From the NCBI GenBank assembly GCA_963836185.1, contig CAWIIQ010000001.1, positions 1,024,001 to 1,088,000 on the forward strand: a stretch of 64,000 nt of DNA, in the 5' to 3' direction. The notes beneath the pieces were generated by a model, which had not been told where the DNA came from, searched no databases, and was given only the letters and a program-made list of their open reading frames with translations. Positions 1 through 64,000 of the stretch are shown here, piece after piece. Source of the stretch: Candidatus Krumholzibacteriia bacterium. Lineage in GTDB: Bacteria; Krumholzibacteriota; Krumholzibacteriia; Krumholzibacteriales; Krumholzibacteriaceae. The translations under genes and the position numbers were made by a program. Each line of letters opens with the position of its first letter. The stretch's first letter is position 1.

Positions 1-981
1 TCTAATTTTGTTCGGATGCTTCTGGGGCGGAAGAGCGCGATGAAGGTAGTCGTTCTCGACAAGCTTACCTATGCGGGGAATCTCAACAACCTTGCAGGCC
101 TTGAGAAAGACAGGCGCCTGAAGTTTATCAAGGGAGATATCTGCAACGCGAAGCTCCTCGAGAAGATACTCCCGGGGACTGATATTATATACAACTTCGC
201 CGCTGAGACTCACGTTGACAGGTCGATACTGGAGGCAGGCAGTTTCGTCAGGACCGATGTCGTCGGCACGTACACGCTTCTCCAAAAGACGCTCGAGTAC
301 AAGGTGCCCCGGTTCATTCAGGTATCGACAGACGAGGTCTACGGCAGTGTACTCAAGGGCTCGTTCCGTGAGACGGATCCGATCAAGCCGAACAGCCCGT
401 ATTCGGCAAGCAAGGCCGGGGCCGATATGCTTGTCAGGGCGTTTCACAAGACGTACGGACTGCCGGCGCTGATCACGAGGAGCTCAAACAACTACGGGCC
501 TTACCAGCATCCTGAAAAGTTCGTCCCTCTTTTCACGACTAACGCGATAGAAGGAATGCCCCTGCCTCTTTACGGCGATGGAAAGAATGTCCGGGACTGG
601 ATATACGTCGATGATAACTGCAGGGCGATCGATCTGGTGGGAAGGAAAGGAAAGGTCGGTGAGGTCTATAATATCGGCGCGGGAGACGAGAAGACCAATA
701 TCTATATTGCCCGGAAGATCGTCGAGCTCACCGGGGCAGATCCTTCGCTCCTTACTCTCGTCTCAGACAGGCCGGGCCATGACAGGCGCTATTCCGTGGC
801 GACCAGGAAGATCAAGGCGCTGGGATGGACCAAGAAAACAAAGTTCGATGAAGGAATGAAAAAGACCGTGCGGTGGTACAGCCAGAACGAGGACTGGTGG
901 CGCCCGGTGCGCAAAGGAAGCTTCAGAAAATATTACAGCAAGATGTATTCTGGCAAGATCAAGGAAGGCAGGAAGGTTTGA
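1..981 (+). CDS. rfbB: dTDP-glucose 4,6-dehydratase (5'-truncated by window edge)
   Basis: Motifs DKLTYAGN, FAAETHVDRSI, STDEVYG, YSASK, NNYGPYQHPEK, DRPGHDRRY. Frame is open from base 1 (SNFVRML) and the GGAGFIG motif is absent, so the start lies upstream. Confidence 0.95.
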   Translation, partial: SNFVRMLLGRKSAMKVVVLDKLTYAGNLNNLAGLEKDRRLKFIKGDICNAKLLEKILPGTDIIYNFAAETHVDRSILEAGSFVRTDVVGTYTLLQKTLEYKVPRFIQVSTDEVYGSVLKGSFRETDPIKPNSPYSASKAGADMLVRAFHKTYGLPALITRSSNNYGPYQHPEKFVPLFTTNAIEGMPLPLYGDGKNVRDWIYVDDNCRAIDLVGRKGKVGEVYNIGAGDEKTNIYIARKIVELTGADPSLLTLVSDRPGHDRRYSVATRKIKALGWTKKTKFDEGMKKTVRWYSQNEDWWRPVRKGSFRKYYSKMYSGKIKEGRKV

Positions 982-2066
982 AAGCAATATTAGTCGTGGG
1001 TGCGAGGCCCAACTTCATGAAAGCTGCGCCGTTGATGCGCGAATTCGCCAGCCGCGACAATATCGAAGCCCGCCTGGTGCATACGGGGCAGCACTATGAT
1101 GAGAATATGTCGAAGATATTCTTCGAGGATCTCGAGCTTCCCGAACCCGACATATATCTCGGTATAGGATCAGGCAGCCACGCGGAACAGACAGCCCGCG
1201 TTATGGTCGAATTCGAGAAGGTCGTCCTTGAAGACCGCCCCGACGTGATAATCGTTGTGGGCGACGTCAACTCGACCATTGCATGCTCTATCGTCGGCTC
1301 GAAGCTGTGGATACCTGTCGCCCATGTCGAGTCCGGCCTGCGGAGCTTCGATCTCGCGATGCCGGAAGAGATAAACAGGATGGTCACCGATATCCTCTCA
1401 CGCTTCTGTTTCACGACTTCTCCGGAGGCGGAGACCAACCTTAAGAAAGAGGGAGTCGGTGAAGAGAGGATCTTCTTCGTCGGCAATATAATGATCGATT
1501 CGCTTATGAATTTCGTAGACAAGGCAGACGGTTCTCATATCCTCGAGCGGCTGGGACTTGTCGAAAAAGGCTATATGCTCGTTACGCTTCACAGGCCGTC
1601 GAACGTCGATGATCCTGATGAACTGCGCGAGCTTTTCTCGATGCTCTCCAGGCTGGCGGAACGGATGCCGGTCGTGCTGCCCATACATCCGCGGACCAGG
1701 AAGATGCTTGAATCGGCTGATCCTCCCATCGCCCTCTCCGAGCATATCAATCTGATCGATCCGGTAGGATACCTCGAATTCGTCGGCATGATGAAATCGG
1801 CAGGTATCGTTGTGACTGATTCAGGCGGGATCCAGGAGGAGACTACTGTCCTCGGGGTACCGTGCGTCACCGTTCGCGAAAACACAGAACGTCCGATCAC
1901 GATCGAGGTAGGAACGAACATCCTCGCCGGAACCGACCCCGCCAGGGTCGAGGCCGCTGTCAACGGTATCCTCGACAACGGCATAGGGGATCATTCCCTT
2001 CCTCCGTTGTGGGACGGGAAGACCGCCGGCAGGATAGCCGATATACTCGTGAGGCATTTCTCCTGA
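978..2066 (+). CDS. wecB: UDP-N-acetylglucosamine 2-epimerase (non-hydrolysing)
   Basis: VVGARPNFMK, HTGQHYD, HVESGLRS, MPEEINR, TDSGGIQEE. TTG start at 978 overlaps the rfbB stop. Confidence 0.95.
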   Translation: MKAILVVGARPNFMKAAPLMREFASRDNIEARLVHTGQHYDENMSKIFFEDLELPEPDIYLGIGSGSHAEQTARVMVEFEKVVLEDRPDVIIVVGDVNSTIACSIVGSKLWIPVAHVESGLRSFDLAMPEEINRMVTDILSRFCFTTSPEAETNLKKEGVGEERIFFVGNIMIDSLMNFVDKADGSHILERLGLVEKGYMLVTLHRPSNVDDPDELRELFSMLSRLAERMPVVLPIHPRTRKMLESADPPIALSEHINLIDPVGYLEFVGMMKSAGIVVTDSGGIQEETTVLGVPCVTVRENTERPITIEVGTNILAGTDPARVEAAVNGILDNGIGDHSLPPLWDGKTAGRIADILVRHFS

Positions 2067-2078
2067 TCCCGTTATCAG

Positions 2079-3614
2079 ATGAACGAGAAACAGACGGATA
2101 ACTCCGATCTCCGGGACAATCGCGAAAGTGGCGGGGAATCTCTTGCTTCGGGTTATTTCTGGACCTTCGGTTCGACGGCTCTTCCTCTTGCAAGCGCCTT
2201 TATCGTATCGCTGATAGTCGCGAGGACGATGGGGCCGCGCGCAGTCGGCCTGATAAACCTGACGATGGCCGTAGCTACGATCTTCCTGATCATCGCGAAA
2301 TTCGGTGTCGATGGAGCAGGATCGAGGCTTGCCTCTGAATATGCCGTTTCCTCACCTGTATTGATCCGTCCGCTCGTGAAGTCAGCGTTCCTGCTGCGAC
2401 TGGCATTTACACTTCCGGTATCCATCGGTGCTTTTCTGCTGGCGCCGGCGATCGCTTCGATCTACAGCGATCCCGAGCTGGAGCCGCTCTTCCGGCTCGG
2501 GGGACTGGTAATACTCTCGGTAAGCTTTAACGAGCTGGCTGCGCTTATAGTACTGGGCCTCAAGAAGTTCAAGATCCTTTTCGCAATGCGAGCGGTAATG
2601 TTCGCTGTCAGGGTCGGCCTGGTTATAGCGGCCGCAGCCCTTGCGCTCGGAGCGTCCGGCGTTATCTGGGCCTACATCACAGCGGCCGCGGTGACTGCCG
2701 CCCTTGTGTTTATCTATCTGTCGGCGGGAGAAAAGGCCGATGCCTCTCCGGAGCGCCTCAGCCATATGAGGTCCAGGCTCTGGCGCCTGAGCCTGACGCT
2801 CGCTGTCAGCGGAGCGTCGGTAACGATATATTCGATGCTCGACAAGATCATGCTCGGCTATTTCAGGGACGCTGTCGATGTCGGCATCTACTCCATGGCG
2901 AGAAATCTCCTGGAGACCTCGCTCTTTCCGATGTTCGCGCTCGTGATGACGCTCAGACCCGCTCTTGCCGGTGCATGGGCAACGGGCGACAGGCAGCGCT
3001 GCAGCGACATGGTAAACAGATCGCTCACCGCCGCGTTCGCATATTCCGCATGTGTCGCTACCGTATTCGCCTGCCTGGCAGGGCCCCTGGTGACTGGACT
3101 GTTTTCCGACAAGTTCGAGGCATCGGCAGGAATACTGGTGTTGTTCATACCGCTGCTCGTGATGCGCAGCATTGGGTCTGTGATACTTCCAGGGCTGATC
3201 GCCGCGAATAAAGCAGGTACCTACGCAAAGCTGACAGTGTTGGGAGCGATCCTCAATTTCATCCTGAATGCTTTGCTGATACCGCGCTGGGGAGCGCAGG
3301 GCGCCGTGATATCGACACTGCTTTCCTATATGCCGATCGAGATCCTCGGCCTAACGGCAGTCTCCCGCGAGATCGGCGGCCTCCGCAGAAAAGGCGATAT
3401 TTCCCGTGCGGTCAGGATCGCCTCGGCAGCGGTGCTTATCTGGGTGATATATACGAGATATGTCCCCGCGCCGTCGAGCCTGCCGGTCACTATGGTTCAC
3501 GCGGCGGTACTCTCCGCTGTATTCCTGTCCATCCTTATCGCCTTGAAAGCTGTTAAGAAGAGCGATCTGCTCGAACTCCTCGGACCGATGCTTCGTATAT
3601 TCAAAACCCGTTGA
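2079..3614 (+). CDS. Wzx/MurJ-like polysaccharide flippase
   Basis: About 12-14 hydrophobic segments; DKIMLG...VGIYS and LN..LIPRWGAQGA motifs; lies in a sugar-nucleotide cluster. Confidence 0.85.
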   Translation: MNEKQTDNSDLRDNRESGGESLASGYFWTFGSTALPLASAFIVSLIVARTMGPRAVGLINLTMAVATIFLIIAKFGVDGAGSRLASEYAVSSPVLIRPLVKSAFLLRLAFTLPVSIGAFLLAPAIASIYSDPELEPLFRLGGLVILSVSFNELAALIVLGLKKFKILFAMRAVMFAVRVGLVIAAAALALGASGVIWAYITAAAVTAALVFIYLSAGEKADASPERLSHMRSRLWRLSLTLAVSGASVTIYSMLDKIMLGYFRDAVDVGIYSMARNLLETSLFPMFALVMTLRPALAGAWATGDRQRCSDMVNRSLTAAFAYSACVATVFACLAGPLVTGLFSDKFEASAGILVLFIPLLVMRSIGSVILPGLIAANKAGTYAKLTVLGAILNFILNALLIPRWGAQGAVISTLLSYMPIEILGLTAVSREIGGLRRKGDISRAVRIASAAVLIWVIYTRYVPAPSSLPVTMVHAAVLSAVFLSILIALKAVKKSDLLELLGPMLRIFKTR

Positions 3615-3719
3615 TAATAAGGCAATAACAAGACCGGCAATGTCGGGCCGAGTAGCCGAGAGATGCCAACTCGTCCTTGACAAGGGGTACGGCATAAACG
3701 ATTCTTAACCGTAACATCC

Positions 3720-4844
3720 GTGGAAGGCGGCGTCTTGACGGCTATAGATTATTTAGTAACATTCGCCATATCGCTCATCCTGGGCCTGATCCTCACGCCG
3801 ATGGCTATCGGGATGGCAGTGCGATGGCGGATCGCCGAGAAACCGAACGGGCGCACCGGGAGGGGGGAGATCGCTCACATCGGCGGTGTCGCGATCATCG
3901 GGGCGATCATCTTTTCCTTGATTCCCGTCTTTCTCTTTTTCCTGCCGCATCACCCGGTCAACAGAGCGTTTCTGCCTGTGATCATTGCGAGCGGTTTCCT
4001 GATCTTCCTGCTCGGGATTATCGATGATCTGAGATCCCTGCATTATCTGTACAAACTTTTCTTTCAGATAACCGTTTCGATCTTCGTGGCGGCCGGCGGG
4101 CTGGGGCTTCTTGAACACTTCGGTCTTGTTGACCTGTCTATATCCACGGCGGTGATCGCGTCGATACTGACCGCCTTCTGGATGCTTACTATAACGACAT
4201 CGTTCAATCTGATCGACGGGCTAGACGGGCTTGCCTCGGGCGTTGCCGTCATATGCGCCTCTGCTTTCGCGGCCGCCGGTCTGTTGACGGGCCTGCCGAT
4301 GGTAGCCGCGCTCTCTCTTGCTGTGCTCGGAGCGGCTCTGGCCTTTCTCAGGTACAATTTTCCGCCCGCGAGAATATTCATGGGTGATTCGGGCAGTCTC
4401 TTCTTCGGTCTGATGTTCGGCCTGATATCCCTTCTTCTGGTAGTGCCGGGTGAGAAGGTCCTCATGCGTGCCCTGGGAGGTGTGATCATCCTGAGCCTTC
4501 CCCTGCTCGATACCGGGCTGGCCTTTATAAGGAGGATTATCAGCGGAAGGCCTCCTTTCGAGGCTGATCACATGCATATTCATCACATCCTCCTTTTCGG
4601 CTGCGGCTCTGCGAGGAAGGTCGACCTTATGCTCTGGTCTCTCTCAGTTGTCTTCGGGTTGCTGGGCGTTCTGACGATCCTTGGCCATACCGCTGCCCTC
4701 GCGGCCGCAGGAGTCCTCGAACTCGTGATCTTTGTCCTCGCCCTGCGAAGGATGGTCACGTTCGACATGTCCAGGGAGAAGGCCGAACGGATACTCTCAG
4801 AGTGCGGCGTCTCCACCTCCAGTATGGCCGTACACAACGACTGA
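3720..4844 (+). CDS. Undecaprenyl-phosphate GlcNAc-1-phosphate transferase (WecA/TagO, GT4/MraY family)
   Basis: GIIDD, NLIDGLDGL, NFPPARIFMGDSGS, DHMHIHH motifs. Confidence 0.9.
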   Translation: MEGGVLTAIDYLVTFAISLILGLILTPMAIGMAVRWRIAEKPNGRTGRGEIAHIGGVAIIGAIIFSLIPVFLFFLPHHPVNRAFLPVIIASGFLIFLLGIIDDLRSLHYLYKLFFQITVSIFVAAGGLGLLEHFGLVDLSISTAVIASILTAFWMLTITTSFNLIDGLDGLASGVAVICASAFAAAGLLTGLPMVAALSLAVLGAALAFLRYNFPPARIFMGDSGSLFFGLMFGLISLLLVVPGEKVLMRALGGVIILSLPLLDTGLAFIRRIISGRPPFEADHMHIHHILLFGCGSARKVDLMLWSLSVVFGLLGVLTILGHTAALAAAGVLELVIFVLALRRMVTFDMSREKAERILSECGVSTSSMAVHND

Positions 4845-4937
4845 TCTTATCCCCGTTGAGTTTTCCCGCTCTTTACACGATAATCTCCTTGTGATAGATT
4901 CTTTCGCGACACAGGGAGCGTTATTCCATACACTTCG

Positions 4938-5861
4938 ATGGAACAGGTCAGAATGCCGAAGCCGGCGATAATCAAGGTAGCAGGAAAAGCGGATCCCGCC
5001 TCGAAGGTGAGTACGGCGTCGGCGCTGGAGTCACTCAGGGAGGCCTCGGGGAACGTCGAGTTCTCCGATTACTCGGAAGAGGGTTCCAGAAGCCGGCAGG
5101 TTACTGATACACCGGCTCTCCTCGGGCTTGTGTCGAGGGGACGTGCTGATATAGCCGTGATCGAAGCTGGCGAGCTGCCGTTGAAGTTCAGCGGCAAACT
5201 CGAGATAGGCGCGGTGCTGCAGAGAGGGAATCCGTTCAATGTTATCATATCGAACGAGGATATGATCCTTGACGATCTTCCAGCCGGTATCTCGATAGCC
5301 GTAGGGGACCCGGCGCTGAAAGGTCAGCTTCTCGGCTACCGTGACGATATCGATCTCGTCGACCGCGACGAGGATTTCGCCGGGCTCAGGGAGTTACTCG
5401 ACAGGGGAGTGATCGGGGGGTTCGTCGCACGGGCCTGGGAAGTCGAGCTTCTCGGCAGGCAGGATGAAGTGGTGGAAGTGTTCACGTCTTCTATCTGTAT
5501 GCCGCCGGCCGGCCAGGGCGCGGTAGTGCTGATCATCCGCAGCGGGGATAAGAATGCGGCCGCGGCAGTCCGGAAGATCAACCATCCCGCCAGTCTTGCC
5601 GAGATCGTCCTGGAGAGGACGCTTCTGGGTGCTATGTCAAAGGATGGGAAGGGTGGTCTAGGAGTCCTCGCGGAGTTCGATGAGGACGAATTCAGACTGA
5701 GCGCGGTGATCGTATCTCCCGACGGCTCGAGAAAGATAGTCTCGGAGATGCAGGGTTGGCCGGGAGATGAGCTGAAGGTAGTCAGATCGCTCGTCGAAGA
5801 CCTTTTCGAGAAGGGCGGCGGAGAGATCATGGAGATGTACAGAAATATTCCGGAGGAATGA
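4938..5861 (+). CDS. Hydroxymethylbilane synthase (HemC)-fold protein, catalytically degenerate
   Basis: Keeps HemC layout (ADIAV..LP, PPAGQGA, ER..L, G..L...L...GG.EI) but lacks TRxS, HSxKD, SSLRR, RGN and the cofactor Cys. Confidence 0.7.
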   Translation: MEQVRMPKPAIIKVAGKADPASKVSTASALESLREASGNVEFSDYSEEGSRSRQVTDTPALLGLVSRGRADIAVIEAGELPLKFSGKLEIGAVLQRGNPFNVIISNEDMILDDLPAGISIAVGDPALKGQLLGYRDDIDLVDRDEDFAGLRELLDRGVIGGFVARAWEVELLGRQDEVVEVFTSSICMPPAGQGAVVLIIRSGDKNAAAAVRKINHPASLAEIVLERTLLGAMSKDGKGGLGVLAEFDEDEFRLSAVIVSPDGSRKIVSEMQGWPGDELKVVRSLVEDLFEKGGGEIMEMYRNIPEE

Positions 5862-5868
5862 CGGGTCG

Positions 5869-7140
5869 ATGCTCGACAGAAAACTGATCAGAAAAGATCC
5901 TGAAAAGGTAAAGAAGGGCGTGGTCGCGAAAGGCGTCGATTACGACATCGATGGATTGCTCGAACTCGATGGCAGAATGCGTGACCTGATCCAGGAGACC
6001 GAGAAACTCAAGCACAGGAGAAACACGGTATCGAAGGAGATCTCCTCCCTCAAGAAGGAAGGTGCCGATGCATCGTCCCTGATGGCTGAGATGAAGGAAA
6101 ACTCCAACCGGATCAGGGAGATCGACCACGAACTGAAAGAAATAGAAGAAAAGATCGTTGAACTCGAGAATGGTATCCCCAACCTTCCTCATGAATCGGT
6201 TCCGTTCGGAACATGCGATGCCGATAATCCAGAGGTAAGGCGATGGGGCGAGATACCCGAGCAGCCCGGGGAGATCCTTGTCCACGAAGAGATTGGGGAG
6301 AAACTCGGGATCCTCGACATGTCGGCGGGTGCGCTGATTTCCGGCAGGGGTTTTGTCGTCCTCAGGGGCGATGGCGCCAGGCTCTCGAGGGCGCTGGTTT
6401 CTTTGATGCTCGACATACACCGGGAGCAGGGATACGAGGAACTGGCAGTTCCCTATCTCGTCAACAGAGAATCGATGACGGGTACGGGCCAGCTGCCGAA
6501 GATGGCGGAGGACATGTATCATTGCGAGAAGGACGATCTTTATCTCATCCCGACCGCCGAGGTCCCGGTGACGAATATATACCGCGATGCAATGCTCGAC
6601 GGCGGTTCACTTCCACTCAAGGCTACGGCGTTCAGCCCGTGCTTCCGCAGGGAAGCGGGGAGCTACGGGCAGGAGACGAAGGGGCTTATCAGGGTGCACC
6701 AGTTCGACAAGGTCGAGATGGTCAGGTGGACACTGCCGGAGAAGTCGTACGAGGAGCTCGAGATCCTTCTAGGCGACGCGTGTGCCGTCCTCGAGGTGCT
6801 CGAGCTTCCATACAGGGTGATCGAGCTGTGCAGCGGCGACCTCAGTTTCTCCGCGGCAAAATGTTACGATATCGAGACATGGGCGCCCGGTTCCGACAGG
6901 TGGCTCGAGGTCTCGTCGTGCAGCAATTTTGAGGATTTCCAGGCGAGAAGAGCCAGGATAAGGTTTAAAAGGGAGAAGGGAGCGAAGCCGGAGTTTGTGC
7001 ACACGCTCAACGGTTCCGGACTCGCTCTGCCGAGGATCATAGTCACGATCCTCGAGCTGAACCAGACCCCGACAGGTAAGGTAAGGATACCGAAAGCACT
7101 GGTCCCCTACATGGGAGGACAGGAGTACATTGAAGCGTAG
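5869..7140 (+). CDS. serS: Serine--tRNA ligase
   Basis: N-terminal coiled coil; GTGQLPK, LIPTAEVP, FRREAG, RVHQFDKVE, EVSSCSN, TLNGSGLA. Confidence 0.98.
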   Translation: MLDRKLIRKDPEKVKKGVVAKGVDYDIDGLLELDGRMRDLIQETEKLKHRRNTVSKEISSLKKEGADASSLMAEMKENSNRIREIDHELKEIEEKIVELENGIPNLPHESVPFGTCDADNPEVRRWGEIPEQPGEILVHEEIGEKLGILDMSAGALISGRGFVVLRGDGARLSRALVSLMLDIHREQGYEELAVPYLVNRESMTGTGQLPKMAEDMYHCEKDDLYLIPTAEVPVTNIYRDAMLDGGSLPLKATAFSPCFRREAGSYGQETKGLIRVHQFDKVEMVRWTLPEKSYEELEILLGDACAVLEVLELPYRVIELCSGDLSFSAAKCYDIETWAPGSDRWLEVSSCSNFEDFQARRARIRFKREKGAKPEFVHTLNGSGLALPRIIVTILELNQTPTGKVRIPKALVPYMGGQEYIEA

Positions 7141-8386
7141 GCCCGCGCTGAGGATTCCGGGAAATCTGCCATTTCTCCTCAGGATCTACTTCATCGCCGG
7201 TACGGTCATACTCGTTACCGGCGCTCTCTGGTACAACAACAGCCTCATAACGAGGATGAAGGCACAGTCCGAGGATACGACCAGGCTCTTTTCCGAGTTC
7301 ATCGCCATCGCGCTGAAAGATGTCAGCGAGGAATCGAGCCAGGACTTCATCAGGGAGGTCCGCGGCGCGATAACGCTTCCCTTTGTCCTGAGCGATCGCT
7401 CCGGCCGGCCGGTCGTGTGGAGCGGCATCGGGATCGATATGCTTGCCGATGACGAGTACAGAAGGGTGATCGACTTCGATCCGCAGCGACCTGACGATCC
7501 GCTGCTCGAGAAGGTACAGAGCACAGCGAAGGAATTCGATCGTATCAACGACCCGATCAGTGTCGAATCGGAACTTCTCTCCCTCGTGATCCATTACGGT
7601 CCGTCTAAATTGAGCAGGGAGCTGCGTATCGCGCCGTTCGTACAGTTCGGGGTGTTTATAATCTTCATCGTCATCGGCCTGTTCGGCCTGCGCGCCGTCA
7701 AGATAGGGGAAAAGAGATCGATATGGGTCGGGATGGCTAAAGAGACCGCGCACCAGCTGGGTACGCCATTATCGTCGATTATGGGCTGGCTCGCGATCAT
7801 CCGCCAGAAGGCCTCCGAGGAGGGATGCTCCACGGCTCTCGACGGCCCGGTGGACGAGGCATCGGCTGACGTGGAAAGACTGAGCAGGATCTCCGCGCGG
7901 TTCAGCAAGATCGGATCGGCGACTCCACTCGAGTACCAGAGGATCGCTCCGATAATCGAGGAGACGGTCGATTACTTCGAGCGCCGCAGGCCCGCGCTGA
8001 AGATCAATTCGACGATTGAGATCGATGTCGAGGAACTGCCGCTGATCCGGTGCAGCACCGATCTTCTCGGATGGGTATTCGAGAATCTTATAAAAAACTC
8101 GCTAGATGCGATTGCGGGAGACAGCGGAAAGATAAATATTGCCGGCAGGGTCGACCGCGGCGACCGGGCCGTCGTGATCCTTTTCAGCGACAACGGGAAG
8201 GGTATGACCTCGGGGATGAAGAAGAAGGTATTTGATCCCGGCTTTACGACGAAGAGCAGAGGCTGGGGCCTGGGACTGGCTCTTGTAAAGAGGATAGTAG
8301 AGGATATTCATGGAGGATCGATAAAGGTCGCGGCTACGCATCCGGGAGAGGGAACGACATTCCAGATCGTGTTCCCGGTAGATTGA
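7130..8386 (+). CDS. Membrane sensor histidine kinase (PorY-like partner of the PorX-type regulator)
   Basis: Two TM segments; H-box WVGMAKETAHQLGTPLSS, N-box ENLIKNSLDA, G boxes DNGKG, PGFTTK..GWGLGL. Confidence 0.88.
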   Translation: MKRRPALRIPGNLPFLLRIYFIAGTVILVTGALWYNNSLITRMKAQSEDTTRLFSEFIAIALKDVSEESSQDFIREVRGAITLPFVLSDRSGRPVVWSGIGIDMLADDEYRRVIDFDPQRPDDPLLEKVQSTAKEFDRINDPISVESELLSLVIHYGPSKLSRELRIAPFVQFGVFIIFIVIGLFGLRAVKIGEKRSIWVGMAKETAHQLGTPLSSIMGWLAIIRQKASEEGCSTALDGPVDEASADVERLSRISARFSKIGSATPLEYQRIAPIIEETVDYFERRRPALKINSTIEIDVEELPLIRCSTDLLGWVFENLIKNSLDAIAGDSGKINIAGRVDRGDRAVVILFSDNGKGMTSGMKKKVFDPGFTTKSRGWGLGLALVKRIVEDIHGGSIKVAATHPGEGTTFQIVFPVD

Positions 8387-8412
8387 CAGGATCCCTGGAA
8401 AGGCACTAAAAA

Positions 8413-9963
8413 TTGAAAGCCAAGAAGATAATCTGGGTAGATGACGAGATAGACCTTCTGCGCTCGCACATGATCTTCCTCGAGGGGAAGGGTTACGAGA
8501 TGAAGGGCGTATCGAGCGGCGAAGAGGCGGTCAGGGTCCTGTCCGCCGAGCCATTCGACCTCGTGCTGCTCGATGAGACTATGCCAGGCAAGACCGGTCT
8601 TGAGACGTTGCAGGAGATCAAGGAGATATCCGCGAACATCCCCGTCATCATGATCACGAAGAACGAGGCTGAGGGCCTGATGAACCAGGCCATCGGCATG
8701 AAGATAGACGATTACCTGCTCAAGCCGATCAATCCTCTGCAGATATTCTCGGCGGTCAAAAGGGTGCTTGAGGCGCACAGCATCCAGGAGGGAGCGGCCT
8801 CGAAGGACTACCTCCAGGTCTTCAGAAGGATAGACGACCAGGTCTCGCAGCGCCCGGACTGGAAGCAGTGGGCCCAGATACAACAGGAGTTGTGTCAGTG
8901 GGACCTCGAATTCGACCGTTTCGGCGGAACCGGCATGGACCAGATACACAACGACATGAAGAAGAAATGCAATGTCGAATTCGCCCACTTTATCGAGGAT
9001 AACTATTCCTCATGGCTTCACGGCGGCGATGGGCCGACGCTGAGTGTCGATGTGTTCAAGAAATATGTCTTTCCGCATCTCAACGCGAAAAAGAAGGTCT
9101 ACTTCTTTGTGATAGACTGCATGAGATACGATCAGTGGCTCACTATTGAGGATATCATAGCTCCCTTCTTCAACATCACAAGGGATGTGTACTACTCGAT
9201 ACTTCCTACGGCGACCCCTTACTCGCGCAACTCGATCTTCTCGGGGCTTTATCCCGCTGATATCCAGAAGCGCCATCCCGAACTCTGGCTGGAACGCTCG
9301 AAGGACGAGTTCAGCAAGAACAGGTATGAGGACAGGCTGATGGAAGAGCAGGTGAAGCGCGCGAGAATGAGCCACCTGAAGACTAAGTACGCGAAGATCT
9401 ACAACGCTGAAGAAGCAAACGATATACACAGACAGGTCGACTCGTACGGTGATCTCGACCTCGTCGCCATGGTCTTCAATTTCCTCGATATTCTCGCTCA
9501 CGGCAGGAGCCAGAGTGACATCCTCCAGGAGATAGCCCCAGACGAGGGCGCGTTCAGGTCGCTGATGAGATCGTGGTTCAGCCATTCGGCCCTGCTGGAG
9601 ATCCTCCGGAAGATATCGAGGCTCGGCGCCACCGTCGTCATAACAACCGATCACGGTGCGGTCCTGGGACAGAAAGCGAGCCTCGTGCACGGAAACAGGG
9701 AGACATCGACAAACCTGAGGTACAAGTTCGGCGAGAACATAAACGGGGATCCGAAGCAGACCCTTCTCATAAGGAATCCGTCGGACTTCAGGCTGCCCTC
9801 CGAGAGCCCGTCGAAGAACTATATACTCGCGCGCGAGAACTATTACTTCGTCTATCCGACCCGGTTTCACGAGTATGAGAAGCAGTATCAGGACACCTTC
9901 CAGCACGGCGGCATCTCGCTCGAGGAGATGATAATCCCGTGCATGACGCTGACCCCGCGATAA
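8413..9963 (+). CDS. porX: PorX-type response regulator (receiver + PglZ/alkaline-phosphatase-like domain)
   Basis: REC motifs WVDDEID, LDETMPG, ITKNE; PglZ motifs IDCMRYDQW, SILPTATPYSRNSIFSG, TTDHG, TFQHGGISLEEM; followed by tsaE as in Bacteroidota. Confidence 0.85.
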   Translation: MKAKKIIWVDDEIDLLRSHMIFLEGKGYEMKGVSSGEEAVRVLSAEPFDLVLLDETMPGKTGLETLQEIKEISANIPVIMITKNEAEGLMNQAIGMKIDDYLLKPINPLQIFSAVKRVLEAHSIQEGAASKDYLQVFRRIDDQVSQRPDWKQWAQIQQELCQWDLEFDRFGGTGMDQIHNDMKKKCNVEFAHFIEDNYSSWLHGGDGPTLSVDVFKKYVFPHLNAKKKVYFFVIDCMRYDQWLTIEDIIAPFFNITRDVYYSILPTATPYSRNSIFSGLYPADIQKRHPELWLERSKDEFSKNRYEDRLMEEQVKRARMSHLKTKYAKIYNAEEANDIHRQVDSYGDLDLVAMVFNFLDILAHGRSQSDILQEIAPDEGAFRSLMRSWFSHSALLEILRKISRLGATVVITTDHGAVLGQKASLVHGNRETSTNLRYKFGENINGDPKQTLLIRNPSDFRLPSESPSKNYILARENYYFVYPTRFHEYEKQYQDTFQHGGISLEEMIIPCMTLTPR

Positions 9964-10018
9964 CACGTGATGTTATTGCTGGCGGCGTTTCCGCCAGTCG
10001 GGTAAAATCCATAACGAT

Positions 10019-10528
10019 ATGAACAGCAGGATAACAAGGCTTGGAAAAGCTGCCGGGCCGGTGCGTGTCGCAACGGCCGGGACCGGATCGCCGGATGAGA
10101 CACTGGCGCTGGGCCGGCGTATCGGTGAGATACTTCCCTTCGGTACGACCATGTCCCTCGAGGGCGGCCTCGGAGCGGGAAAGACCGCACTGGTCAAGGG
10201 GATAGCTATCGGACTCGGCATCGAGGCTGAGGTCCTCAGCCCGACCTTCATCCTTGTGGAGGAGTATCGGGGAGGCGAAGCCCCGCTCCTTCACTACGAC
10301 CTCTACCGGCTCGAGGAACTAGGCGAAGTAGAGAGGATAGGGATGTTCGACGCCGTTGACGGCAGGAACATCGTAGTGGTCGAATGGGGAGACAGGCTCC
10401 CGGAAGGAACGATGGAATTCGACGTGACTGTTTCGATCAGGATAACGGGGGATGACAGGAGGGATATCGAGATCACGGCGCCATCGGCTGTCATCGATGC
10501 CCTCAAGGGATGGGAGGAAGGAGCATGA
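10019..10528 (+). CDS. tsaE: tRNA threonylcarbamoyladenosine biosynthesis ATPase
   Basis: GGLGAGKT, SPTF, HYDLYRL, VEWG. Confidence 0.95.
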   Translation: MNSRITRLGKAAGPVRVATAGTGSPDETLALGRRIGEILPFGTTMSLEGGLGAGKTALVKGIAIGLGIEAEVLSPTFILVEEYRGGEAPLLHYDLYRLEELGEVERIGMFDAVDGRNIVVVEWGDRLPEGTMEFDVTVSIRITGDDRRDIEITAPSAVIDALKGWEEGA

Positions 10529-11250
10529 AGCCTCTGGTGCTCGCTCTCGACGCCTCGCATATGACGGGGAGCGTCGCTGTCACGAGAGGAAGCGATCCGC
10601 TCCACGAGATAATATTCGATGCCAGCGACACTCATTCGGCCACCCTGATGCCCGCGGTAGACAGATGTCTAGCCGCGGCGGGGGCGGCGATAAGGGATAT
10701 CGACCTCTTCGTTACCGTGATAGGTCCCGGATCGTTCACGGGGCTGAGGATCGGCCTCGCCACTGTGAAGGGATTTGCCGCGGTTGCCGGGCGTCCGGTG
10801 GCAGCGGTCGGATCGCTCGAACTTATCGCGGCTGCCGCCGGGGCCGGCAGCGCGTTCGCCGTACCGCTGATAGACGCTCGCAGGGGAGAGGTGTACGCGG
10901 CGATGTACGATATATCAGGCGATCTGCCGGTCGAGGTCCATCCTCCTTTCGCGTCGGTTCCAGGTTCTCTCGCCTCGCGTGTCACCGGGGCCGGGTCCAC
11001 CGGCAGCCTCCTTGTATGCGGTTCGGGATTGAACAGCTATCGTGATGAGCTCGAGGCTTCATTTCCGGCGGGAACCCTTTTCGGCGCTCCGGACTGGTCT
11101 TCGCCGTCGGCAGGTCAGGCGGCCACGCTGGCCCTTGAGCGTGAAGCGGTTCCTTACGAACGGCTTTCAGCACTCGAGCCTCTCTACGTCCGGCCACCGG
11201 ACGCGAAACTGCCTTCCTCAGCCAGGCTCCGGCCCGGGGGCGGCCGATGA
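10525..11250 (+). CDS. tsaB: tRNA threonylcarbamoyladenosine biosynthesis protein
   Basis: LALDAS, HS..LMP, GPGSFTGLRIG, DARRGEVY, EPLYVR. ATG at 10525 overlaps the tsaE stop. Confidence 0.95.
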   Translation: MKPLVLALDASHMTGSVAVTRGSDPLHEIIFDASDTHSATLMPAVDRCLAAAGAAIRDIDLFVTVIGPGSFTGLRIGLATVKGFAAVAGRPVAAVGSLELIAAAAGAGSAFAVPLIDARRGEVYAAMYDISGDLPVEVHPPFASVPGSLASRVTGAGSTGSLLVCGSGLNSYRDELEASFPAGTLFGAPDWSSPSAGQAATLALEREAVPYERLSALEPLYVRPPDAKLPSSARLRPGGGR

Positions 11251-11726
11251 AGAGCGCGGACCTGACGATCAGGGAAATGACCGCGGCCGACATCCCTCCA
11301 CTCCTCGAGATCGAACGCGTATCATTCCCCGTGCCGTGGAGTGCGGGGATGTTCATGATACAGCTCGGCCTGGCCGAAGAGACGGAGAACCTCGTCATAC
11401 TCAGAGGTGAAAGGATAATCGGGTATATTTCCTCATGGTACGGCTACGAGGAGGTGCATATCCTCAGCATCGCGGTAGCAAGCGACCAGAGGGGGAGCCC
11501 CGCGGCGCAGATGCTTCTCGCCGCGGCCGAGGATATGGGGATAAAGAATGGATGCCGCAAGGCGGTCCTTGAGGTGAGGGTAAGCAATGGCCGCGCTATC
11601 AGGTTCTATGAGAAACACGGATTCATTCAGGTCGGCAGGAGGAAGGGCTACTACTCAGACTCGGGCGAGGATGCCCTGATCTTCGACAAGGATATCGGCG
11701 AAGGGATCGATCGGGGGAGCGATTGA
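11247..11726 (+). CDS. rimI: Ribosomal protein S18 alanine N-acetyltransferase
   Basis: IE..SF..PWS, LEVRVSN..AI.FYEK.GF...G.RKGYY...GEDA. Confidence 0.92.
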   Translation: MKSADLTIREMTAADIPPLLEIERVSFPVPWSAGMFMIQLGLAEETENLVILRGERIIGYISSWYGYEEVHILSIAVASDQRGSPAAQMLLAAAEDMGIKNGCRKAVLEVRVSNGRAIRFYEKHGFIQVGRRKGYYSDSGEDALIFDKDIGEGIDRGSD

Positions 11727-12517
11727 CACAGGGGAAAGCCAGCGACGTCATCCAGGTTCCCGCGGAGATGAAAGGGGCCGCCGAAACCGCCGTTGTGATC
11801 GGCTCGGGCCTGTCACCGGAAAGATGGCCGGGGAAGGTCCTCGCGGAAGCGGAATACTCAGGGATAGAGGGTATGGCTGTTCCGGAAGTCGAGGGACATC
11901 CCGGTGACCTGATCCTTCTCGAAACCGGGAGGGGCAAATCGGCGGGAGGCAGGCTGATCGTCTTTGCCGGCAGGGTGCATCTCTACGAGGGAAAGGGCTG
12001 GGACGGCGCCGGCGCCGCCGCGGTCGCCGCCTCGGCGCTGGGATGCCGGAGGATGATCCTGACCCAGGCGGCGGGGAGCCTCAAACGCTCGCTGCATCCC
12101 GGATCCTGGATGCTGCCGTCGGAAGTCATCGCTCTTCCGTGGAATACCCGCACTCAGCGATCACAGGCAGAACCCGTCATATCGCCCAGCCTGCGCGCGA
12201 AAGTAGCCTCGGTGGCCGCCGAAGCAGGCCTGGTACTTGCTGAAGGTATCCTTTACTGGACAGCCGGACCTGCCTACGAGACGCCGGCGGAAGCGCAGGC
12301 GGCCGTACTGATGGGAGCGGACGCGGCTACGATGTCACCACTTCCAGAACTCGCCGCGGCGGCCGGAAAGGGGCTGGAGGCGGTGTGCCTGTCATATCTG
12401 ACGAATTTCGCGCCCAATGTATCGAATGGACCTGCTGGTCATATGGAGGTTCTGGAGGCCGGCAAGAAAGGGGCCGAATGCCTCTCCCGCCTCCTTCCGT
12501 ATCTGGCAAAACTATGA
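11723..12517 (+). CDS. Purine nucleoside phosphorylase (PNP I family)
   Basis: IGSGL, V.GHPG, GRVHLYEG, GPAYETPAE, GADA..MS..PE, LTN. Confidence 0.85.
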   Translation: MTQGKASDVIQVPAEMKGAAETAVVIGSGLSPERWPGKVLAEAEYSGIEGMAVPEVEGHPGDLILLETGRGKSAGGRLIVFAGRVHLYEGKGWDGAGAAAVAASALGCRRMILTQAAGSLKRSLHPGSWMLPSEVIALPWNTRTQRSQAEPVISPSLRAKVASVAAEAGLVLAEGILYWTAGPAYETPAEAQAAVLMGADAATMSPLPELAAAAGKGLEAVCLSYLTNFAPNVSNGPAGHMEVLEAGKKGAECLSRLLPYLAKL

Positions 12518-12613
12518 AAAAAAGGCTTTTTAACGCTCCCTGCAGGGTGTTAAATTAGGTGAACAAAGGATTTTCCCGCTTGTAGGACTTTTCCACAACG
12601 GGGAGGAACAGAT

Positions 12614-13519
12614 ATGAACTGGTTGAAAAAGGCAAAACAGGGGATCAAGACCTGGCGGAAGACGGACGTTCCTGACGGGCTCTGGGAGAAATGTCCCTCG
12701 TGCGGCGAGATCCTGTACAGGAAAGAACTGCTCAAGCAGCGTTCGGTCTGTCCGAAGTGCGAGTATCACTTCCGTATAAATGCCTCGGCGTATATAGATA
12801 TACTGGTCGATGAGGGTTCATTCGTGGAGACCGAGGCCGCTCTGTCATCGAGAGATCCTCTTCACTTCAAGGACAGCAGGAAGTACAGCGATCGCCTGAA
12901 GAGCGCTACGAAGAAGACGGGACGCAATTCAGCGATCATCACCGGCACGGCCGTCATCGAGGGCCAGCCGTCAGCGCTGGCAGTACTGGACTTCAGCTTC
13001 CTGGGCGGAAGCATGGGGTCGGTCGTCGGCGAGAAGATAAAGAGGATAGCGGATGTCGCCATCGAGAACCGGTTCCCGCTGGTAATACTCTCCGCATCGG
13101 GCGGGGCGCGCATGCAGGAGTCTATCCTGTCGCTGATGCAGATGGCCAAGACATCGGCAGCCGTCGCTGCTGTTTCGAGGGCGAGGCTCCCTTATATCTC
13201 GATACTTACCAATCCGACCACGGGCGGCGTGGCGGCTTCGTTCGCATTTCAGGGCGATGTGATCATTGCGGAGCCGAAGGCTCTTGTCGGTTTCGCCGGT
13301 CCGAGAGTGATCCGCGAAACAGTCGGCGAGGAGCTTCCCGAGGGATTCCAGCGCTCCGAGTTTCTGCTCGAGCACGGAATGATCGACATGATCAAAAACC
13401 GCCGCGAGCTCAAGAAAGCCCTCGGTTTCGTTCTCGACTCGCTCACGGGCTCCGGGCTGGCAGGCGCGGAGGCGGAGCAGAGGGAGAATGGCCAGAACAA
13501 GATCACGCTCATCAGGTAG
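12614..13519 (+). CDS. accD: Acetyl-CoA carboxylase carboxyltransferase beta subunit
   Basis: Zn finger LWEKCPSC...CPKC, GGSMG, SGGARMQE, PTTGGV.ASF, FAGPRVI. Confidence 0.97.
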   Translation: MNWLKKAKQGIKTWRKTDVPDGLWEKCPSCGEILYRKELLKQRSVCPKCEYHFRINASAYIDILVDEGSFVETEAALSSRDPLHFKDSRKYSDRLKSATKKTGRNSAIITGTAVIEGQPSALAVLDFSFLGGSMGSVVGEKIKRIADVAIENRFPLVILSASGGARMQESILSLMQMAKTSAAVAAVSRARLPYISILTNPTTGGVAASFAFQGDVIIAEPKALVGFAGPRVIRETVGEELPEGFQRSEFLLEHGMIDMIKNRRELKKALGFVLDSLTGSGLAGAEAEQRENGQNKITLIR

Positions 13520-14798
13520 AGGGATATCCTTTCCCTCGATAGATTTTCTCTTCTCATTGAGACCGACGAAGATGCGGCTCGGCCTGGAGAACATCACGGC
13601 CCTGCTCCGTTCGCGTGGAGACCCTCAGGCGGGTGTCCCTTCGATACTTATCGCAGGGACGAACGGGAAGGGGTCGGTGACCACGTTCGTGTCATCGATA
13701 CTGCGTGCGGCGGGCCTGAAGACAGGCACCTTCTATTCGCCGCATCTGTTCAGGATAAACGAGAGGATCAGGGTCGATGGCGATGAGATCCCCAGTCCCG
13801 AGCTTGACAGGATAATCGGAGAACTCAGGGAAGGGTACGGCGACACGCCGTTCACATTCTTTGAGGGGATCACGGCAGCAGCTGCGATATGGTTCCGCGA
13901 GCGCGGAGTCGACGCGGCGGTCTACGAGGTCGGCCTCGGGGGGAGGCTTGACGCTACCCGGCTCGTCGACGCGAGAGTCACTGTGGTGACCGGGATCGCG
14001 ATCGATCACAGTGAACACCTCGGAGGAACGAGGGCCAGGATACTCGATGAGAAGCTCGGGATCACAAGGCCGGGAGCCCCTCTGGTCGCCAGCCTTTCGA
14101 CGAAAGCGCTGGCGAGCCGGGCGGCCCGTCACTGTGAGGTAATGGGGATCCCGTTCTGTCCAGTATCGAGTGAAGTGGAGCGGTCGGCGGTGAAAATATC
14201 CTCCGGCGGGATGACTTTCTCGCTCGCTACCCCGGTGCGCGATTACGGAACAGTGCGCACCGGGATGATCGGCAGGCACCAGGCCGGCAATGCGGCAACG
14301 GCTGTCAGGGCTGTGGAGGCCTTCCTTCCAGGGCGCCGGCCGGGCAGGGAGGTCGTAAGGAAAGGACTGGCCAGCGCGTCGTTCCCTGGAAGATTTCAGG
14401 TATTAAAGGGGGAACCCCGCGTGATCCTCGACGTATCACATAATGAAGAGGCGCTCTGCGCCTCGATCGATACGCTCCTCCAGCTCTCTCCCCCTGAAAG
14501 GAACGTCATAGTGTTTGGCGTTATGGCCAGGAAACAGCTCGGCAGGTTTCCAGCGAAGGCCATGCGCGGCGCGCGTGAGATCATACTCGTGCCGCTGAAG
14601 GATAAAGGCGCGGCCGGCAGAGATGAGCTCTTCTCGAGATTTTCCGGCGCGGCCGCGGGTTCTGTTCACGCCGCGATAAGGTCGACGGGCGGTATGGCCG
14701 GGGCTATAAAACTCGCGGGCAGGCTGACCGGGCCGGATGATACATTGCTGATACTCGGATCGCATATCGCGGTCGAAGAAGCCATCGCGCGCATGTAG
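13488..14798 (+). CDS. folC: Folylpolyglutamate synthase/dihydrofolate synthase
   Basis: AGTNGKGS, SPHL..INERI, EVGLGGRLDAT, DH...LG, PGRFQ, DVSHN. Confidence 0.92.
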   Translation: MARTRSRSSGRGISFPSIDFLFSLRPTKMRLGLENITALLRSRGDPQAGVPSILIAGTNGKGSVTTFVSSILRAAGLKTGTFYSPHLFRINERIRVDGDEIPSPELDRIIGELREGYGDTPFTFFEGITAAAAIWFRERGVDAAVYEVGLGGRLDATRLVDARVTVVTGIAIDHSEHLGGTRARILDEKLGITRPGAPLVASLSTKALASRAARHCEVMGIPFCPVSSEVERSAVKISSGGMTFSLATPVRDYGTVRTGMIGRHQAGNAATAVRAVEAFLPGRRPGREVVRKGLASASFPGRFQVLKGEPRVILDVSHNEEALCASIDTLLQLSPPERNVIVFGVMARKQLGRFPAKAMRGAREIILVPLKDKGAAGRDELFSRFSGAAAGSVHAAIRSTGGMAGAIKLAGRLTGPDDTLLILGSHIAVEEAIARM

Positions 14799-14824
14799 GC
14801 GATGCGTCTGTGAAAGGAAAAAGG

Positions 14825-15757
14825 ATGAAGAAGATACTCGGTGTCGATATCGGCGGTACGGACATCAAGCTCGGCATAGTGACGGAAGAGGGCGAGATAG
14901 TCGAGAGAGGGAAGATCTCCACGATGGCCGGTGAGGGTGCGCAGCAGGCGGCGGCAAGGGTCGGGGGCTGGCTGCTGGAAAATGGCCGGGAGCACCGGGT
15001 GACGGCTGCGGGCATTGACTGTGCGGGACTTATAGACGGCAGGAAGGGATACCTGTACTATTCCCCGAACCTGCCCGGCTGGACCGATATAGATCTGAGC
15101 GGGCTTTACGCGGATCAGCTCGCCCTGCCTGTGACGGTAGACAACGATGTCAACTGCGCCGCGTGGGGTGAATTCATCCTGGGAGCGGGCAGGGGAACGC
15201 GGCATTTCGTCTGCCTGACCCTGGGAACGGGGATCGGCGGCGGGGTGATCGCGGATGGGCGTCTCTATCGCGGATGGCAGGGTATGGCCGGTGAGGTCGG
15301 CCATCAGGTGATCGATCCGTCGGGGCCGGAGTGTGTCTGTGGCTCGAGGGGGTGCCTCGAGGCGATGGCAAACGCTTCGTCCATAGTGTCGAGGGTCCGG
15401 CTGGCGATAAGAGCCGGAGCGGGGTCGGCGCTGGAGGACAGAGATGATCTTACATCTGAAGATGTCGCCGCAGCCGCTGCTGGTGGAGACAAGGTGGCGA
15501 TAACCGCCCTCGCCGATACTGGTCGCGCACTGGGAACAGGGCTGGCGAATATAGTGCACCTCTTCAACCCCGAGGTGATAGCCGTCGGAGGCGGAGTGGC
15601 AGGCGCCGGTGAGATGATCCTCGGGCCGGCAAGGGAATCGATGCTCGGGCAGCTGATGGATGACATCCTTGCCTCGGTGAGGATCGTTCCGGCCGAACTC
15701 GGGAATATGGCTTCGCTGGTCGGGGCCTCGATGATGGCGCTCGAGACAGTGGACTGA
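14825..15757 (+). CDS. ROK-family sugar kinase (glucokinase-like)
   Basis: GVDIGGT, NDVNCAA, TLGTGIGGG, GEVGH, C.CG..GCLE. Confidence 0.92.
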   Translation: MKKILGVDIGGTDIKLGIVTEEGEIVERGKISTMAGEGAQQAAARVGGWLLENGREHRVTAAGIDCAGLIDGRKGYLYYSPNLPGWTDIDLSGLYADQLALPVTVDNDVNCAAWGEFILGAGRGTRHFVCLTLGTGIGGGVIADGRLYRGWQGMAGEVGHQVIDPSGPECVCGSRGCLEAMANASSIVSRVRLAIRAGAGSALEDRDDLTSEDVAAAAAGGDKVAITALADTGRALGTGLANIVHLFNPEVIAVGGGVAGAGEMILGPARESMLGQLMDDILASVRIVPAELGNMASLVGASMMALETVD

Positions 15758-15781
15758 GAAACGCCTGCAGGAAAGGATCGA

Positions 15782-18700
15782 TTGAAAAGGGTCCTCGCAA
15801 TAACGGCGGCGGCAGCCGCGATATTCACCCTTGCCCTGGCCGGAGGCACACCGCCCCCGGCCCTCGCGCAGCAGACCATCACCTCTCCCGGGGATACATC
15901 TCTCTACCGGATCAGGTTCAACACATTCAGGTCGAGGATAGAGGACGGGCTTCAGGTCTGGCATATGGAAGGCGATGTCCGGATCGACCACCAGAACGCT
16001 ACGGTGACGAGCGAACGGGGGCGCCACTATCCCGAATTGAAGCATACGATTCTCGAGGGCGACGTGCGCGGGGTCGATGGATCGATGCGGATGTTCAGCG
16101 ATCTCGGCGAGTATTTCGGCGAGACGAATATCCTGATAATGATAGACAATGTGCGGCTGATCGACGAGGGGCTCGAGGTGACATGCCGAAGGGCCGAATA
16201 CGACAGGGAAGAGGGAACATTGATTCTCACCGGCAATGTGCGGCTCTCCGACAGCACGAGAGTCATGTATGCCGACTCGATCTTCTACGATCGTCAGATA
16301 GAGACAGCCGATGCGTGGCGGGACGTAGTCATAATAGATACGTCGGAGGATTTCTCAGTATCCGGAGCACACGGCCGGTTTTATCGCACCACGGGTGAAG
16401 CGATCATGTACGAGCACCCCGTCCTCGTCTTCGACGACCATGCCGAAGAGGAAGGACGCGTTACGAGCGAGTGGATGAGCTATGACATGGAGAAGGATGC
16501 CGGTGTCGCCGTCGGAGATGTCAACATGCTCAAGGGGCGCACCAGAGCGACGTGCGATTCGGCCTCGATCTTCAACGATGAAGGATTCATGGAACTGTTC
16601 GGTAACCCGGTCGCGAGAAGCGGCCCGTCGGGGATGACCGGTGAACGGGTGATGCTGTATTACAACGATCAGGGCGTGGAGAAGATCATTCTCCCCGAGA
16701 AGGGCCGCCTGACGGAAGCGCCGAAACCGGAATCCCCGTGGACCGGGGATTCGTGGATCGAGGGTGACTCGATCGTGATCCACATGTCGAACGATGCCGT
16801 GGATTCGGTCCAGATATTCGGTAACGCCAGGGCGATGTATTATCCATATGAGGGTGACGAGAACAAGGTCTCTAACAACTTCTCGCGTGGCGACACGATG
16901 TTCTTCAGGTTCGATGGTCCGGACCTGAGATATGTGAAGATATCCGGTGCCGCCTCGGGTACGTACAACTATCTCAACCTGGGACCTGGAGAGTCGATCG
17001 ATTCACTCGCGGCGCTCGTCGACAGCTCGATAGTGTTCAGGGAATTCGGACGGGACGCCGAGAAGATCATATATGAGGCGAGCGAGATCGAGTATTTCGC
17101 TACGACCGAGGATATCGTCATGCACGACGGCGCGAAGGTGAATTACCAGAACAAGTCCCTTACCGCCGGATATCATAAACTTCAGCTCAAGGCTGAATAT
17201 CCTCGACGCGCACGGTGAGCCGGCGCTCGATGAGAGCGGGCAGATGATGTACGGGTACGGGATGGGATACGATATGGAGACCGAGGGCGGTCTCGTGATG
17301 GACGGATCGACAAAATACGACGACGGGTATTATCTCGGCAAGAGGATCTTCAAGCAGGGCGAAGATGTGCTCAAGGTCTACAGTTCGACATACACAACAT
17401 GCGACTACAGGAAGTCACACTACTCGATGCGGGCCGGCAGGATGAAGGTCTATCTCGACGACAAGATCGTATCGGGCCCGATAACGCTCTACATAGGCGA
17501 GATCCCCTGCTTCTGGCTGCCGTACATGGTCAACTCGATACGACGGGGCCGCCAGTCGGGATTCCTCCGCCCGAATTTCGATATCGGGATCAACAGCCGC
17601 GACGGGCGTTTCATCAGGGGGCTGGGATATTACTGGGCGACGAACGACTATACGGATTTTACGCTTACGACCGATTTCAACGAGAACAGCAACTTTCGCA
17701 TACATCTTACCAACAGGTACAAGCTGAGGTACGTGCTTGGAGGGAACGTCAATCTCGATTTCTTCAGGGACTTCAACAAGAAATCGTATGAGTGGACCTT
17801 CAAGTCGAGTCACAACCAGACCTTCGGCAAGACCGCTTCCCTTCGAAGCAACCTGAGCTTTGTCAGCAGCGACGAGGCGCCTTCCTCGGTATACCGCGCC
17901 GACGACGTCGCGCGCGTCGTGGACAGGCGGATATATTCGACGATCAGCTTCAACAAGAGCTGGGGCGGAACGAGGCTCGGGCTCTCGGCGAGCCGGAACC
18001 AGACACTGAACGTGAGCTCGGACAATCCGAACGTAGTGTATATATCGAGTACGCTCCCGTCTCTTTCCTTCAATCTGCCGAGGATGTCGCTGTGGTTCGG
18101 CGAGAAACATTCGGGATCGGAGAGGGGGCTCTGGGAGGGGATCCTTCGCGAGGTGACCTGGGCGCCCAACCTGAAGGCGACACGTACGACGTCGCAGAGC
18201 GACGCGAGAAGGACTGATGATCTGACGGCGAGCTCCAGTGCTTCTATCAGCAAGCAGAACAGGTTCCTCGGGCTCAATATCGCCCCGGCGATGGGAGTAA
18301 ACTGGAGCTACGCCAATACCTTGAAAGACGAGATCAACCTGAAGTACGTCATACCTCCCCAGGCGGCGGAGATGACCGGTGATACAGTCTCCGTTCCGAT
18401 AACCATCGATCCCTCGAACAACTTTCTCAGGATAATCCTCAATGGAACGGAGAGCGATGACATCCTCATCACCGAGGGTGTATATAACACCGGCGCTTCT
18501 CTCGCGATCGAGCTGGAGAACTCGATCAATTCCTGGGCGGGCTGGGGGTCCGACCAGGTGACCGTCGCATGGCTCGACGATGGCGGAAGTACGGGAAGTT
18601 TCAGGTTCACCTCGAACGTGACAGGCACGGGATCATCGATCGAATTCGTCGATATCCCGAACGCGGTCTACGCGGCGATCGGGATCACGGCTGGGGTGCC

Positions 18701-19718
18701 GGCGTACGGATCGGACCAGTCCGGGCCGACCCCGAACGAGAGGTACAAGAACGAGGTGTCGATGCGTTTTTCTCTCAGCGTGGGAACGACGCTTTACGGA
18801 GTCTTTTATCCGAATATCGGCTCGCTGGTCGGGATCCGGCATACATTCAATCCGTCTGTCTCGTGGTCGTACGTCCCCGCGCTGACATCGAACCAGAGAG
18901 CGACCCAGGGATACAGCTGGTCATTGAGGAATGTCATAGACCTGAAATATCTCAAGGACGGCCAGGAGGCGAAGAAGAACAATGCCTTCACATGGAACAT
19001 GAGCGGAACGTACAGCCCCGAGCTGCAGGAAAGGCAGTTCTCCAATATCAGGTCGAGCATCAGGACGTCGGTGGGCAGGCTGGCCTCAATATCACTGAAC
19101 AACACGATCGATCCATACGAGTGGGAGTTACTCTCATCGAGCTTCTCGGCGAACATGAGTTTCGGCAGCGGTTTTACATGGCCGGGAAAGTGGGACCTGC
19201 CGGAGCGTGAAAAGATCAGGGTCGCGAAGGAGTTGGGCTCGGCGCCGAAGGAAAGCGATGAAGACGAGGAAGAAGACGAGATAGACAGCTACGACGGTTT
19301 CGTTTCCGATTTCGACGACGAGGATAGCTGGTCCGACGAACCAGGAGGAGGCGGACGCCCGGGAGCTTCGGGCAGAGGAACAAGCTGGTCGCTCAATATC
19401 GGCTACAGCTACTCCGGTTTCGGAGGCAACAGCATGTCGAGCCCGACGAGCAAGGTCGACATGCGCGGCAGCTTCAATTTCACGCCGAACTGGAAACTGA
19501 CTTTCAGCAATTACTTCGATATCCAGCGGCGAGAGTTTACGTCTCAGCAGTACAGCCTCATGCGTGATCTTCACTGCTGGCAGGCGGGATTCGTGCACCG
19601 CAGGTTCGGCGACGATTACTCCTATTACTTCCAGATACAGATCAAGGCGCACGGCGATCTCAAGTACGAGCAGGGAAAGAGGGGGCTCGGCGGGACCGTG
19701 CCCGGGTTCCTTGACTGA
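15782..19718 (+). CDS. lptD: Extended LPS-assembly protein LptD (tandem OstA/LptA-like repeats + beta-barrel); one +1 frameshift near 17168
   Basis: ORF 15782-17218 is a signal peptide plus repeated beta-jellyroll motifs. ORF 17244-19718 carries YTTCD, GRQSGFL.P, GYYWA and RDLHCW. Removing one G in GCCGGATATC joins them (KSLTADIINFSSRLNILDAHGEP). Confidence 0.8.
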
Positions 19719-19849
19719 TGTTCGGGCCCCGCTGGCGACCTGCCGGAATCACGTCTGACCTGAATGCGTTCTCCCTTTACTGTTGCGGGCTGCGGGCGGC
19801 ACACCCTCGAAAAAAGTGATAAGAACAGTAAAAAACAGGTATAAAAGTC

Positions 19850-19878
19850 TTGACACCCCTGTCGGGCCGCGATAATCT
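19850..19878 (+). promoter_or_regulatory. sigma70-type promoter of hup
   Basis: TTGACA (19850-55), 17-bp spacer, TAATCT (19873-78), with an A-rich upstream region. Confidence 0.55.
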
Positions 19879-19918
19879 GGCGCCAGTTGAATCACGAAAG
19901 CGAAGGAGGTGATACGAA

Positions 19919-20212
19919 ATGAACAAGACTGATCTCATCGAAAAGGTCGCGAAAAAGACCGGCATGACCAAGAAGGATTCGGCCATGGTTGTCGACGCGA
20001 TCTTCAGCACAGCTCCGAAGGAAGGCATTATTGCGACAGAGCTCGCGGCCAACAGAAGAGTGCAGATAACTGGATTCGGCACCTTCCAGACCCGTAAGCG
20101 CAAGAAACGCAAGGGCCGCAATCCCCAGACGGGCGAGACCATCACGATTCCGGCGACCAAGTTCCCCGCCTTTTCGGCTGGTAAGGCTCTCAAGGGCCGC
20201 GTAGCCAAGTAA
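19919..20212 (+). CDS. hup: HU-family DNA-binding protein
   Basis: [30 protein letters not shown]; strong AAGGAGGT RBS. Confidence 0.95.
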
Positions 20213-20230
20213 CAGGGGTTTGCATGATAC

Positions 20231-20266
20231 AGGGGCAAGGAGAATGTTTTCACTTTGCCCCTTTTT
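20231..20266 (+). terminator. Rho-independent terminator after hup
   Basis: AGGGGCAAGG...CTTTGCCCCT followed by a T tract. Confidence 0.7.
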
Positions 20267-20288
20267 CCATTCACGTTAGAATCCATAT

Positions 20289-21677
20289 ATGACAAAGACG
20301 TCAATGATATTGAAGCTGGCCCTGCCGGCTCTTCTCTTCTTCGCTCTCGCGGCGGGATGCACCCGGGATGAACCGGTGACGATCATATTCACCGGTGACA
20401 CGCAGGGGCGCCTAGTCCCCGCCGGGTGAGGCGAGTCCGCCTCAGGCGGCGTGGCCCGGCGGGCCGCGGCACTAAGCAGGATGAGAGAGGAGACACCCGG
20501 CCTGCTGCTCATCTCAGCCGGTGATTTCTACGCGGATAAAGGCATCCTCGAGCTTTACAGGAGCCGGTTCCTGGCGAACATGATGGTGCTGGCCAGGTAC
20601 GACGCCGTCGCCGTCGGCGAGAACGAACTGTCGTATGATTTGAAGGCGATACAGGAGGAGGCTCAGACCGGCCTTCCCGTGATCTGCGCTAATCTTTACT
20701 ATGAGAACGAAAGACTGTTCCCGCCATATGTCATCAAGGAGGCAGGCGGTTCGAAGATAGGGATATTCGCGCTGCTGGGGGAGGATTCGCCCGCGATAGA
20801 GGGGATCGAGCTCAGAGACGCGGCAGTCGAGGGTAGCGATGTCGCCGCGGAGCTGCGCGGTCTCGGATGCGACCTGGTGATTCTGCTGGCTCATTTCAGG
20901 CGCGAGGAACTCGAGTCGCTTCTCTACGGGATCGAAGGAATAGACCTCGTCATAAGAGGACATACCGAGCGTGGCGAGAAGGCTTCGAGTGACTGCGCCG
21001 ATACGATCGGAGGGTCATTTCAGGATTTCGGGGTCCCTGTGCTCTATTCGGGCGACAAGGGACGTGCTCTCGGCAGGGCCGTGATGACTCCTGCGGACGG
21101 TGGATGGGAACTGACAGATACTACGCTCGTCACACTTCCCAAGTCAGCTCCGAGCGACACGATGGTCGCCTCGATGCTAAACGGTTTCTTCGTCGAGGAG
21201 GGTGTGAGGCGCAAGAAGATGCAGGTCACTCAGTTCGTCGCGCGCGATCCCATTACTGGCAAGCTCAGGGAGAAGTATATCGGAATGGCCGTCTGCGCCC
21301 GCTGCCATGACCGTACAGCGGCTGATTTCATCGTCAGTCCTCACTTTCGTACATTCGCGCGGATGACCGAGTCGGGAAACGAAAGAAACGCCAAGTGTCT
21401 CCCCTGTCATACGACCGGATACGGCAGATTCAGCGGGTATGACCCCGAATCCGACGAGAAGGGCGGCATCGATCTCAGGGGAGTCCAGTGCGAGGCGTGT
21501 CACGGCCCAGGAACTAAACACACGCGGGACGGTAAATACAAGGAGGAGGCGAGGAAGAACTGCCGGGTCTGTCACGACGCGAAGAACAGCCCGCATTTCA
21601 ATTTCCAGACCTTCTGGGCGAAAGTGGGACATCGGGCCCTCGCGGACAGCGCCGGAGCGTCAGAGGCGCACAGATAG
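20289..21677 (+). CDS. Putative selenoprotein: lipoprotein with UshA-like metallophosphoesterase-fold domain + tetraheme cytochrome c554-like domain (Sec at UGA 20427-20429)
   Basis: Upstream of and in frame with ORF 20451 are a signal peptide, lipobox LAAG-C and TIIFTGDTQGRLVPAG-UGA-GESASGGVARRA. The C-terminus has CARCH, CLPCH, CEACH and CRVCH. A hairpin follows the UGA. Confidence 0.85.
20450..20468 (+). promoter_or_regulatory. Candidate bacterial SECIS hairpin
   Basis: CGTGGCCC-GGC-GGGCCGCG stem-loop with a G-leading apical loop 28 nt after the UGA. Confidence 0.55.
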
Positions 21678-21693
21678 ATCTTCGGATGATACT

Positions 21694-22458
21694 ATGAGAA
21701 CTCTATTGATATTTCTCTGCGTGACAGCGGTGCTGCTTTCGGCAGGTACTGTCTCGGCGGATGTCGACTTTCTCGTGCCCGGGGTCTCCCTGCATTCTAT
21801 CGATTTTACCGCGGGAACGGCGGTGTCTTACCTGATCATATCGGAGGCTCACGGCATAAGGGACAGCTCGCTTGTCACGCTGAAGGTAACGGGCAATGAT
21901 TCAGGGGCCGCCGTCCTGGAGATAAGTTCCACGACCTGGCCCCCGGTAGACGCGGAGAGGATAACCGTACGCCTGACCTTGTGCGCAAACGCCGGCGAGA
22001 TGAAGACCCCCGAGGAGTTTTACTCCTGCATAAGCGATATCCTCGTCAGGGACGGCGCGGAAGATTTCAGGGAGCCGTCACTGGAGGAACTCGAGGATTT
22101 CGATATCGGCAGGCTCTTTCTCAAGAGAAACGAGGGATTCCAGCGGCAGGAGCTCGAACCTGAGAAGGTGGAGGTCCCTGCCGGGACCTTCCCATGCGAG
22201 GTCTTCGAGTATTTCAGGAGCGACCGGCGTGACGTGGCGATGGGGGGGATCACGGCTGAACGTTTCGAGAAGGAGAGGAGCATCCTGAGGATATCCTCCG
22301 AGGTCCCCTTCTGGGGACTCGTGAGAAGCCGTGTCGAACGGAGCTCGAAAACGCTCTATCCGGGCGGCCGCAGCCAGCGAGAGACCATGCCCAAGGTCAC
22401 TGTCACCGAATCGGTCCTTCTGGACTACTCCACTCCAGGCAGGGTAGAGGGAGACTGA
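21694..22458 (+). CDS. Secreted hypothetical protein (VPAG.F motif, DUF3108-like)
   Basis: ATG at 21694 starts a signal peptide (MRTLLIFLCV...SA-D); EKVEVPAGTFPC motif. Confidence 0.6.
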   Translation: MRTLLIFLCVTAVLLSAGTVSADVDFLVPGVSLHSIDFTAGTAVSYLIISEAHGIRDSSLVTLKVTGNDSGAAVLEISSTTWPPVDAERITVRLTLCANAGEMKTPEEFYSCISDILVRDGAEDFREPSLEELEDFDIGRLFLKRNEGFQRQELEPEKVEVPAGTFPCEVFEYFRSDRRDVAMGGITAERFEKERSILRISSEVPFWGLVRSRVERSSKTLYPGGRSQRETMPKVTVTESVLLDYSTPGRVEGD

Positions 22459-22598
22459 TTCCGGGCCCGGAAGCCTTGCCGTCCATACCATCTCACCACG
22501 ACAGATCATTCTTTGATTCATGTCTTTTCGTTTGATTGTGCATGCAAGACCACTTATTTTTATCTGGTAAAAATGATTACTTTCAAACGAGGTGGAAA

Positions 22599-24950
22599 GT
22601 GAAGAGGATCGCCGCAACTGTCATCTGTATTCTCACCATCATTAACATATTTCCTGTCATGTCATCAGCGGATACCTTCGGGACTGAGTCCGGGCTCCGC
22701 AAAGCAGTCGTGATAATCAGCGGCGGCGACGCCGGTTCCTACGCGAAGGCTATGGATCTGGCCGGGAAGGCCGGAGCGAGGGGCGTGGTCGGCCTGCCGC
22801 CGACGATGTTGTTTGGAAGGTTCCCCGCCGGCGCAGGGGCGAGTGATTTCGAAGGGCTCGACGTCCGGTTCTTCACTGAAGCGGCGGATATCGATCCGAT
22901 GGAGGTGGACCTCATCACGCTGAAGGTCGCCAGAGGGCTTCTCGACCAGGAGAAGATCCTCAGAATGTCGAAGCCGATACCGGCCGAGCCGTTCAAAGAC
23001 TTCGTATTCGATTTTCCTGAAGAGCTCGCAAGGCGAAATCCCCCGAAGGCAGGCGGTCCGAAAGGAAGCGCTCCGTCGGAGATAATGGAGAGGGGCATCA
23101 GGCAGAACTCCGAGTTTCTTCTCGGCAAGGTGCTCGTCAACGTTATCCTTCCAGAAAGTTCCGGGACCGGTCATAGCGAGGACTGGACGGATGACGAGAT
23201 AGGCAATGCGCTGCGCGATATCGCTATCGGACTCTCACAGTACGAGAACGCGACTAACTGGATGCCGGAGGGGACGCAGCCGGTGTTTTCCGTGAACTGT
23301 CCCGTGCTGCACCAGAGAGTGCCCGTATCGATAGAGCCTACCGAGGGTAACTGGGACTCCGATCCGTTCTGGATCTCCGAGGTGATGGACTACTTGGGGG
23401 AGAGCTACAATATCGATATGCCTGCCGATGCGTGGACGGCGGAGAAGGCGCATATCTTCAACAACGCGATGAGGGAGGGGATCCTCGATGACGGCAGCCC
23501 CGCCCACGACTGGGTATTTACCGCTTTTGTCGCCGATGCCAGTGTCAACGGGTGCTGGCTGGGCGATTCTTATGTTGCCTATACGGTCTTTCTCGGAGGT
23601 CCGTATATTGTAGTTCCCTACCCTGCCTGCAGGTTCGGCGACGGTATCGGTTTCGCCCACGTTTTCATCCACGAGATGAGCCATGTCTTCTGGGCGCTCG
23701 ATGAGTATGCCAGCGCGGAAGCGTCATGCAACGCCAGGTCGGGCTATCTCGACTACATCAACGCCAACTCGTATTTCCGGGATTGCGGGGCGCGCCGGGC
23801 CTGCATCATGAACAACGCCCCGTTGAACGAACCGCTCGCGATATGCCCGTGGACGATGGGGCAGGTCGGGCTAGCCGATGACTACGATATTTTCCAGGAT
23901 GAAAATGTGCCTAACTCGATCCCGGATATCTACGAGGTCTTTCCTGAAATGGAAATCAGCATCCCTGTGACAGATACGATCTTCACGAGCGATCTGGCCG
24001 TCGGGATAAGGATCGAGACGACGCCGGTGCCGAACCAGAATTCCGCGTTCGGGGGCGAGGGTATCGACTATGCGCCAGTACTGACAAAGCTGGAGATGAG
24101 CATAGGCGATGACGGGATCTTCGTGCCGGTCGAGGGGATGAGGACCGGCAGCCCGAACTTCAGCGGTGGGATGCTTCTGCAGGAGGGACTCGATCCCGGC
24201 GAGAACCTTATCAAGTTCCGTGTGGAGAACGAGGTGGGGCTGAGTGCGACGGACAGTGTCAGGGTCTATTTTGTCGGTATCCGCTACTACGCGACCTCGT
24301 CTGCCGCCAGTGAGGAGAGTATCGAAGTACGATGGCAGACGGCATGGGAGCTTTTCGGAGCGGATTTCGAAATATACAGGGAAGATCTTACGGCGAGGAC
24401 TCCAGATGCGCTTTACGCCACGGTCCCTGGAGGATCTTCTTCCGGGGAGATCGATGAAAGGCGCCGCTTTGTTTATATTGACGACGATATCATGCCGGGG
24501 CATACGTACAGATACAGGATCATCGGGACGATAGACGAGGGTGTTCCGCGGCCGCTGACCTACGCGGCGCGCGAGCTGGTCGAGACGGCGGTCGTGCCGC
24601 TCGCCGGAAACTTCGTCTCGCCTGCTATCCCCAATCCTACAGATGACAGGGGGAGCACCTTCAGCATCGCTGTGCCGAGAAGCTACTTCGATCCTTCGGG
24701 CACGACCTCGAGGGATATCATGCGCGCGCCGATGGCCGAGACGAAGACCACCGTTCAGGTCAACGTATACGACGTCACGGGCAGAAAGGTCCGGGAGGTC
24801 TATAACCTGGGCGTCTTCGGCGGGCAGATCCTGACGATGACCTGGGACGGCCTCGACAACAACGGCGGTCAGGTGGCGGCGGGCGTATACTTCATGAAGG
24901 TCACGGCCGGCTCCAATGAGCAGGTCCAGAAGGTCGTCATCATCCGCTGA
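22599..24950 (+). CDS. Secreted zinc metalloprotease with C-terminal FlgD-Ig/T9SS-type sorting domain
   Basis: Signal peptide; HEMSHVFWALDEY zinc motif; C-terminal PNP...VYDVTGRKVR...WDG....G..VAAGVYF...KVVIIR. Confidence 0.8.
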   Translation: MKRIAATVICILTIINIFPVMSSADTFGTESGLRKAVVIISGGDAGSYAKAMDLAGKAGARGVVGLPPTMLFGRFPAGAGASDFEGLDVRFFTEAADIDPMEVDLITLKVARGLLDQEKILRMSKPIPAEPFKDFVFDFPEELARRNPPKAGGPKGSAPSEIMERGIRQNSEFLLGKVLVNVILPESSGTGHSEDWTDDEIGNALRDIAIGLSQYENATNWMPEGTQPVFSVNCPVLHQRVPVSIEPTEGNWDSDPFWISEVMDYLGESYNIDMPADAWTAEKAHIFNNAMREGILDDGSPAHDWVFTAFVADASVNGCWLGDSYVAYTVFLGGPYIVVPYPACRFGDGIGFAHVFIHEMSHVFWALDEYASAEASCNARSGYLDYINANSYFRDCGARRACIMNNAPLNEPLAICPWTMGQVGLADDYDIFQDENVPNSIPDIYEVFPEMEISIPVTDTIFTSDLAVGIRIETTPVPNQNSAFGGEGIDYAPVLTKLEMSIGDDGIFVPVEGMRTGSPNFSGGMLLQEGLDPGENLIKFRVENEVGLSATDSVRVYFVGIRYYATSSAASEESIEVRWQTAWELFGADFEIYREDLTARTPDALYATVPGGSSSGEIDERRRFVYIDDDIMPGHTYRYRIIGTIDEGVPRPLTYAARELVETAVVPLAGNFVSPAIPNPTDDRGSTFSIAVPRSYFDPSGTTSRDIMRAPMAETKTTVQVNVYDVTGRKVREVYNLGVFGGQILTMTWDGLDNNGGQVAAGVYFMKVTAGSNEQVQKVVIIR

Positions 24951-25130
24951 TTCCCGCGGTGGCAGGACCGGATCAGGTGAAAATCATTCTCATGACATAG
25001 AGCCTGTTCTCATTGTATGCCGTAACATCAAATATCACTTTTGATTGCGGCGACCCACTTGCAAATACATGCTGGCCGTGATATATTGCTTCCGGCAGCC
25101 GTGCGAAATGAGGAATCTGACGGATAAGTG

Positions 25131-25159
25131 TTGACGGCTGCGCTGGATAGTGATATAAG
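25131..25159 (+). promoter_or_regulatory. sigma70-type promoter
   Basis: TTGACG, 17 bp, TATAAG with TG extended -10. Confidence 0.55.
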
Positions 25160-25245
25160 GGCACCATATATTGTGCAAATATGACTCAAGTACCACAGCA
25201 TGGAGTGGTGCGGGTCTTTCATGTCCAGGGACGGGAGGAGAAGCA

Positions 25246-25428
25246 ATGAAGCCGGAAGGACACGAAGGGTCGATACTTCAGAAAAGCAAGAACTACGTGA
25301 AGTTCCACAGGTTACTCGCCAAAGCCGAAGCGGACGGGAGGCTGGACGGCAAGCACAGATGCCCGGTCTGCGGGATGAGATATCTTGCCGCGAGTGAGGC
25401 GGATGATTGCTGCAGAATCGAGGATTGA
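25246..25428 (+). CDS. 60-aa small protein with C-terminal CxxC...CC metal-binding motif
   Basis: GGAGGAG RBS before ATG 25246; HRCPVCGMRYLAASEADDCC. Confidence 0.6.
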   Translation: MKPEGHEGSILQKSKNYVKFHRLLAKAEADGRLDGKHRCPVCGMRYLAASEADDCCRIED

Positions 25429-25462
25429 TCCTCGGCATCTCTTCAGGTGGAGGTAAACAGCT

Positions 25463-25882
25463 TTGGCTACTGGCAAGACCGCAAAGAAGCGGACGATCAG
25501 ACAACATTGTACCCCTTGTGATAAAGACTTCGATATGGAAGTCGTCGAGGGTGGCGAGAGCAAAGAGGACGTGATCTGGCTCAAGTGCCCGGGTTGCCAG
25601 GGATTCCTTCCATACATGATAGAAGAGGAAGGTGCAGCGTCAGGCAACGGCAGCGTGGAACCGGCGGAACTCGCTCCGGAAGATATCGATGAAGAGGAGA
25701 GGGAGCAGGCCAGGGAATATGTCGAGTCGGGAGAGTTTGAGATCGGCGATATCATCTATCACAGGTCATGGCACGATTACGGCAAAATCGTCTCAAAGGA
25801 AGAACTCCCCGGCAACAGAAAGACGATAATCGTGAACTTCGTCAACCAGGGCACTATCCGTCTTCTCGAGGGAGTGACCTGA
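25463..25882 (+). CDS. Zinc-ribbon + Tudor/SH3-like domain protein
   Basis: GGAGGT RBS; CTPC...CPGC; acidic linker; F.IGDIIYH..W...G.I C-terminal module. Confidence 0.7.
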   Translation: MATGKTAKKRTIRQHCTPCDKDFDMEVVEGGESKEDVIWLKCPGCQGFLPYMIEEEGAASGNGSVEPAELAPEDIDEEEREQAREYVESGEFEIGDIIYHRSWHDYGKIVSKEELPGNRKTIIVNFVNQGTIRLLEGVT

Positions 25883-25893
25883 AAGGCCTGACC

Positions 25894-26757
25894 TTGAAGA
25901 CCGGGTTTCCAAGTATCTGTCTTATCGTTGCCGCGATGATATTTTCGGCCCCGGAGCCAGCGATGGCCACGGGGCCGTTTCTGAATCTGCCGACATATTA
26001 CGGCCGGGTCGATACAGTCAGGGCCATCATCGATGTCGGGCAGTCGTTCGTCGAGGGTGAGTTTGAGAACTCGACGGCCCTGTCATTCGAAACCGGTTTC
26101 AGGAGCGGCGAACGGACCCGCGTCAGGATGCAGATCCTATATCCGATAATCCGCAGGGACGGATATTATAATCACGGTTTCGGCGATCTCATGCTCAGCG
26201 CCGAGTTGAAAATAGTCGGTGATACCCTCAGGATCAACGGCCTCTTCTTTCGCGGAGACATGCGCATACCGACTGGATCGGCGAGCCGCTGGCCCTATGC
26301 CGGCGAGAGCCTGGACGGAGGAGGAGGACTCGAATACAGGCGGTTTTCTGATACATTCGATTTTCGCTGCTCGGCGACTTACACGCTTGTCGGCCGCAAG
26401 GCCGAAGAGGAATTCTTCAGAAACGAGAATTACGCACTGGCCGGGATCCTTTTCGGCCTCAAACCTTTCAGCGCCGTTTCGGTCGAGCTGTCCGCGTTCG
26501 CGCAGTACTTCAGGAACGGCGATTTCAGGGAAGTCTACCTGATCGGCTGCGGGACCCGTCTCAAAGGGGGCCTCGATGTCCGTCTCTCGGGCGGAATAGA
26601 CAACGGAGGGAGCCTCGAGCGTGTCTGGAACTCGATGATCCAGATCGGGATCACATGGCGTTTCCCCGGCGGCTGGAATAGAAAGCCCGATCCTGACGAT
26701 GACCTCCCGGAGGGGATTCCGCAGGACGGCCTCCAGCCTGAAAAGACAACACCCTGA
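25894..26757 (+). CDS. Putative outer-membrane beta-barrel protein
   Basis: Signal peptide; GFGD and PTG motifs typical of MetA/SphA-like barrels; alternating aromatic strands; start codon uncertain. Confidence 0.55.
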   Translation: MKTGFPSICLIVAAMIFSAPEPAMATGPFLNLPTYYGRVDTVRAIIDVGQSFVEGEFENSTALSFETGFRSGERTRVRMQILYPIIRRDGYYNHGFGDLMLSAELKIVGDTLRINGLFFRGDMRIPTGSASRWPYAGESLDGGGGLEYRRFSDTFDFRCSATYTLVGRKAEEEFFRNENYALAGILFGLKPFSAVSVELSAFAQYFRNGDFREVYLIGCGTRLKGGLDVRLSGGIDNGGSLERVWNSMIQIGITWRFPGGWNRKPDPDDDLPEGIPQDGLQPEKTTP

Positions 26758-26842
26758 ATGCAATCTGCGAAATCACGATGTTCCAATTGTTCCTCGTTGT
26801 GGAGTAGAGTCCGCAACCTTTCCGCAATGTTGCCCCCTGTAT

Positions 26843-26859
26843 AAGGCACATACCTTGCG
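26843..26859 (+). promoter_or_regulatory. sigma54 (-24/-12) promoter
   Basis: AAGGCACATACCTTGCG: GG (26845-46)-N10-GC (26857-58). Upstream inverted/direct TCCGCAA repeats could be an activator site. Confidence 0.6.
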
Positions 26860-26906
26860 TTGCCTGATGTTCGTCAAGACTGACTCTGGCTGCGAGGAAT
26901 ACATCG

Positions 26907-28376
26907 ATGGCAACGCATCCTGTCGAAACGATACCTGAGATGGAGGCAAGCGAAGCCGCTTCGCGCGATATGGCGAAGAGCGGGAACAGCGACGCCTCAT
27001 CCCTGCTGGACAGCCTGCTCGAACCGGTCGAGCAGGGAGTGGTCATCCTCGATCATTCCCGGACACCGGTCTTCGCGAACAGGTGCGCAAAGGGGATACT
27101 GTCCGTCGCTGCGAACGAGGAGATCGCCGGAATAATCGAGAGAAGCTGTCCCGACAGTCTCTTTGATAAATGCACGTCGAACGGATCTGCCGTGACATAC
27201 GTGGACGTCACTCTGCCCGACAAGGAGACGCGAAAGCTCCTCGGGCTGGAGGTCCGGGCGATAGGCATTCCCGGTGAGTCGGCGGCATACTACGTGTTGA
27301 TCCATGATTTTTCACGCTGGAAAAAACTCGACGAGCTGAGGTCGCGCTTCGCCACCTCGCTTTCACACAGGATGAGGACACCGCTTACCGCGATCAGAAA
27401 TGCCGTCAAGATACTCAGCGAACAGCCGCTCGAGGGAGAGGACAGGGAGAAACTCCTCGATATAGGCTGGAGAAATGTCGAGAAGCTGATCACGAACCTC
27501 GATGAACTGCAGAAGATATTCATGATCGAGTCGGAGGAGACAAAGGTATGCCGTGTCCTGACGAGAGCTCGTCACGACCTGAAACCTGTCTTCGACAAAC
27601 TCCAGAGCGAAGGCAAGCTCCGCGGCTACAAGATAGGTATGCCGGATATGACGGTGTTCACCGGCCGGGGAAGCCTCAGGGATTTCATCGTCACTTCGAT
27701 CGAGGCATACAATACCTGGCTCGGAGAAGCGCCGTTCATCGAGTGCAGTTCTTCGATCAAGGAGGAGCTCTGCTACCACGGCGGCGTGGAGAAGAGCCTG
27801 AAGATATACCTCAGGCCGAGGACGAGCGGGTGGCTGAGGTCAGTCAGGGAAGGCCTCAGGGATTATCTTTCTTTCCACGAGGCTCACAGGGGCCTGGTCC
27901 TTGACAGGCTGGCCGACGCGCTTGACGCCGAGCTCGAGATCAGCTCCGGGAACACGATCAGCATCAGGCTTCCGCTCAAGCCATCCTTTGATCGCGAGAA
28001 GGACCTCGTCAGCCCGCTTCACATGATGATGGAACGCGCCGATTTTTCAGGCAGCGAGTTCTGCCTGATCGATATGCACATGGTCGGGACTTCCGACAGC
28101 GCTTCCGAACTGGTCGGCACTCTCGAGAAGGTCATGTGCTCGGTCCTCACCGGAGAGCATATGATCTCAAAGGGAGAGGACGGTTCGTCGTGGGTCCATT
28201 TCATCGTCGGCAAGTGCCCCGATGATATCGAGGGTGTAATGAAGAGCGTGCACGACAAGTTCCTCGAGGCCTGCCGCAGGAGCGGGGAGCAGATGATACC
28301 TTCGTTGAGATGGGAGACCCGGTACAGCCGTGTAGCTGGGGAATGCATACCTGAGTCAGAGATACTCGACATCTGA
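26907..28376 (+). CDS. PAS + HisKA protein with degenerate ATPase and degenerate GGDEF-like C-terminus
   Basis: PAS-like GVVILD..R.PVFAN; H-box SHRMRTPLTAI; no recognisable N/G1/G2 boxes. Confidence 0.65.
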   Translation: MATHPVETIPEMEASEAASRDMAKSGNSDASSLLDSLLEPVEQGVVILDHSRTPVFANRCAKGILSVAANEEIAGIIERSCPDSLFDKCTSNGSAVTYVDVTLPDKETRKLLGLEVRAIGIPGESAAYYVLIHDFSRWKKLDELRSRFATSLSHRMRTPLTAIRNAVKILSEQPLEGEDREKLLDIGWRNVEKLITNLDELQKIFMIESEETKVCRVLTRARHDLKPVFDKLQSEGKLRGYKIGMPDMTVFTGRGSLRDFIVTSIEAYNTWLGEAPFIECSSSIKEELCYHGGVEKSLKIYLRPRTSGWLRSVREGLRDYLSFHEAHRGLVLDRLADALDAELEISSGNTISIRLPLKPSFDREKDLVSPLHMMMERADFSGSEFCLIDMHMVGTSDSASELVGTLEKVMCSVLTGEHMISKGEDGSSWVHFIVGKCPDDIEGVMKSVHDKFLEACRRSGEQMIPSLRWETRYSRVAGECIPESEILDI

Positions 28377-28405
28377 CACTGTTCGTTCTGAATGATATTC
28401 CGGAA

Positions 28406-29710
28406 TCAGTTGAAGATCTCTTCCTTATGCCTGGCGGTTTTATTCGCGGGCGGATCTTTCCGTTTATCCTCGTTCGACCTCATGGAGAGCAGCAGGAGGC
28501 TGAGAGGTTCGCTGATTGTATGGCGGACGCTCGGCAGGTGGTTGTTGAATGTGTAGCGGCCGCTTCTAAGAGCCATGATCTTGTGAAACGCAGTCTTGCC
28601 GTCCCAGCTCTTCAGCCTGGCATGGATGATCTCGCCCTTCTCGAAGAAGACCTCTCCACGCCCTGTCTGGGAGACGATCATCAGCCTCCCCGACTTCAGA
28701 TTGCTGTTGAGCAATGAGACTATATCGAGTACAGGGATGAGCGAAAGGCTTCCCTGCAGCGGATAGCTGCGTGATTTCTTCCTGCGCTTGAGATTAAGCA
28801 CGAGAAGACCGGTGATCACGACGAGAAGGACGATCAGGACATTAGACCTGAGAACTGACAGTACGCGCGAGGTCGGTTCCTCGAGTGTCTTTATCGCTTC
28901 AACACCCTTTGCGACTCCCTTCGCCATCGTTTCCCCTGCCGGGGCGGAATTCTGCTCATCTTCCTCAAGCAGCGCTATCTCCCTTAGCTTTTCTCTCGCC
29001 CAGCTGTTCTCGGGATCGAGTGCCAGGACGTCGCTAAGCGCCTTCTCGGCCTGGCCCTTCGTTTCGGCGGTATATGAGGCAAGCACCGTACGTGCCCGGC
29101 CCAGCGCATTTTCGACCTCGGCCCTGTCAAAACGCCTCTCTATCTCATCTAGCATCGATATCACATCTGTGTTCGAAGGATCGCGCTCGGCGGCCTGAAC
29201 GAGGTATTCCTTCGCTGAATCGAGGTTGTCCATGGCAAGGTGGCACCTTGCGATCTGGACCAGGGGGGCGGGGTCGTACGGCCTGATCCCGAGATAGAGC
29301 GAGAGCTTGGGTATCGCGAGATCGTATTTTCCGTTGCTCATCAGTCGTTCAGCCTCGGCGAGGAGCTTGGTCGTAAGACTCTTCTCCATCCGGGCCAGCT
29401 TGTCGCGGGCCCATGTAGCGTCGGGTTCCTGCTGGAGGCCCCTGAGCAGGAGCTCACGGGCATATTCGAGCTGGCCGCGTTTCTCGTAGATCTGAGAGAG
29501 CTGCCATATCGGCGATGTGAACGATTCGTCGTACTTAAGGGCCTTCATCAGGTAGTCTTCGGCCTTTACATCGTCACCCCGGGCGAGGGATTTCTGCGCC
29601 TCAACGAACAGGCGCTCAGCCTCTACCCTGGATGAGGACTGGGCATGAAGACAGGGGGCGAGCAGGCCCGCCGCCAGAAAAACGGCCGAAATCAATACAA
29701 TTACCTTCAT
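28406..29710 (-). CDS. Membrane-anchored TPR protein with cytoplasmic DUF4388 domain
   Basis: Signal peptide, many TPRs, one TM, then LQGSL....VLDIV.LL....KSGRL.......G.VFFEKG.IIHA. Confidence 0.8.
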   Translation of the reverse strand: MKVIVLISAVFLAAGLLAPCLHAQSSSRVEAERLFVEAQKSLARGDDVKAEDYLMKALKYDESFTSPIWQLSQIYEKRGQLEYARELLLRGLQQEPDATWARDKLARMEKSLTTKLLAEAERLMSNGKYDLAIPKLSLYLGIRPYDPAPLVQIARCHLAMDNLDSAKEYLVQAAERDPSNTDVISMLDEIERRFDRAEVENALGRARTVLASYTAETKGQAEKALSDVLALDPENSWAREKLREIALLEEDEQNSAPAGETMAKGVAKGVEAIKTLEEPTSRVLSVLRSNVLIVLLVVITGLLVLNLKRRKKSRSYPLQGSLSLIPVLDIVSLLNSNLKSGRLMIVSQTGRGEVFFEKGEIIHARLKSWDGKTAFHKIMALRSGRYTFNNHLPSVRHTISEPLSLLLLSMRSNEDKRKDPPANKTARHKEEIFN

Positions 29711-29734
29711 TTGTCACACTCCGGGATGGATTTC

Positions 29735-29783
29735 CGCAAAAACTGTTCCATACCTTCGAGGGGCTTCTAACTATCTGTTGATT
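29735..29783 (-). promoter_or_regulatory. sigma54 promoter with upstream IHF-like site
   Basis: Minus strand TGGAACAGTTTTTGCG (GG-N10-GC, 29750-29735). AATCAACAGATAG (29783-29771) matches WATCAANNNNTTR with one mismatch. Confidence 0.6.
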
Positions 29784-29892
29784 TTACGTGTCAGCATCTG
29801 TTAAACTTCCGGAACTTGTAGCAATTTCACGGGTTAAGATACCCTATCGGGTTATTTTTCAAGCCGCTGCGAGCGGCCATCGGGAGGATGAG

Positions 29893-31046
29893 ATGGATTT
29901 CGAGCTGACCACCGAACAGAAGGACATCCAGGAAGCGGCAAGCCAGCTTTGCAAAAGGTGAATTTAGCAAGGGAGTTAGCCCTGAAGCACGAGGAGGAGC
30001 ATTCTTTCCCCAGAGAACTCTGGAAGAAGGCGAGCGAACTCGGGTTCATCGGGCTGCATTTTCCCACTGAAGCGGGCGGCTCGGGCCTTGGAGTGATAGA
30101 GAACGTGCTCGTCGTGGAAGCGTTCTGCAGGCGCGATTCGGGCCTCGGAACGGCCCTGGCTCTCTCCGATTTCGCTGCTGAGATCATCATGCGCCACGGT
30201 TCGGATGAACAGAAACAGAAGTATCTGGCCGCAGTAGCCAGGGGAGAGATGATCTCGGCCGGAGCCTTCACCGAGGCGAACCACGGCAGCGATATCACGA
30301 GGATGGATACGAGGGCCGTCAAGGACGGCGACTCGTGGGTGATAAACGGAAACAAGATGTTCATCACGAACGGCCAGATAGCGGACTTCTACATCGTGCT
30401 CTGCCAGACCGACGACAAGGCCGATCCTTCATACAGGGGGATGGCGACGATTCTCGTAGACAAGGATACCGAAGGGCTCTCGACCGAGGATGTCGGCTCG
30501 AAGATGGGCATCAAGATGACCTCGACTGCAGAAGTGATTTTCGACAACGTCCGCGTACCTGAAGGCAATATCATAGGAAAGGACGGCAAAGGCTTTTACC
30601 AGGTCCTCGAATTCTTCGATGAGAGCCGGGTCGAGATCGCTGCTACCGCGCTCGGTATCGCACAGGGAGCGTTCGACAGGGCGATCGATTATTCGATCGA
30701 GCGTGAGCAGTTCGGCAGGCCGCTGGCGAAGTTCCAGGTCACCCAGCACAAGCTGGCCGACATGGCTACCGCTATAGAGTACGCGAGACTGCTTACATAC
30801 AAGGCGGCGTGGAACTTCGACAAGGGACGGATCGATCCCAAGCTGACATCGATGGCGAAGTATGTCGCGGCCAGGACCGCCGTCCAGGTGGCTGATGAGG
30901 CGATACAGATCCTCGGCGGGTATGGTTACATGACCGAGTATGAGGTGGAGCGTTACTACCGCGACGCGAAGATCGCCGAGATCTACGAGGGGACCAAGGA
31001 AATACAGAAGAACACGATCGCCAGCCACCTGATCAAGGAGCGCTGA
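29893..31046 (+). CDS. Acyl-CoA dehydrogenase (two +1 frameshifts near 29947-29972)
   Basis: True N-terminus MDFELTTEQKDIQ at 29893 after a GGGAGG RBS; TE...GSD, ING.KMFITNG, REQFG, GGYGY, IYEGT. Confidence 0.9.
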
Positions 31047-31624
31047 TGATACTGCGTGATGGATCCGGCAGAAAGATCGGCACGGCGGCCTGTGCCCTGG
31101 CGGTGGCTCTTTTTGTAATCTCCTGTTCAGGAGAGGGCGACGGGGGAGATACCGCCGTCGAGACAGGTTCGAGCGGGCAGCAGCCCGCTGCGGCGGAGAA
31201 TACATACAAGGGAAATGTTTCAGACGTCACTTTCAGGACCCTCGACGGGGACGAGAAAAAGTTGTCCGATTACGGCCCGAAACTGATGGTGGTCAATTAC
31301 CTTGCCACCTGGAACGAGGACTCCAAAAAGCTCGTGCCGATAATGAACGAGATGTGGCGAAAGTTTGGCGGTAACGTGATAGTTCTCGGAGTAGTCGTTG
31401 ATGTGAAAAGCGCCGCTCAGGCGAAGGCTTTCGGAAAATCGACCGACATGAAGTTCGAACTTCTGATGCCCGGCGGTCACTCAGGCAGGTTCGGTACTCC
31501 GGGCAAGCTGCCGACATCGTATTTCGTGACGAAGGACGACCATTTCCTGTCGAGTTTCGAGGGGCTCGTCAGGGAAAAGCAGTACGAGGACATGATACGG
31601 ATGATGCGTGTCCGGCGCATGTAA
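31046..31624 (+). CDS. TlpA/ResA-like thioredoxin-fold lipoprotein lacking CxxC
   Basis: Lipobox VISC; F.TLDG....LSDY..K..VVNY.ATW then NEDS instead of CxxC; LPTSYFV. Confidence 0.7.
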   Translation: MILRDGSGRKIGTAACALAVALFVISCSGEGDGGDTAVETGSSGQQPAAAENTYKGNVSDVTFRTLDGDEKKLSDYGPKLMVVNYLATWNEDSKKLVPIMNEMWRKFGGNVIVLGVVVDVKSAAQAKAFGKSTDMKFELLMPGGHSGRFGTPGKLPTSYFVTKDDHFLSSFEGLVREKQYEDMIRMMRVRRM

Positions 31625-31643
31625 CACTGATCTGGAGGCATTG

Positions 31644-32984
31644 ATGCCGCTGGCTTTCACACAGGACCAGCTCGCGCTTATCAACCTGCTGCTCAGGCTT
31701 GCCGTCATGGCCGGATTAACAAGCCTCATCCTCGGCTTCCGTTTCACCGACGACATTCTCGTAAAGGTATCCGTTCCCTCGCGAGAGAAGATCAAGCTGA
31801 CGATCCTGCTTTCAGTGATCTTCTCGGTGGGCGTCCTGATAAGGAAGATGTCGGCTCAGGCGGCGATGGACCTCTCGCTGGAGGGAGCGATCTTTGCCGG
31901 GCTCCTCGGCGGAACATGGGTCGGAGCCGGGACAGGATTCGTCATCGGCATGACATGTTTTCTGATCGGGGAGACAGTCTCTCTCCCCCTTTACACTGCG
32001 GCGGGACTCTTCTCCGGATTCGTCTACTCGAGGCTGGGCAGGGGAGGAGAGGTCTGGAGTTATTCACTAAACCCTTTCCTCGCCATCTACAATTTCCTCG
32101 AAAGGCTCTTCCACGGATCTCTCGACAGGAACTTCATACCGCTGGTGCTCTGCATCGGATTCGCGCTGCTGCGGTACGCGCTTCTCGACCGGTACATGAC
32201 GGCCGGTCTGATATACGGATATCCGATGAGAGACTGGCTCTTTATCACGATAGACCTCGCAGTGCTCGTCTACACCGTAGGGCTGGCGCTGAAGCTCGCC
32301 GCCAATACCCGGGACGGGCTGATCCATCGCGAAGAGGAGAAACAGCTCGTGCACGCGAGGCTGACCACGCTCAGAAGCCAGATAAATCCGCATTTTCTCT
32401 TCAATACGCTTAATTCGATAACATCGCTGATCAGGACAGACGCTGAACGGGCAAGGGAGATGACCAGGCGTCTCTCGTCAATATTCAGAAAATCTCTCGA
32501 CGACACCGGGGACCTCCATTCCCTGGCCAGTGAGATCGATTTTCTGGACGATTATCTCTCGATAGAAAAGGTACGCTTCGGGGACGAGAGGTTCGAGGTC
32601 GTAAAAGAGCTCGATGAAACGACACTCAGCATACTGGTGCCGTCCCTTTTACTTCAGCCGCTTGTCGAGAACGCCGTCAAGCACGGTATCGCCTGCAGGA
32701 CCGAAGGCGGCAGGGTGCGGATCAGTTCCGCCGCGGTAGATGGAGGCACGGAGATAACGATAGAAAACGACGGCCCCGAGACGGGACCGCTGGATAAGGA
32801 CGCGCTCTTTGTAAAAGGAGTGGGCCTGCGGAACGTCGCGGAGAGGCTCGAAATATACTCATGCGGGGAGGGGAGGATGAAGATCGATTCGCGGCCCGGT
32901 GGGGGAGCGATAGTCCGGCTGTTCATCCCCGAGTCCGCCGGAAGGGGGAAGGAAGTTGCCGGTACGTGCGCTGATCGTAGATGA
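31644..32984 (+). CDS. LytS/YehU-family sensor histidine kinase
   Basis: Multi-TM N-terminus; LRSQINPHFLFNTLN, IEKVRFG, LQPLVENAVKHG, GVGL.NV.ERL. Confidence 0.92.
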   Translation: MPLAFTQDQLALINLLLRLAVMAGLTSLILGFRFTDDILVKVSVPSREKIKLTILLSVIFSVGVLIRKMSAQAAMDLSLEGAIFAGLLGGTWVGAGTGFVIGMTCFLIGETVSLPLYTAAGLFSGFVYSRLGRGGEVWSYSLNPFLAIYNFLERLFHGSLDRNFIPLVLCIGFALLRYALLDRYMTAGLIYGYPMRDWLFITIDLAVLVYTVGLALKLAANTRDGLIHREEEKQLVHARLTTLRSQINPHFLFNTLNSITSLIRTDAERAREMTRRLSSIFRKSLDDTGDLHSLASEIDFLDDYLSIEKVRFGDERFEVVKELDETTLSILVPSLLLQPLVENAVKHGIACRTEGGRVRISSAAVDGGTEITIENDGPETGPLDKDALFVKGVGLRNVAERLEIYSCGEGRMKIDSRPGGGAIVRLFIPESAGRGKEVAGTCADRR

Positions 32985-33726
32985 TGAGAAGCTGGCCCGT
33001 GACGAGATGAGATACCTGCTCGAGCAGTTCGGCGACATCGAGGTCGCTGGAGAGGCCGCCGGCGGGGAAGAAGCTGTCGCGATGTCAGCCGACCTGGATC
33101 CTGACATCATATTCCTCGATATACAGATGCCTGTCCTCGACGGATTCGGTGTCGTCAGGAAACTGGTCGACTCGGGGAACGTCCCGCTCATCATCTTCAC
33201 TACCGCGTACGACCAGTACGCGATCAAGGCTTTCGAGATCAACGCCGTCGACTACCTGCTCAAGCCGGTCGAGAAGGACCGTCTTGCGGGGGCTGTCGAA
33301 AGGGCCATGGCGATCATGCCTTCACGCGGCGAGTATGTCAAAAGACTCAAAAAACTCACCGAAAGTATTCATGTAGGACGGAAATTTCTGCCCAGGATCG
33401 TCGTGAAGAACGAAGGCGGGATGGACCTCGTCGATACGAGCCGTGTGGCGATGCTGGAGAAGCGGGGTGCCGAGGTGATCGCTCATACCGACGACGGTGA
33501 TTTCATCACGAACTATACCGACCTCGACGAGCTCGAGGTCCAGCTCGATCCTGCCGTATTCCTGCGGCTGGGCTCTGATGGTATCGTCAACGTCGGCAAG
33601 ATCGACAAGATAGTGCCGTGGTCGGGCGGCAACTATGTTATGACTCTCGGTGACAGCTCCTCGACAGAGATAAAGCTGACGAGGACGCAGGCACAGATTC
33701 TCAAGAATAAGGCAGAACCCGGCTAG
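32956..33726 (+). CDS. LytTR-family response regulator
   Basis: IVDDE.LAR, FLDIQMP, TAYDQYA..AFE.NAVDYLLKP; C-terminal LytTR domain. Confidence 0.92.
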   Translation: MPVRALIVDDEKLARDEMRYLLEQFGDIEVAGEAAGGEEAVAMSADLDPDIIFLDIQMPVLDGFGVVRKLVDSGNVPLIIFTTAYDQYAIKAFEINAVDYLLKPVEKDRLAGAVERAMAIMPSRGEYVKRLKKLTESIHVGRKFLPRIVVKNEGGMDLVDTSRVAMLEKRGAEVIAHTDDGDFITNYTDLDELEVQLDPAVFLRLGSDGIVNVGKIDKIVPWSGGNYVMTLGDSSSTEIKLTRTQAQILKNKAEPG

Positions 33727-33740
33727 AGGGAGGTCCGATC

Positions 33741-35111
33741 TTGTCATCCGGTTACGATGTCGTCGTGCTCGGTGGAGGCCCGGCCGGCTATCCGGCCGCG
33801 ATAAGAGCATCGCAGCTCGGCGCGAAGGTCTGTCTGATCGAAGAGGACAGGCTAGGCGGCGTATGCCTCAACAGGGGCTGTATCCCGACCAAGACTCTTC
33901 ACGGGGCGGCGCACCTGATCGAACTTGCCGCGACGGGACAGGAGTCGGGCGTTTCAGGGACGCTGACGGCGGATCCCGCGGCTCTTCTCGATCACAAGAA
34001 CGATGTCGTCGACAGTCTCGTCGGCGGTGTCGGTAAGATCCTCAAGGGGCACAAAGTCGATGTCGTAAAGGGACGGGGCCGTCTCATCTCACCTGAAAAG
34101 ATCGATGTCGAAGGTCACGGCACCATAGAGGGGAACTCCCTGATCATCGCGACCGGATCGTCGGAGATCGAACTTCCCGGGATGGAGTTCGACGGCACGA
34201 CCGTGCTGAGTTCTACCGACCTGCTCGATATAGGGAGGGTGCCCGAGAGCATGATAGTCGTCGGCGGCGGGGTGATCGGGTGCGAGTTCGCGTCGATCTT
34301 CAGCGCGTTCGGCACAAAGGTCACGATAGTAGAGATGCTCCCCTCGCTGATAGCGACAGAGGATATTCATGTGATCAGGTTCCTGCAGACCTATCTGAAA
34401 AAAAAGGGGATCACACTTCACCTGGGAACTAAAGTCTCATCTCTGAAAAAAGGCGACGGGCAGGTGACCGCCCTTCTCGAAGGCGGTACGGAGATCACTG
34501 CCGAGATCGCGCTCGTCTCGGTGGGAAGAAGGCCAAATACGTCGGGTATCGGCCTTGAGGAGGCTGGAGTCGAGTCGTCAGCATCCGGCATCACTGTCGA
34601 TGCCTCGATGAGGACGAATGTCGATGGTATCTTTGCCGCCGGAGACGTCATCGGAGGATGGCTCCTCGCCCACGTGGCGACGCGCGAGGGTGTCGTCGCC
34701 TCTGCAAATGCGCTCGGCCGGGGCGGTGAGGTCGACTACGGCGCCGTGCCGACCACGATATATACCCTTCCGGAGGTCTCTCGCGTCGGGCTTACTGAGC
34801 AGGAGGTAAAGGAGAAGGGGATCGAGTTTGTCACCGGAAGGTTCCCGTTCGCGGCGAACGGAAAGGCAAAAGGGCTTCGCGAGGAGGAGGGATTCGTCAA
34901 ATGGATCGCCTCGAAGGAGGACGGAAAGCTGCTCGGGCTCCATATTCTAGGGCCGCAGGCGACCGAGCTTCTCGCGGCAGGGATCGTGGCCCTCGGCAGG
35001 AAACTCACCGCGCATGAATTCGCCGATTCGATATTTCCACATCCGACGCTCTCCGAGGCGCTCGCCGAGGCGGCCGAGGCGATCGATGGAAAAGCGATAC
35101 ATATACTCTGA
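33741..35111 (+). CDS. lpdA: Dihydrolipoamide dehydrogenase
   Basis: GGGPAGY, GGVCLNRGCIPTK, GGGVIG.E, HPTLSE. Confidence 0.95.
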   Translation: MSSGYDVVVLGGGPAGYPAAIRASQLGAKVCLIEEDRLGGVCLNRGCIPTKTLHGAAHLIELAATGQESGVSGTLTADPAALLDHKNDVVDSLVGGVGKILKGHKVDVVKGRGRLISPEKIDVEGHGTIEGNSLIIATGSSEIELPGMEFDGTTVLSSTDLLDIGRVPESMIVVGGGVIGCEFASIFSAFGTKVTIVEMLPSLIATEDIHVIRFLQTYLKKKGITLHLGTKVSSLKKGDGQVTALLEGGTEITAEIALVSVGRRPNTSGIGLEEAGVESSASGITVDASMRTNVDGIFAAGDVIGGWLLAHVATREGVVASANALGRGGEVDYGAVPTTIYTLPEVSRVGLTEQEVKEKGIEFVTGRFPFAANGKAKGLREEEGFVKWIASKEDGKLLGLHILGPQATELLAAGIVALGRKLTAHEFADSIFPHPTLSEALAEAAEAIDGKAIHIL

Positions 35112-35169
35112 TATCATCCTGTTAGAAGTTTGCGGAAAAGACTCACAGATTTCCCGGAGGTATGGCCGA

Positions 35170-37788
35170 ATGATCCGATCGATGAATGTGGCGCGGTGTC
35201 GCCGCAACACTGGAATCATACTTCTTCTGATCGTCATGGCGGCGGTGGGCTGCGCCGGCGCGGCGAAGAGTTCACGGGCCCTTCCTGAGACGGTGAAGGG
35301 ACCGGGCGGTGCTGGGATAGTGCTCGATCGCTATCCCGGGTCCGGGTCTGTGCTCGTCGCGGTTGCTGTAAGGGCGGGCTCCGCCTGGGAAACCCCCGAT
35401 ACACGCGGCGTGACGCACCTGCTCGAGCATCTTCTCTTTGACGGATCGGAGAGATTCACGCGCGAGGAGATAAGTGGATGGGTCGATGACAACGGCGCCT
35501 TCCTTAACGCTTTTACGAGAAAGGAAGTGACCGTTTATTTCCTTCTCGTCCGGGCCGACCTGCTCGAGGAAGCGATAGAGATACTCTCCCAGATGCTCCT
35601 TCACCCCGTATTCTCGCCGGCCGAGCTGGAGAAGGAGCGCAAGGTCGTACTCGAGGAGATGAGCCAGGGGCTGGACGATCCGCGAGAGAAAGCCTCGAGG
35701 GCCGCGGATAGGTTTCTCTACCGCGGCTCATCACTCACAGAACCGGTCATCGGGTATCCGTCGACGATCGAGAGCGTCTCAAGAGACAGGATAATAGAAT
35801 ACTACAGGTCCCGGTACACACCGGGGAATATGAGGATATTCGTGACGGGTGATTTCGACCGGGGAAGGACTCTCGGCTGGATCGAGGACTATTTTACTGT
35901 TTCAGGGGGAGTTCCCGCAGAGGGAGCCCCGGCTGATAAACCACTGCTGATGCCTCGATGGAGCGGAGAGATGACCACTCGCGTGATAGCTGATTCAGGG
36001 AACAGGACAGACCTGCTCGTACGGATGCCTTCGGCCGGGGAAAAACTTTTCCCCGCGGCGCTGCTTCTCGCGGAGATCCTCTCCTCGCCTTCGTCCCCGC
36101 TTGCGGAGGCAGCGAGGATATCGGGCCTCGAGGAACCTTCGGTCGGCATCGAGGTACACGAGGAGTTTTCGGCGCTGAGGATAAGCCTGGAAGGAAAGTC
36201 CGTCGGCCTGGACGATTCCGGTAAGCTTCTCGATGCGGTCACTTCGCTTGCGGGATGGAGCCCCGATGAGGAGCAGCTCGAGAGAGCGAAGATTTCGTTT
36301 GTTTCCTCTGATATGTTCGACCGTGAGAGGTACCATTTCTACGTGATGCTCAACGGCGAGGCGATGGCCGTTGCCGGGGCCGGTTGGGCGGAGGCAGTAG
36401 CAGCGGTAGAGAAGGTCAAGCCGGGACAGATCTCGAAGCTGGCAGATCAGTATATGGGAAACCCTGAGTTCAACGGTTTCTTCGCGACGCCGCACGCGCC
36501 CGAAGTCAGGATGGAGAGGGGGGAAGCGGTCTTCGAGCTTCTTCCGATGAAGATGACCGCTGGGGTCAGGCGGCGGGTAGATACGCCGGTGGAAGCCCTC
36601 TGTCTTCTCTTTCCCGGCAGGTCATGCGCGGGGCAGATGGCGAGCGACGCGGTCTCGGCCCTCTTCATCCTGATGGAAAACTCAACGGGAGGACGAAGGC
36701 TGAAAGAGGATCTCGCGTCGATAGGGGCGAGGGTCCAGATGAGCGATAATCCTTACATCCCCATGGACGATTACCTGATCAATCCGGCCTGGGCTTTCAT
36801 CAGGCTGGAGGCGCCGGCGGGCAGGATGCCTGAGGCGGCCCGCCTGCTCAGGAGCTTCCTTTCTGAAAACGAGGTCTCCCAGGCCGAACTTGACGCGGCA
36901 GCGCCTTTCGTCGCGCGAGAAGCCGGGATCAGGTCGGGGCAATCTTCGGCTGCGCTGAAAAAGGCCGTTTACAAGAGACTTTTCCCCGGCCACAGTTTCG
37001 GCGAAGGGCTCTACCGTTCGCCGGGAAGGTGGGCTGCGCCCGATTCTGCCGACATACTTCGTACTCGCCTCGAAATCTTCCAGTTCAGAGGGTCCGCGGT
37101 GACGCTTGTGACGGGGATGGAAGAGAACGCCGGGATGGACCTCCTTCGGGACACCTTCGGGGATGCCTATATATCGGACAGGATCCCCTGCCGGAGAAAG
37201 GCGGATGATTACATCCCCGGGACAGCCGACGGACTGTCTCCCGGAAGCGGCGCCCAGCTCGCGGCCGCCTGGCGTATAGACGGCCTTCATGGCGGGGAGA
37301 TAGCAGCGCTTGCCGTAGCTTCCGAGGTGCTGAGCATGCGTATGCAGCTCGATATCAGGGAGACGAGAGGGCTGGCTTACTCGACAGGGTGCTCGATGAC
37401 CCAGGTGGCCGGTCACGCGGTCGTCATCGCCGGGCTGGGAACGAGGGGAGAAAACGCCGGGAAGGCTGAAACTGCCCTTAAAGAAGCTATTGAGGCGTTT
37501 GCGGTCGATCCTCCGACGCGCGCAGAGGCCGTCGCGGCAAAAAGCCGCCTCGTGTCACGGCTGTCGCGCAGGGAACTGTCCTGTGCAGGCGAAGCTCTCG
37601 GAATCGCCCTGGATCACCTTTACAGGGGCGGTATAGACGGCCTGGAGCTCATCGCCGCCGCGTCGCCGGAGGAAGTAGTCGAAATGGCTGGCCGGCTGAT
37701 ATGGGACTCGGCCCTCTTTGTGCGCCTTCTGCCAGGTGAAAACGCACCAGAAAAAAAATCGATGCCGCCGGGTATGATGCGACGATAA
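35170..37788 (+). CDS. M16-family zinc peptidase (lipoprotein)
   Basis: HLLEH inverted zinc motif, NAFT, E.VVLEE, IRE.RGLAYS; lipobox AVG-C; start approximate. Confidence 0.88.
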   Translation: MIRSMNVARCRRNTGIILLLIVMAAVGCAGAAKSSRALPETVKGPGGAGIVLDRYPGSGSVLVAVAVRAGSAWETPDTRGVTHLLEHLLFDGSERFTREEISGWVDDNGAFLNAFTRKEVTVYFLLVRADLLEEAIEILSQMLLHPVFSPAELEKERKVVLEEMSQGLDDPREKASRAADRFLYRGSSLTEPVIGYPSTIESVSRDRIIEYYRSRYTPGNMRIFVTGDFDRGRTLGWIEDYFTVSGGVPAEGAPADKPLLMPRWSGEMTTRVIADSGNRTDLLVRMPSAGEKLFPAALLLAEILSSPSSPLAEAARISGLEEPSVGIEVHEEFSALRISLEGKSVGLDDSGKLLDAVTSLAGWSPDEEQLERAKISFVSSDMFDRERYHFYVMLNGEAMAVAGAGWAEAVAAVEKVKPGQISKLADQYMGNPEFNGFFATPHAPEVRMERGEAVFELLPMKMTAGVRRRVDTPVEALCLLFPGRSCAGQMASDAVSALFILMENSTGGRRLKEDLASIGARVQMSDNPYIPMDDYLINPAWAFIRLEAPAGRMPEAARLLRSFLSENEVSQAELDAAAPFVAREAGIRSGQSSAALKKAVYKRLFPGHSFGEGLYRSPGRWAAPDSADILRTRLEIFQFRGSAVTLVTGMEENAGMDLLRDTFGDAYISDRIPCRRKADDYIPGTADGLSPGSGAQLAAAWRIDGLHGGEIAALAVASEVLSMRMQLDIRETRGLAYSTGCSMTQVAGHAVVIAGLGTRGENAGKAETALKEAIEAFAVDPPTRAEAVAAKSRLVSRLSRRELSCAGEALGIALDHLYRGGIDGLELIAAASPEEVVEMAGRLIWDSALFVRLLPGENAPEKKSMPPGMMRR

Positions 37789-37795
37789 TCATTGA

Positions 37796-38038
<243 letters not shown>

Positions 38039-38070
38039 TTGACAAGGCCTGTCACCTCAAAAAGGTGAAG

Positions 38071-39123
38071 ATGTCAAAGAAGTACCGTTTAACGGCCATG
38101 GCTTCCTGTTCGGGCTGAGCTTCCAAGCTCAGCCCGACGGAGTTGTGGCCAGTTCTTCATAAGCTCCCTCCCCAGAACCATCCCGACCTGATCGTCGGAA
38201 CGAGCCAGGCGGATGACAGCGGGGTAGTGCGCGTCAGCGACGATAAGGCGATCATACTCACGGTAGATTTCTTCCCGGCTATAGTCGACGATCCGTACTT
38301 TTTCGGGCAGGTCGCCGCGGCGAACGCGATGAGCGATGTCTACGCGATGGGAGGCGAGGTGCTCTCAGCGCTGAACATCATCGGATTCCCCGAGGGTATG
38401 CTAGAGATAGAGGCACTTGAGCTTCTCATGAAGGGTGGCGCCGACAAGGTAAACGAAGCGGGCGGGGTAATAGTCGGCGGCCACACGTTGAAAGATACCG
38501 AGCTGAAGTACGGCCTGTCAGTGGTGGGGACGATCCATCCCGATGATATCGTGCTGACAGCAGGTGCCAGGCCAGGTGACGCTCTTGTCCTTACCAAGCC
38601 GCTCGGCACAGGGATCTACTCAACGGCTCTGAAAAAAGGTGCCCTGGGACAAGAGCAGGAGGCCCTCTTTATCGGCCAGATGACAGCCCTCAACGGACCG
38701 GCGGCAAAGGCGATGGTAGCGGCGAAAGCGCACGCCTGTACCGATGTCACCGGGTTCGGTCTGATCGGCCACGCCCTCGAGATGGCTGTCGGCTCCGACG
38801 TCACCCTGGCGATAGATATGGGTGCCGTTCCACTTCTGCCCGAATCCCTTCATCTAGCCTCGCACGGCGTCCTCACGGGGGGTGGTGCGTCGAATATCGA
38901 GTTCGCGAGCATATCTGTCGAGTTCGAGGGCAAGGTGTCGAGGGAGGAGAAGATGGTCCTTCACGATCCGCAGACTTCCGGCGGCCTGCTCATCGCCATA
39001 CAGGCGGATAAGGCTGATGACCTGGCCGGTGTCGTGAGGGATTCAGGCGCCGGTTACGCCGCCGTCATCGGAGAGGTTCTTCCCCAGGCTCCCGGCAGAA
39101 AGCCGATGATCGTCAGGGCCTGA
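38071..39123 (+). CDS. selD: Selenide, water dikinase (selenophosphate synthetase), selenocysteine-containing (UGA 38116-38118)
   Basis: MSKKYRLTAMASCSG-UGA-ASKL is in frame with ORF 38143 (DDSG, TVDFF, AANAMSDVYAMGG, GGHT, TDVTGFGL.GH, DPQTSGGLL). Confidence 0.95.
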
Positions 39124-39131
39124 GCCTCGAT

Positions 39132-39695
39132 CTACCCTTTCCGCCTCTGCTTCGCTTCTTCCAGGCTGAAAAGGCATCCACAGTAGTCCTGTCTGGTGAG
39201 CCCGTACTCACGGCTCTTTACGCAGCTTTCCTGGAAGCCGCCTTTTTTCTTGAAGTCTTCCCCGAGAAAGGTCACGCCGTGCTTTTCCCCGCATGCTGTG
39301 CCTTCCTCGACGATCCAGCGATGGATCTTGTGCGGACTGACCGACAGGGTGGAAGTGAAAAGGCCGAATCCCTTCTCCGCTCCTTTCCTCGCCGTTTCCT
39401 CGAGCCTGAACCGGTAACAGGCCCGGCAGCGCTCGCTCTTCTCGGGAAGGTGGGCATATGGCGCCGTCGCTGAGGCCCATCCATCGAAGCCGCCCCTCCC
39501 TTCGATGAGATCTATCCCGAGTCGTTCGCAGACGGTCCTCATCTCACCCAGCCTCAGTGTGTGCTCGGCCTCAGGCTGGATGTTGGGATTGTAGTAGTAT
39601 GCGGTCACATCGTACCTCTCGCGGAGGTACTCGAGGACGTAGCTCGAGCAGGATGCGCAGCATGCGTGTACGAGGATGCGTTCAGATGATTTCAT
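39132..39695 (-). CDS. queH: Epoxyqueuosine reductase
   Basis: H.CCA.C, YYNPNI.P..E, RC..CY..RL, SPHK, Q.YCGC.FS. Confidence 0.92.
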   Translation of the reverse strand: MKSSERILVHACCASCSSYVLEYLRERYDVTAYYYNPNIQPEAEHTLRLGEMRTVCERLGIDLIEGRGGFDGWASATAPYAHLPEKSERCRACYRFRLEETARKGAEKGFGLFTSTLSVSPHKIHRWIVEEGTACGEKHGVTFLGEDFKKKGGFQESCVKSREYGLTRQDYCGCLFSLEEAKQRRKG

Positions 39696-39698
39696 CGC

Positions 39699-41066
39699 TC
39701 AGTGAGGAAGAGGGGAACCGCCGCTGCCGCCAGGCCTGCCGGGCGCCTCCGCGGCGAGCCCGGTGCCCTCGGCGAAGTAGTCGCCCCTGGGATCGCGGAC
39801 AGGCACAGCCCTCATCGTGGCTACGAGTGAATCGCGTCTGGCCGTGAAGGCAGCCATCTTCTCGCTGCTGACCGGCTTCGCCGGAGGAAGCTTCAGGTTT
39901 CGCGGATTGACGAACCTGCCGTTCTTCTTGACGCGGTAGTCGAGGTGCGGGCCGGTCGCGTAACCGGTAGCGCCTACGTATCCGATCGTCTGGCCCTGCT
40001 TGACCTTTACTCCCGACTTGATCCCCTTGCCGAACTTGCTCAGGTGGAGATAGTAGCTGATATAGCTGTTGTTGTGCCTGATTTTTACGTAGTTTCCGTT
40101 CGCCCTGGTCCTTGAAGCCGTCATCACGGTGCCGTCGCCTGTAGACTGGACCGGAGTCCCGGTCGGCGCGGCGTAATCTATGCCGAGATGAGGCGCGTAT
40201 GAATGAAGTACGGGGTGGAAACGCCTCTTGTTGAATCCCGAGCTGATCCGGCTGTACTTGAGCGGCGCCCTGAGGAGCTGCTTGCGGAGCGACTTTCCAT
40301 CGTAGTCGAAATAATCATCGTATTCATCGTTGTTATTGAATAAGAAACAGTAACGGCTCTCACCGCTCGTGTTGAACTCGGCGGCGATGATATCGCCTAT
40401 GCCGGTCCTCTCCTCGTGGTCCGGTCCATCGAGCATCCTGCGTTCCTCGTAGATCACCCTGAAGTAGTCGTTCTTCCTTATCTCGGTGAAAAAATCGATG
40501 TCCCACGCATAGATCTCTACGAGCATCGCCCCGAGAGCCTGAGGCAACTCCTGCTCTATGATCGAAGCGAAGAGGGACTGGGTGATCAGGCCCGAGGCCT
40601 CCCTGACCGTGATCTCGTAGGGGTACTCTATCCGTTCGACATTTATCCCCTCGTGGGAGCAGGCGATCTCGACATAAGCGGTCTCATCGGTCGTCGAGAG
40701 GCGGATCTTCTCGATCGAGCCGTCATCGCCGTTGAATATCTCATATTTCTGTCCGGGCTGGATCCTGCCGAGGTCGTATACTTCCTTTGCCTCCCGGACG
40801 ATGTCGTGCACCTGCTGATGTGTGGCGCCGCAGGCGGTCATTACGTCGGAGAAACTTGAATTCTTTCTGATCTCTCCGGAGTGGTCAGGTTCGGCAACGG
40901 GGGGAGGCGCGGGGAGGCTCAGGCCGGCAGGGGCCTCAGCTACCATGGATGCGGGGGCTGTCTCAGGATCCGCCATGGGCGCTTCCCTGTAGGAAGCTGT
41001 TATGAGGACAGCCGATACGACCGCGGTTATTATCACGAATATCGTTATTTTCTTATCTCTACTCAT
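39699..41066 (-). CDS. M23-family peptidoglycan DD-endopeptidase (MepM-like)
   Basis: N-terminal TM; HLGIDYAAPTGTP, Y.HLS, ATGPHLDYR. Confidence 0.92.
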   Translation of the reverse strand: MSRDKKITIFVIITAVVSAVLITASYREAPMADPETAPASMVAEAPAGLSLPAPPPVAEPDHSGEIRKNSSFSDVMTACGATHQQVHDIVREAKEVYDLGRIQPGQKYEIFNGDDGSIEKIRLSTTDETAYVEIACSHEGINVERIEYPYEITVREASGLITQSLFASIIEQELPQALGAMLVEIYAWDIDFFTEIRKNDYFRVIYEERRMLDGPDHEERTGIGDIIAAEFNTSGESRYCFLFNNNDEYDDYFDYDGKSLRKQLLRAPLKYSRISSGFNKRRFHPVLHSYAPHLGIDYAAPTGTPVQSTGDGTVMTASRTRANGNYVKIRHNNSYISYYLHLSKFGKGIKSGVKVKQGQTIGYVGATGYATGPHLDYRVKKNGRFVNPRNLKLPPAKPVSSEKMAAFTARRDSLVATMRAVPVRDPRGDYFAEGTGLAAEAPGRPGGSGGSPLPH

Positions 41067-41232
41067 CTACCTGCCCGTCTGTTTCGCAGTAAAATATCGC
41101 CATACCTGCCGATGCGTCAAGTAAAAGTGCGTTTTTTTTAATCGATTGCAAGATACGGACCGCTTGAACGCCGGAGCCGCAGCCTTTATCATACCGGTGG
41201 ATAACAGGAGACGCAGAGAGGACCACCGCATC

Positions 41233-42180
41233 ATGGAGCAGGACGATCGACCCGACCTTGGCAGTGAGCTCAAAAGGCTCAAGGAACGAGCCAGAGGGGT
41301 TTTCGGCGGGCAAAAGGCGCCTGAATCCGGGGCGCCGCCAGTGCCCGAGGCTCCGAAGGCCGATGAAGGATCGCCCGCCGGCCGGCCTGCAAAGCCCCAG
41401 GTGCCCGTTCTCGCTGATATTCCTGTGACCGATGACCAGATCTTTATCGAGCCGCCCGGGGGGCTGATCGAGGATATCGTCCCTGGAGAAGCCATCGAGA
41501 CCGGGGCGGGGATCCTCTGGAGGGTGAGGGAGAGAGCGGGAAACATCTGGGAAAGGGGAGCGGCGGCGCACGCTGAGTACATCGCTGCGATCGCTTCGTC
41601 TCCGGTGAAGATGCCCCCAACGTGCCGGTCCTTCGAGGCGCTTGTCAAGGCGCCGGCGGGATCGGTCGCATACCTTGACCTCGAGACGACCGGCCTGCGG
41701 AATACACCTCTCTTCCTGATCGGGCTGATGTACAGCGAGGGCGAAGAATTGATCCTCGACCAGCTCTTCGCGAGGGACTATACCGAGGAACGGGCCGTTC
41801 TCTCTTTCGTATCACAGCTGCTCGATTCGCGCGAGGTCCTCGTTACCTTCAACGGGAATACATTCGACGTCCCCTTTCTCGCTGACAGGATGACCTTTCA
41901 CGACCTGCCGATGGTCATGCCCCGGTCGCATGTCGACCTGCTTCCGGTCTCGCGGTCGCTGATGAAGGGGCGAACGCCTGACAACAGGCTCCAGACCCTG
42001 GAGAGGTTCGTACTCGGAAGGAAGAGGACCGGGGACATCCCCGGGAGCGAGATCCCTGGAGCATACCACGAATTCGTCCGCACAAAGAACGCGAGGCAGA
42101 TGGCCGCCGTTATCCACCACAACAGGCTCGATCTTCTTTCGATGATGGAGCTGATCACAGTTTATCTGACGCATATTTAA
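41233..42180 (+). CDS. RNase H-like 3'-5' exonuclease (YprB/MrfB family)
   Basis: YLDLETTGL, TFNG..FD.PFL, H.DL, IPG.EIP..Y, HNRLDL; adjacent to a DUF1998 helicase. Confidence 0.85.
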   Translation: MEQDDRPDLGSELKRLKERARGVFGGQKAPESGAPPVPEAPKADEGSPAGRPAKPQVPVLADIPVTDDQIFIEPPGGLIEDIVPGEAIETGAGILWRVRERAGNIWERGAAAHAEYIAAIASSPVKMPPTCRSFEALVKAPAGSVAYLDLETTGLRNTPLFLIGLMYSEGEELILDQLFARDYTEERAVLSFVSQLLDSREVLVTFNGNTFDVPFLADRMTFHDLPMVMPRSHVDLLPVSRSLMKGRTPDNRLQTLERFVLGRKRTGDIPGSEIPGAYHEFVRTKNARQMAAVIHHNRLDLLSMMELITVYLTHI

Positions 42181-42358
42181 AAGTCCCCGTGAGACTCCAC
42201 GCATGCAACAGCCTCACTGGCCGGGAACATTGTTACTAATGATTGCAACAACCTCCATACAGAAGTAATATAAAGATTCCGGTCCCTGAACTGACTGAGC
42301 GGCAATCTTCACCGCAGCGGCTGGGACCGGTGATGCCGGGGCAAAGGAAAGGATCGTC

Positions 42359-44802
42359 TTGGACGTAAAGAGATTTCTCGGCAAGGTCACTGTCGACGAC
42401 CTTTACGACGGCCAGATAGTCCACAGTCACAAGATTCCACTGCGCAGCGCCCGCTTCGGCGAGCTCGGTGAAGCACTGCCGCCTGGCCTCGCTTCGATCC
42501 TTGCCGGTTCGGGTATCGAGAGCCTCTACACACACCAGGTCGAGGCGGTCGAGTCTCTGCGCGGCGGGATCGACACGGTCATAGTCACATCGACGGCGAG
42601 CGGGAAGACGCTCTGCTATAACATTCCCGTTCTCGAGGCCCTCATAGAGGACCCCGGGAGCAGGGCGCTCTACCTCTATCCGACGAAGGCCCTCGCTCAG
42701 GACCAGCTGAGGGTGCTCAAGAGGTACAAGGATGGCGGCTCGATCAGCATTCGAGGCAGGGACGTACGATGGGGATACTCCGGGGCCGCTGCGAAGAAAG
42801 CTGCGCGACGGCGCCAGCATACTTCTGACCAATCCCGATATGCTTCACTCGGGGATCCTGCCTAATCACGCGAAGTGGGCCCCCTTCCTGACGAAGCTGC
42901 GCTACGTCGTCGTCGACGAGATACACAGTTATCGAGGCGTCTTCGGCTCGCATGTATCGAACGTGATGAGGCGGCTCTCACGGATATGCGACCATTACGG
43001 GTCTAAGCCGGTATTCGCGGCTAGCTCGGCGACGATCGCCAATCCGGGCGAGCACGCGGGGCGGCTGCTCGGCCGCGAGATGAAGGTCGTCACGAAGGAC
43101 GGTTCGCCGAGGGGGCGCAAGACCTTCCTCATGTGGAACCCGCCTAACCTGGACCCCGCGGGGATGGAGCGAAGGAGCTCGAACGCCGAAGCGGCCGAGC
43201 TCGTCACCCGGCTCATCCTCGACGGTGTCCAGACGATCGCCTTCGTCAGGGCGCGCGTGGTGAGCGAGGTGATAACGAGATATGTCCGGGACATGCTCTC
43301 AAAGCACCGGGCCTCGATGGCCGATTCGGTCCATCCATACAGGGGCGGGCTACCTCCCCGAGGAGCGCAGGGAGATAGAGCGCCGGTTATTCGAGGGCGA
43401 ACTCAAGGCGGTCATCAGCACCAACGCCCTCGAGCTCGGCATCGACGTCGGAGCGTTGCATGCCTCGGTGATCGTCGGTTATCCGGGCAGCATAGCCTCG
43501 ACGTGGCAGCAGGCGGGAAGGGCCGGGCGCGGCATGGAAGACTCACTGATCATATTCATCCCGCAGAATACACCGCTCGACCAGTATCTTGCCCGCAATC
43601 CCGACTACTTCTTCGGGCGCTCGCCAGAGAACGCGATAATCGATCCGGAAAACCCGCACGTCCTTCTCGGCCAGATGCGCTCCGCCGCCTTCGAGCTTCC
43701 GCTGGCCGCGAAGGAGGTAGAGGGGATGGGCGAGTACGCTCCGGCGATCGCGCAGCTCCTCGAGGAGGAGAGGGATCTCAACTTCGTCAAGGGGAGCTGG
43801 TTCTGGCGGGGGCACGGCTATCCAAGCGCCGACGTCAACCTGCGCAATATCTCGCCGAACATCTACACGATAATCGACGAGTCTGACGGCAACAGGGTGA
43901 TCGGCACGATCGACGAGGCGAGCGCATTCCAGCAGGTCCATACACAGGCGATATATCTGCACGAGGCGGAGACGTATTTCGTCCGTGACCTCGATATAGA
44001 GAAGAAGATAGCTTTCATAGAAAAGACGAATGTCGACTACTACACGCAGTCTATCACCGAGACCCAGGTCAAGGTCGACCGCGAGGAGAAGAACGGGATG
44101 TGGAGGATCAGCCCGATCGCCTTCGGCGACGTCTCGGTGACCGATCTGACGTTCATGTTCAGAAAGATAAAGTTCGGCAGCCGCGACTCGATCGGCTACG
44201 GCAAATGCGATCTGCCGCCGCAGATCCTCGAGACGGCCGGTATGTGGATAGAGCCCCCGGGCGACGCGCTCGCCGCGGTGCGCGAATGGGGAAGGGTCCC
44301 TTCCGAGGGGCTGCTCGGCCTGTCCAATATACTCAGGGAGGTCGTGCCTCTGTTCGTGATGTCCGATCCGCTCGATATCGGAACGACGGTAAACTCGCGT
44401 TCGACCGGCGGCCCGGCTCTCTACATATATGACAAGTACCCTGGCGGCCTCGGTTTCGCGCGCAAGACTTACGACATAGTCGAGGAGGTCATGCAGGCCT
44501 CGCTCGAGTTGATACAGACATGCGGATGCAGGAAGGGATGCCCCTCATGCGTCGGTTCCCCCATACCGCCCTTCACACAGCTCGACCCCGATACGGGCGG
44601 GCGCGGGATGATCCCCGACAAGGAGGCGGCCCTTGTGATCCTGCACCTTCTTCTTGAGCTCGAGGCCTACGAACCTGCTCCTCTCGAGGATTACGGAGGA
44701 GGGCCGGTGGAGAGGCCCGAGGGCAAGCCGCTCCCTGTCGAGCTGGAGAACAAGTTGCGCAGGACTCTGCTGCGCAACGGGGAGCGCGGTCGCAGGTCAT
44801 GA
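42359..44802 (+). CDS. DEAH-box helicase with DUF1998 (YprA/MrfA/Hrq1 family); two +1 frameshifts (~42747, ~43348)
   Basis: Motifs across three ORFs: TASGKT, YPTKALAQDQ, DEIHSYRG.FGS, SATIANP, TNALELGIDVG, QQAGRAGR, C.C..GCP.C. Confidence 0.88.
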
Positions 44803-44848
44803 TCGGGTAGCCAGTTAGAGTAAAATCGGACCTTTTACCGCCGGAGCG

Positions 44849-44877
44849 TTGACGCTCGACTGCCCCTGTGCTATATT
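44849..44877 (+). promoter_or_regulatory. sigma70-type promoter of the sdh operon
   Basis: TTGACG, 17 bp, TATATT with TG extended -10. Confidence 0.65.
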
Positions 44878-44978
44878 GCACTAGTTCTGCTGATCAAGTC
44901 TCTTTCAGAGCAAGGTCATCCGGGTTCCATGGCGATCGCCGCGGGACCCTCGACTTTCTTTAAACCGGGAGGCCCCCG

Positions 44979-45350
44979 ATGAGGGTTATCAAGCGTTACC
45001 GCATCCACGCGGGCACGTTTGCCTGGATTCTTCATCGCCTGTCAGGGCTCGGGCTGATCTTTTATCTGCTCCTGCACATATGGGTAATCAGCCATCTGTC
45101 CGGCGGTGAGAAATCCTTCGACGGGATAATGCACGCATTCGGCACTCCTCTCTTCAAGTTCATGGAGATAGGGCTGGTAGGCGTGATCTTCTACCACATG
45201 TTCAACGGATTGAGGATCACTCTGATAGACATGGGCGTGATGGTCGAGAAGCAGAAGACGCTTTTTGCCATCTCCGTAGTGGTATGGCTCGCCTGCTGGG
45301 GCGGGGCCGCGGCGGTAATGATCTCGCGGATGATCTCCGCGGGCGCGTAG
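44979..45350 (+). CDS. sdhC: Succinate dehydrogenase cytochrome b556 subunit
   Basis: W.LHRLSG, H..NGLRI; three TM segments. Confidence 0.9.
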   Translation: MRVIKRYRIHAGTFAWILHRLSGLGLIFYLLLHIWVISHLSGGEKSFDGIMHAFGTPLFKFMEIGLVGVIFYHMFNGLRITLIDMGVMVEKQKTLFAISVVVWLACWGGAAAVMISRMISAGA

Positions 45351-45363
45351 AAGGGAGGCCGCA

Positions 45364-45732
45364 ATGAGTTACAAGTACAATGAGACCGCAAGGTCGGGCG
45401 GCGCTCTCTGGTGGTTCTTCCACCGCCTGAGCGGGCTCTATCTCGCCGCTGTTCTCTTTGTCCACGTCCTCGTCCTGCATGTGCTGATGAAGGACGAGAT
45501 CGCGTACGGCTCGATAGCCGAACGCGTATCGACGCCACTCTGGAAGACAATAAATATTTCGTTCCTCATCGTCGCGCTGCTCCACGGCCTCTACGGCCTG
45601 TGGATCGTGCTCGGCGATTACATCCACAAGCCGTGGATGAGAATACTAATCTGGAGCGGCATTGCCGTCATCGGGCTCGTATTTGCGATATACGGCGCCC
45701 TGACGATGATCTCGTTCCAGTACGGAGGTTGA
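45364..45732 (+). CDS. sdhD: Succinate dehydrogenase membrane anchor subunit
   Basis: W..HRLSG, HGLYG.....DY; three TM segments. Confidence 0.88.
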   Translation: MSYKYNETARSGGALWWFFHRLSGLYLAAVLFVHVLVLHVLMKDEIAYGSIAERVSTPLWKTINISFLIVALLHGLYGLWIVLGDYIHKPWMRILIWSGIAVIGLVFAIYGALTMISFQYGG

Positions 45733-45738
45733 CCTGTC

Positions 45739-47526
<1,788 letters not shown>

Positions 47527-47539
47527 AGGAGGCCCCGGA

Positions 47540-48253
47540 ATGGCAATGATCACGTTCAGGATCAATCGTTTCAATCCGGACGATGAGCGTCGGGGTCACT
47601 ACATGCAGGAGTATCAGCTCGACGTGGAGAAGGGCACGACACTCCTCGACGCTCTCAACGAGATAAAGTGGAAACAGGACGGGACACTGACCTTCAGGCG
47701 CTCGTGCCGGAGCGGTATCTGCGGCTCATGCGCGATGACGATCAACGGGGTCAACAACCTCGCGTGCGAGACACAGGTGCTCGAGCTCGGAGGATCGACG
47801 ATCACCGTCGAGCCGATGCGCGGTTATCCCGTCATCAAGGACCTCGTGGTCTCTCTCGACCCGCTGGTGCGGGGCCTGCTCGCGGTGAAGCCATGGCTGA
47901 TCACCCACTCGCCCCCTTCGAGCGATCAGGAGAGGCTCCAGTCCCCTGAGGAGAGGGAGAAGATCGACGGCCTTTACGAGTGCATACTATGCGGTTCGTG
48001 CACATCGTCTTGTCCCTCGTTCTGGGCCGACAAGGAGTATGTCGGACCTCACGCCTTCCTCAAGGCTTACAGGTTCGTAGCGGATACCAGGGATGAGGGC
48101 AGCGCCGAGCACCTCAAGGCTCTCGATGACAGGCACGGGCTGTGGCGGTGCCACACGATCTTCAACTGTGTCGAGGCATGCCCGAAGGACCTCAACCCAA
48201 CGAAGGCGATTTCCGAGCTGAAAAAGGAGCTTGTCAGGCGCAGGCTCGGGTAA
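47540..48253 (+). CDS. sdhB: Succinate dehydrogenase iron-sulfur subunit
   Basis: SCRSGICGSC, CILCGSC..SCP, CHTIFNC..ACPK; AAGGAGG RBS before ATG 47540. Confidence 0.96.
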   Translation: MAMITFRINRFNPDDERRGHYMQEYQLDVEKGTTLLDALNEIKWKQDGTLTFRRSCRSGICGSCAMTINGVNNLACETQVLELGGSTITVEPMRGYPVIKDLVVSLDPLVRGLLAVKPWLITHSPPSSDQERLQSPEEREKIDGLYECILCGSCTSSCPSFWADKEYVGPHAFLKAYRFVADTRDEGSAEHLKALDDRHGLWRCHTIFNCVEACPKDLNPTKAISELKKELVRRRLG

Positions 48254-48284
48254 GGGACCCGGAAATCGGTCAGATCGTATCAAT

Positions 48285-48316
48285 GGACGGCGGCCTCGCG
48301 CCGCCGTCCTTCTTTT
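48285..48316 (+). terminator. Rho-independent terminator after sdhB
   Basis: GGACGGCGGC-CTCGC-GCCGCCGTCC followed by TTCTTTT. Confidence 0.85.
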
Positions 48317-48429
48317 GAGTGGAACCTTCCCGCGTGTTGAAATATAATCCTTCAAACGAATTCAGAGACTCGCCGGAGCGATTTGCGGGATCGTCCGGGC
48401 GATCTTCCGGAGGATAAAAGGAGGAACCG

Positions 48430-49416
48430 ATGTCAGGCTTCACACGTAGAACCTTTCTGAAGATGTCCGCGGCTCTCGGAGCGGCAGGCGGCCTTATCCC
48501 GGCAGGCCGGCTCTTCGCGGCGGCTCAGGGCAGCGGTGCTCAGGGCGGCCCCGTTGTGATATCGACATGGCCCCACGGGGTGCCGGCCAATGACGCGGCC
48601 TGGAAGGTCCTGTCTGCTGGAGGGACATCACTCGACGCGGTCGAGATGGGAGTACGTGTTCCCGAGGCTGATCCCGGTGTGCGGAGTGTCGGATACGGCG
48701 GACTTCCCGACGAGGATTGCAGGGTGACACTGGATGCCTGCATAATGGGGCCGGACGGCAACTGCGGTTCAACGGCATTCGTAGAGGGGTACATGCATCC
48801 TATATCGATTGCCCGCAGGGTGATGGAGGATACCGATCACGTGATGATCGTCGGCGGCGGCGCGGAGGAATTCGCCCGGAAGGTCGGGTTTGCCCGCGAA
48901 GACCTCCTGACTGAAGAGGCCAGGAAGGCCTGGGTCAAGTGGAAGTCGGGGATGGGCGACGGGGACGACTGGTTCCCCGGCGGCGAAGAGAACCATGACA
49001 CGATCGGAATGGTCGCGCTCGATGCGGCAGGGAACCTCTCAGGCGCGTGCACTACTTCCGGCCTTGCCTGGAAGATCCACGGACGGGTGGGCGATTCGCC
49101 GATAATCGGCGCCGGGATGTATGTCGATAACGAGGTCGGCGCGGCCGCGGCGACAGGCAGGGGCGAGGCCGTTATCAAGACCTGCGGCAGTTTTCTCGTC
49201 GTGGAGAACATGCGCAGCGGGATGTCGCCCGGGGATGCATGCAGGGCGGCCGTAGAGAGGATATCAGAGAAGCACGGCGGCAAGGCCGATTTCCAGGTCG
49301 GCTATATCGCGCTCAGTAAAAAGGGAGAGACAGGAGCATTCTCTCTCTCCGACGGGTTCTCGTATGCTCTGGCGAGAGACGGAAAGAACGAGTTACTTAC
49401 AGCGGAACATATCTAG
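48430..49416 (+). CDS. N(4)-(beta-N-acetylglucosaminyl)-L-asparaginase, Tat-exported
   Basis: TRRTFLK Tat signal; SVG.GG.PD, HDTIG autoproteolysis site, GRVGDSPIIGAG, TGRGE. Confidence 0.9.
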   Translation: MSGFTRRTFLKMSAALGAAGGLIPAGRLFAAAQGSGAQGGPVVISTWPHGVPANDAAWKVLSAGGTSLDAVEMGVRVPEADPGVRSVGYGGLPDEDCRVTLDACIMGPDGNCGSTAFVEGYMHPISIARRVMEDTDHVMIVGGGAEEFARKVGFAREDLLTEEARKAWVKWKSGMGDGDDWFPGGEENHDTIGMVALDAAGNLSGACTTSGLAWKIHGRVGDSPIIGAGMYVDNEVGAAAATGRGEAVIKTCGSFLVVENMRSGMSPGDACRAAVERISEKHGGKADFQVGYIALSKKGETGAFSLSDGFSYALARDGKNELLTAEHI

Positions 49417-49452
49417 TCGAATGATGGATGATGAATATAGAAAGGGGAGAAT

Positions 49453-50226
49453 GTGGCTTCCATGACAGGATCGGGCGGATTATTCAGGACGGCACTGGCG
49501 GTGGCTGCCCTCGCGGCGCTGATCGCATCGTGCTCCGGGAGTGTTAAGAACCCGGAGGCAGCCGTCGACAGGATGCTCAAGGCATACGGCGGAGTGAAGA
49601 ACCTTCCCCTGATTACTACCTTCGAGGGCAGGGGTTTCAGGAAACAGATTCCTGAAGGGCAGGTCGCGACAAACTACCCTTTCGATATCTTCCAGAGAAA
49701 GCTTGAGTACAAGACCAGGACGTACAGGATCCTCGACGGCAGGATCGTCGAACTTCAGATCCTTATAGTAAATAATAACGAGAATTTCATCTGGACGCTG
49801 GGGTCAGGCGCTTCAGAGGTCCCCGAATGGGAAGTCGAATTGATCGCATACAGGTTTCCCATGATCCTCGACAAGCTCAGCGCCGGGGGACTCGAACTCA
49901 AGCGCGTAGAGAGTGAGTACTGGGACGGCATGTATCACATCGGGTTCGAAGAGGGAGATAACATCGTCGATGTCGGCCTCGATGAGAAGTCATTCCATGT
50001 CAGGCAGATCTCTGTCAGGAGCCTGGCGAATCCGGACTTCTCCTTCAAAGAGGAGTACGGAGACTATGTCAAGACAGACGGCATCTGGTTTCCCAACAGG
50101 TTTATCGGATACTTCAAGGATGACGAATATTTCGAATTTCTCATCCCGGTCGTTCGATTCGGCAATGAATTCCCGGACGATTTCTTCACGGTGATGGAGA
50201 GTGATACTGCGACCGCGATGCCTTAG
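49453..50226 (+). CDS. Hypothetical lipoprotein (LolA-like/outer-membrane lipoprotein-sorting fold possible)
   Basis: Lipobox IAS-C; AYGG near the N-terminus; Y.DY...DG..FP C-terminal motif. Confidence 0.55.
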   Translation: MASMTGSGGLFRTALAVAALAALIASCSGSVKNPEAAVDRMLKAYGGVKNLPLITTFEGRGFRKQIPEGQVATNYPFDIFQRKLEYKTRTYRILDGRIVELQILIVNNNENFIWTLGSGASEVPEWEVELIAYRFPMILDKLSAGGLELKRVESEYWDGMYHIGFEEGDNIVDVGLDEKSFHVRQISVRSLANPDFSFKEEYGDYVKTDGIWFPNRFIGYFKDDEYFEFLIPVVRFGNEFPDDFFTVMESDTATAMP

Positions 50227-50264
50227 CACGCAAACTGCACTTATCGCGGCAGTTACAATCCTCA

Positions 50265-50302
50265 AAACCCGGTCCGCGAACCCCGCTGACCGGGTTTCCT
50301 TT
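50265..50302 (+). terminator. Probable terminator hairpin
   Basis: AAACCCGGTC...GACCGGGTTT followed by CCTTT. Confidence 0.6.
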
Positions 50303-50317
50303 GGCATATAAAATGCA
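50301..50317 (+). promoter_or_regulatory. sigma54 (-24/-12) promoter
   Basis: TTGGCATATAAAATGCA: GG (50303-04)-N10-GC (50315-16). Confidence 0.5.
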
Positions 50318-50419
50318 AAGCTTCCTCACAACGGGGCAGCTCCGGAAGCGAGCGTCCCGACTGGGGGAAATTGCAGGGATTCGGGCTTTTCCGGATAGAC
50401 ATCTTACGGAAGGACACCG

Positions 50420-50860
50420 GTGGAAAAGCGGATTCGGTCGTCTCATATCGTAATACTTACAGCTGTATCATGCCTGCTGCTCGCGTGTGTCATCACGTCA
50501 CCCGTCCTGTTTGTCAGCGCGGAGTCGAGAAACGGGGATCCCGCCGCTGAGGCGTCGATACTTGCCGAGAGGCATCTCGACAGGGCTATGGAAGAGATGA
50601 AGCGGACAGGAGTCTGCTCCGCCGAGGGACGCACCGTGACATGCGACGATGACGGCGGCGCCGTCTACCAGCTCGACACCAGGATCGTACGCGGGGATTC
50701 CGGTGAAGTCAGCAGGGTATCGGTCCGGGTGAGGTGGAAGGGACCTCTGGGCGGAGGAGCAGTCGTGGCGACAGGCGTCTGCGCAGAGTCATCCGGATAT
50801 GACCGGGCCTCGATGAGCGGCGCTCCTTCCGGCGATGAGTTGTCGCGCAACGACCGTTAA
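50420..50860 (+). CDS. Pilin-like (PilV/GspI-type) membrane protein
   Basis: N-terminal hydrophobic helix, A..LAE....MEE helix, RVSVRVRW strand; no canonical G|FTLIE motif. Confidence 0.45.
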   Translation: MEKRIRSSHIVILTAVSCLLLACVITSPVLFVSAESRNGDPAAEASILAERHLDRAMEEMKRTGVCSAEGRTVTCDDDGGAVYQLDTRIVRGDSGEVSRVSVRVRWKGPLGGGAVVATGVCAESSGYDRASMSGAPSGDELSRNDR

Positions 50861-50864
50861 GTTA

Positions 50865-51401
50865 TCAGAGAAGCTCGCTGACCTTGAACAGGGACCTGAA
50901 CTCGTACCCCGCGCCGGCGATCCTGTCAACGGCGCCCTCTTCCCTGTCGACGAGCACATGTACCGCGGCGATCTCGCCGCCCCCGGCTTCCACGGCTTCG
51001 GCGGCCCTCAGAAGTGAGCCACCCGTGGTGACGACATCCTCGACTATTATGATCTTCATTCCCTCTTCGAGTTTTCCCTCGACGAGTTTCTGCGTTCCGT
51101 GGCCCTTTGCTTCCTTCCTTATGAGAAAGCCTTCCTTCTCTTCGCCCCGCTCGGCGGATAGAGCGAGAAGCGCCCCGATGATCGGGTCGGCGCCTATGAC
51201 GGGGCCCGCGAAGCCGTCGTATTCAAGATCGCTGAGGCTCTCGAGCAGGAGCTTCGCCGAGAGGTTCAACCCCATCGAGTGCAGGGTCGTCATCTTCCCG
51301 TTGATGTAGTAGGTGCTTTTCTTGCCCGAGACGAGCGTGAAATCACCTTTGAGTATCGAACGCTCGATCAGGATCCTCTTGAGTTCTTCCCTGTCGCTCA
51401 A
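50865..51401 (-). CDS. pyrE: Orotate phosphoribosyltransferase
   Basis: GDFTL.SGKKS.YY, RKEAK.HG, VEDVVTTGGS, VDR.EG. Confidence 0.95.
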   Translation of the reverse strand: MSDREELKRILIERSILKGDFTLVSGKKSTYYINGKMTTLHSMGLNLSAKLLLESLSDLEYDGFAGPVIGADPIIGALLALSAERGEEKEGFLIRKEAKGHGTQKLVEGKLEEGMKIIIVEDVVTTGGSLLRAAEAVEAGGGEIAAVHVLVDREEGAVDRIAGAGYEFRSLFKVSELL

Positions 51402-51423
51402 TGTCGCCTCCGTCCTTATTGAC

Positions 51424-52065
51424 TCAGTCGTCAGTGTAAAAGGATATTCCCAGAGTGATCTGGAAAAAGTGCGCGTAGTCTTTGCCGGTATATATCCAGA
51501 CCGGCTGCCTGTAGTCTGTGCCGGTCCACATGTAGTGCCATTTTCCCCCGAGGCCGAGATGGATCCCGCCCTTTGAGAGCCTCCACCATATCTCGCCTCC
51601 CGCGTAGACTCCGGGCTGGTTGTACGTGATCCGCCCCTCTCCCGAGAATCCCATCTGGATCGAAGATGTGCTGGTATAGAGCCCGCCGCCCAGTTCGCCG
51701 CTGACCCTTAACTTCTTCGACAGGTCGGCCTTCGTCATAAGGCAGCCGGTGACGGAATAGACCATGAAATCGACCGTCTGCTGGATGCCGAGATACTCGA
51801 GATCCTTGTCGGGCAGCAGCGAATTTCCAAAATCCGATCCCGACAGGGCAATACCGAGGGCGGATGATGTCGAGAGTCCGTGGTAGAAATAGATCTCGAG
51901 CTCGCTTCCCGATCCGAAGGCCTCGTCGAGCCCCGATGTGCTGTGGATCCCGCCTATCCTGAGTCCCAGGATCTCCCTGCCCTTGATACTCTCGCCGCCT
52001 TCCGCCGGAAGGCTCGATGAGAGCACTGATGCCAGGATCGATGCTGTCAATGCAACACGTTTCAT
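51424..52065 (-). CDS. Outer-membrane beta-barrel protein (8-stranded type)
   Basis: Signal peptide; amphipathic aromatic strands; C-terminal ITLGISFY. Confidence 0.65.
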   Translation of the reverse strand: MKRVALTASILASVLSSSLPAEGGESIKGREILGLRIGGIHSTSGLDEAFGSGSELEIYFYHGLSTSSALGIALSGSDFGNSLLPDKDLEYLGIQQTVDFMVYSVTGCLMTKADLSKKLRVSGELGGGLYTSTSSIQMGFSGEGRITYNQPGVYAGGEIWWRLSKGGIHLGLGGKWHYMWTGTDYRQPVWIYTGKDYAHFFQITLGISFYTDD

Positions 52066-52122
52066 GTGTTTAAGATAGCATTCATGTAGTGGGCGGGCGA
52101 GAAAAAAAGTCTGATGGAGAGG

Positions 52123-54027
52123 CTATCGGAGGAGGACCAGCTTCGTCATGCCGACCATTTTCCCGCTGTCGAAGACTGCGGCGGCATAGATGCCCGATGC
52201 GACAGGCCGGCCACTGTCGGCCCTGCCGTTCCATACGACCGAACCGGTCCCGTCGGCTGACGACATCACGGTCCTCGTATGGATGCGTTTTCCGGCTATG
52301 GAGAAAACGACTACTTCTATAAGGCTGCCGGGGCTGGCCGTAAAGGAGATCGTCGTAGCGGGATTGAACGGGTTGGGCGAGCATGAGACCTCTGCCGGCG
52401 GCAGAGGCGCCGCGTCGCTTTCCTGACGGGAAGCAGCCGCATCCGCCGTCTCTTCCTGCAGGGTCAGGTCGCTGGAAACGGGAGGAGTGGAACCGTAGGG
52501 TGGAGGGAAGGGAAGTTCCTTTATAGCATCGACATTGATGTGCCCCATCGGCGCCGAGCAGTGGTCGACGATCTCGAGGTAGAACTCATGGCCCATATAG
52601 GGTTCGAGATTCCAGATCCGCTTATCCATCAGTTCGATGCCGCGCCCCGTTTCGCTGTATATCGTTTCTCCCGAGACGGCGTCGATCATCGCTATGTAGC
52701 ATGAATCGGGGTAAGCTCCTCCGCCTACGAGAAGACTCATCGAGCGTCCCGTCACGGTGAATACGGTCGAACGGATAGAGCCCCTCGGACCGTCTCCCTG
52801 GCGGGATCCAGGTCTGTATCCGAAGATCGGCCCGTCGAATCTCTCGGCCGTTCCGATCCACCAGTTTCCCTCGAATCCGACCTTTGTGGTGTCGTCGCCG
52901 CGGAAAGCGTACGCGTCTCCGAATACGGGCTGGTGATCGAACGCGTCTCCATCGAGGATCGTCCAGTCTCCGAGTGGAGCTTCAAGTTTGACAACGGCAT
53001 GGTCGCCGCTCCATGTCAGGGTGTCGAATCTGATCGAGTAGACATTGTCATTCGTGTAGTCGAGGTACGAGGTATGCCTCGATATTATTTCCGCTCCCGT
53101 AGGTGTTCGTGTGATCTCCGCCGCGTGGCCGAAATCGATGACCGACCTGTAGATGACGTTCCACCCGCTTGTCAGGGAATCGGAAAACATGTGGGAGACG
53201 CCTCCGACGCCTTCTTCGGTAAAGAAGAGGTGGTATTTACCCTCGCGCTTGAGGACAAAAGTACTCTCCAGCAGGTGCCAGTTGTCGTGAACGTACATCG
53301 GTCCCGTGTCGTTCCACGAGAATCTGCCGTCTCCGCTCGTGAGAGCCACGGCGCCGTAATCATACTTTGTCCTGGTAGTCTGCGTGAGATAGCAGCCGGT
53401 CTCATCCTCGAAGAAGTTAGGGTCCCGGAAATGGCAGTACTCGTCAACGGCCCAGTTGCACCAGGAAGAATCGCACGCAAACGGTTCGATAAGCTCTTCC
53501 TGCGCCTTGGTCCATTGAAAAAGGTCGCCGTTGGAGTAGGCTATCCCTGTCTGCTGGGCCGACGCGGAGTTTACACCTGTATAGAACATGAGGTAGTAGC
53601 CGTCCGTTCCCTCGAGCGGGATCACACACGGCGCCCATATATCACGTGAGTCCCATGCGCCCGGTTCTCCTCTCGAGAGCACAGGTTCATGGAACGTCCA
53701 GCGGACCAGGTCGGTAGAGGTGGCATGCCCGAAGGTTCGTTCGTTGGCGACGATATAGAAGATATGATATACGCCGTCGGCCATCACTATTGTGTGATCC
53801 TTGACGTCCTGGTCGGGGTTGTACAATACGGGGCCCTCGAAATCAAAGAAGACCATCGCTTCCGGATCGCCGGGGACAAAGGTGTCTCCCATCGAGCGGT
53901 CAGACCGGTGCTTCTTGTCGAAGTCGACGGCGTTTTCGGTCGCTCCGGCGGGGACAGCCGAAAGAAGGACCGATGCCGCGACAAGGGTGAGGGTCGTCTG
54001 GAATCGTGATCTGATAATGTGTGTCAT
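52123..54027 (-). CDS. Secreted GH32/GH43-like five-bladed beta-propeller glycosidase with FlgD/T9SS-type C-terminal domain
   Basis: KDHT, YHIFY, WAP, FRDP, LES motifs; C-terminal PNPFNP...WNG...G..VASGIY. Start at 54027 chosen from the signal peptide. Confidence 0.72.
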   Translation of the reverse strand: MTHIIRSRFQTTLTLVAASVLLSAVPAGATENAVDFDKKHRSDRSMGDTFVPGDPEAMVFFDFEGPVLYNPDQDVKDHTIVMADGVYHIFYIVANERTFGHATSTDLVRWTFHEPVLSRGEPGAWDSRDIWAPCVIPLEGTDGYYLMFYTGVNSASAQQTGIAYSNGDLFQWTKAQEELIEPFACDSSWCNWAVDEYCHFRDPNFFEDETGCYLTQTTRTKYDYGAVALTSGDGRFSWNDTGPMYVHDNWHLLESTFVLKREGKYHLFFTEEGVGGVSHMFSDSLTSGWNVIYRSVIDFGHAAEITRTPTGAEIISRHTSYLDYTNDNVYSIRFDTLTWSGDHAVVKLEAPLGDWTILDGDAFDHQPVFGDAYAFRGDDTTKVGFEGNWWIGTAERFDGPIFGYRPGSRQGDGPRGSIRSTVFTVTGRSMSLLVGGGAYPDSCYIAMIDAVSGETIYSETGRGIELMDKRIWNLEPYMGHEFYLEIVDHCSAPMGHINVDAIKELPFPPPYGSTPPVSSDLTLQEETADAAASRQESDAAPLPPAEVSCSPNPFNPATTISFTASPGSLIEVVVFSIAGKRIHTRTVMSSADGTGSVVWNGRADSGRPVASGIYAAAVFDSGKMVGMTKLVLLR

Positions 54028-54031
54028 AATA

Positions 54032-54072
54032 TAAAAAGTGACCCGGGTCAGGGCATGGCAGACCCGGGTCTG
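54032..54072 (-). terminator. Terminator built from two self-palindromic GACCCGGGTC arms
   Basis: Minus strand GACCCGGGTC-N11-GACCCGGGTC-ACTTTTT. Confidence 0.55.
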
Positions 54073-54154
54073 TGGGACTATCATGTCCCGGATTATTTTC
54101 CTATAGTCAGATCCGTTCAATCCTGAGCTCCCTCTCCGGAGGCGCAGGCAGGTA

Positions 54155-55387
54155 TCACCTCAGCAGGATCATCTTGCGGGTGAGGACCTCTTTGCCTATC
54201 TGCAGCCTGCAGTAGTACACGCCTGAAGGTATCGACCTTCCAGAGGAGAGAGCCGGATTCCATACATAGGTGTGGTCACCGGCGGATCTATTTCCGAGAT
54301 CGTGCCTGGCGACCGTCTTGCCCGACACGTCGTAGAACACCATCGTCACCCGGGTGCCTGATTCGGCCGATCCGACCGTGAACGGGATCGTGGTCGCCGG
54401 GTTGAAGGGATTCGGGTAGTTCTGGCCCATGGAACTCGGCACTCCGGGCACCCCGGAAGCCAGCATCGGCCCGACGATCGCCGGGTCATCGGTACCCAGC
54501 TCGACGAGCCAGTAGTACCTGTCGACCAGCGGATCATCGCATTCATCGAACCAGCTGAAACTCGTTATGCCGTAGACCGGTTCAGTGTTTCTCCTCATTG
54601 CGGAAGCAAGGTCGGGGCTGTCGCCGCGGTAGATATCAAATCCGGTAGTCTCGCCGCAGCAGTACGCGACCCAGGAGAGGACCACGCCGCCATTGACCCT
54701 TTCGCATACTGCCGTCGTGACCTGAACGGCAGTAACAGGGATCAACTCGAGTGATACCTGTTCGGAAGTGCCGGAGGCGGTCATGATGCCGCTGACTTCC
54801 GCGCTCCTGTATCCGGGGGCGCTGGCCTGAACGGTAAATTCGCCTTCGGGCAGGTTCGAGAAATCGAAATTCTTGTCGTTGAAACATGAGCAGGACATGA
54901 CGTGGCCGTCGGCCGTGCTGATCAGGTTTACGACGGCCCCGGCCGGAACACCGGGCTGATCCGACTCGAGGATGCCCTCGATGACCGCGTCGGGCCTGTC
55001 GAGCCAGTACTCATATGTGGAATCGTTGAATGAGAAATACCAGTACCCGCTGTCGGGCAGGACCGCGACTATCGACGGGGGGCTCCAGTCGTATGCGGCT
55101 GTTCCCCAGCCCTCTGTGAACGACCAGCCCCAGTGCATGGGCAGGTACGATCCATCCGCGGTGAATTTGAAGTATATCGTGTCGGGGTCGCCCGGCTCAT
55201 TAATCAGCTTGAGCTTTCGCCAGACGTTATCGCCGATCGGATCCATGTTGTTTTCTGCGTCATCCGGCTCACATGTGATTCCGGCGAAATTGCCGACCAA
55301 CTGTATCGAACTGAATTCCTGGGCTTGCGCCCCGGCTGCAGATAGAAAAAGGCTGCCGACGAGCAGCATGCCTGTAAGAAGATTCAT
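54155..55387 (-). CDS. Secreted protein: SusE/F- or CBM-like domain + carboxypeptidase-regulatory-like domain + FlgD/T9SS-type C-terminal domain
   Basis: Signal peptide; LVGNF...M....W....YFKF..DG...WG; F.NLP.G.F.V.ASAPGY; QNYPNPFNP...SGVYY.RL....RKMILLR. Confidence 0.7.
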   Translation of the reverse strand: MNLLTGMLLVGSLFLSAAGAQAQEFSSIQLVGNFAGITCEPDDAENNMDPIGDNVWRKLKLINEPGDPDTIYFKFTADGSYLPMHWGWSFTEGWGTAAYDWSPPSIVAVLPDSGYWYFSFNDSTYEYWLDRPDAVIEGILESDQPGVPAGAVVNLISTADGHVMSCSCFNDKNFDFSNLPEGEFTVQASAPGYRSAEVSGIMTASGTSEQVSLELIPVTAVQVTTAVCERVNGGVVLSWVAYCCGETTGFDIYRGDSPDLASAMRRNTEPVYGITSFSWFDECDDPLVDRYYWLVELGTDDPAIVGPMLASGVPGVPSSMGQNYPNPFNPATTIPFTVGSAESGTRVTMVFYDVSGKTVARHDLGNRSAGDHTYVWNPALSSGRSIPSGVYYCRLQIGKEVLTRKMILLR

Positions 55388-55460
55388 TCTCAATTCCACA
55401 CTTCCCTCAAGATGTAAAGCGCGCATTCCCGGACGAGAAGGAATGCGTCGATGTAGGTAA

Positions 55461-55489
55461 ATTATAGCGCAGTATGCCGTTTTTGTCAA
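55461..55489 (-). promoter_or_regulatory. Consensus sigma70 promoter
   Basis: Minus strand TTGACA, 17 bp, TATAAT (perfect consensus). Confidence 0.8.
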
Positions 55490-55547
55490 TATAGACAATC
55501 AGGGACAGACTGCCATCGGGCATTTCCATCCATCCGGACCTCTCTGA

Positions 55548-55563
55548 CGGAACGGTTATTGCA
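55548..55563 (+). promoter_or_regulatory. sigma54 (-24/-12) promoter
   Basis: CGGAACGGTTATTGCA: GG (55549-50)-N10-GC (55561-62). Confidence 0.55.
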
Positions 55564-55681
55564 AAATTCGATTCAGAATGGCCCCAGGGCCTGCAGATAT
55601 TCTGTAACATCAGATTATACAACGGGTTCGGATTTGGATGCCCCGCCGGCCCGGTTGGATTTTGCAACCGGAGGACACGAA

Positions 55682-56182
55682 TTGAGCGAAAAATTGATGC
55701 TTGAACCGAGGGATACCTTCGAATCGAGGGAATTTTACATCAAGGCAGAGGCAAACATTAAAAGAAGCAATTATGCCGACGCCGTGAAATTTCTCGAGCA
55801 GGCGCTGAAGATATCGCCCGAGAATCCCGTCTATCTCTCTACCATGGGACTGTGCGAATCGATGATGGGTGATCCGGTCAAAGGAGAGGAAAAGTGTATG
55901 CTGGCCCTGCAGCTGGCCGGCCGCGAGCGCGATCCGATGCTCTACGTCAATCTCGGACGAGTCGTGCTCGAAAGAGGCGACCGGATGAAGGCGCGGGATT
56001 ACTTCACCAAGGCGTACAGGATGGACAATACCAACGCCCCCGCGGCGCTCGAGCTCTCCCGCATGGGAGTGCGCAAGAAGCCCGTGGTGCCTTTCCTTGG
56101 TCGCAACCACCCGTTGAACAAGTACCTTGGAAGACTCAGGCACCAGCTCAAGGAAAAACGCGCCGGAGAGCTGAAGAAGTAG
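55682..56182 (+). CDS. TPR protein with basic C-terminal G.RK.P..PFL.R.HPLN..LG motif
   Basis: GGAGG RBS then TTG 55682; three TPR-like repeats. Confidence 0.75.
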   Translation: MSEKLMLEPRDTFESREFYIKAEANIKRSNYADAVKFLEQALKISPENPVYLSTMGLCESMMGDPVKGEEKCMLALQLAGRERDPMLYVNLGRVVLERGDRMKARDYFTKAYRMDNTNAPAALELSRMGVRKKPVVPFLGRNHPLNKYLGRLRHQLKEKRAGELKK

Positions 56183-56261
56183 TAACGTCCGTTGCTTCTT
56201 CCGGCATTATCCCGAGAATTCTCTGGCAACACCGGGCCGTACGACCTTATCATCCCCATGT

Positions 56262-57471
56262 ATGGATACTAACGGCAGATGTATACCCGTGACATTCCGG
56301 ACGGTCTGGATCGCATCGTCGATCCTGATCCCGATCCTCTGCGGCGCATGCGGCGGAAGCGGCAGTGTGCAGGACGTGATGGACTCGGGCTGGGACGAGA
56401 CGAGGCGCGATGCCGATACGCGGATACTGCTTTCTCTGGAGCGCGGCCGTTATGATGAGGTGATCAGGATCGCCGACAGCCTCGAGGCTGCCGAAGGTAC
56501 CGATCCGCGGCTGCAGGGGCAGAAGGCCGAGGCCCTCTGGAGGACGGGCAGTGTGGATGAAGCGGTATCTCTCTTCGAGGAGTCGCTTCTTGCCGACTAC
56601 GCTGTCTGCGAGACGCACCTGAATTTCGCAGTCTGTCTTCTCGAGAATGGAAAGACCGGACGGGCGCTTACCGAACTGAACGAGGCGAAGATGTTCTGCG
56701 GCCTCGAAAACACCCCGGTGATAAACAGGAACCTTGCCGTTGTGAGGATAAAGATGGGTGAGGAGGAATCGGCGCTCGCTGTCGTCGACGAGGGGCTCGA
56801 ATACGCTCCGAACGATTCGTACCTGCTCGGGTTGAAGGGGATGCTCATCGCCGATGCCAACCCGGTCCTCGCCGAGACTCTCTTCGTCAAGTCTGAGCGT
56901 GAGGGGGGGATGACTCCCGATTTCCTTTACCAGCTCGGGCTCCTGATGCTGAGGAGCAGCCAGCCGTCGCGCGCGGTCAAACCTCTGGAGGAAGCGCTGG
57001 CGGCGGATCCGACCGACCTTGAGGTCAAGTTCAACTACGCGGAGGCGCTGGCAAGATCGGGAAAGACAGAACAGGCCGAAGCGGTCCTCAGGGAGATGCT
57101 CGGCGGGGCGTATGAGGAGAAGGCCTTGAAAAGCCTTGCCCGCCTGATCTATCGAAAGGGTGAATACGCTGAGGCTCTGGGCCTCTTTCGCGACTCTCCC
57201 GGAGACTCCCGAGAACCTCGACCGGGTCGCGATGTGCCTTCACAGACTGTCGCGCACCGAAGAAGCGATCGTGATCCAGAGGACGGTCGTCGATGAGAGA
57301 CCCGACTGGCCGACCGGCCTTATCAATCTCGCGGTAATGCTCGCTTCGACGGGTGAACTGGACGAGTCGGAGAGGCTGCTGATGAGAGCTCTCGAACTCG
57401 ATCCCGAGAACGTGACAGCCCTGGTCAATCTCGAAAGCCTCAGGGAGGCGCGAGACAAAAGCGGCCGCTGA
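56262..57471 (+). CDS. TPR-repeat lipoprotein (one +1 frameshift ~57188)
   Basis: Lipobox-like LCGA-C; TPRs continue from ORF 56262 into ORF 57160 (LGLF/ATLPETPENL). Confidence 0.75.
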
Positions 57472-57472
57472 A

Positions 57473-57579
57473 GCCCTTTTATCCCCATGAGTAGATGCAC
57501 TCATTCCTGGCATCGGGCCCGCGCCCGGGCCGAAGCGGCAATATCGGCCCCTCGGGGTGCCTGGTGCCTGATAGGGGGC
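57473..57579 (+). ncRNA. Candidate structured RNA (three-way junction), family unrecognised
   Basis: Outer stem 57473-83/57570-79, hairpin ATGAGT/ACTCAT (57487-504), long imperfect hairpin 57509-57568. Confidence 0.3.
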
Positions 57580-57704
57580 GTAAATAATAAAAAACCATTG
57601 TTATTCACCTCCCCTGTCTTATAGTATGCTTTGTCGAACAGGAAACAATCCTCCTCCGGCTGACGTAAGATGAAGTGAGGATTCCAAAAGCGGAGGTAGA
57701 CATC

Positions 57705-58134
57705 ATGTACTGCCAGCATTGCGGTAAAGAAGCGAGTGAAGAGAAGCGCGTACTGCGAAAACTGCGGCAGGCCCCTTGCGAAGGAGCAGCCAGCGGGCCG
57801 GAAGCTGTACGCATATGAACTGACCCGTCTCACCGTCCCCGAGGAGACGAAAAATCCCGGGGTCGCTGCGTCGCTCGGTTTCTTTCTCGGCTGGATACTG
57901 CTCGGGCCGGTCGGCTACATCTACCTCGGTCAATGGAACTGGTTCTGGCTTACCTTCGTGATCCAGATCTTCGCCATCCCGCTCACCGCGGGTGTGGCGT
58001 ACATCCTCCTTCCCGTGATCTTCGCTATCCATCAGTACCAGATGGCGAAGGAGCTGAACGAGATGGTCGCTGACGCCAGAGAAGGCAGGCAGGACGGTCT
58101 CGATGACGACATGCCGGCTATCATGGAGGAATGA
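57705..58134 (+). CDS. Zinc-ribbon + TM2-like membrane protein (one +1 frameshift ~57740)
   Basis: GGAGGT RBS; MYCQHCGKEASE/RSAYCENCG double CxxC; KNPGVAA.LGFF..G.IYLGQW. Confidence 0.75.
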
Positions 58135-58149
58135 GGAGAGGATGAGCTC

Positions 58150-59096
58150 TTGGATCGCAATCTGGCCCTTGAGCTGGTCCGGGCGACCGAGGCGGCGGCG
58201 CTGGCTTCCGCCCGTCTGCTCGGTAAAGGGCGATCCCATAGCCGCCGACAGGGCGGCCGCCGCGGCGATGGCCCTCGCGATCAGGGGAATAAAGATCACC
58301 GGACATGTGATCATCGGCGAGAGGGACGAGATCCCCGACGCCGTTCTGCGCCGTGGAGACGTTGTCGGCTCCGGCGAGGAGCCCGAGGTCGATATAGCGC
58401 TCGATCCGCTCGAAGGGATGGGCTCTCTCGCGGACGGACAGGGAAACGCGATCTCCGCCGATTGCCATCGCCCCGAGGGGATCCTTCAGGCATTTCAACT
58501 CGAGATATATGAGAAAGATAGCGGTAGGCAGAGACGCGGCGGATGCATCGACCTGGGCATCTCCGTCTTCGATCAGCTCGTAAGGATAGCCGAGGCGAAG
58601 CGGGTATATGTAGAGGATCTCACCGTGGCGATCCTCAAGAGGGAAAGACACGACGATACTTATAGATGAAGTGAGGCGCACCGGCGCCAGGATAGAGCTC
58701 GTACGGGACGGGGACCTCGCCGCGGCCTTCGCCGCAGTGCTGCCCGGCACGGGCATAGATGTAGCGCTCGGGACGGGGGATACCCGCCAGGGTATCATAA
58801 CCGCGGCGGCGATGGCCTGCCTCGGAGGAGGCTTCCAGGGTGAGCTGGTCAGGGAGGAAGGCGGGCCGGCAGATGACGACGGCGACTACGAAAGGATCTT
58901 CGGGATCGACGACCTCGCCGGCGGAAGCAATATCATGTTCGCGGTGACCGGCGTTTCGAGATGCCCTTTCCTCGAGGGAGTGAACTTTCGTCCAGGGGGC
59001 GCGGTGACCAACAGCCTCGTGCTGCGAAGCAAGAGCGGCACGCTGAGGTTTCTGCGTACCGAGCATTTCTTCGACAAGGAACCTGACTACACCTGA
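58150..59096 (+). pseudogene. glpX: Class II fructose-1,6-bisphosphatase GlpX-like gene with four apparent frameshifts and altered active-site motifs
   Basis: MDRNLALELVRATEAAA, AADRAA, DIALDPLEG, YMRKIAVG, RH..LI.EVR..GARI.L..DGD, FAVTGVS...L.GV, spread over three frames. Confidence 0.7.
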
Positions 59097-59137
59097 TCGA
59101 GTGACCGGGCGGACCATGACCGGCCGCGGACAATCCG

Positions 59138-60461
59138 ATGGACGATCTTTTTTCAGCGGAAACCCCTTCTCCGCTCGCCGAGCGCATGAGGCCGAGGACC
59201 CTCGACGAGTTCTTCGGACAGAGCGATGTCGTAGGCGAGGGCAAGATCCTCAGGCGGATGCTCGAGCAGGGCTCTCTCGAATCTTCGCTGATATTCTGGG
59301 GGCCTCCGGGATGCGGCAAGACGACTCTCGCGCATATCATCGCCGAAAAGGTCGACGCGAATTTCGTCTTCTTCTCGGCCGTCACCTCCGGGATAGCCGA
59401 CGTCCGCAGGATAATGGGAGAAGCAGGGCAGAGGCTCTCCTATAACGGTCGACGCACGATCCTCTTCGTCGACGAGATCCACAGGTTCAACAAGGCTCAG
59501 CAGGACGCTTTTCTTCCCCATATAGAGAGCGGGACGATAATCCTGATAGGCGCGACGACGGAGAATCCCAGCTTCGAGGTGATATCGCCCATTGCTGTCA
59601 CGCTGCAGGGTGTTCGTCCTCAAGCTGCTCGGCGAGGACGACATCGCGGGGATAGTTCGCGCGGCGCTCGATGATGTCGAGCGAGGATACGGGAAGAGAA
59701 AGATCGATGCCGACAGCGAAGTCCTCGGATACCTCGCACATCTGGCAAACGGCGATGCGAGGACGGCGCTCAACGCGCTCGAGATGTCGATAGCCTCGTT
59801 CCCCGGCTCCGGGCCGGTGACGCTGACGCGCGATTCTGTCGAGGAGGCCGTCCAGAAGAGGAGCATCCTCTACGACAAGAAGGGCGAGGAACATTTCAAC
59901 ATCATATCGGCCCTTCACAAGAGCCTGCGCGGGGGGGATCCCGACGCGGGACTCTACTGGCTCGCCAGGATGATCGAGGCGGGAGAGGACCCGATGTATG
60001 TCGTGCGCCGCCTCGTAAGGTTCGCGTCGGAGGATGTCGGGAACGCCGATCCACAGGCCCTACAGGTCACGCTCGGCGCGATGGAGGCCGTACGGTTCAT
60101 CGGCCTGCCCGAGGGGAAGCTCGCTCTCGCCCAGGCTGTCACATACCTCGCGCTCGCACCGAAGAGCAACGCGCTCGAGAAGGCATACATCGCGGCGGCA
60201 AAGGATGTGGAGGAACACGGTCCCATGCCCGTCCCCCTCTGGATCAGGAACGCGCCGACCAGGCTGATGAAGGACCTCGGGTACGGGGAAGGGTATGACT
60301 ATCCCCACGAGGATCCCGACGCAGTCGTCTCCCAGGAATATTTCCCCGAAGGGATGGAGGGAAGGAGATATTACGAGCCTGTCGAGCGTGGATTCGAGAG
60401 AGAGATGATAAAAAGGCTCGAGTACTGGAGGCGCCTGCGCGATAAGAAGAAAGAGGAGTGA
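59138..60461 (+). CDS. rarA: Replication-associated recombination protein A (one +1 frameshift ~59589)
   Basis: [77 protein letters not shown]. Confidence 0.92.
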
Positions 60462-60582
60462 AATCGGAAAAATAGTGTAAACACCCTACGTATATAGAAG
60501 TTGACACCTGGTCTCAACTATCCTCACGAGCTGTAAAGAAACCTTACGAACGCAAAACTAATGTCCTTATAAATGTACAATC

Positions 60583-60611
60583 TTGACTTTTATAGCGATA
60601 TATGTAATAAT
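60583..60611 (+). promoter_or_regulatory. sigma70-type promoter in AT-rich intergenic region
   Basis: TTGACT, 17 bp, AATAAT with TG extended -10. Confidence 0.45.
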
Positions 60612-60684
60612 TTGACTTGTTAGAGTGCGTTTCTAAATATCGGTTCGTGAATGGGGCATACTTCTTCGGAGGAGCGACATCGTT

Positions 60685-61676
60685 ATGTTCAGGAAGCCCC
60701 TTCTTATCCTGTCTATATTTATACTGACGGTTGTAATGATTATTCCTTCCGGGGAGGCGAACGCCCAGTGCTTCGGCTCGCTCATGCTGTCCCCCGGATT
60801 CTTCGAGTTCGACTACCTTGTCAGGCTGGCCGTCCATTTCGGCAGCGCCGAAGATATTCCCACAGACATCATATGCAGCAGGGGCAGGATACCCGGCGAA
60901 GATATAATCGAGGTCCCGATCTGGTTCTATAATGTCCACGAGGGAGTGACCTATCTCGAGTTCGCGGTGGAGTCGAACGACAGCATCGTCGGATTCACTC
61001 CTGAAAGCTGCATTTCGATCGTTCACGAGACGATCGTGAAGCTCAAGGGCGGCATATTCAATCACAGTATCAAGCTGGATGCCTGCATGCCGCTGTGCGG
61101 CCCCGGGCTTGCGGGGTACGCGCTTATCAAGCCGGCCGAGGGATTCGGAGCTTACCTGGATAAATCTCGTAGAGAACAGGCATTCGGACAGGATGTACGC
61201 CAGTGACAGGCTGTATAACAGGCATGACATGTTTTCGCCTCACCACGGCGGGTATGTCGGTACGAGTTTTCTCTATACCTGCCAGAGGCCGATATGCGAA
61301 GAGCCGAACCTGCCCGTCGTCGATCTCGACGCGACAGCGGGATACGGACATTGCAGTCAAGCTCACCTGGATCGCAGGCGAAGGTAATACGACCGTGATC
61401 AGGGCGGGGGAAGACGGGTTCCCGACCGGTTATGGCGATGGACGCCTCGTAGTCGAGATGCCGAGCACGTACGGCCAGCGGCTGTACTATTACGACACCG
61501 CCGCTCCGCAGGGCGCGATCCTTTATTACAAGGCATTCTCACTTACAATGGATACTTCCGGCGAGGTGCTCGATGATTCGTTCGTCGAGTGCGCCGCGAC
61601 GGATACGACATTCACGCACGGATTCATCGCGACGGAAGAATCGAGCTGGGGCGCGATCAAGAAGATCAAGAAGTAG
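60685..61676 (+). CDS. Secreted protein with C-terminal ATEESSWGAIK motif (two +1 frameshifts, ~61146 and ~61348)
   Basis: Signal peptide; reading continues through ORFs 60685, 61079 and 61203; FN3-like segment (LTW..G...VIR....FP....DG...YY.AFS). Confidence 0.65.
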
Positions 61677-61716
61677 ATGACAGGCTGCTGACGGGAATCC
61701 GCACTCCACATATGAG

Positions 61717-61750
61717 AAAAACGGCCGAAGCCCTCCGAGGCCGTTTTTTT
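61717..61750. terminator. Bidirectional terminator between convergent genes
   Basis: AAAAACGGCC-N12-GGCCGTTTTTTT. Confidence 0.8.
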
Positions 61751-61763
61751 ATGTCCTCGCCGT

Positions 61764-62456
61764 TCAGCTCATACCCGACTCGATCATCACCTCGAGAAGG
61801 GTGCCCAGCCCAGGCAGGTGCAGGTCGGCCCCGGCGATCGGGACGCCGGCGGTGACCGCCGTCTCGACTACGATGACCTTCATCTCAGCGGCGTGAGCGC
61901 TGATGACGCCCTTCTCGGCATCCTCGATGGCAAAGCATCTGGCCGGCTCGAGGCCGAGTCTCCCGGCGGCAAGAAGGTAAGGTTCGGGGAAAGGCTTTAT
62001 CTTCCCGGAGTCATCTTTTCCCACGACTGTCTCGAAGAGATGACCGATCTTGTGAGCATCGAGCAGAGCATTTACATCATGGCTGTACGATCCTGACGCG
62101 ATGGCGGTCCTGAGGCCCGAACTTCCGAACAGCTCGACGATCCGTACCGCCTCGGGGAAGAGAGGTATCTCGCCTCTCCTGCAATAGGAGGAATAGACGG
62201 GGTCCTTCTCCGCCCGTATATCGGCGGGATCGAGGTCGAGCCCGTATCTGCGTATCTCACCCTCCGCGCCTCCGCCCTTCGAGGTCCATTCCACCCAGTA
62301 CTCCTCGCGGTCTATCGTATGGCCCTTTCCCGAGAAGACCTCAGAATATGCCCTGTAGTGAAAAGGCTCGGAGTCGACGATCACGTTGTCGAAATCAAAG
62401 ATGACCGCATCGGCGCCGTCGACTATCTGTCGGAAGACCTCAATATTGCCGCTCAA
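61764..62456 (-). CDS. HAD-superfamily phosphatase (beta-PGM/CbbY-like)
   Basis: IFDFD.VIVDSE, IAS, KP.PEPYL, IEDA..G..SA.AA.M. Confidence 0.9.
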   Translation of the reverse strand: MSGNIEVFRQIVDGADAVIFDFDNVIVDSEPFHYRAYSEVFSGKGHTIDREEYWVEWTSKGGGAEGEIRRYGLDLDPADIRAEKDPVYSSYCRRGEIPLFPEAVRIVELFGSSGLRTAIASGSYSHDVNALLDAHKIGHLFETVVGKDDSGKIKPFPEPYLLAAGRLGLEPARCFAIEDAEKGVISAHAAEMKVIVVETAVTAGVPIAGADLHLPGLGTLLEVMIESGMS

Positions 62457-62478
62457 ATCGCTCTCCTTCCGGCGCCCC

Positions 62479-62518
62479 GATATCAGGGCTTGACCTTGAT
62501 ATCATCAGATATTAATCT
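62479..62518 (+). promoter_or_regulatory. sigma70 promoter overlapped by an inverted repeat (candidate operator)
   Basis: TTGACC (62490-95), 17 bp, TAATCT (62513-18); GATATCAGGG-N5-CCTTGATATC (62479-62503). Confidence 0.5.
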
Positions 62519-62605
62519 CTCGCGGTAATGTAGCATCAGGCGGCCACCGATACAAGCGACCACTGCGGTGGCCATGCCTTCGCACAATGGAATCCTCGGG
62601 AGAAG

Positions 62606-63067
62606 ATGAGCGGTCAGGTCTTCAGGATAACAGAGTTGAATCCGACACTCGAGATGGAGATAGCCGGACTGCTCGAATCGGAACGCCTGGAAAACAGGTA
62701 CGCCCCGGGATGCGACCTGTTCGGAATATTTGACTCCGACGGGTCACTGGCCGGCATCACGGGTTCAAGAGAGTTCAAAACGGAATGCCTCTTGCAGTTT
62801 GTGGCGGTGAATGAAGATGAGAGGGGAGAGGGCAAAGGGACCGGGCTGGTAAGCAGGGTCCTCGCATACGCTTCGGGAAGGTGCAGCAGGGTATGGTTGC
62901 TCGCGCTGCCGGGATCAGAGGGGTATTTTGAGAGGTTCGGGTTCGAACCCGCCACGACAGACAGGCTGCCTGAGCGGATAAGGGACTCGAAGGAAGTAGC
63001 CGGGATCGAGATCGCCTCGACAAAGGTGATGACACTGAGGCTGCCGGACAGCTGGCAGGCTATCTGA
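62606..63067 (+). CDS. GNAT-family N-acetyltransferase (ArgA/ArsN2-like)
   Basis: VAV....RGEG.G..LV, YFERFGF, R.P..IR.S.E. Confidence 0.8.
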   Translation: MSGQVFRITELNPTLEMEIAGLLESERLENRYAPGCDLFGIFDSDGSLAGITGSREFKTECLLQFVAVNEDERGEGKGTGLVSRVLAYASGRCSRVWLLALPGSEGYFERFGFEPATTDRLPERIRDSKEVAGIEIASTKVMTLRLPDSWQAI

Positions 63068-63073
63068 TATACG

Positions 63074-63856
63074 ATGGGAAAACCGATGATAGACGAATAC
63101 AGCGGCTGGCCATTCACGATCTCCGCGGCGAGCGACCGCGGCTCGGTGAGGGAGAGGAACGAGGATTACTACGGCATCTTCGATCCCGAGACCGAGAAGG
63201 TGCGCGAGTCGAGAGGGGTCCTTGTCGTGGTAACGGACGGGATGGGCGGACATTTCTCCGGTGAGGAAGCGAGCAGGATGGTCGTCGAGGTGATGGGCGA
63301 CATCTATTACGCTGATTCTGAAAAGAAAAAGGACGCGGTCGAGACACTGGACCTCGCGTTCAGGGAGGCGAACAGGCGAGTCTTCAATCATGTGGGCAAC
63401 GGCAGGAATGGGACTGCCGGAACGACATGTACCGCGGTCGCGCTTTTCCCCGACAGCTACAATATTGCCCATGCCGGTGACTCGCGGGCCTACCTGGTCC
63501 GTGATGGAAAGATCGAGCAGCTCACCAGGGACCACAGCCTCGTAGGGGAGATGGTCGAGAAGGGGCTGATCGACAGGGAAGAAGCGGTCAAGCACCCTCG
63601 CCGCAACGTGCTCACCCGGGCAGTCGGGCTGAGGCACGAAGTGGCCCCGGATATCGAAAAGGGGATCTCGTTCAGGGAGGGCGACAAGATACTGCTCTGC
63701 TCCGACGGATTGTTCTCGATGGTCCCGGAAGATGAGATCGGATCGATAGTCGAGCGGAACGCCCCGAAGGAAGCATGCGGAAAACTCGTTGAAGCCGCCA
63801 TCTCATACGGCGGTGATGACAACATCACTGTCGTTGTCATCCACAAGGGCAAGTGA
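63074..63856 (+). CDS. PP2C-family Ser/Thr protein phosphatase
   Basis: G.VR..NED, DGMGG, GTT, HAGDSRAY, DHS, RNVLTRA.G, LCSDGL, GGDDNIT. Confidence 0.95.
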   Translation: MGKPMIDEYSGWPFTISAASDRGSVRERNEDYYGIFDPETEKVRESRGVLVVVTDGMGGHFSGEEASRMVVEVMGDIYYADSEKKKDAVETLDLAFREANRRVFNHVGNGRNGTAGTTCTAVALFPDSYNIAHAGDSRAYLVRDGKIEQLTRDHSLVGEMVEKGLIDREEAVKHPRRNVLTRAVGLRHEVAPDIEKGISFREGDKILLCSDGLFSMVPEDEIGSIVERNAPKEACGKLVEAAISYGGDDNITVVVIHKGK

Positions 63857-63866
63857 CTCCCGAAAA

Positions 63867-64000
63867 TCAGAAGACAACGTTAAAGGCAGCGCCGAGCGCC
63901 GCCTGGCCATCGTAATCGAGCTCGACGAAGATATGGTAGTCGTCGGTCAGCCAGATCTTCGTCCCGCCCCGCAGCAGCAGATTCATATCGGCCGAATCGC
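63867..64000 (-). CDS. C-terminal fragment of a probable outer-membrane beta-barrel protein (start beyond window)
   Basis: ...LLLRGGTKIWLTDDYHIFVELDYDGQAALGAAFNVVF*, ending in a terminal Phe beta-signal. Confidence 0.5.
   Translation of the reverse strand, partial: DSADMNLLLRGGTKIWLTDDYHIFVELDYDGQAALGAAFNVVF

Follow-up and report, generated by a model that had tools for sequence, protein, structure and literature searches.

The gene at positions 20289–21677 of the window, a stretch of 64,000 nucleotides from a Candidatus Krumholzibacteriia bacterium, is a hidden selenoprotein gene: a derived variant that descends from the NF041198 family (UshA_like_PCGU) and fails the formal score and motif of that family, but likely works like it. 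What distinguishes it is the clade to which it belongs, in which the usual cysteine next to the redox residue has been lost and a distant one gained. As a tentative overall explanation, held at somewhat less than even confidence, we propose that the protein is a thiol-disulfide oxidoreductase that pairs Sec47 with Cys236 and is wired to c554-like hemes.

The gene lies on the forward strand, and the open reading frame list opens it at a GTG (20451) downstream of the UGA. As the earlier note had claimed, the frame extends upstream through a single UGA (20427–20429) to the ATG at 20289; translated with TGA as U, it yields 462 aa with one recoded codon, U47, in the context LVPAG-U-GESASGGVARRA. 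The A-G-U motif (20421–20429) thereby carries Ala45 where the family has Cys. The extension supplies the export signal that had also been claimed, a lipoprotein signal peptide (20289–20360) with the lipobox LAAG-C24, and Cys occupies this column in 33/36 clade loci. Further motifs of the protein are TIIFTGDTQG, GENE, GHTE and four CxxCH. A putative sigma70-like promoter, recognized by consensus match only, reads TTGCCC-16-TAGAAT (20255–20282, forward strand). The distance of 6 nt from the predicted −10 box to the ATG suggests a leaderless mRNA; this spacing is kept in 7/7 genus loci and in only 11/35 clade loci. A long-loop hairpin with a T run after the stop of the upstream HU gene (20231–20265), spotted by eye and missing from the list of the scan, overlaps the −35 box.

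The in-frame UGA almost certainly encodes selenocysteine, as had been proposed. TGA occupies this codon in all 42 orthologous loci of the order (36 + 6), a sample that comprises one named contig and 41 of the 43 order-level genomes; the two genomes left out (G139 and G147) hold no full copy, and their assemblies are 82% and 73% complete. Rows were dropped where they duplicated genome loci (L001, L003–L006), represented the gene itself (P0002) or stemmed from a non-homologous pattern match (one in L087). Outside the order, the codon is TGA in 26/35 loci and TGC or TGT (Cys) in the other 9/35; these 35 loci were selected by us from the top matches that 108 genomes outside the order, but within the class, had given, and seven of them represent a separate paralogue. 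All 120 listed protein homologues begin past residue 47. Moreover, a SECIS-like hairpin (20445–20473, core GCCC-GGC-GGGC at 20454–20464) follows the UGA and is kept in 41/42 xGU and 24/26 CGU loci vs. 1/9 CGC loci, with the core GCCC-GGN-GGGC at a distance of 27 nt from the UGA in 35/36 and 6/6 of the two xGU sets. Its first Arg codon is CGG in 59/62 UGA loci, compared with 6081/38801 Arg codons in long open reading frames of the genome. Sec-to-Cys reversion occurs in 0/42 clade loci and twice in the sister group, where the hairpin is gone in one revertant (L052) and a different loop is folded in the other (L072).

The host genome encodes tRNA-Sec (selC) and a selA above cut-off, and the selD noted earlier in the window is confirmed (38071–39123, forward strand); it has an in-frame UGA of its own at 38116 (C-S-G-U), downstream of which the open reading frame list starts it at 38143. 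Frameshifted pieces represent selB in this assembly (G000:C1:47922–49803), while the gene is intact and over cut-off in 5/5 congeners, by way of which the set selA, selB, selC and selD that is expected of a bacterial selenoprotein producer is complete. Since selB and lptD are broken here and whole in congeners, we read both breaks as assembly errors. A DEAD-box/MrfA-type helicase gene in the window (42732–44802) is likewise present as two overlapping open reading frames, and together with the selB and lptD breaks it makes indel errors likely in this assembly. Termination at the UGA, or an error of sequencing there, is a reading to which these frameshifts and the lack of read coverage at the site lend some weight, but it is effectively refuted by the TGA in 42/42 separate assemblies of the order, the hairpin tied to the UGA, the Cys in homologues and the intact Sec machinery of the congeners.

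The best NCBIfam match of the protein is NF041198, whose 519-column model spans the N-terminal domain and the heme region. The score of 199.5 bits is below the cut-off of 275, as are those of five other clade members (188–235 bits), and annotation therefore truncates the gene at the UGA. The C-x-U (PCGU) motif is replaced by P-A-G-U. However, the second motif position holds Sec or Cys, a SECIS-like element is present and the architecture, a UshA-like N-terminal domain followed by a tetraheme domain, is that of the family; descent from PCGU members is indicated by the tree and by synteny, and the P-C-G-U orthologues L037, L049 and L054 pass the cut-off. The clade thus shares with NF041198 the two-domain architecture, the Sec position and the degenerate ligands, and differs from it by x-G-U in place of C-G-U and by an insertion with an invariant Cys236. 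UshA-like family 2 (NF049981), described by the motif CxxU (PMC13188914), scores 41.9 bits where 140 are required, and CxxU is absent from the protein. The earlier note had stressed the fusion of a UshA-like domain to a tetraheme cytochrome and the altered phosphoesterase ligands. Both are present, but neither is distinctive: NF041198 covers both domains, and the C-x-C/U relatives across the class, like the distant representatives, have four CxxCH as well and phosphoesterase motifs that are just as degenerate, so that these are features of the family and not of this gene.

The UshA-like family is catalogued as a CxU selenoprotein (COG0737 UshA-like; PMC2398784, PMC13188914), and our literature search returned catalogue entries only and no functional study. 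A variant with a residue other than Cys at position −2 was not found in this search, although the supplements of PMC2398784, PMC13188914 and PMC13326102 could list some; the main text of PMC13326102 does not mention UshA. Within the class, the gene has a housekeeping-like distribution, with matches at E ≤ 1e-39 in 142/151 genomes, and the family comprises 3924 clusters of 50% identity at E ≤ 1e-10, with heme-only and nucleotidase matches counted in. Close homologues that bear a name are labeled Candidatus Krumholzibacteriota. Two heme-less paralogues are encoded in the same genome, both on the reverse strand (G000:C1:967460–968509 and G000:C6:5252–6223); one has P-C-G-U and represents a second hidden selenoprotein, and the other has S-C-G-C and retains the heme domain in families f6 and f9. 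Their neighbors gave no functional clue. Other family members (P0157, P0193, P0199, P0204 and P0216; P0125, P0150 and P0171) show a fusion to a DUF1573 Ig-like domain or two CxC UshA-like modules, between which P0125 and P0150 carry a DsbA-like domain. Second in-frame stops in other families proved to be terminal codons only.

The replacement of the −2 Cys by Ala, pointed out earlier for this protein, holds as a loss of Cys for the whole order: across the 42 loci the residue is Ala (28), Phe (5), Ser (4), Gly (2), Tyr (2) or Val (1), and never Cys. The same proteins share a clade-specific insertion after GH225 (20982–21017) that contains Cys236 (codon 20994–20996). This Cys is kept in 36/36 and 6/6 loci and in 119/119 homologues (mean pairwise identity of the homologues 53%), sets that overlap, while the adjacent positions 228–235 are variable. 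It is lacking in 35/35 C-x-U/C loci and in 105 C-x-C representatives. A tree from a quick search with midpoint root unites the 36 xGU rows in a single clade (SH-aLRT 100, stem 0.74), which is nested within the PCGU rows. This clade likely corresponds to the Krumholzibacteriales, the order which we take families f1–f3 to constitute. As the loss of Cys45 and the gain of Cys236 fall on one branch, their correlation counts as a single evolutionary event. Among the distant representatives, 105/149 have Cys at both motif positions and 40 more begin after the motif; the single-Cys relatives P0164 (V-G-C) and P0180 (P-P-C) have an equivalent loop that is free of Cys, and both motif Cys are absent in P0187 and P0266. 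A Sec without a partner, as the earlier note has it, is improbable, since each clade member that lacks Cys45 carries the invariant Cys236. Cys236 is somewhat more likely than not the redox partner of Sec47 in place of Cys45, with Cys133 (36/36 clade loci), Cys194 (30/36) and Cys449 (17/36, though not in the protein described here) as possible alternative partners for Cys236.

The gene is located behind lptD and a HU gene, an arrangement that it shares with most PCGU genomes. The lptD gene (15782–19718, forward strand), split in two open reading frames here and a single one in congeners, serves as a synteny marker, and its product is also a possible client, with its Cys pair kept in 25/25 and 24/25 sequences. 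The HU gene (19919–20212, forward strand) marks the upstream side and is the only part of the locus covered by RNA contigs. Directly downstream, a secreted protein of 254 aa (21694–22458, forward strand) has no match in Pfam or NCBIfam; its Atlas neighbors are unnamed clusters, with a recognition value under the reliable range. Its Cys168 is near-invariant (42/44). The syntenic gene adjoins that of the selenoprotein in the clade and in families f6 and f9, but not in the examined loci of f4, f5, f7 and f8, and its presence in f6 and f9 indicates that it predates the Cys shift. Judged by this synteny, its product is a candidate companion of the selenoprotein. Three secreted proteins of the window (22599–24950, 52123–54120 and 54155–55498) have FlgD-Ig/T9SS-like C-terminal domains, and the first of them is syntenic with the selenoprotein locus.

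The near-core distribution, the fixed place by lptD with its Cys pair and the DsbA-like domains of relatives favor a role in envelope thiol-disulfide chemistry. DsbA-like thioredoxin domains were found in 5/25 scanned relatives, which had been chosen mostly for extra length, and only 2/5 of these fusions have a CxxC in or beside the domain. We propose that the protein is exported, predicted to be membrane-anchored, and would act in the periplasm as a thiol-disulfide oxidoreductase, either oxidase or reductase. Sec47 would attack or form a disulfide bond in a client of the envelope. Resolution of the mixed Se–S intermediate would fall to Cys236, as the stand-in for the lost Cys45, and the four hemes would reset the Sec47/Cys236 pair one electron at a time. 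An earlier example of c-type hemes that are wired to Sec and Cys is MccSep (PMC13510729). A redox rather than a hydrolytic function is very probable, and the prospects that envelope protein thiols are the substrate may be put at nearly even.

Against this proposal, a crude test of Cys parity among open reading frames with signal peptides revealed no even bias (0.44 vs. 0.50). Thioredoxin_4 had no match in the genome, which is 92.5% complete, a result that does not imply absence. Among the 101 genomes searched, DsbB was found in none and VKOR in two, while MauE, a reported DsbB substitute (bioRxiv 10.64898/2026.03.05.709764), is present in 100, and its CGC motif is intact in the order. Disulfide formation consequently has another candidate and a role of the selenoprotein as substitute for DsbB is not needed; the strong form of the idea, replacement of DsbB/VKOR by the selenoprotein, was rejected. 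The MauE proteins of the order (G000:C3:231445–231855; L135:5296–5895) contain some 12 additional aa ahead of the CGC and score 50–67 bits, compared with 70–108 bits in other families, and a rhodanese-domain gene is located directly upstream of MauE.

The C-terminal domain (21261–21632) contains the four CxxCH at 21294, 21396, 21489 and 21561 and, as had been claimed, resembles cytochrome c554: it matches PF13435 with 42 bits (cut-off 20.8), and its model superimposes on 1bvb with Z 10.8 and rmsd 2.9 over 128 aligned residues. The tetraheme fold with three conserved extra His (His352, His411 and His448) is common to both, whereas the domain of the selenoprotein is shorter and joined to a selenocysteine domain. 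Several members of family f2 (L057, L059–L061) have His448 replaced, by Cys in 3/36 clade loci, and the Cys449 mentioned above directly follows this position, so that heme ligation may have changed in these proteins. In domains of the c554 type one heme, heme 2, is five-coordinate. The presence of three extra His for four hemes fits the main rival explanation, in which the protein is a small-molecule reductase like MccSep: Sec47 would attack an S/Se compound such as polysulfide or selenite, and Cys236 (or Cys45, in the relatives) would ligate or sit at a putatively open heme 2, which would donate the electrons. MccSep indeed uses Sec together with a heme-ligating Cys (PMC13510729), and as a periplasmic system of Sec, Cys and c-type hemes MccSep/ExtKL may be a chemical analogue; SoxB, furthermore, shares the fold of the N-terminal domain (Z 29.6). 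However, MccSep belongs to a different family with five hemes (NF040886), to which the protein, with its four CxxCH, has no match at E ≤ 0.1, and in which Sec is part of the cytochrome itself (PMC13510729). In addition, nearly all genomes of the class have the gene, and it lies beside envelope genes, not respiratory ones. We consider polysulfide or selenite reduction rather improbable.

The N-terminal part (20361–21215) adopts the 5′-nucleotidase fold with a degenerate dimetal site and a linker helix, as judged by comparison of a model with 1ush and by column counts. Residues 25–310 of the AlphaFold2 model (mean pLDDT 89.3, pTM 0.75) superimpose on UshA (1ush) with Z 31.0 and rmsd 2.2 over 275 aligned residues. 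Fold and linker helix are shared with UshA, CD73 and SoxB (Z about 30–32, rmsd 2.2–3.8, approximately 275 residues), but the selenoprotein lacks their catalytic residues and C-terminal substrate domain. Active 5′-nucleotidases and metallophosphoesterases possess the ligands DxH, GDxxD/Q, GNHE, H and GHxH/Q. Here DTQ, GENE and GHTE are found instead, and positions 39, 112 and 227 vary freely; lost are the His of the first motif, both residues of the Asn-His pair and the final ligand, and D37, D79, E111, H202 and H225 are kept. A residual phosphoesterase or thiohydrolase that uses Sec and hemes as a redox switch is, despite the close fold match to 5′-nucleotidases and SoxB, very unlikely given these freely varying ligands and the missing substrate-binding domain.

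The five retained ligands bear on the earlier proposal that Sec may lie next to a metal site. In its favor, they are kept in the clade, H202 in 36/36 loci and 119/119 homologues and H225 in 34/36 and 118/119, compared with 27/35 and 24/35 of the C-x-U/C relatives. Against it, both His are absent in the family f7 orthologues, which have nevertheless kept C-G-U, and all former metal ligands vary among distant representatives. The better conservation within the clade and the existence of single-Cys relatives also speak for a lone Sec47 that works without a resolving Cys by a remodeled single-metal site of these five residues, with Cys236 in a structural role or as a metal ligand. We regard this as unlikely, because the f7 orthologues argue against a family-wide metal and because an invariant Cys that arose on the very branch where Cys45 was lost is most simply a replacement. 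Across the family the motif pair is kept while the metal ligands drift, and from this we infer that this chalcogen pair is the active center and that the hemes reset it; in the order, Cys236 likely fills the role of Cys45.

This near-core gene of the order scores below the cut-off of the curated HMM and is truncated in 120/120 listed database proteins, so that its Sec and signal peptide have been missed. In most lists of selenoproteins the UshA-like family figures as a nucleotidase-like curiosity. The exchange of the neighboring Cys for a distal one in this clade is an argument that the family depends on a Sec/Cys pair and has a redox function, and it points to the residues that can be tested. 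A broader interpretation appears possible, if somewhat doubtful: the family may represent an undescribed class of flavin-free, heme-coupled envelope thiol-disulfide oxidoreductases on a retired nucleotidase fold, in which, within this order, the resolving Cys would have shifted by 190 residues to a newly acquired loop and the enzyme would have come to depend strictly on selenium. The strict dependence would follow from the lack of Sec-to-Cys reversion in the 42 loci, while the 119 further homologues all begin past the Sec site. If true, the CxU and U...C enzymes would be natural counterparts for mechanistic work on a very large uncharacterized family.
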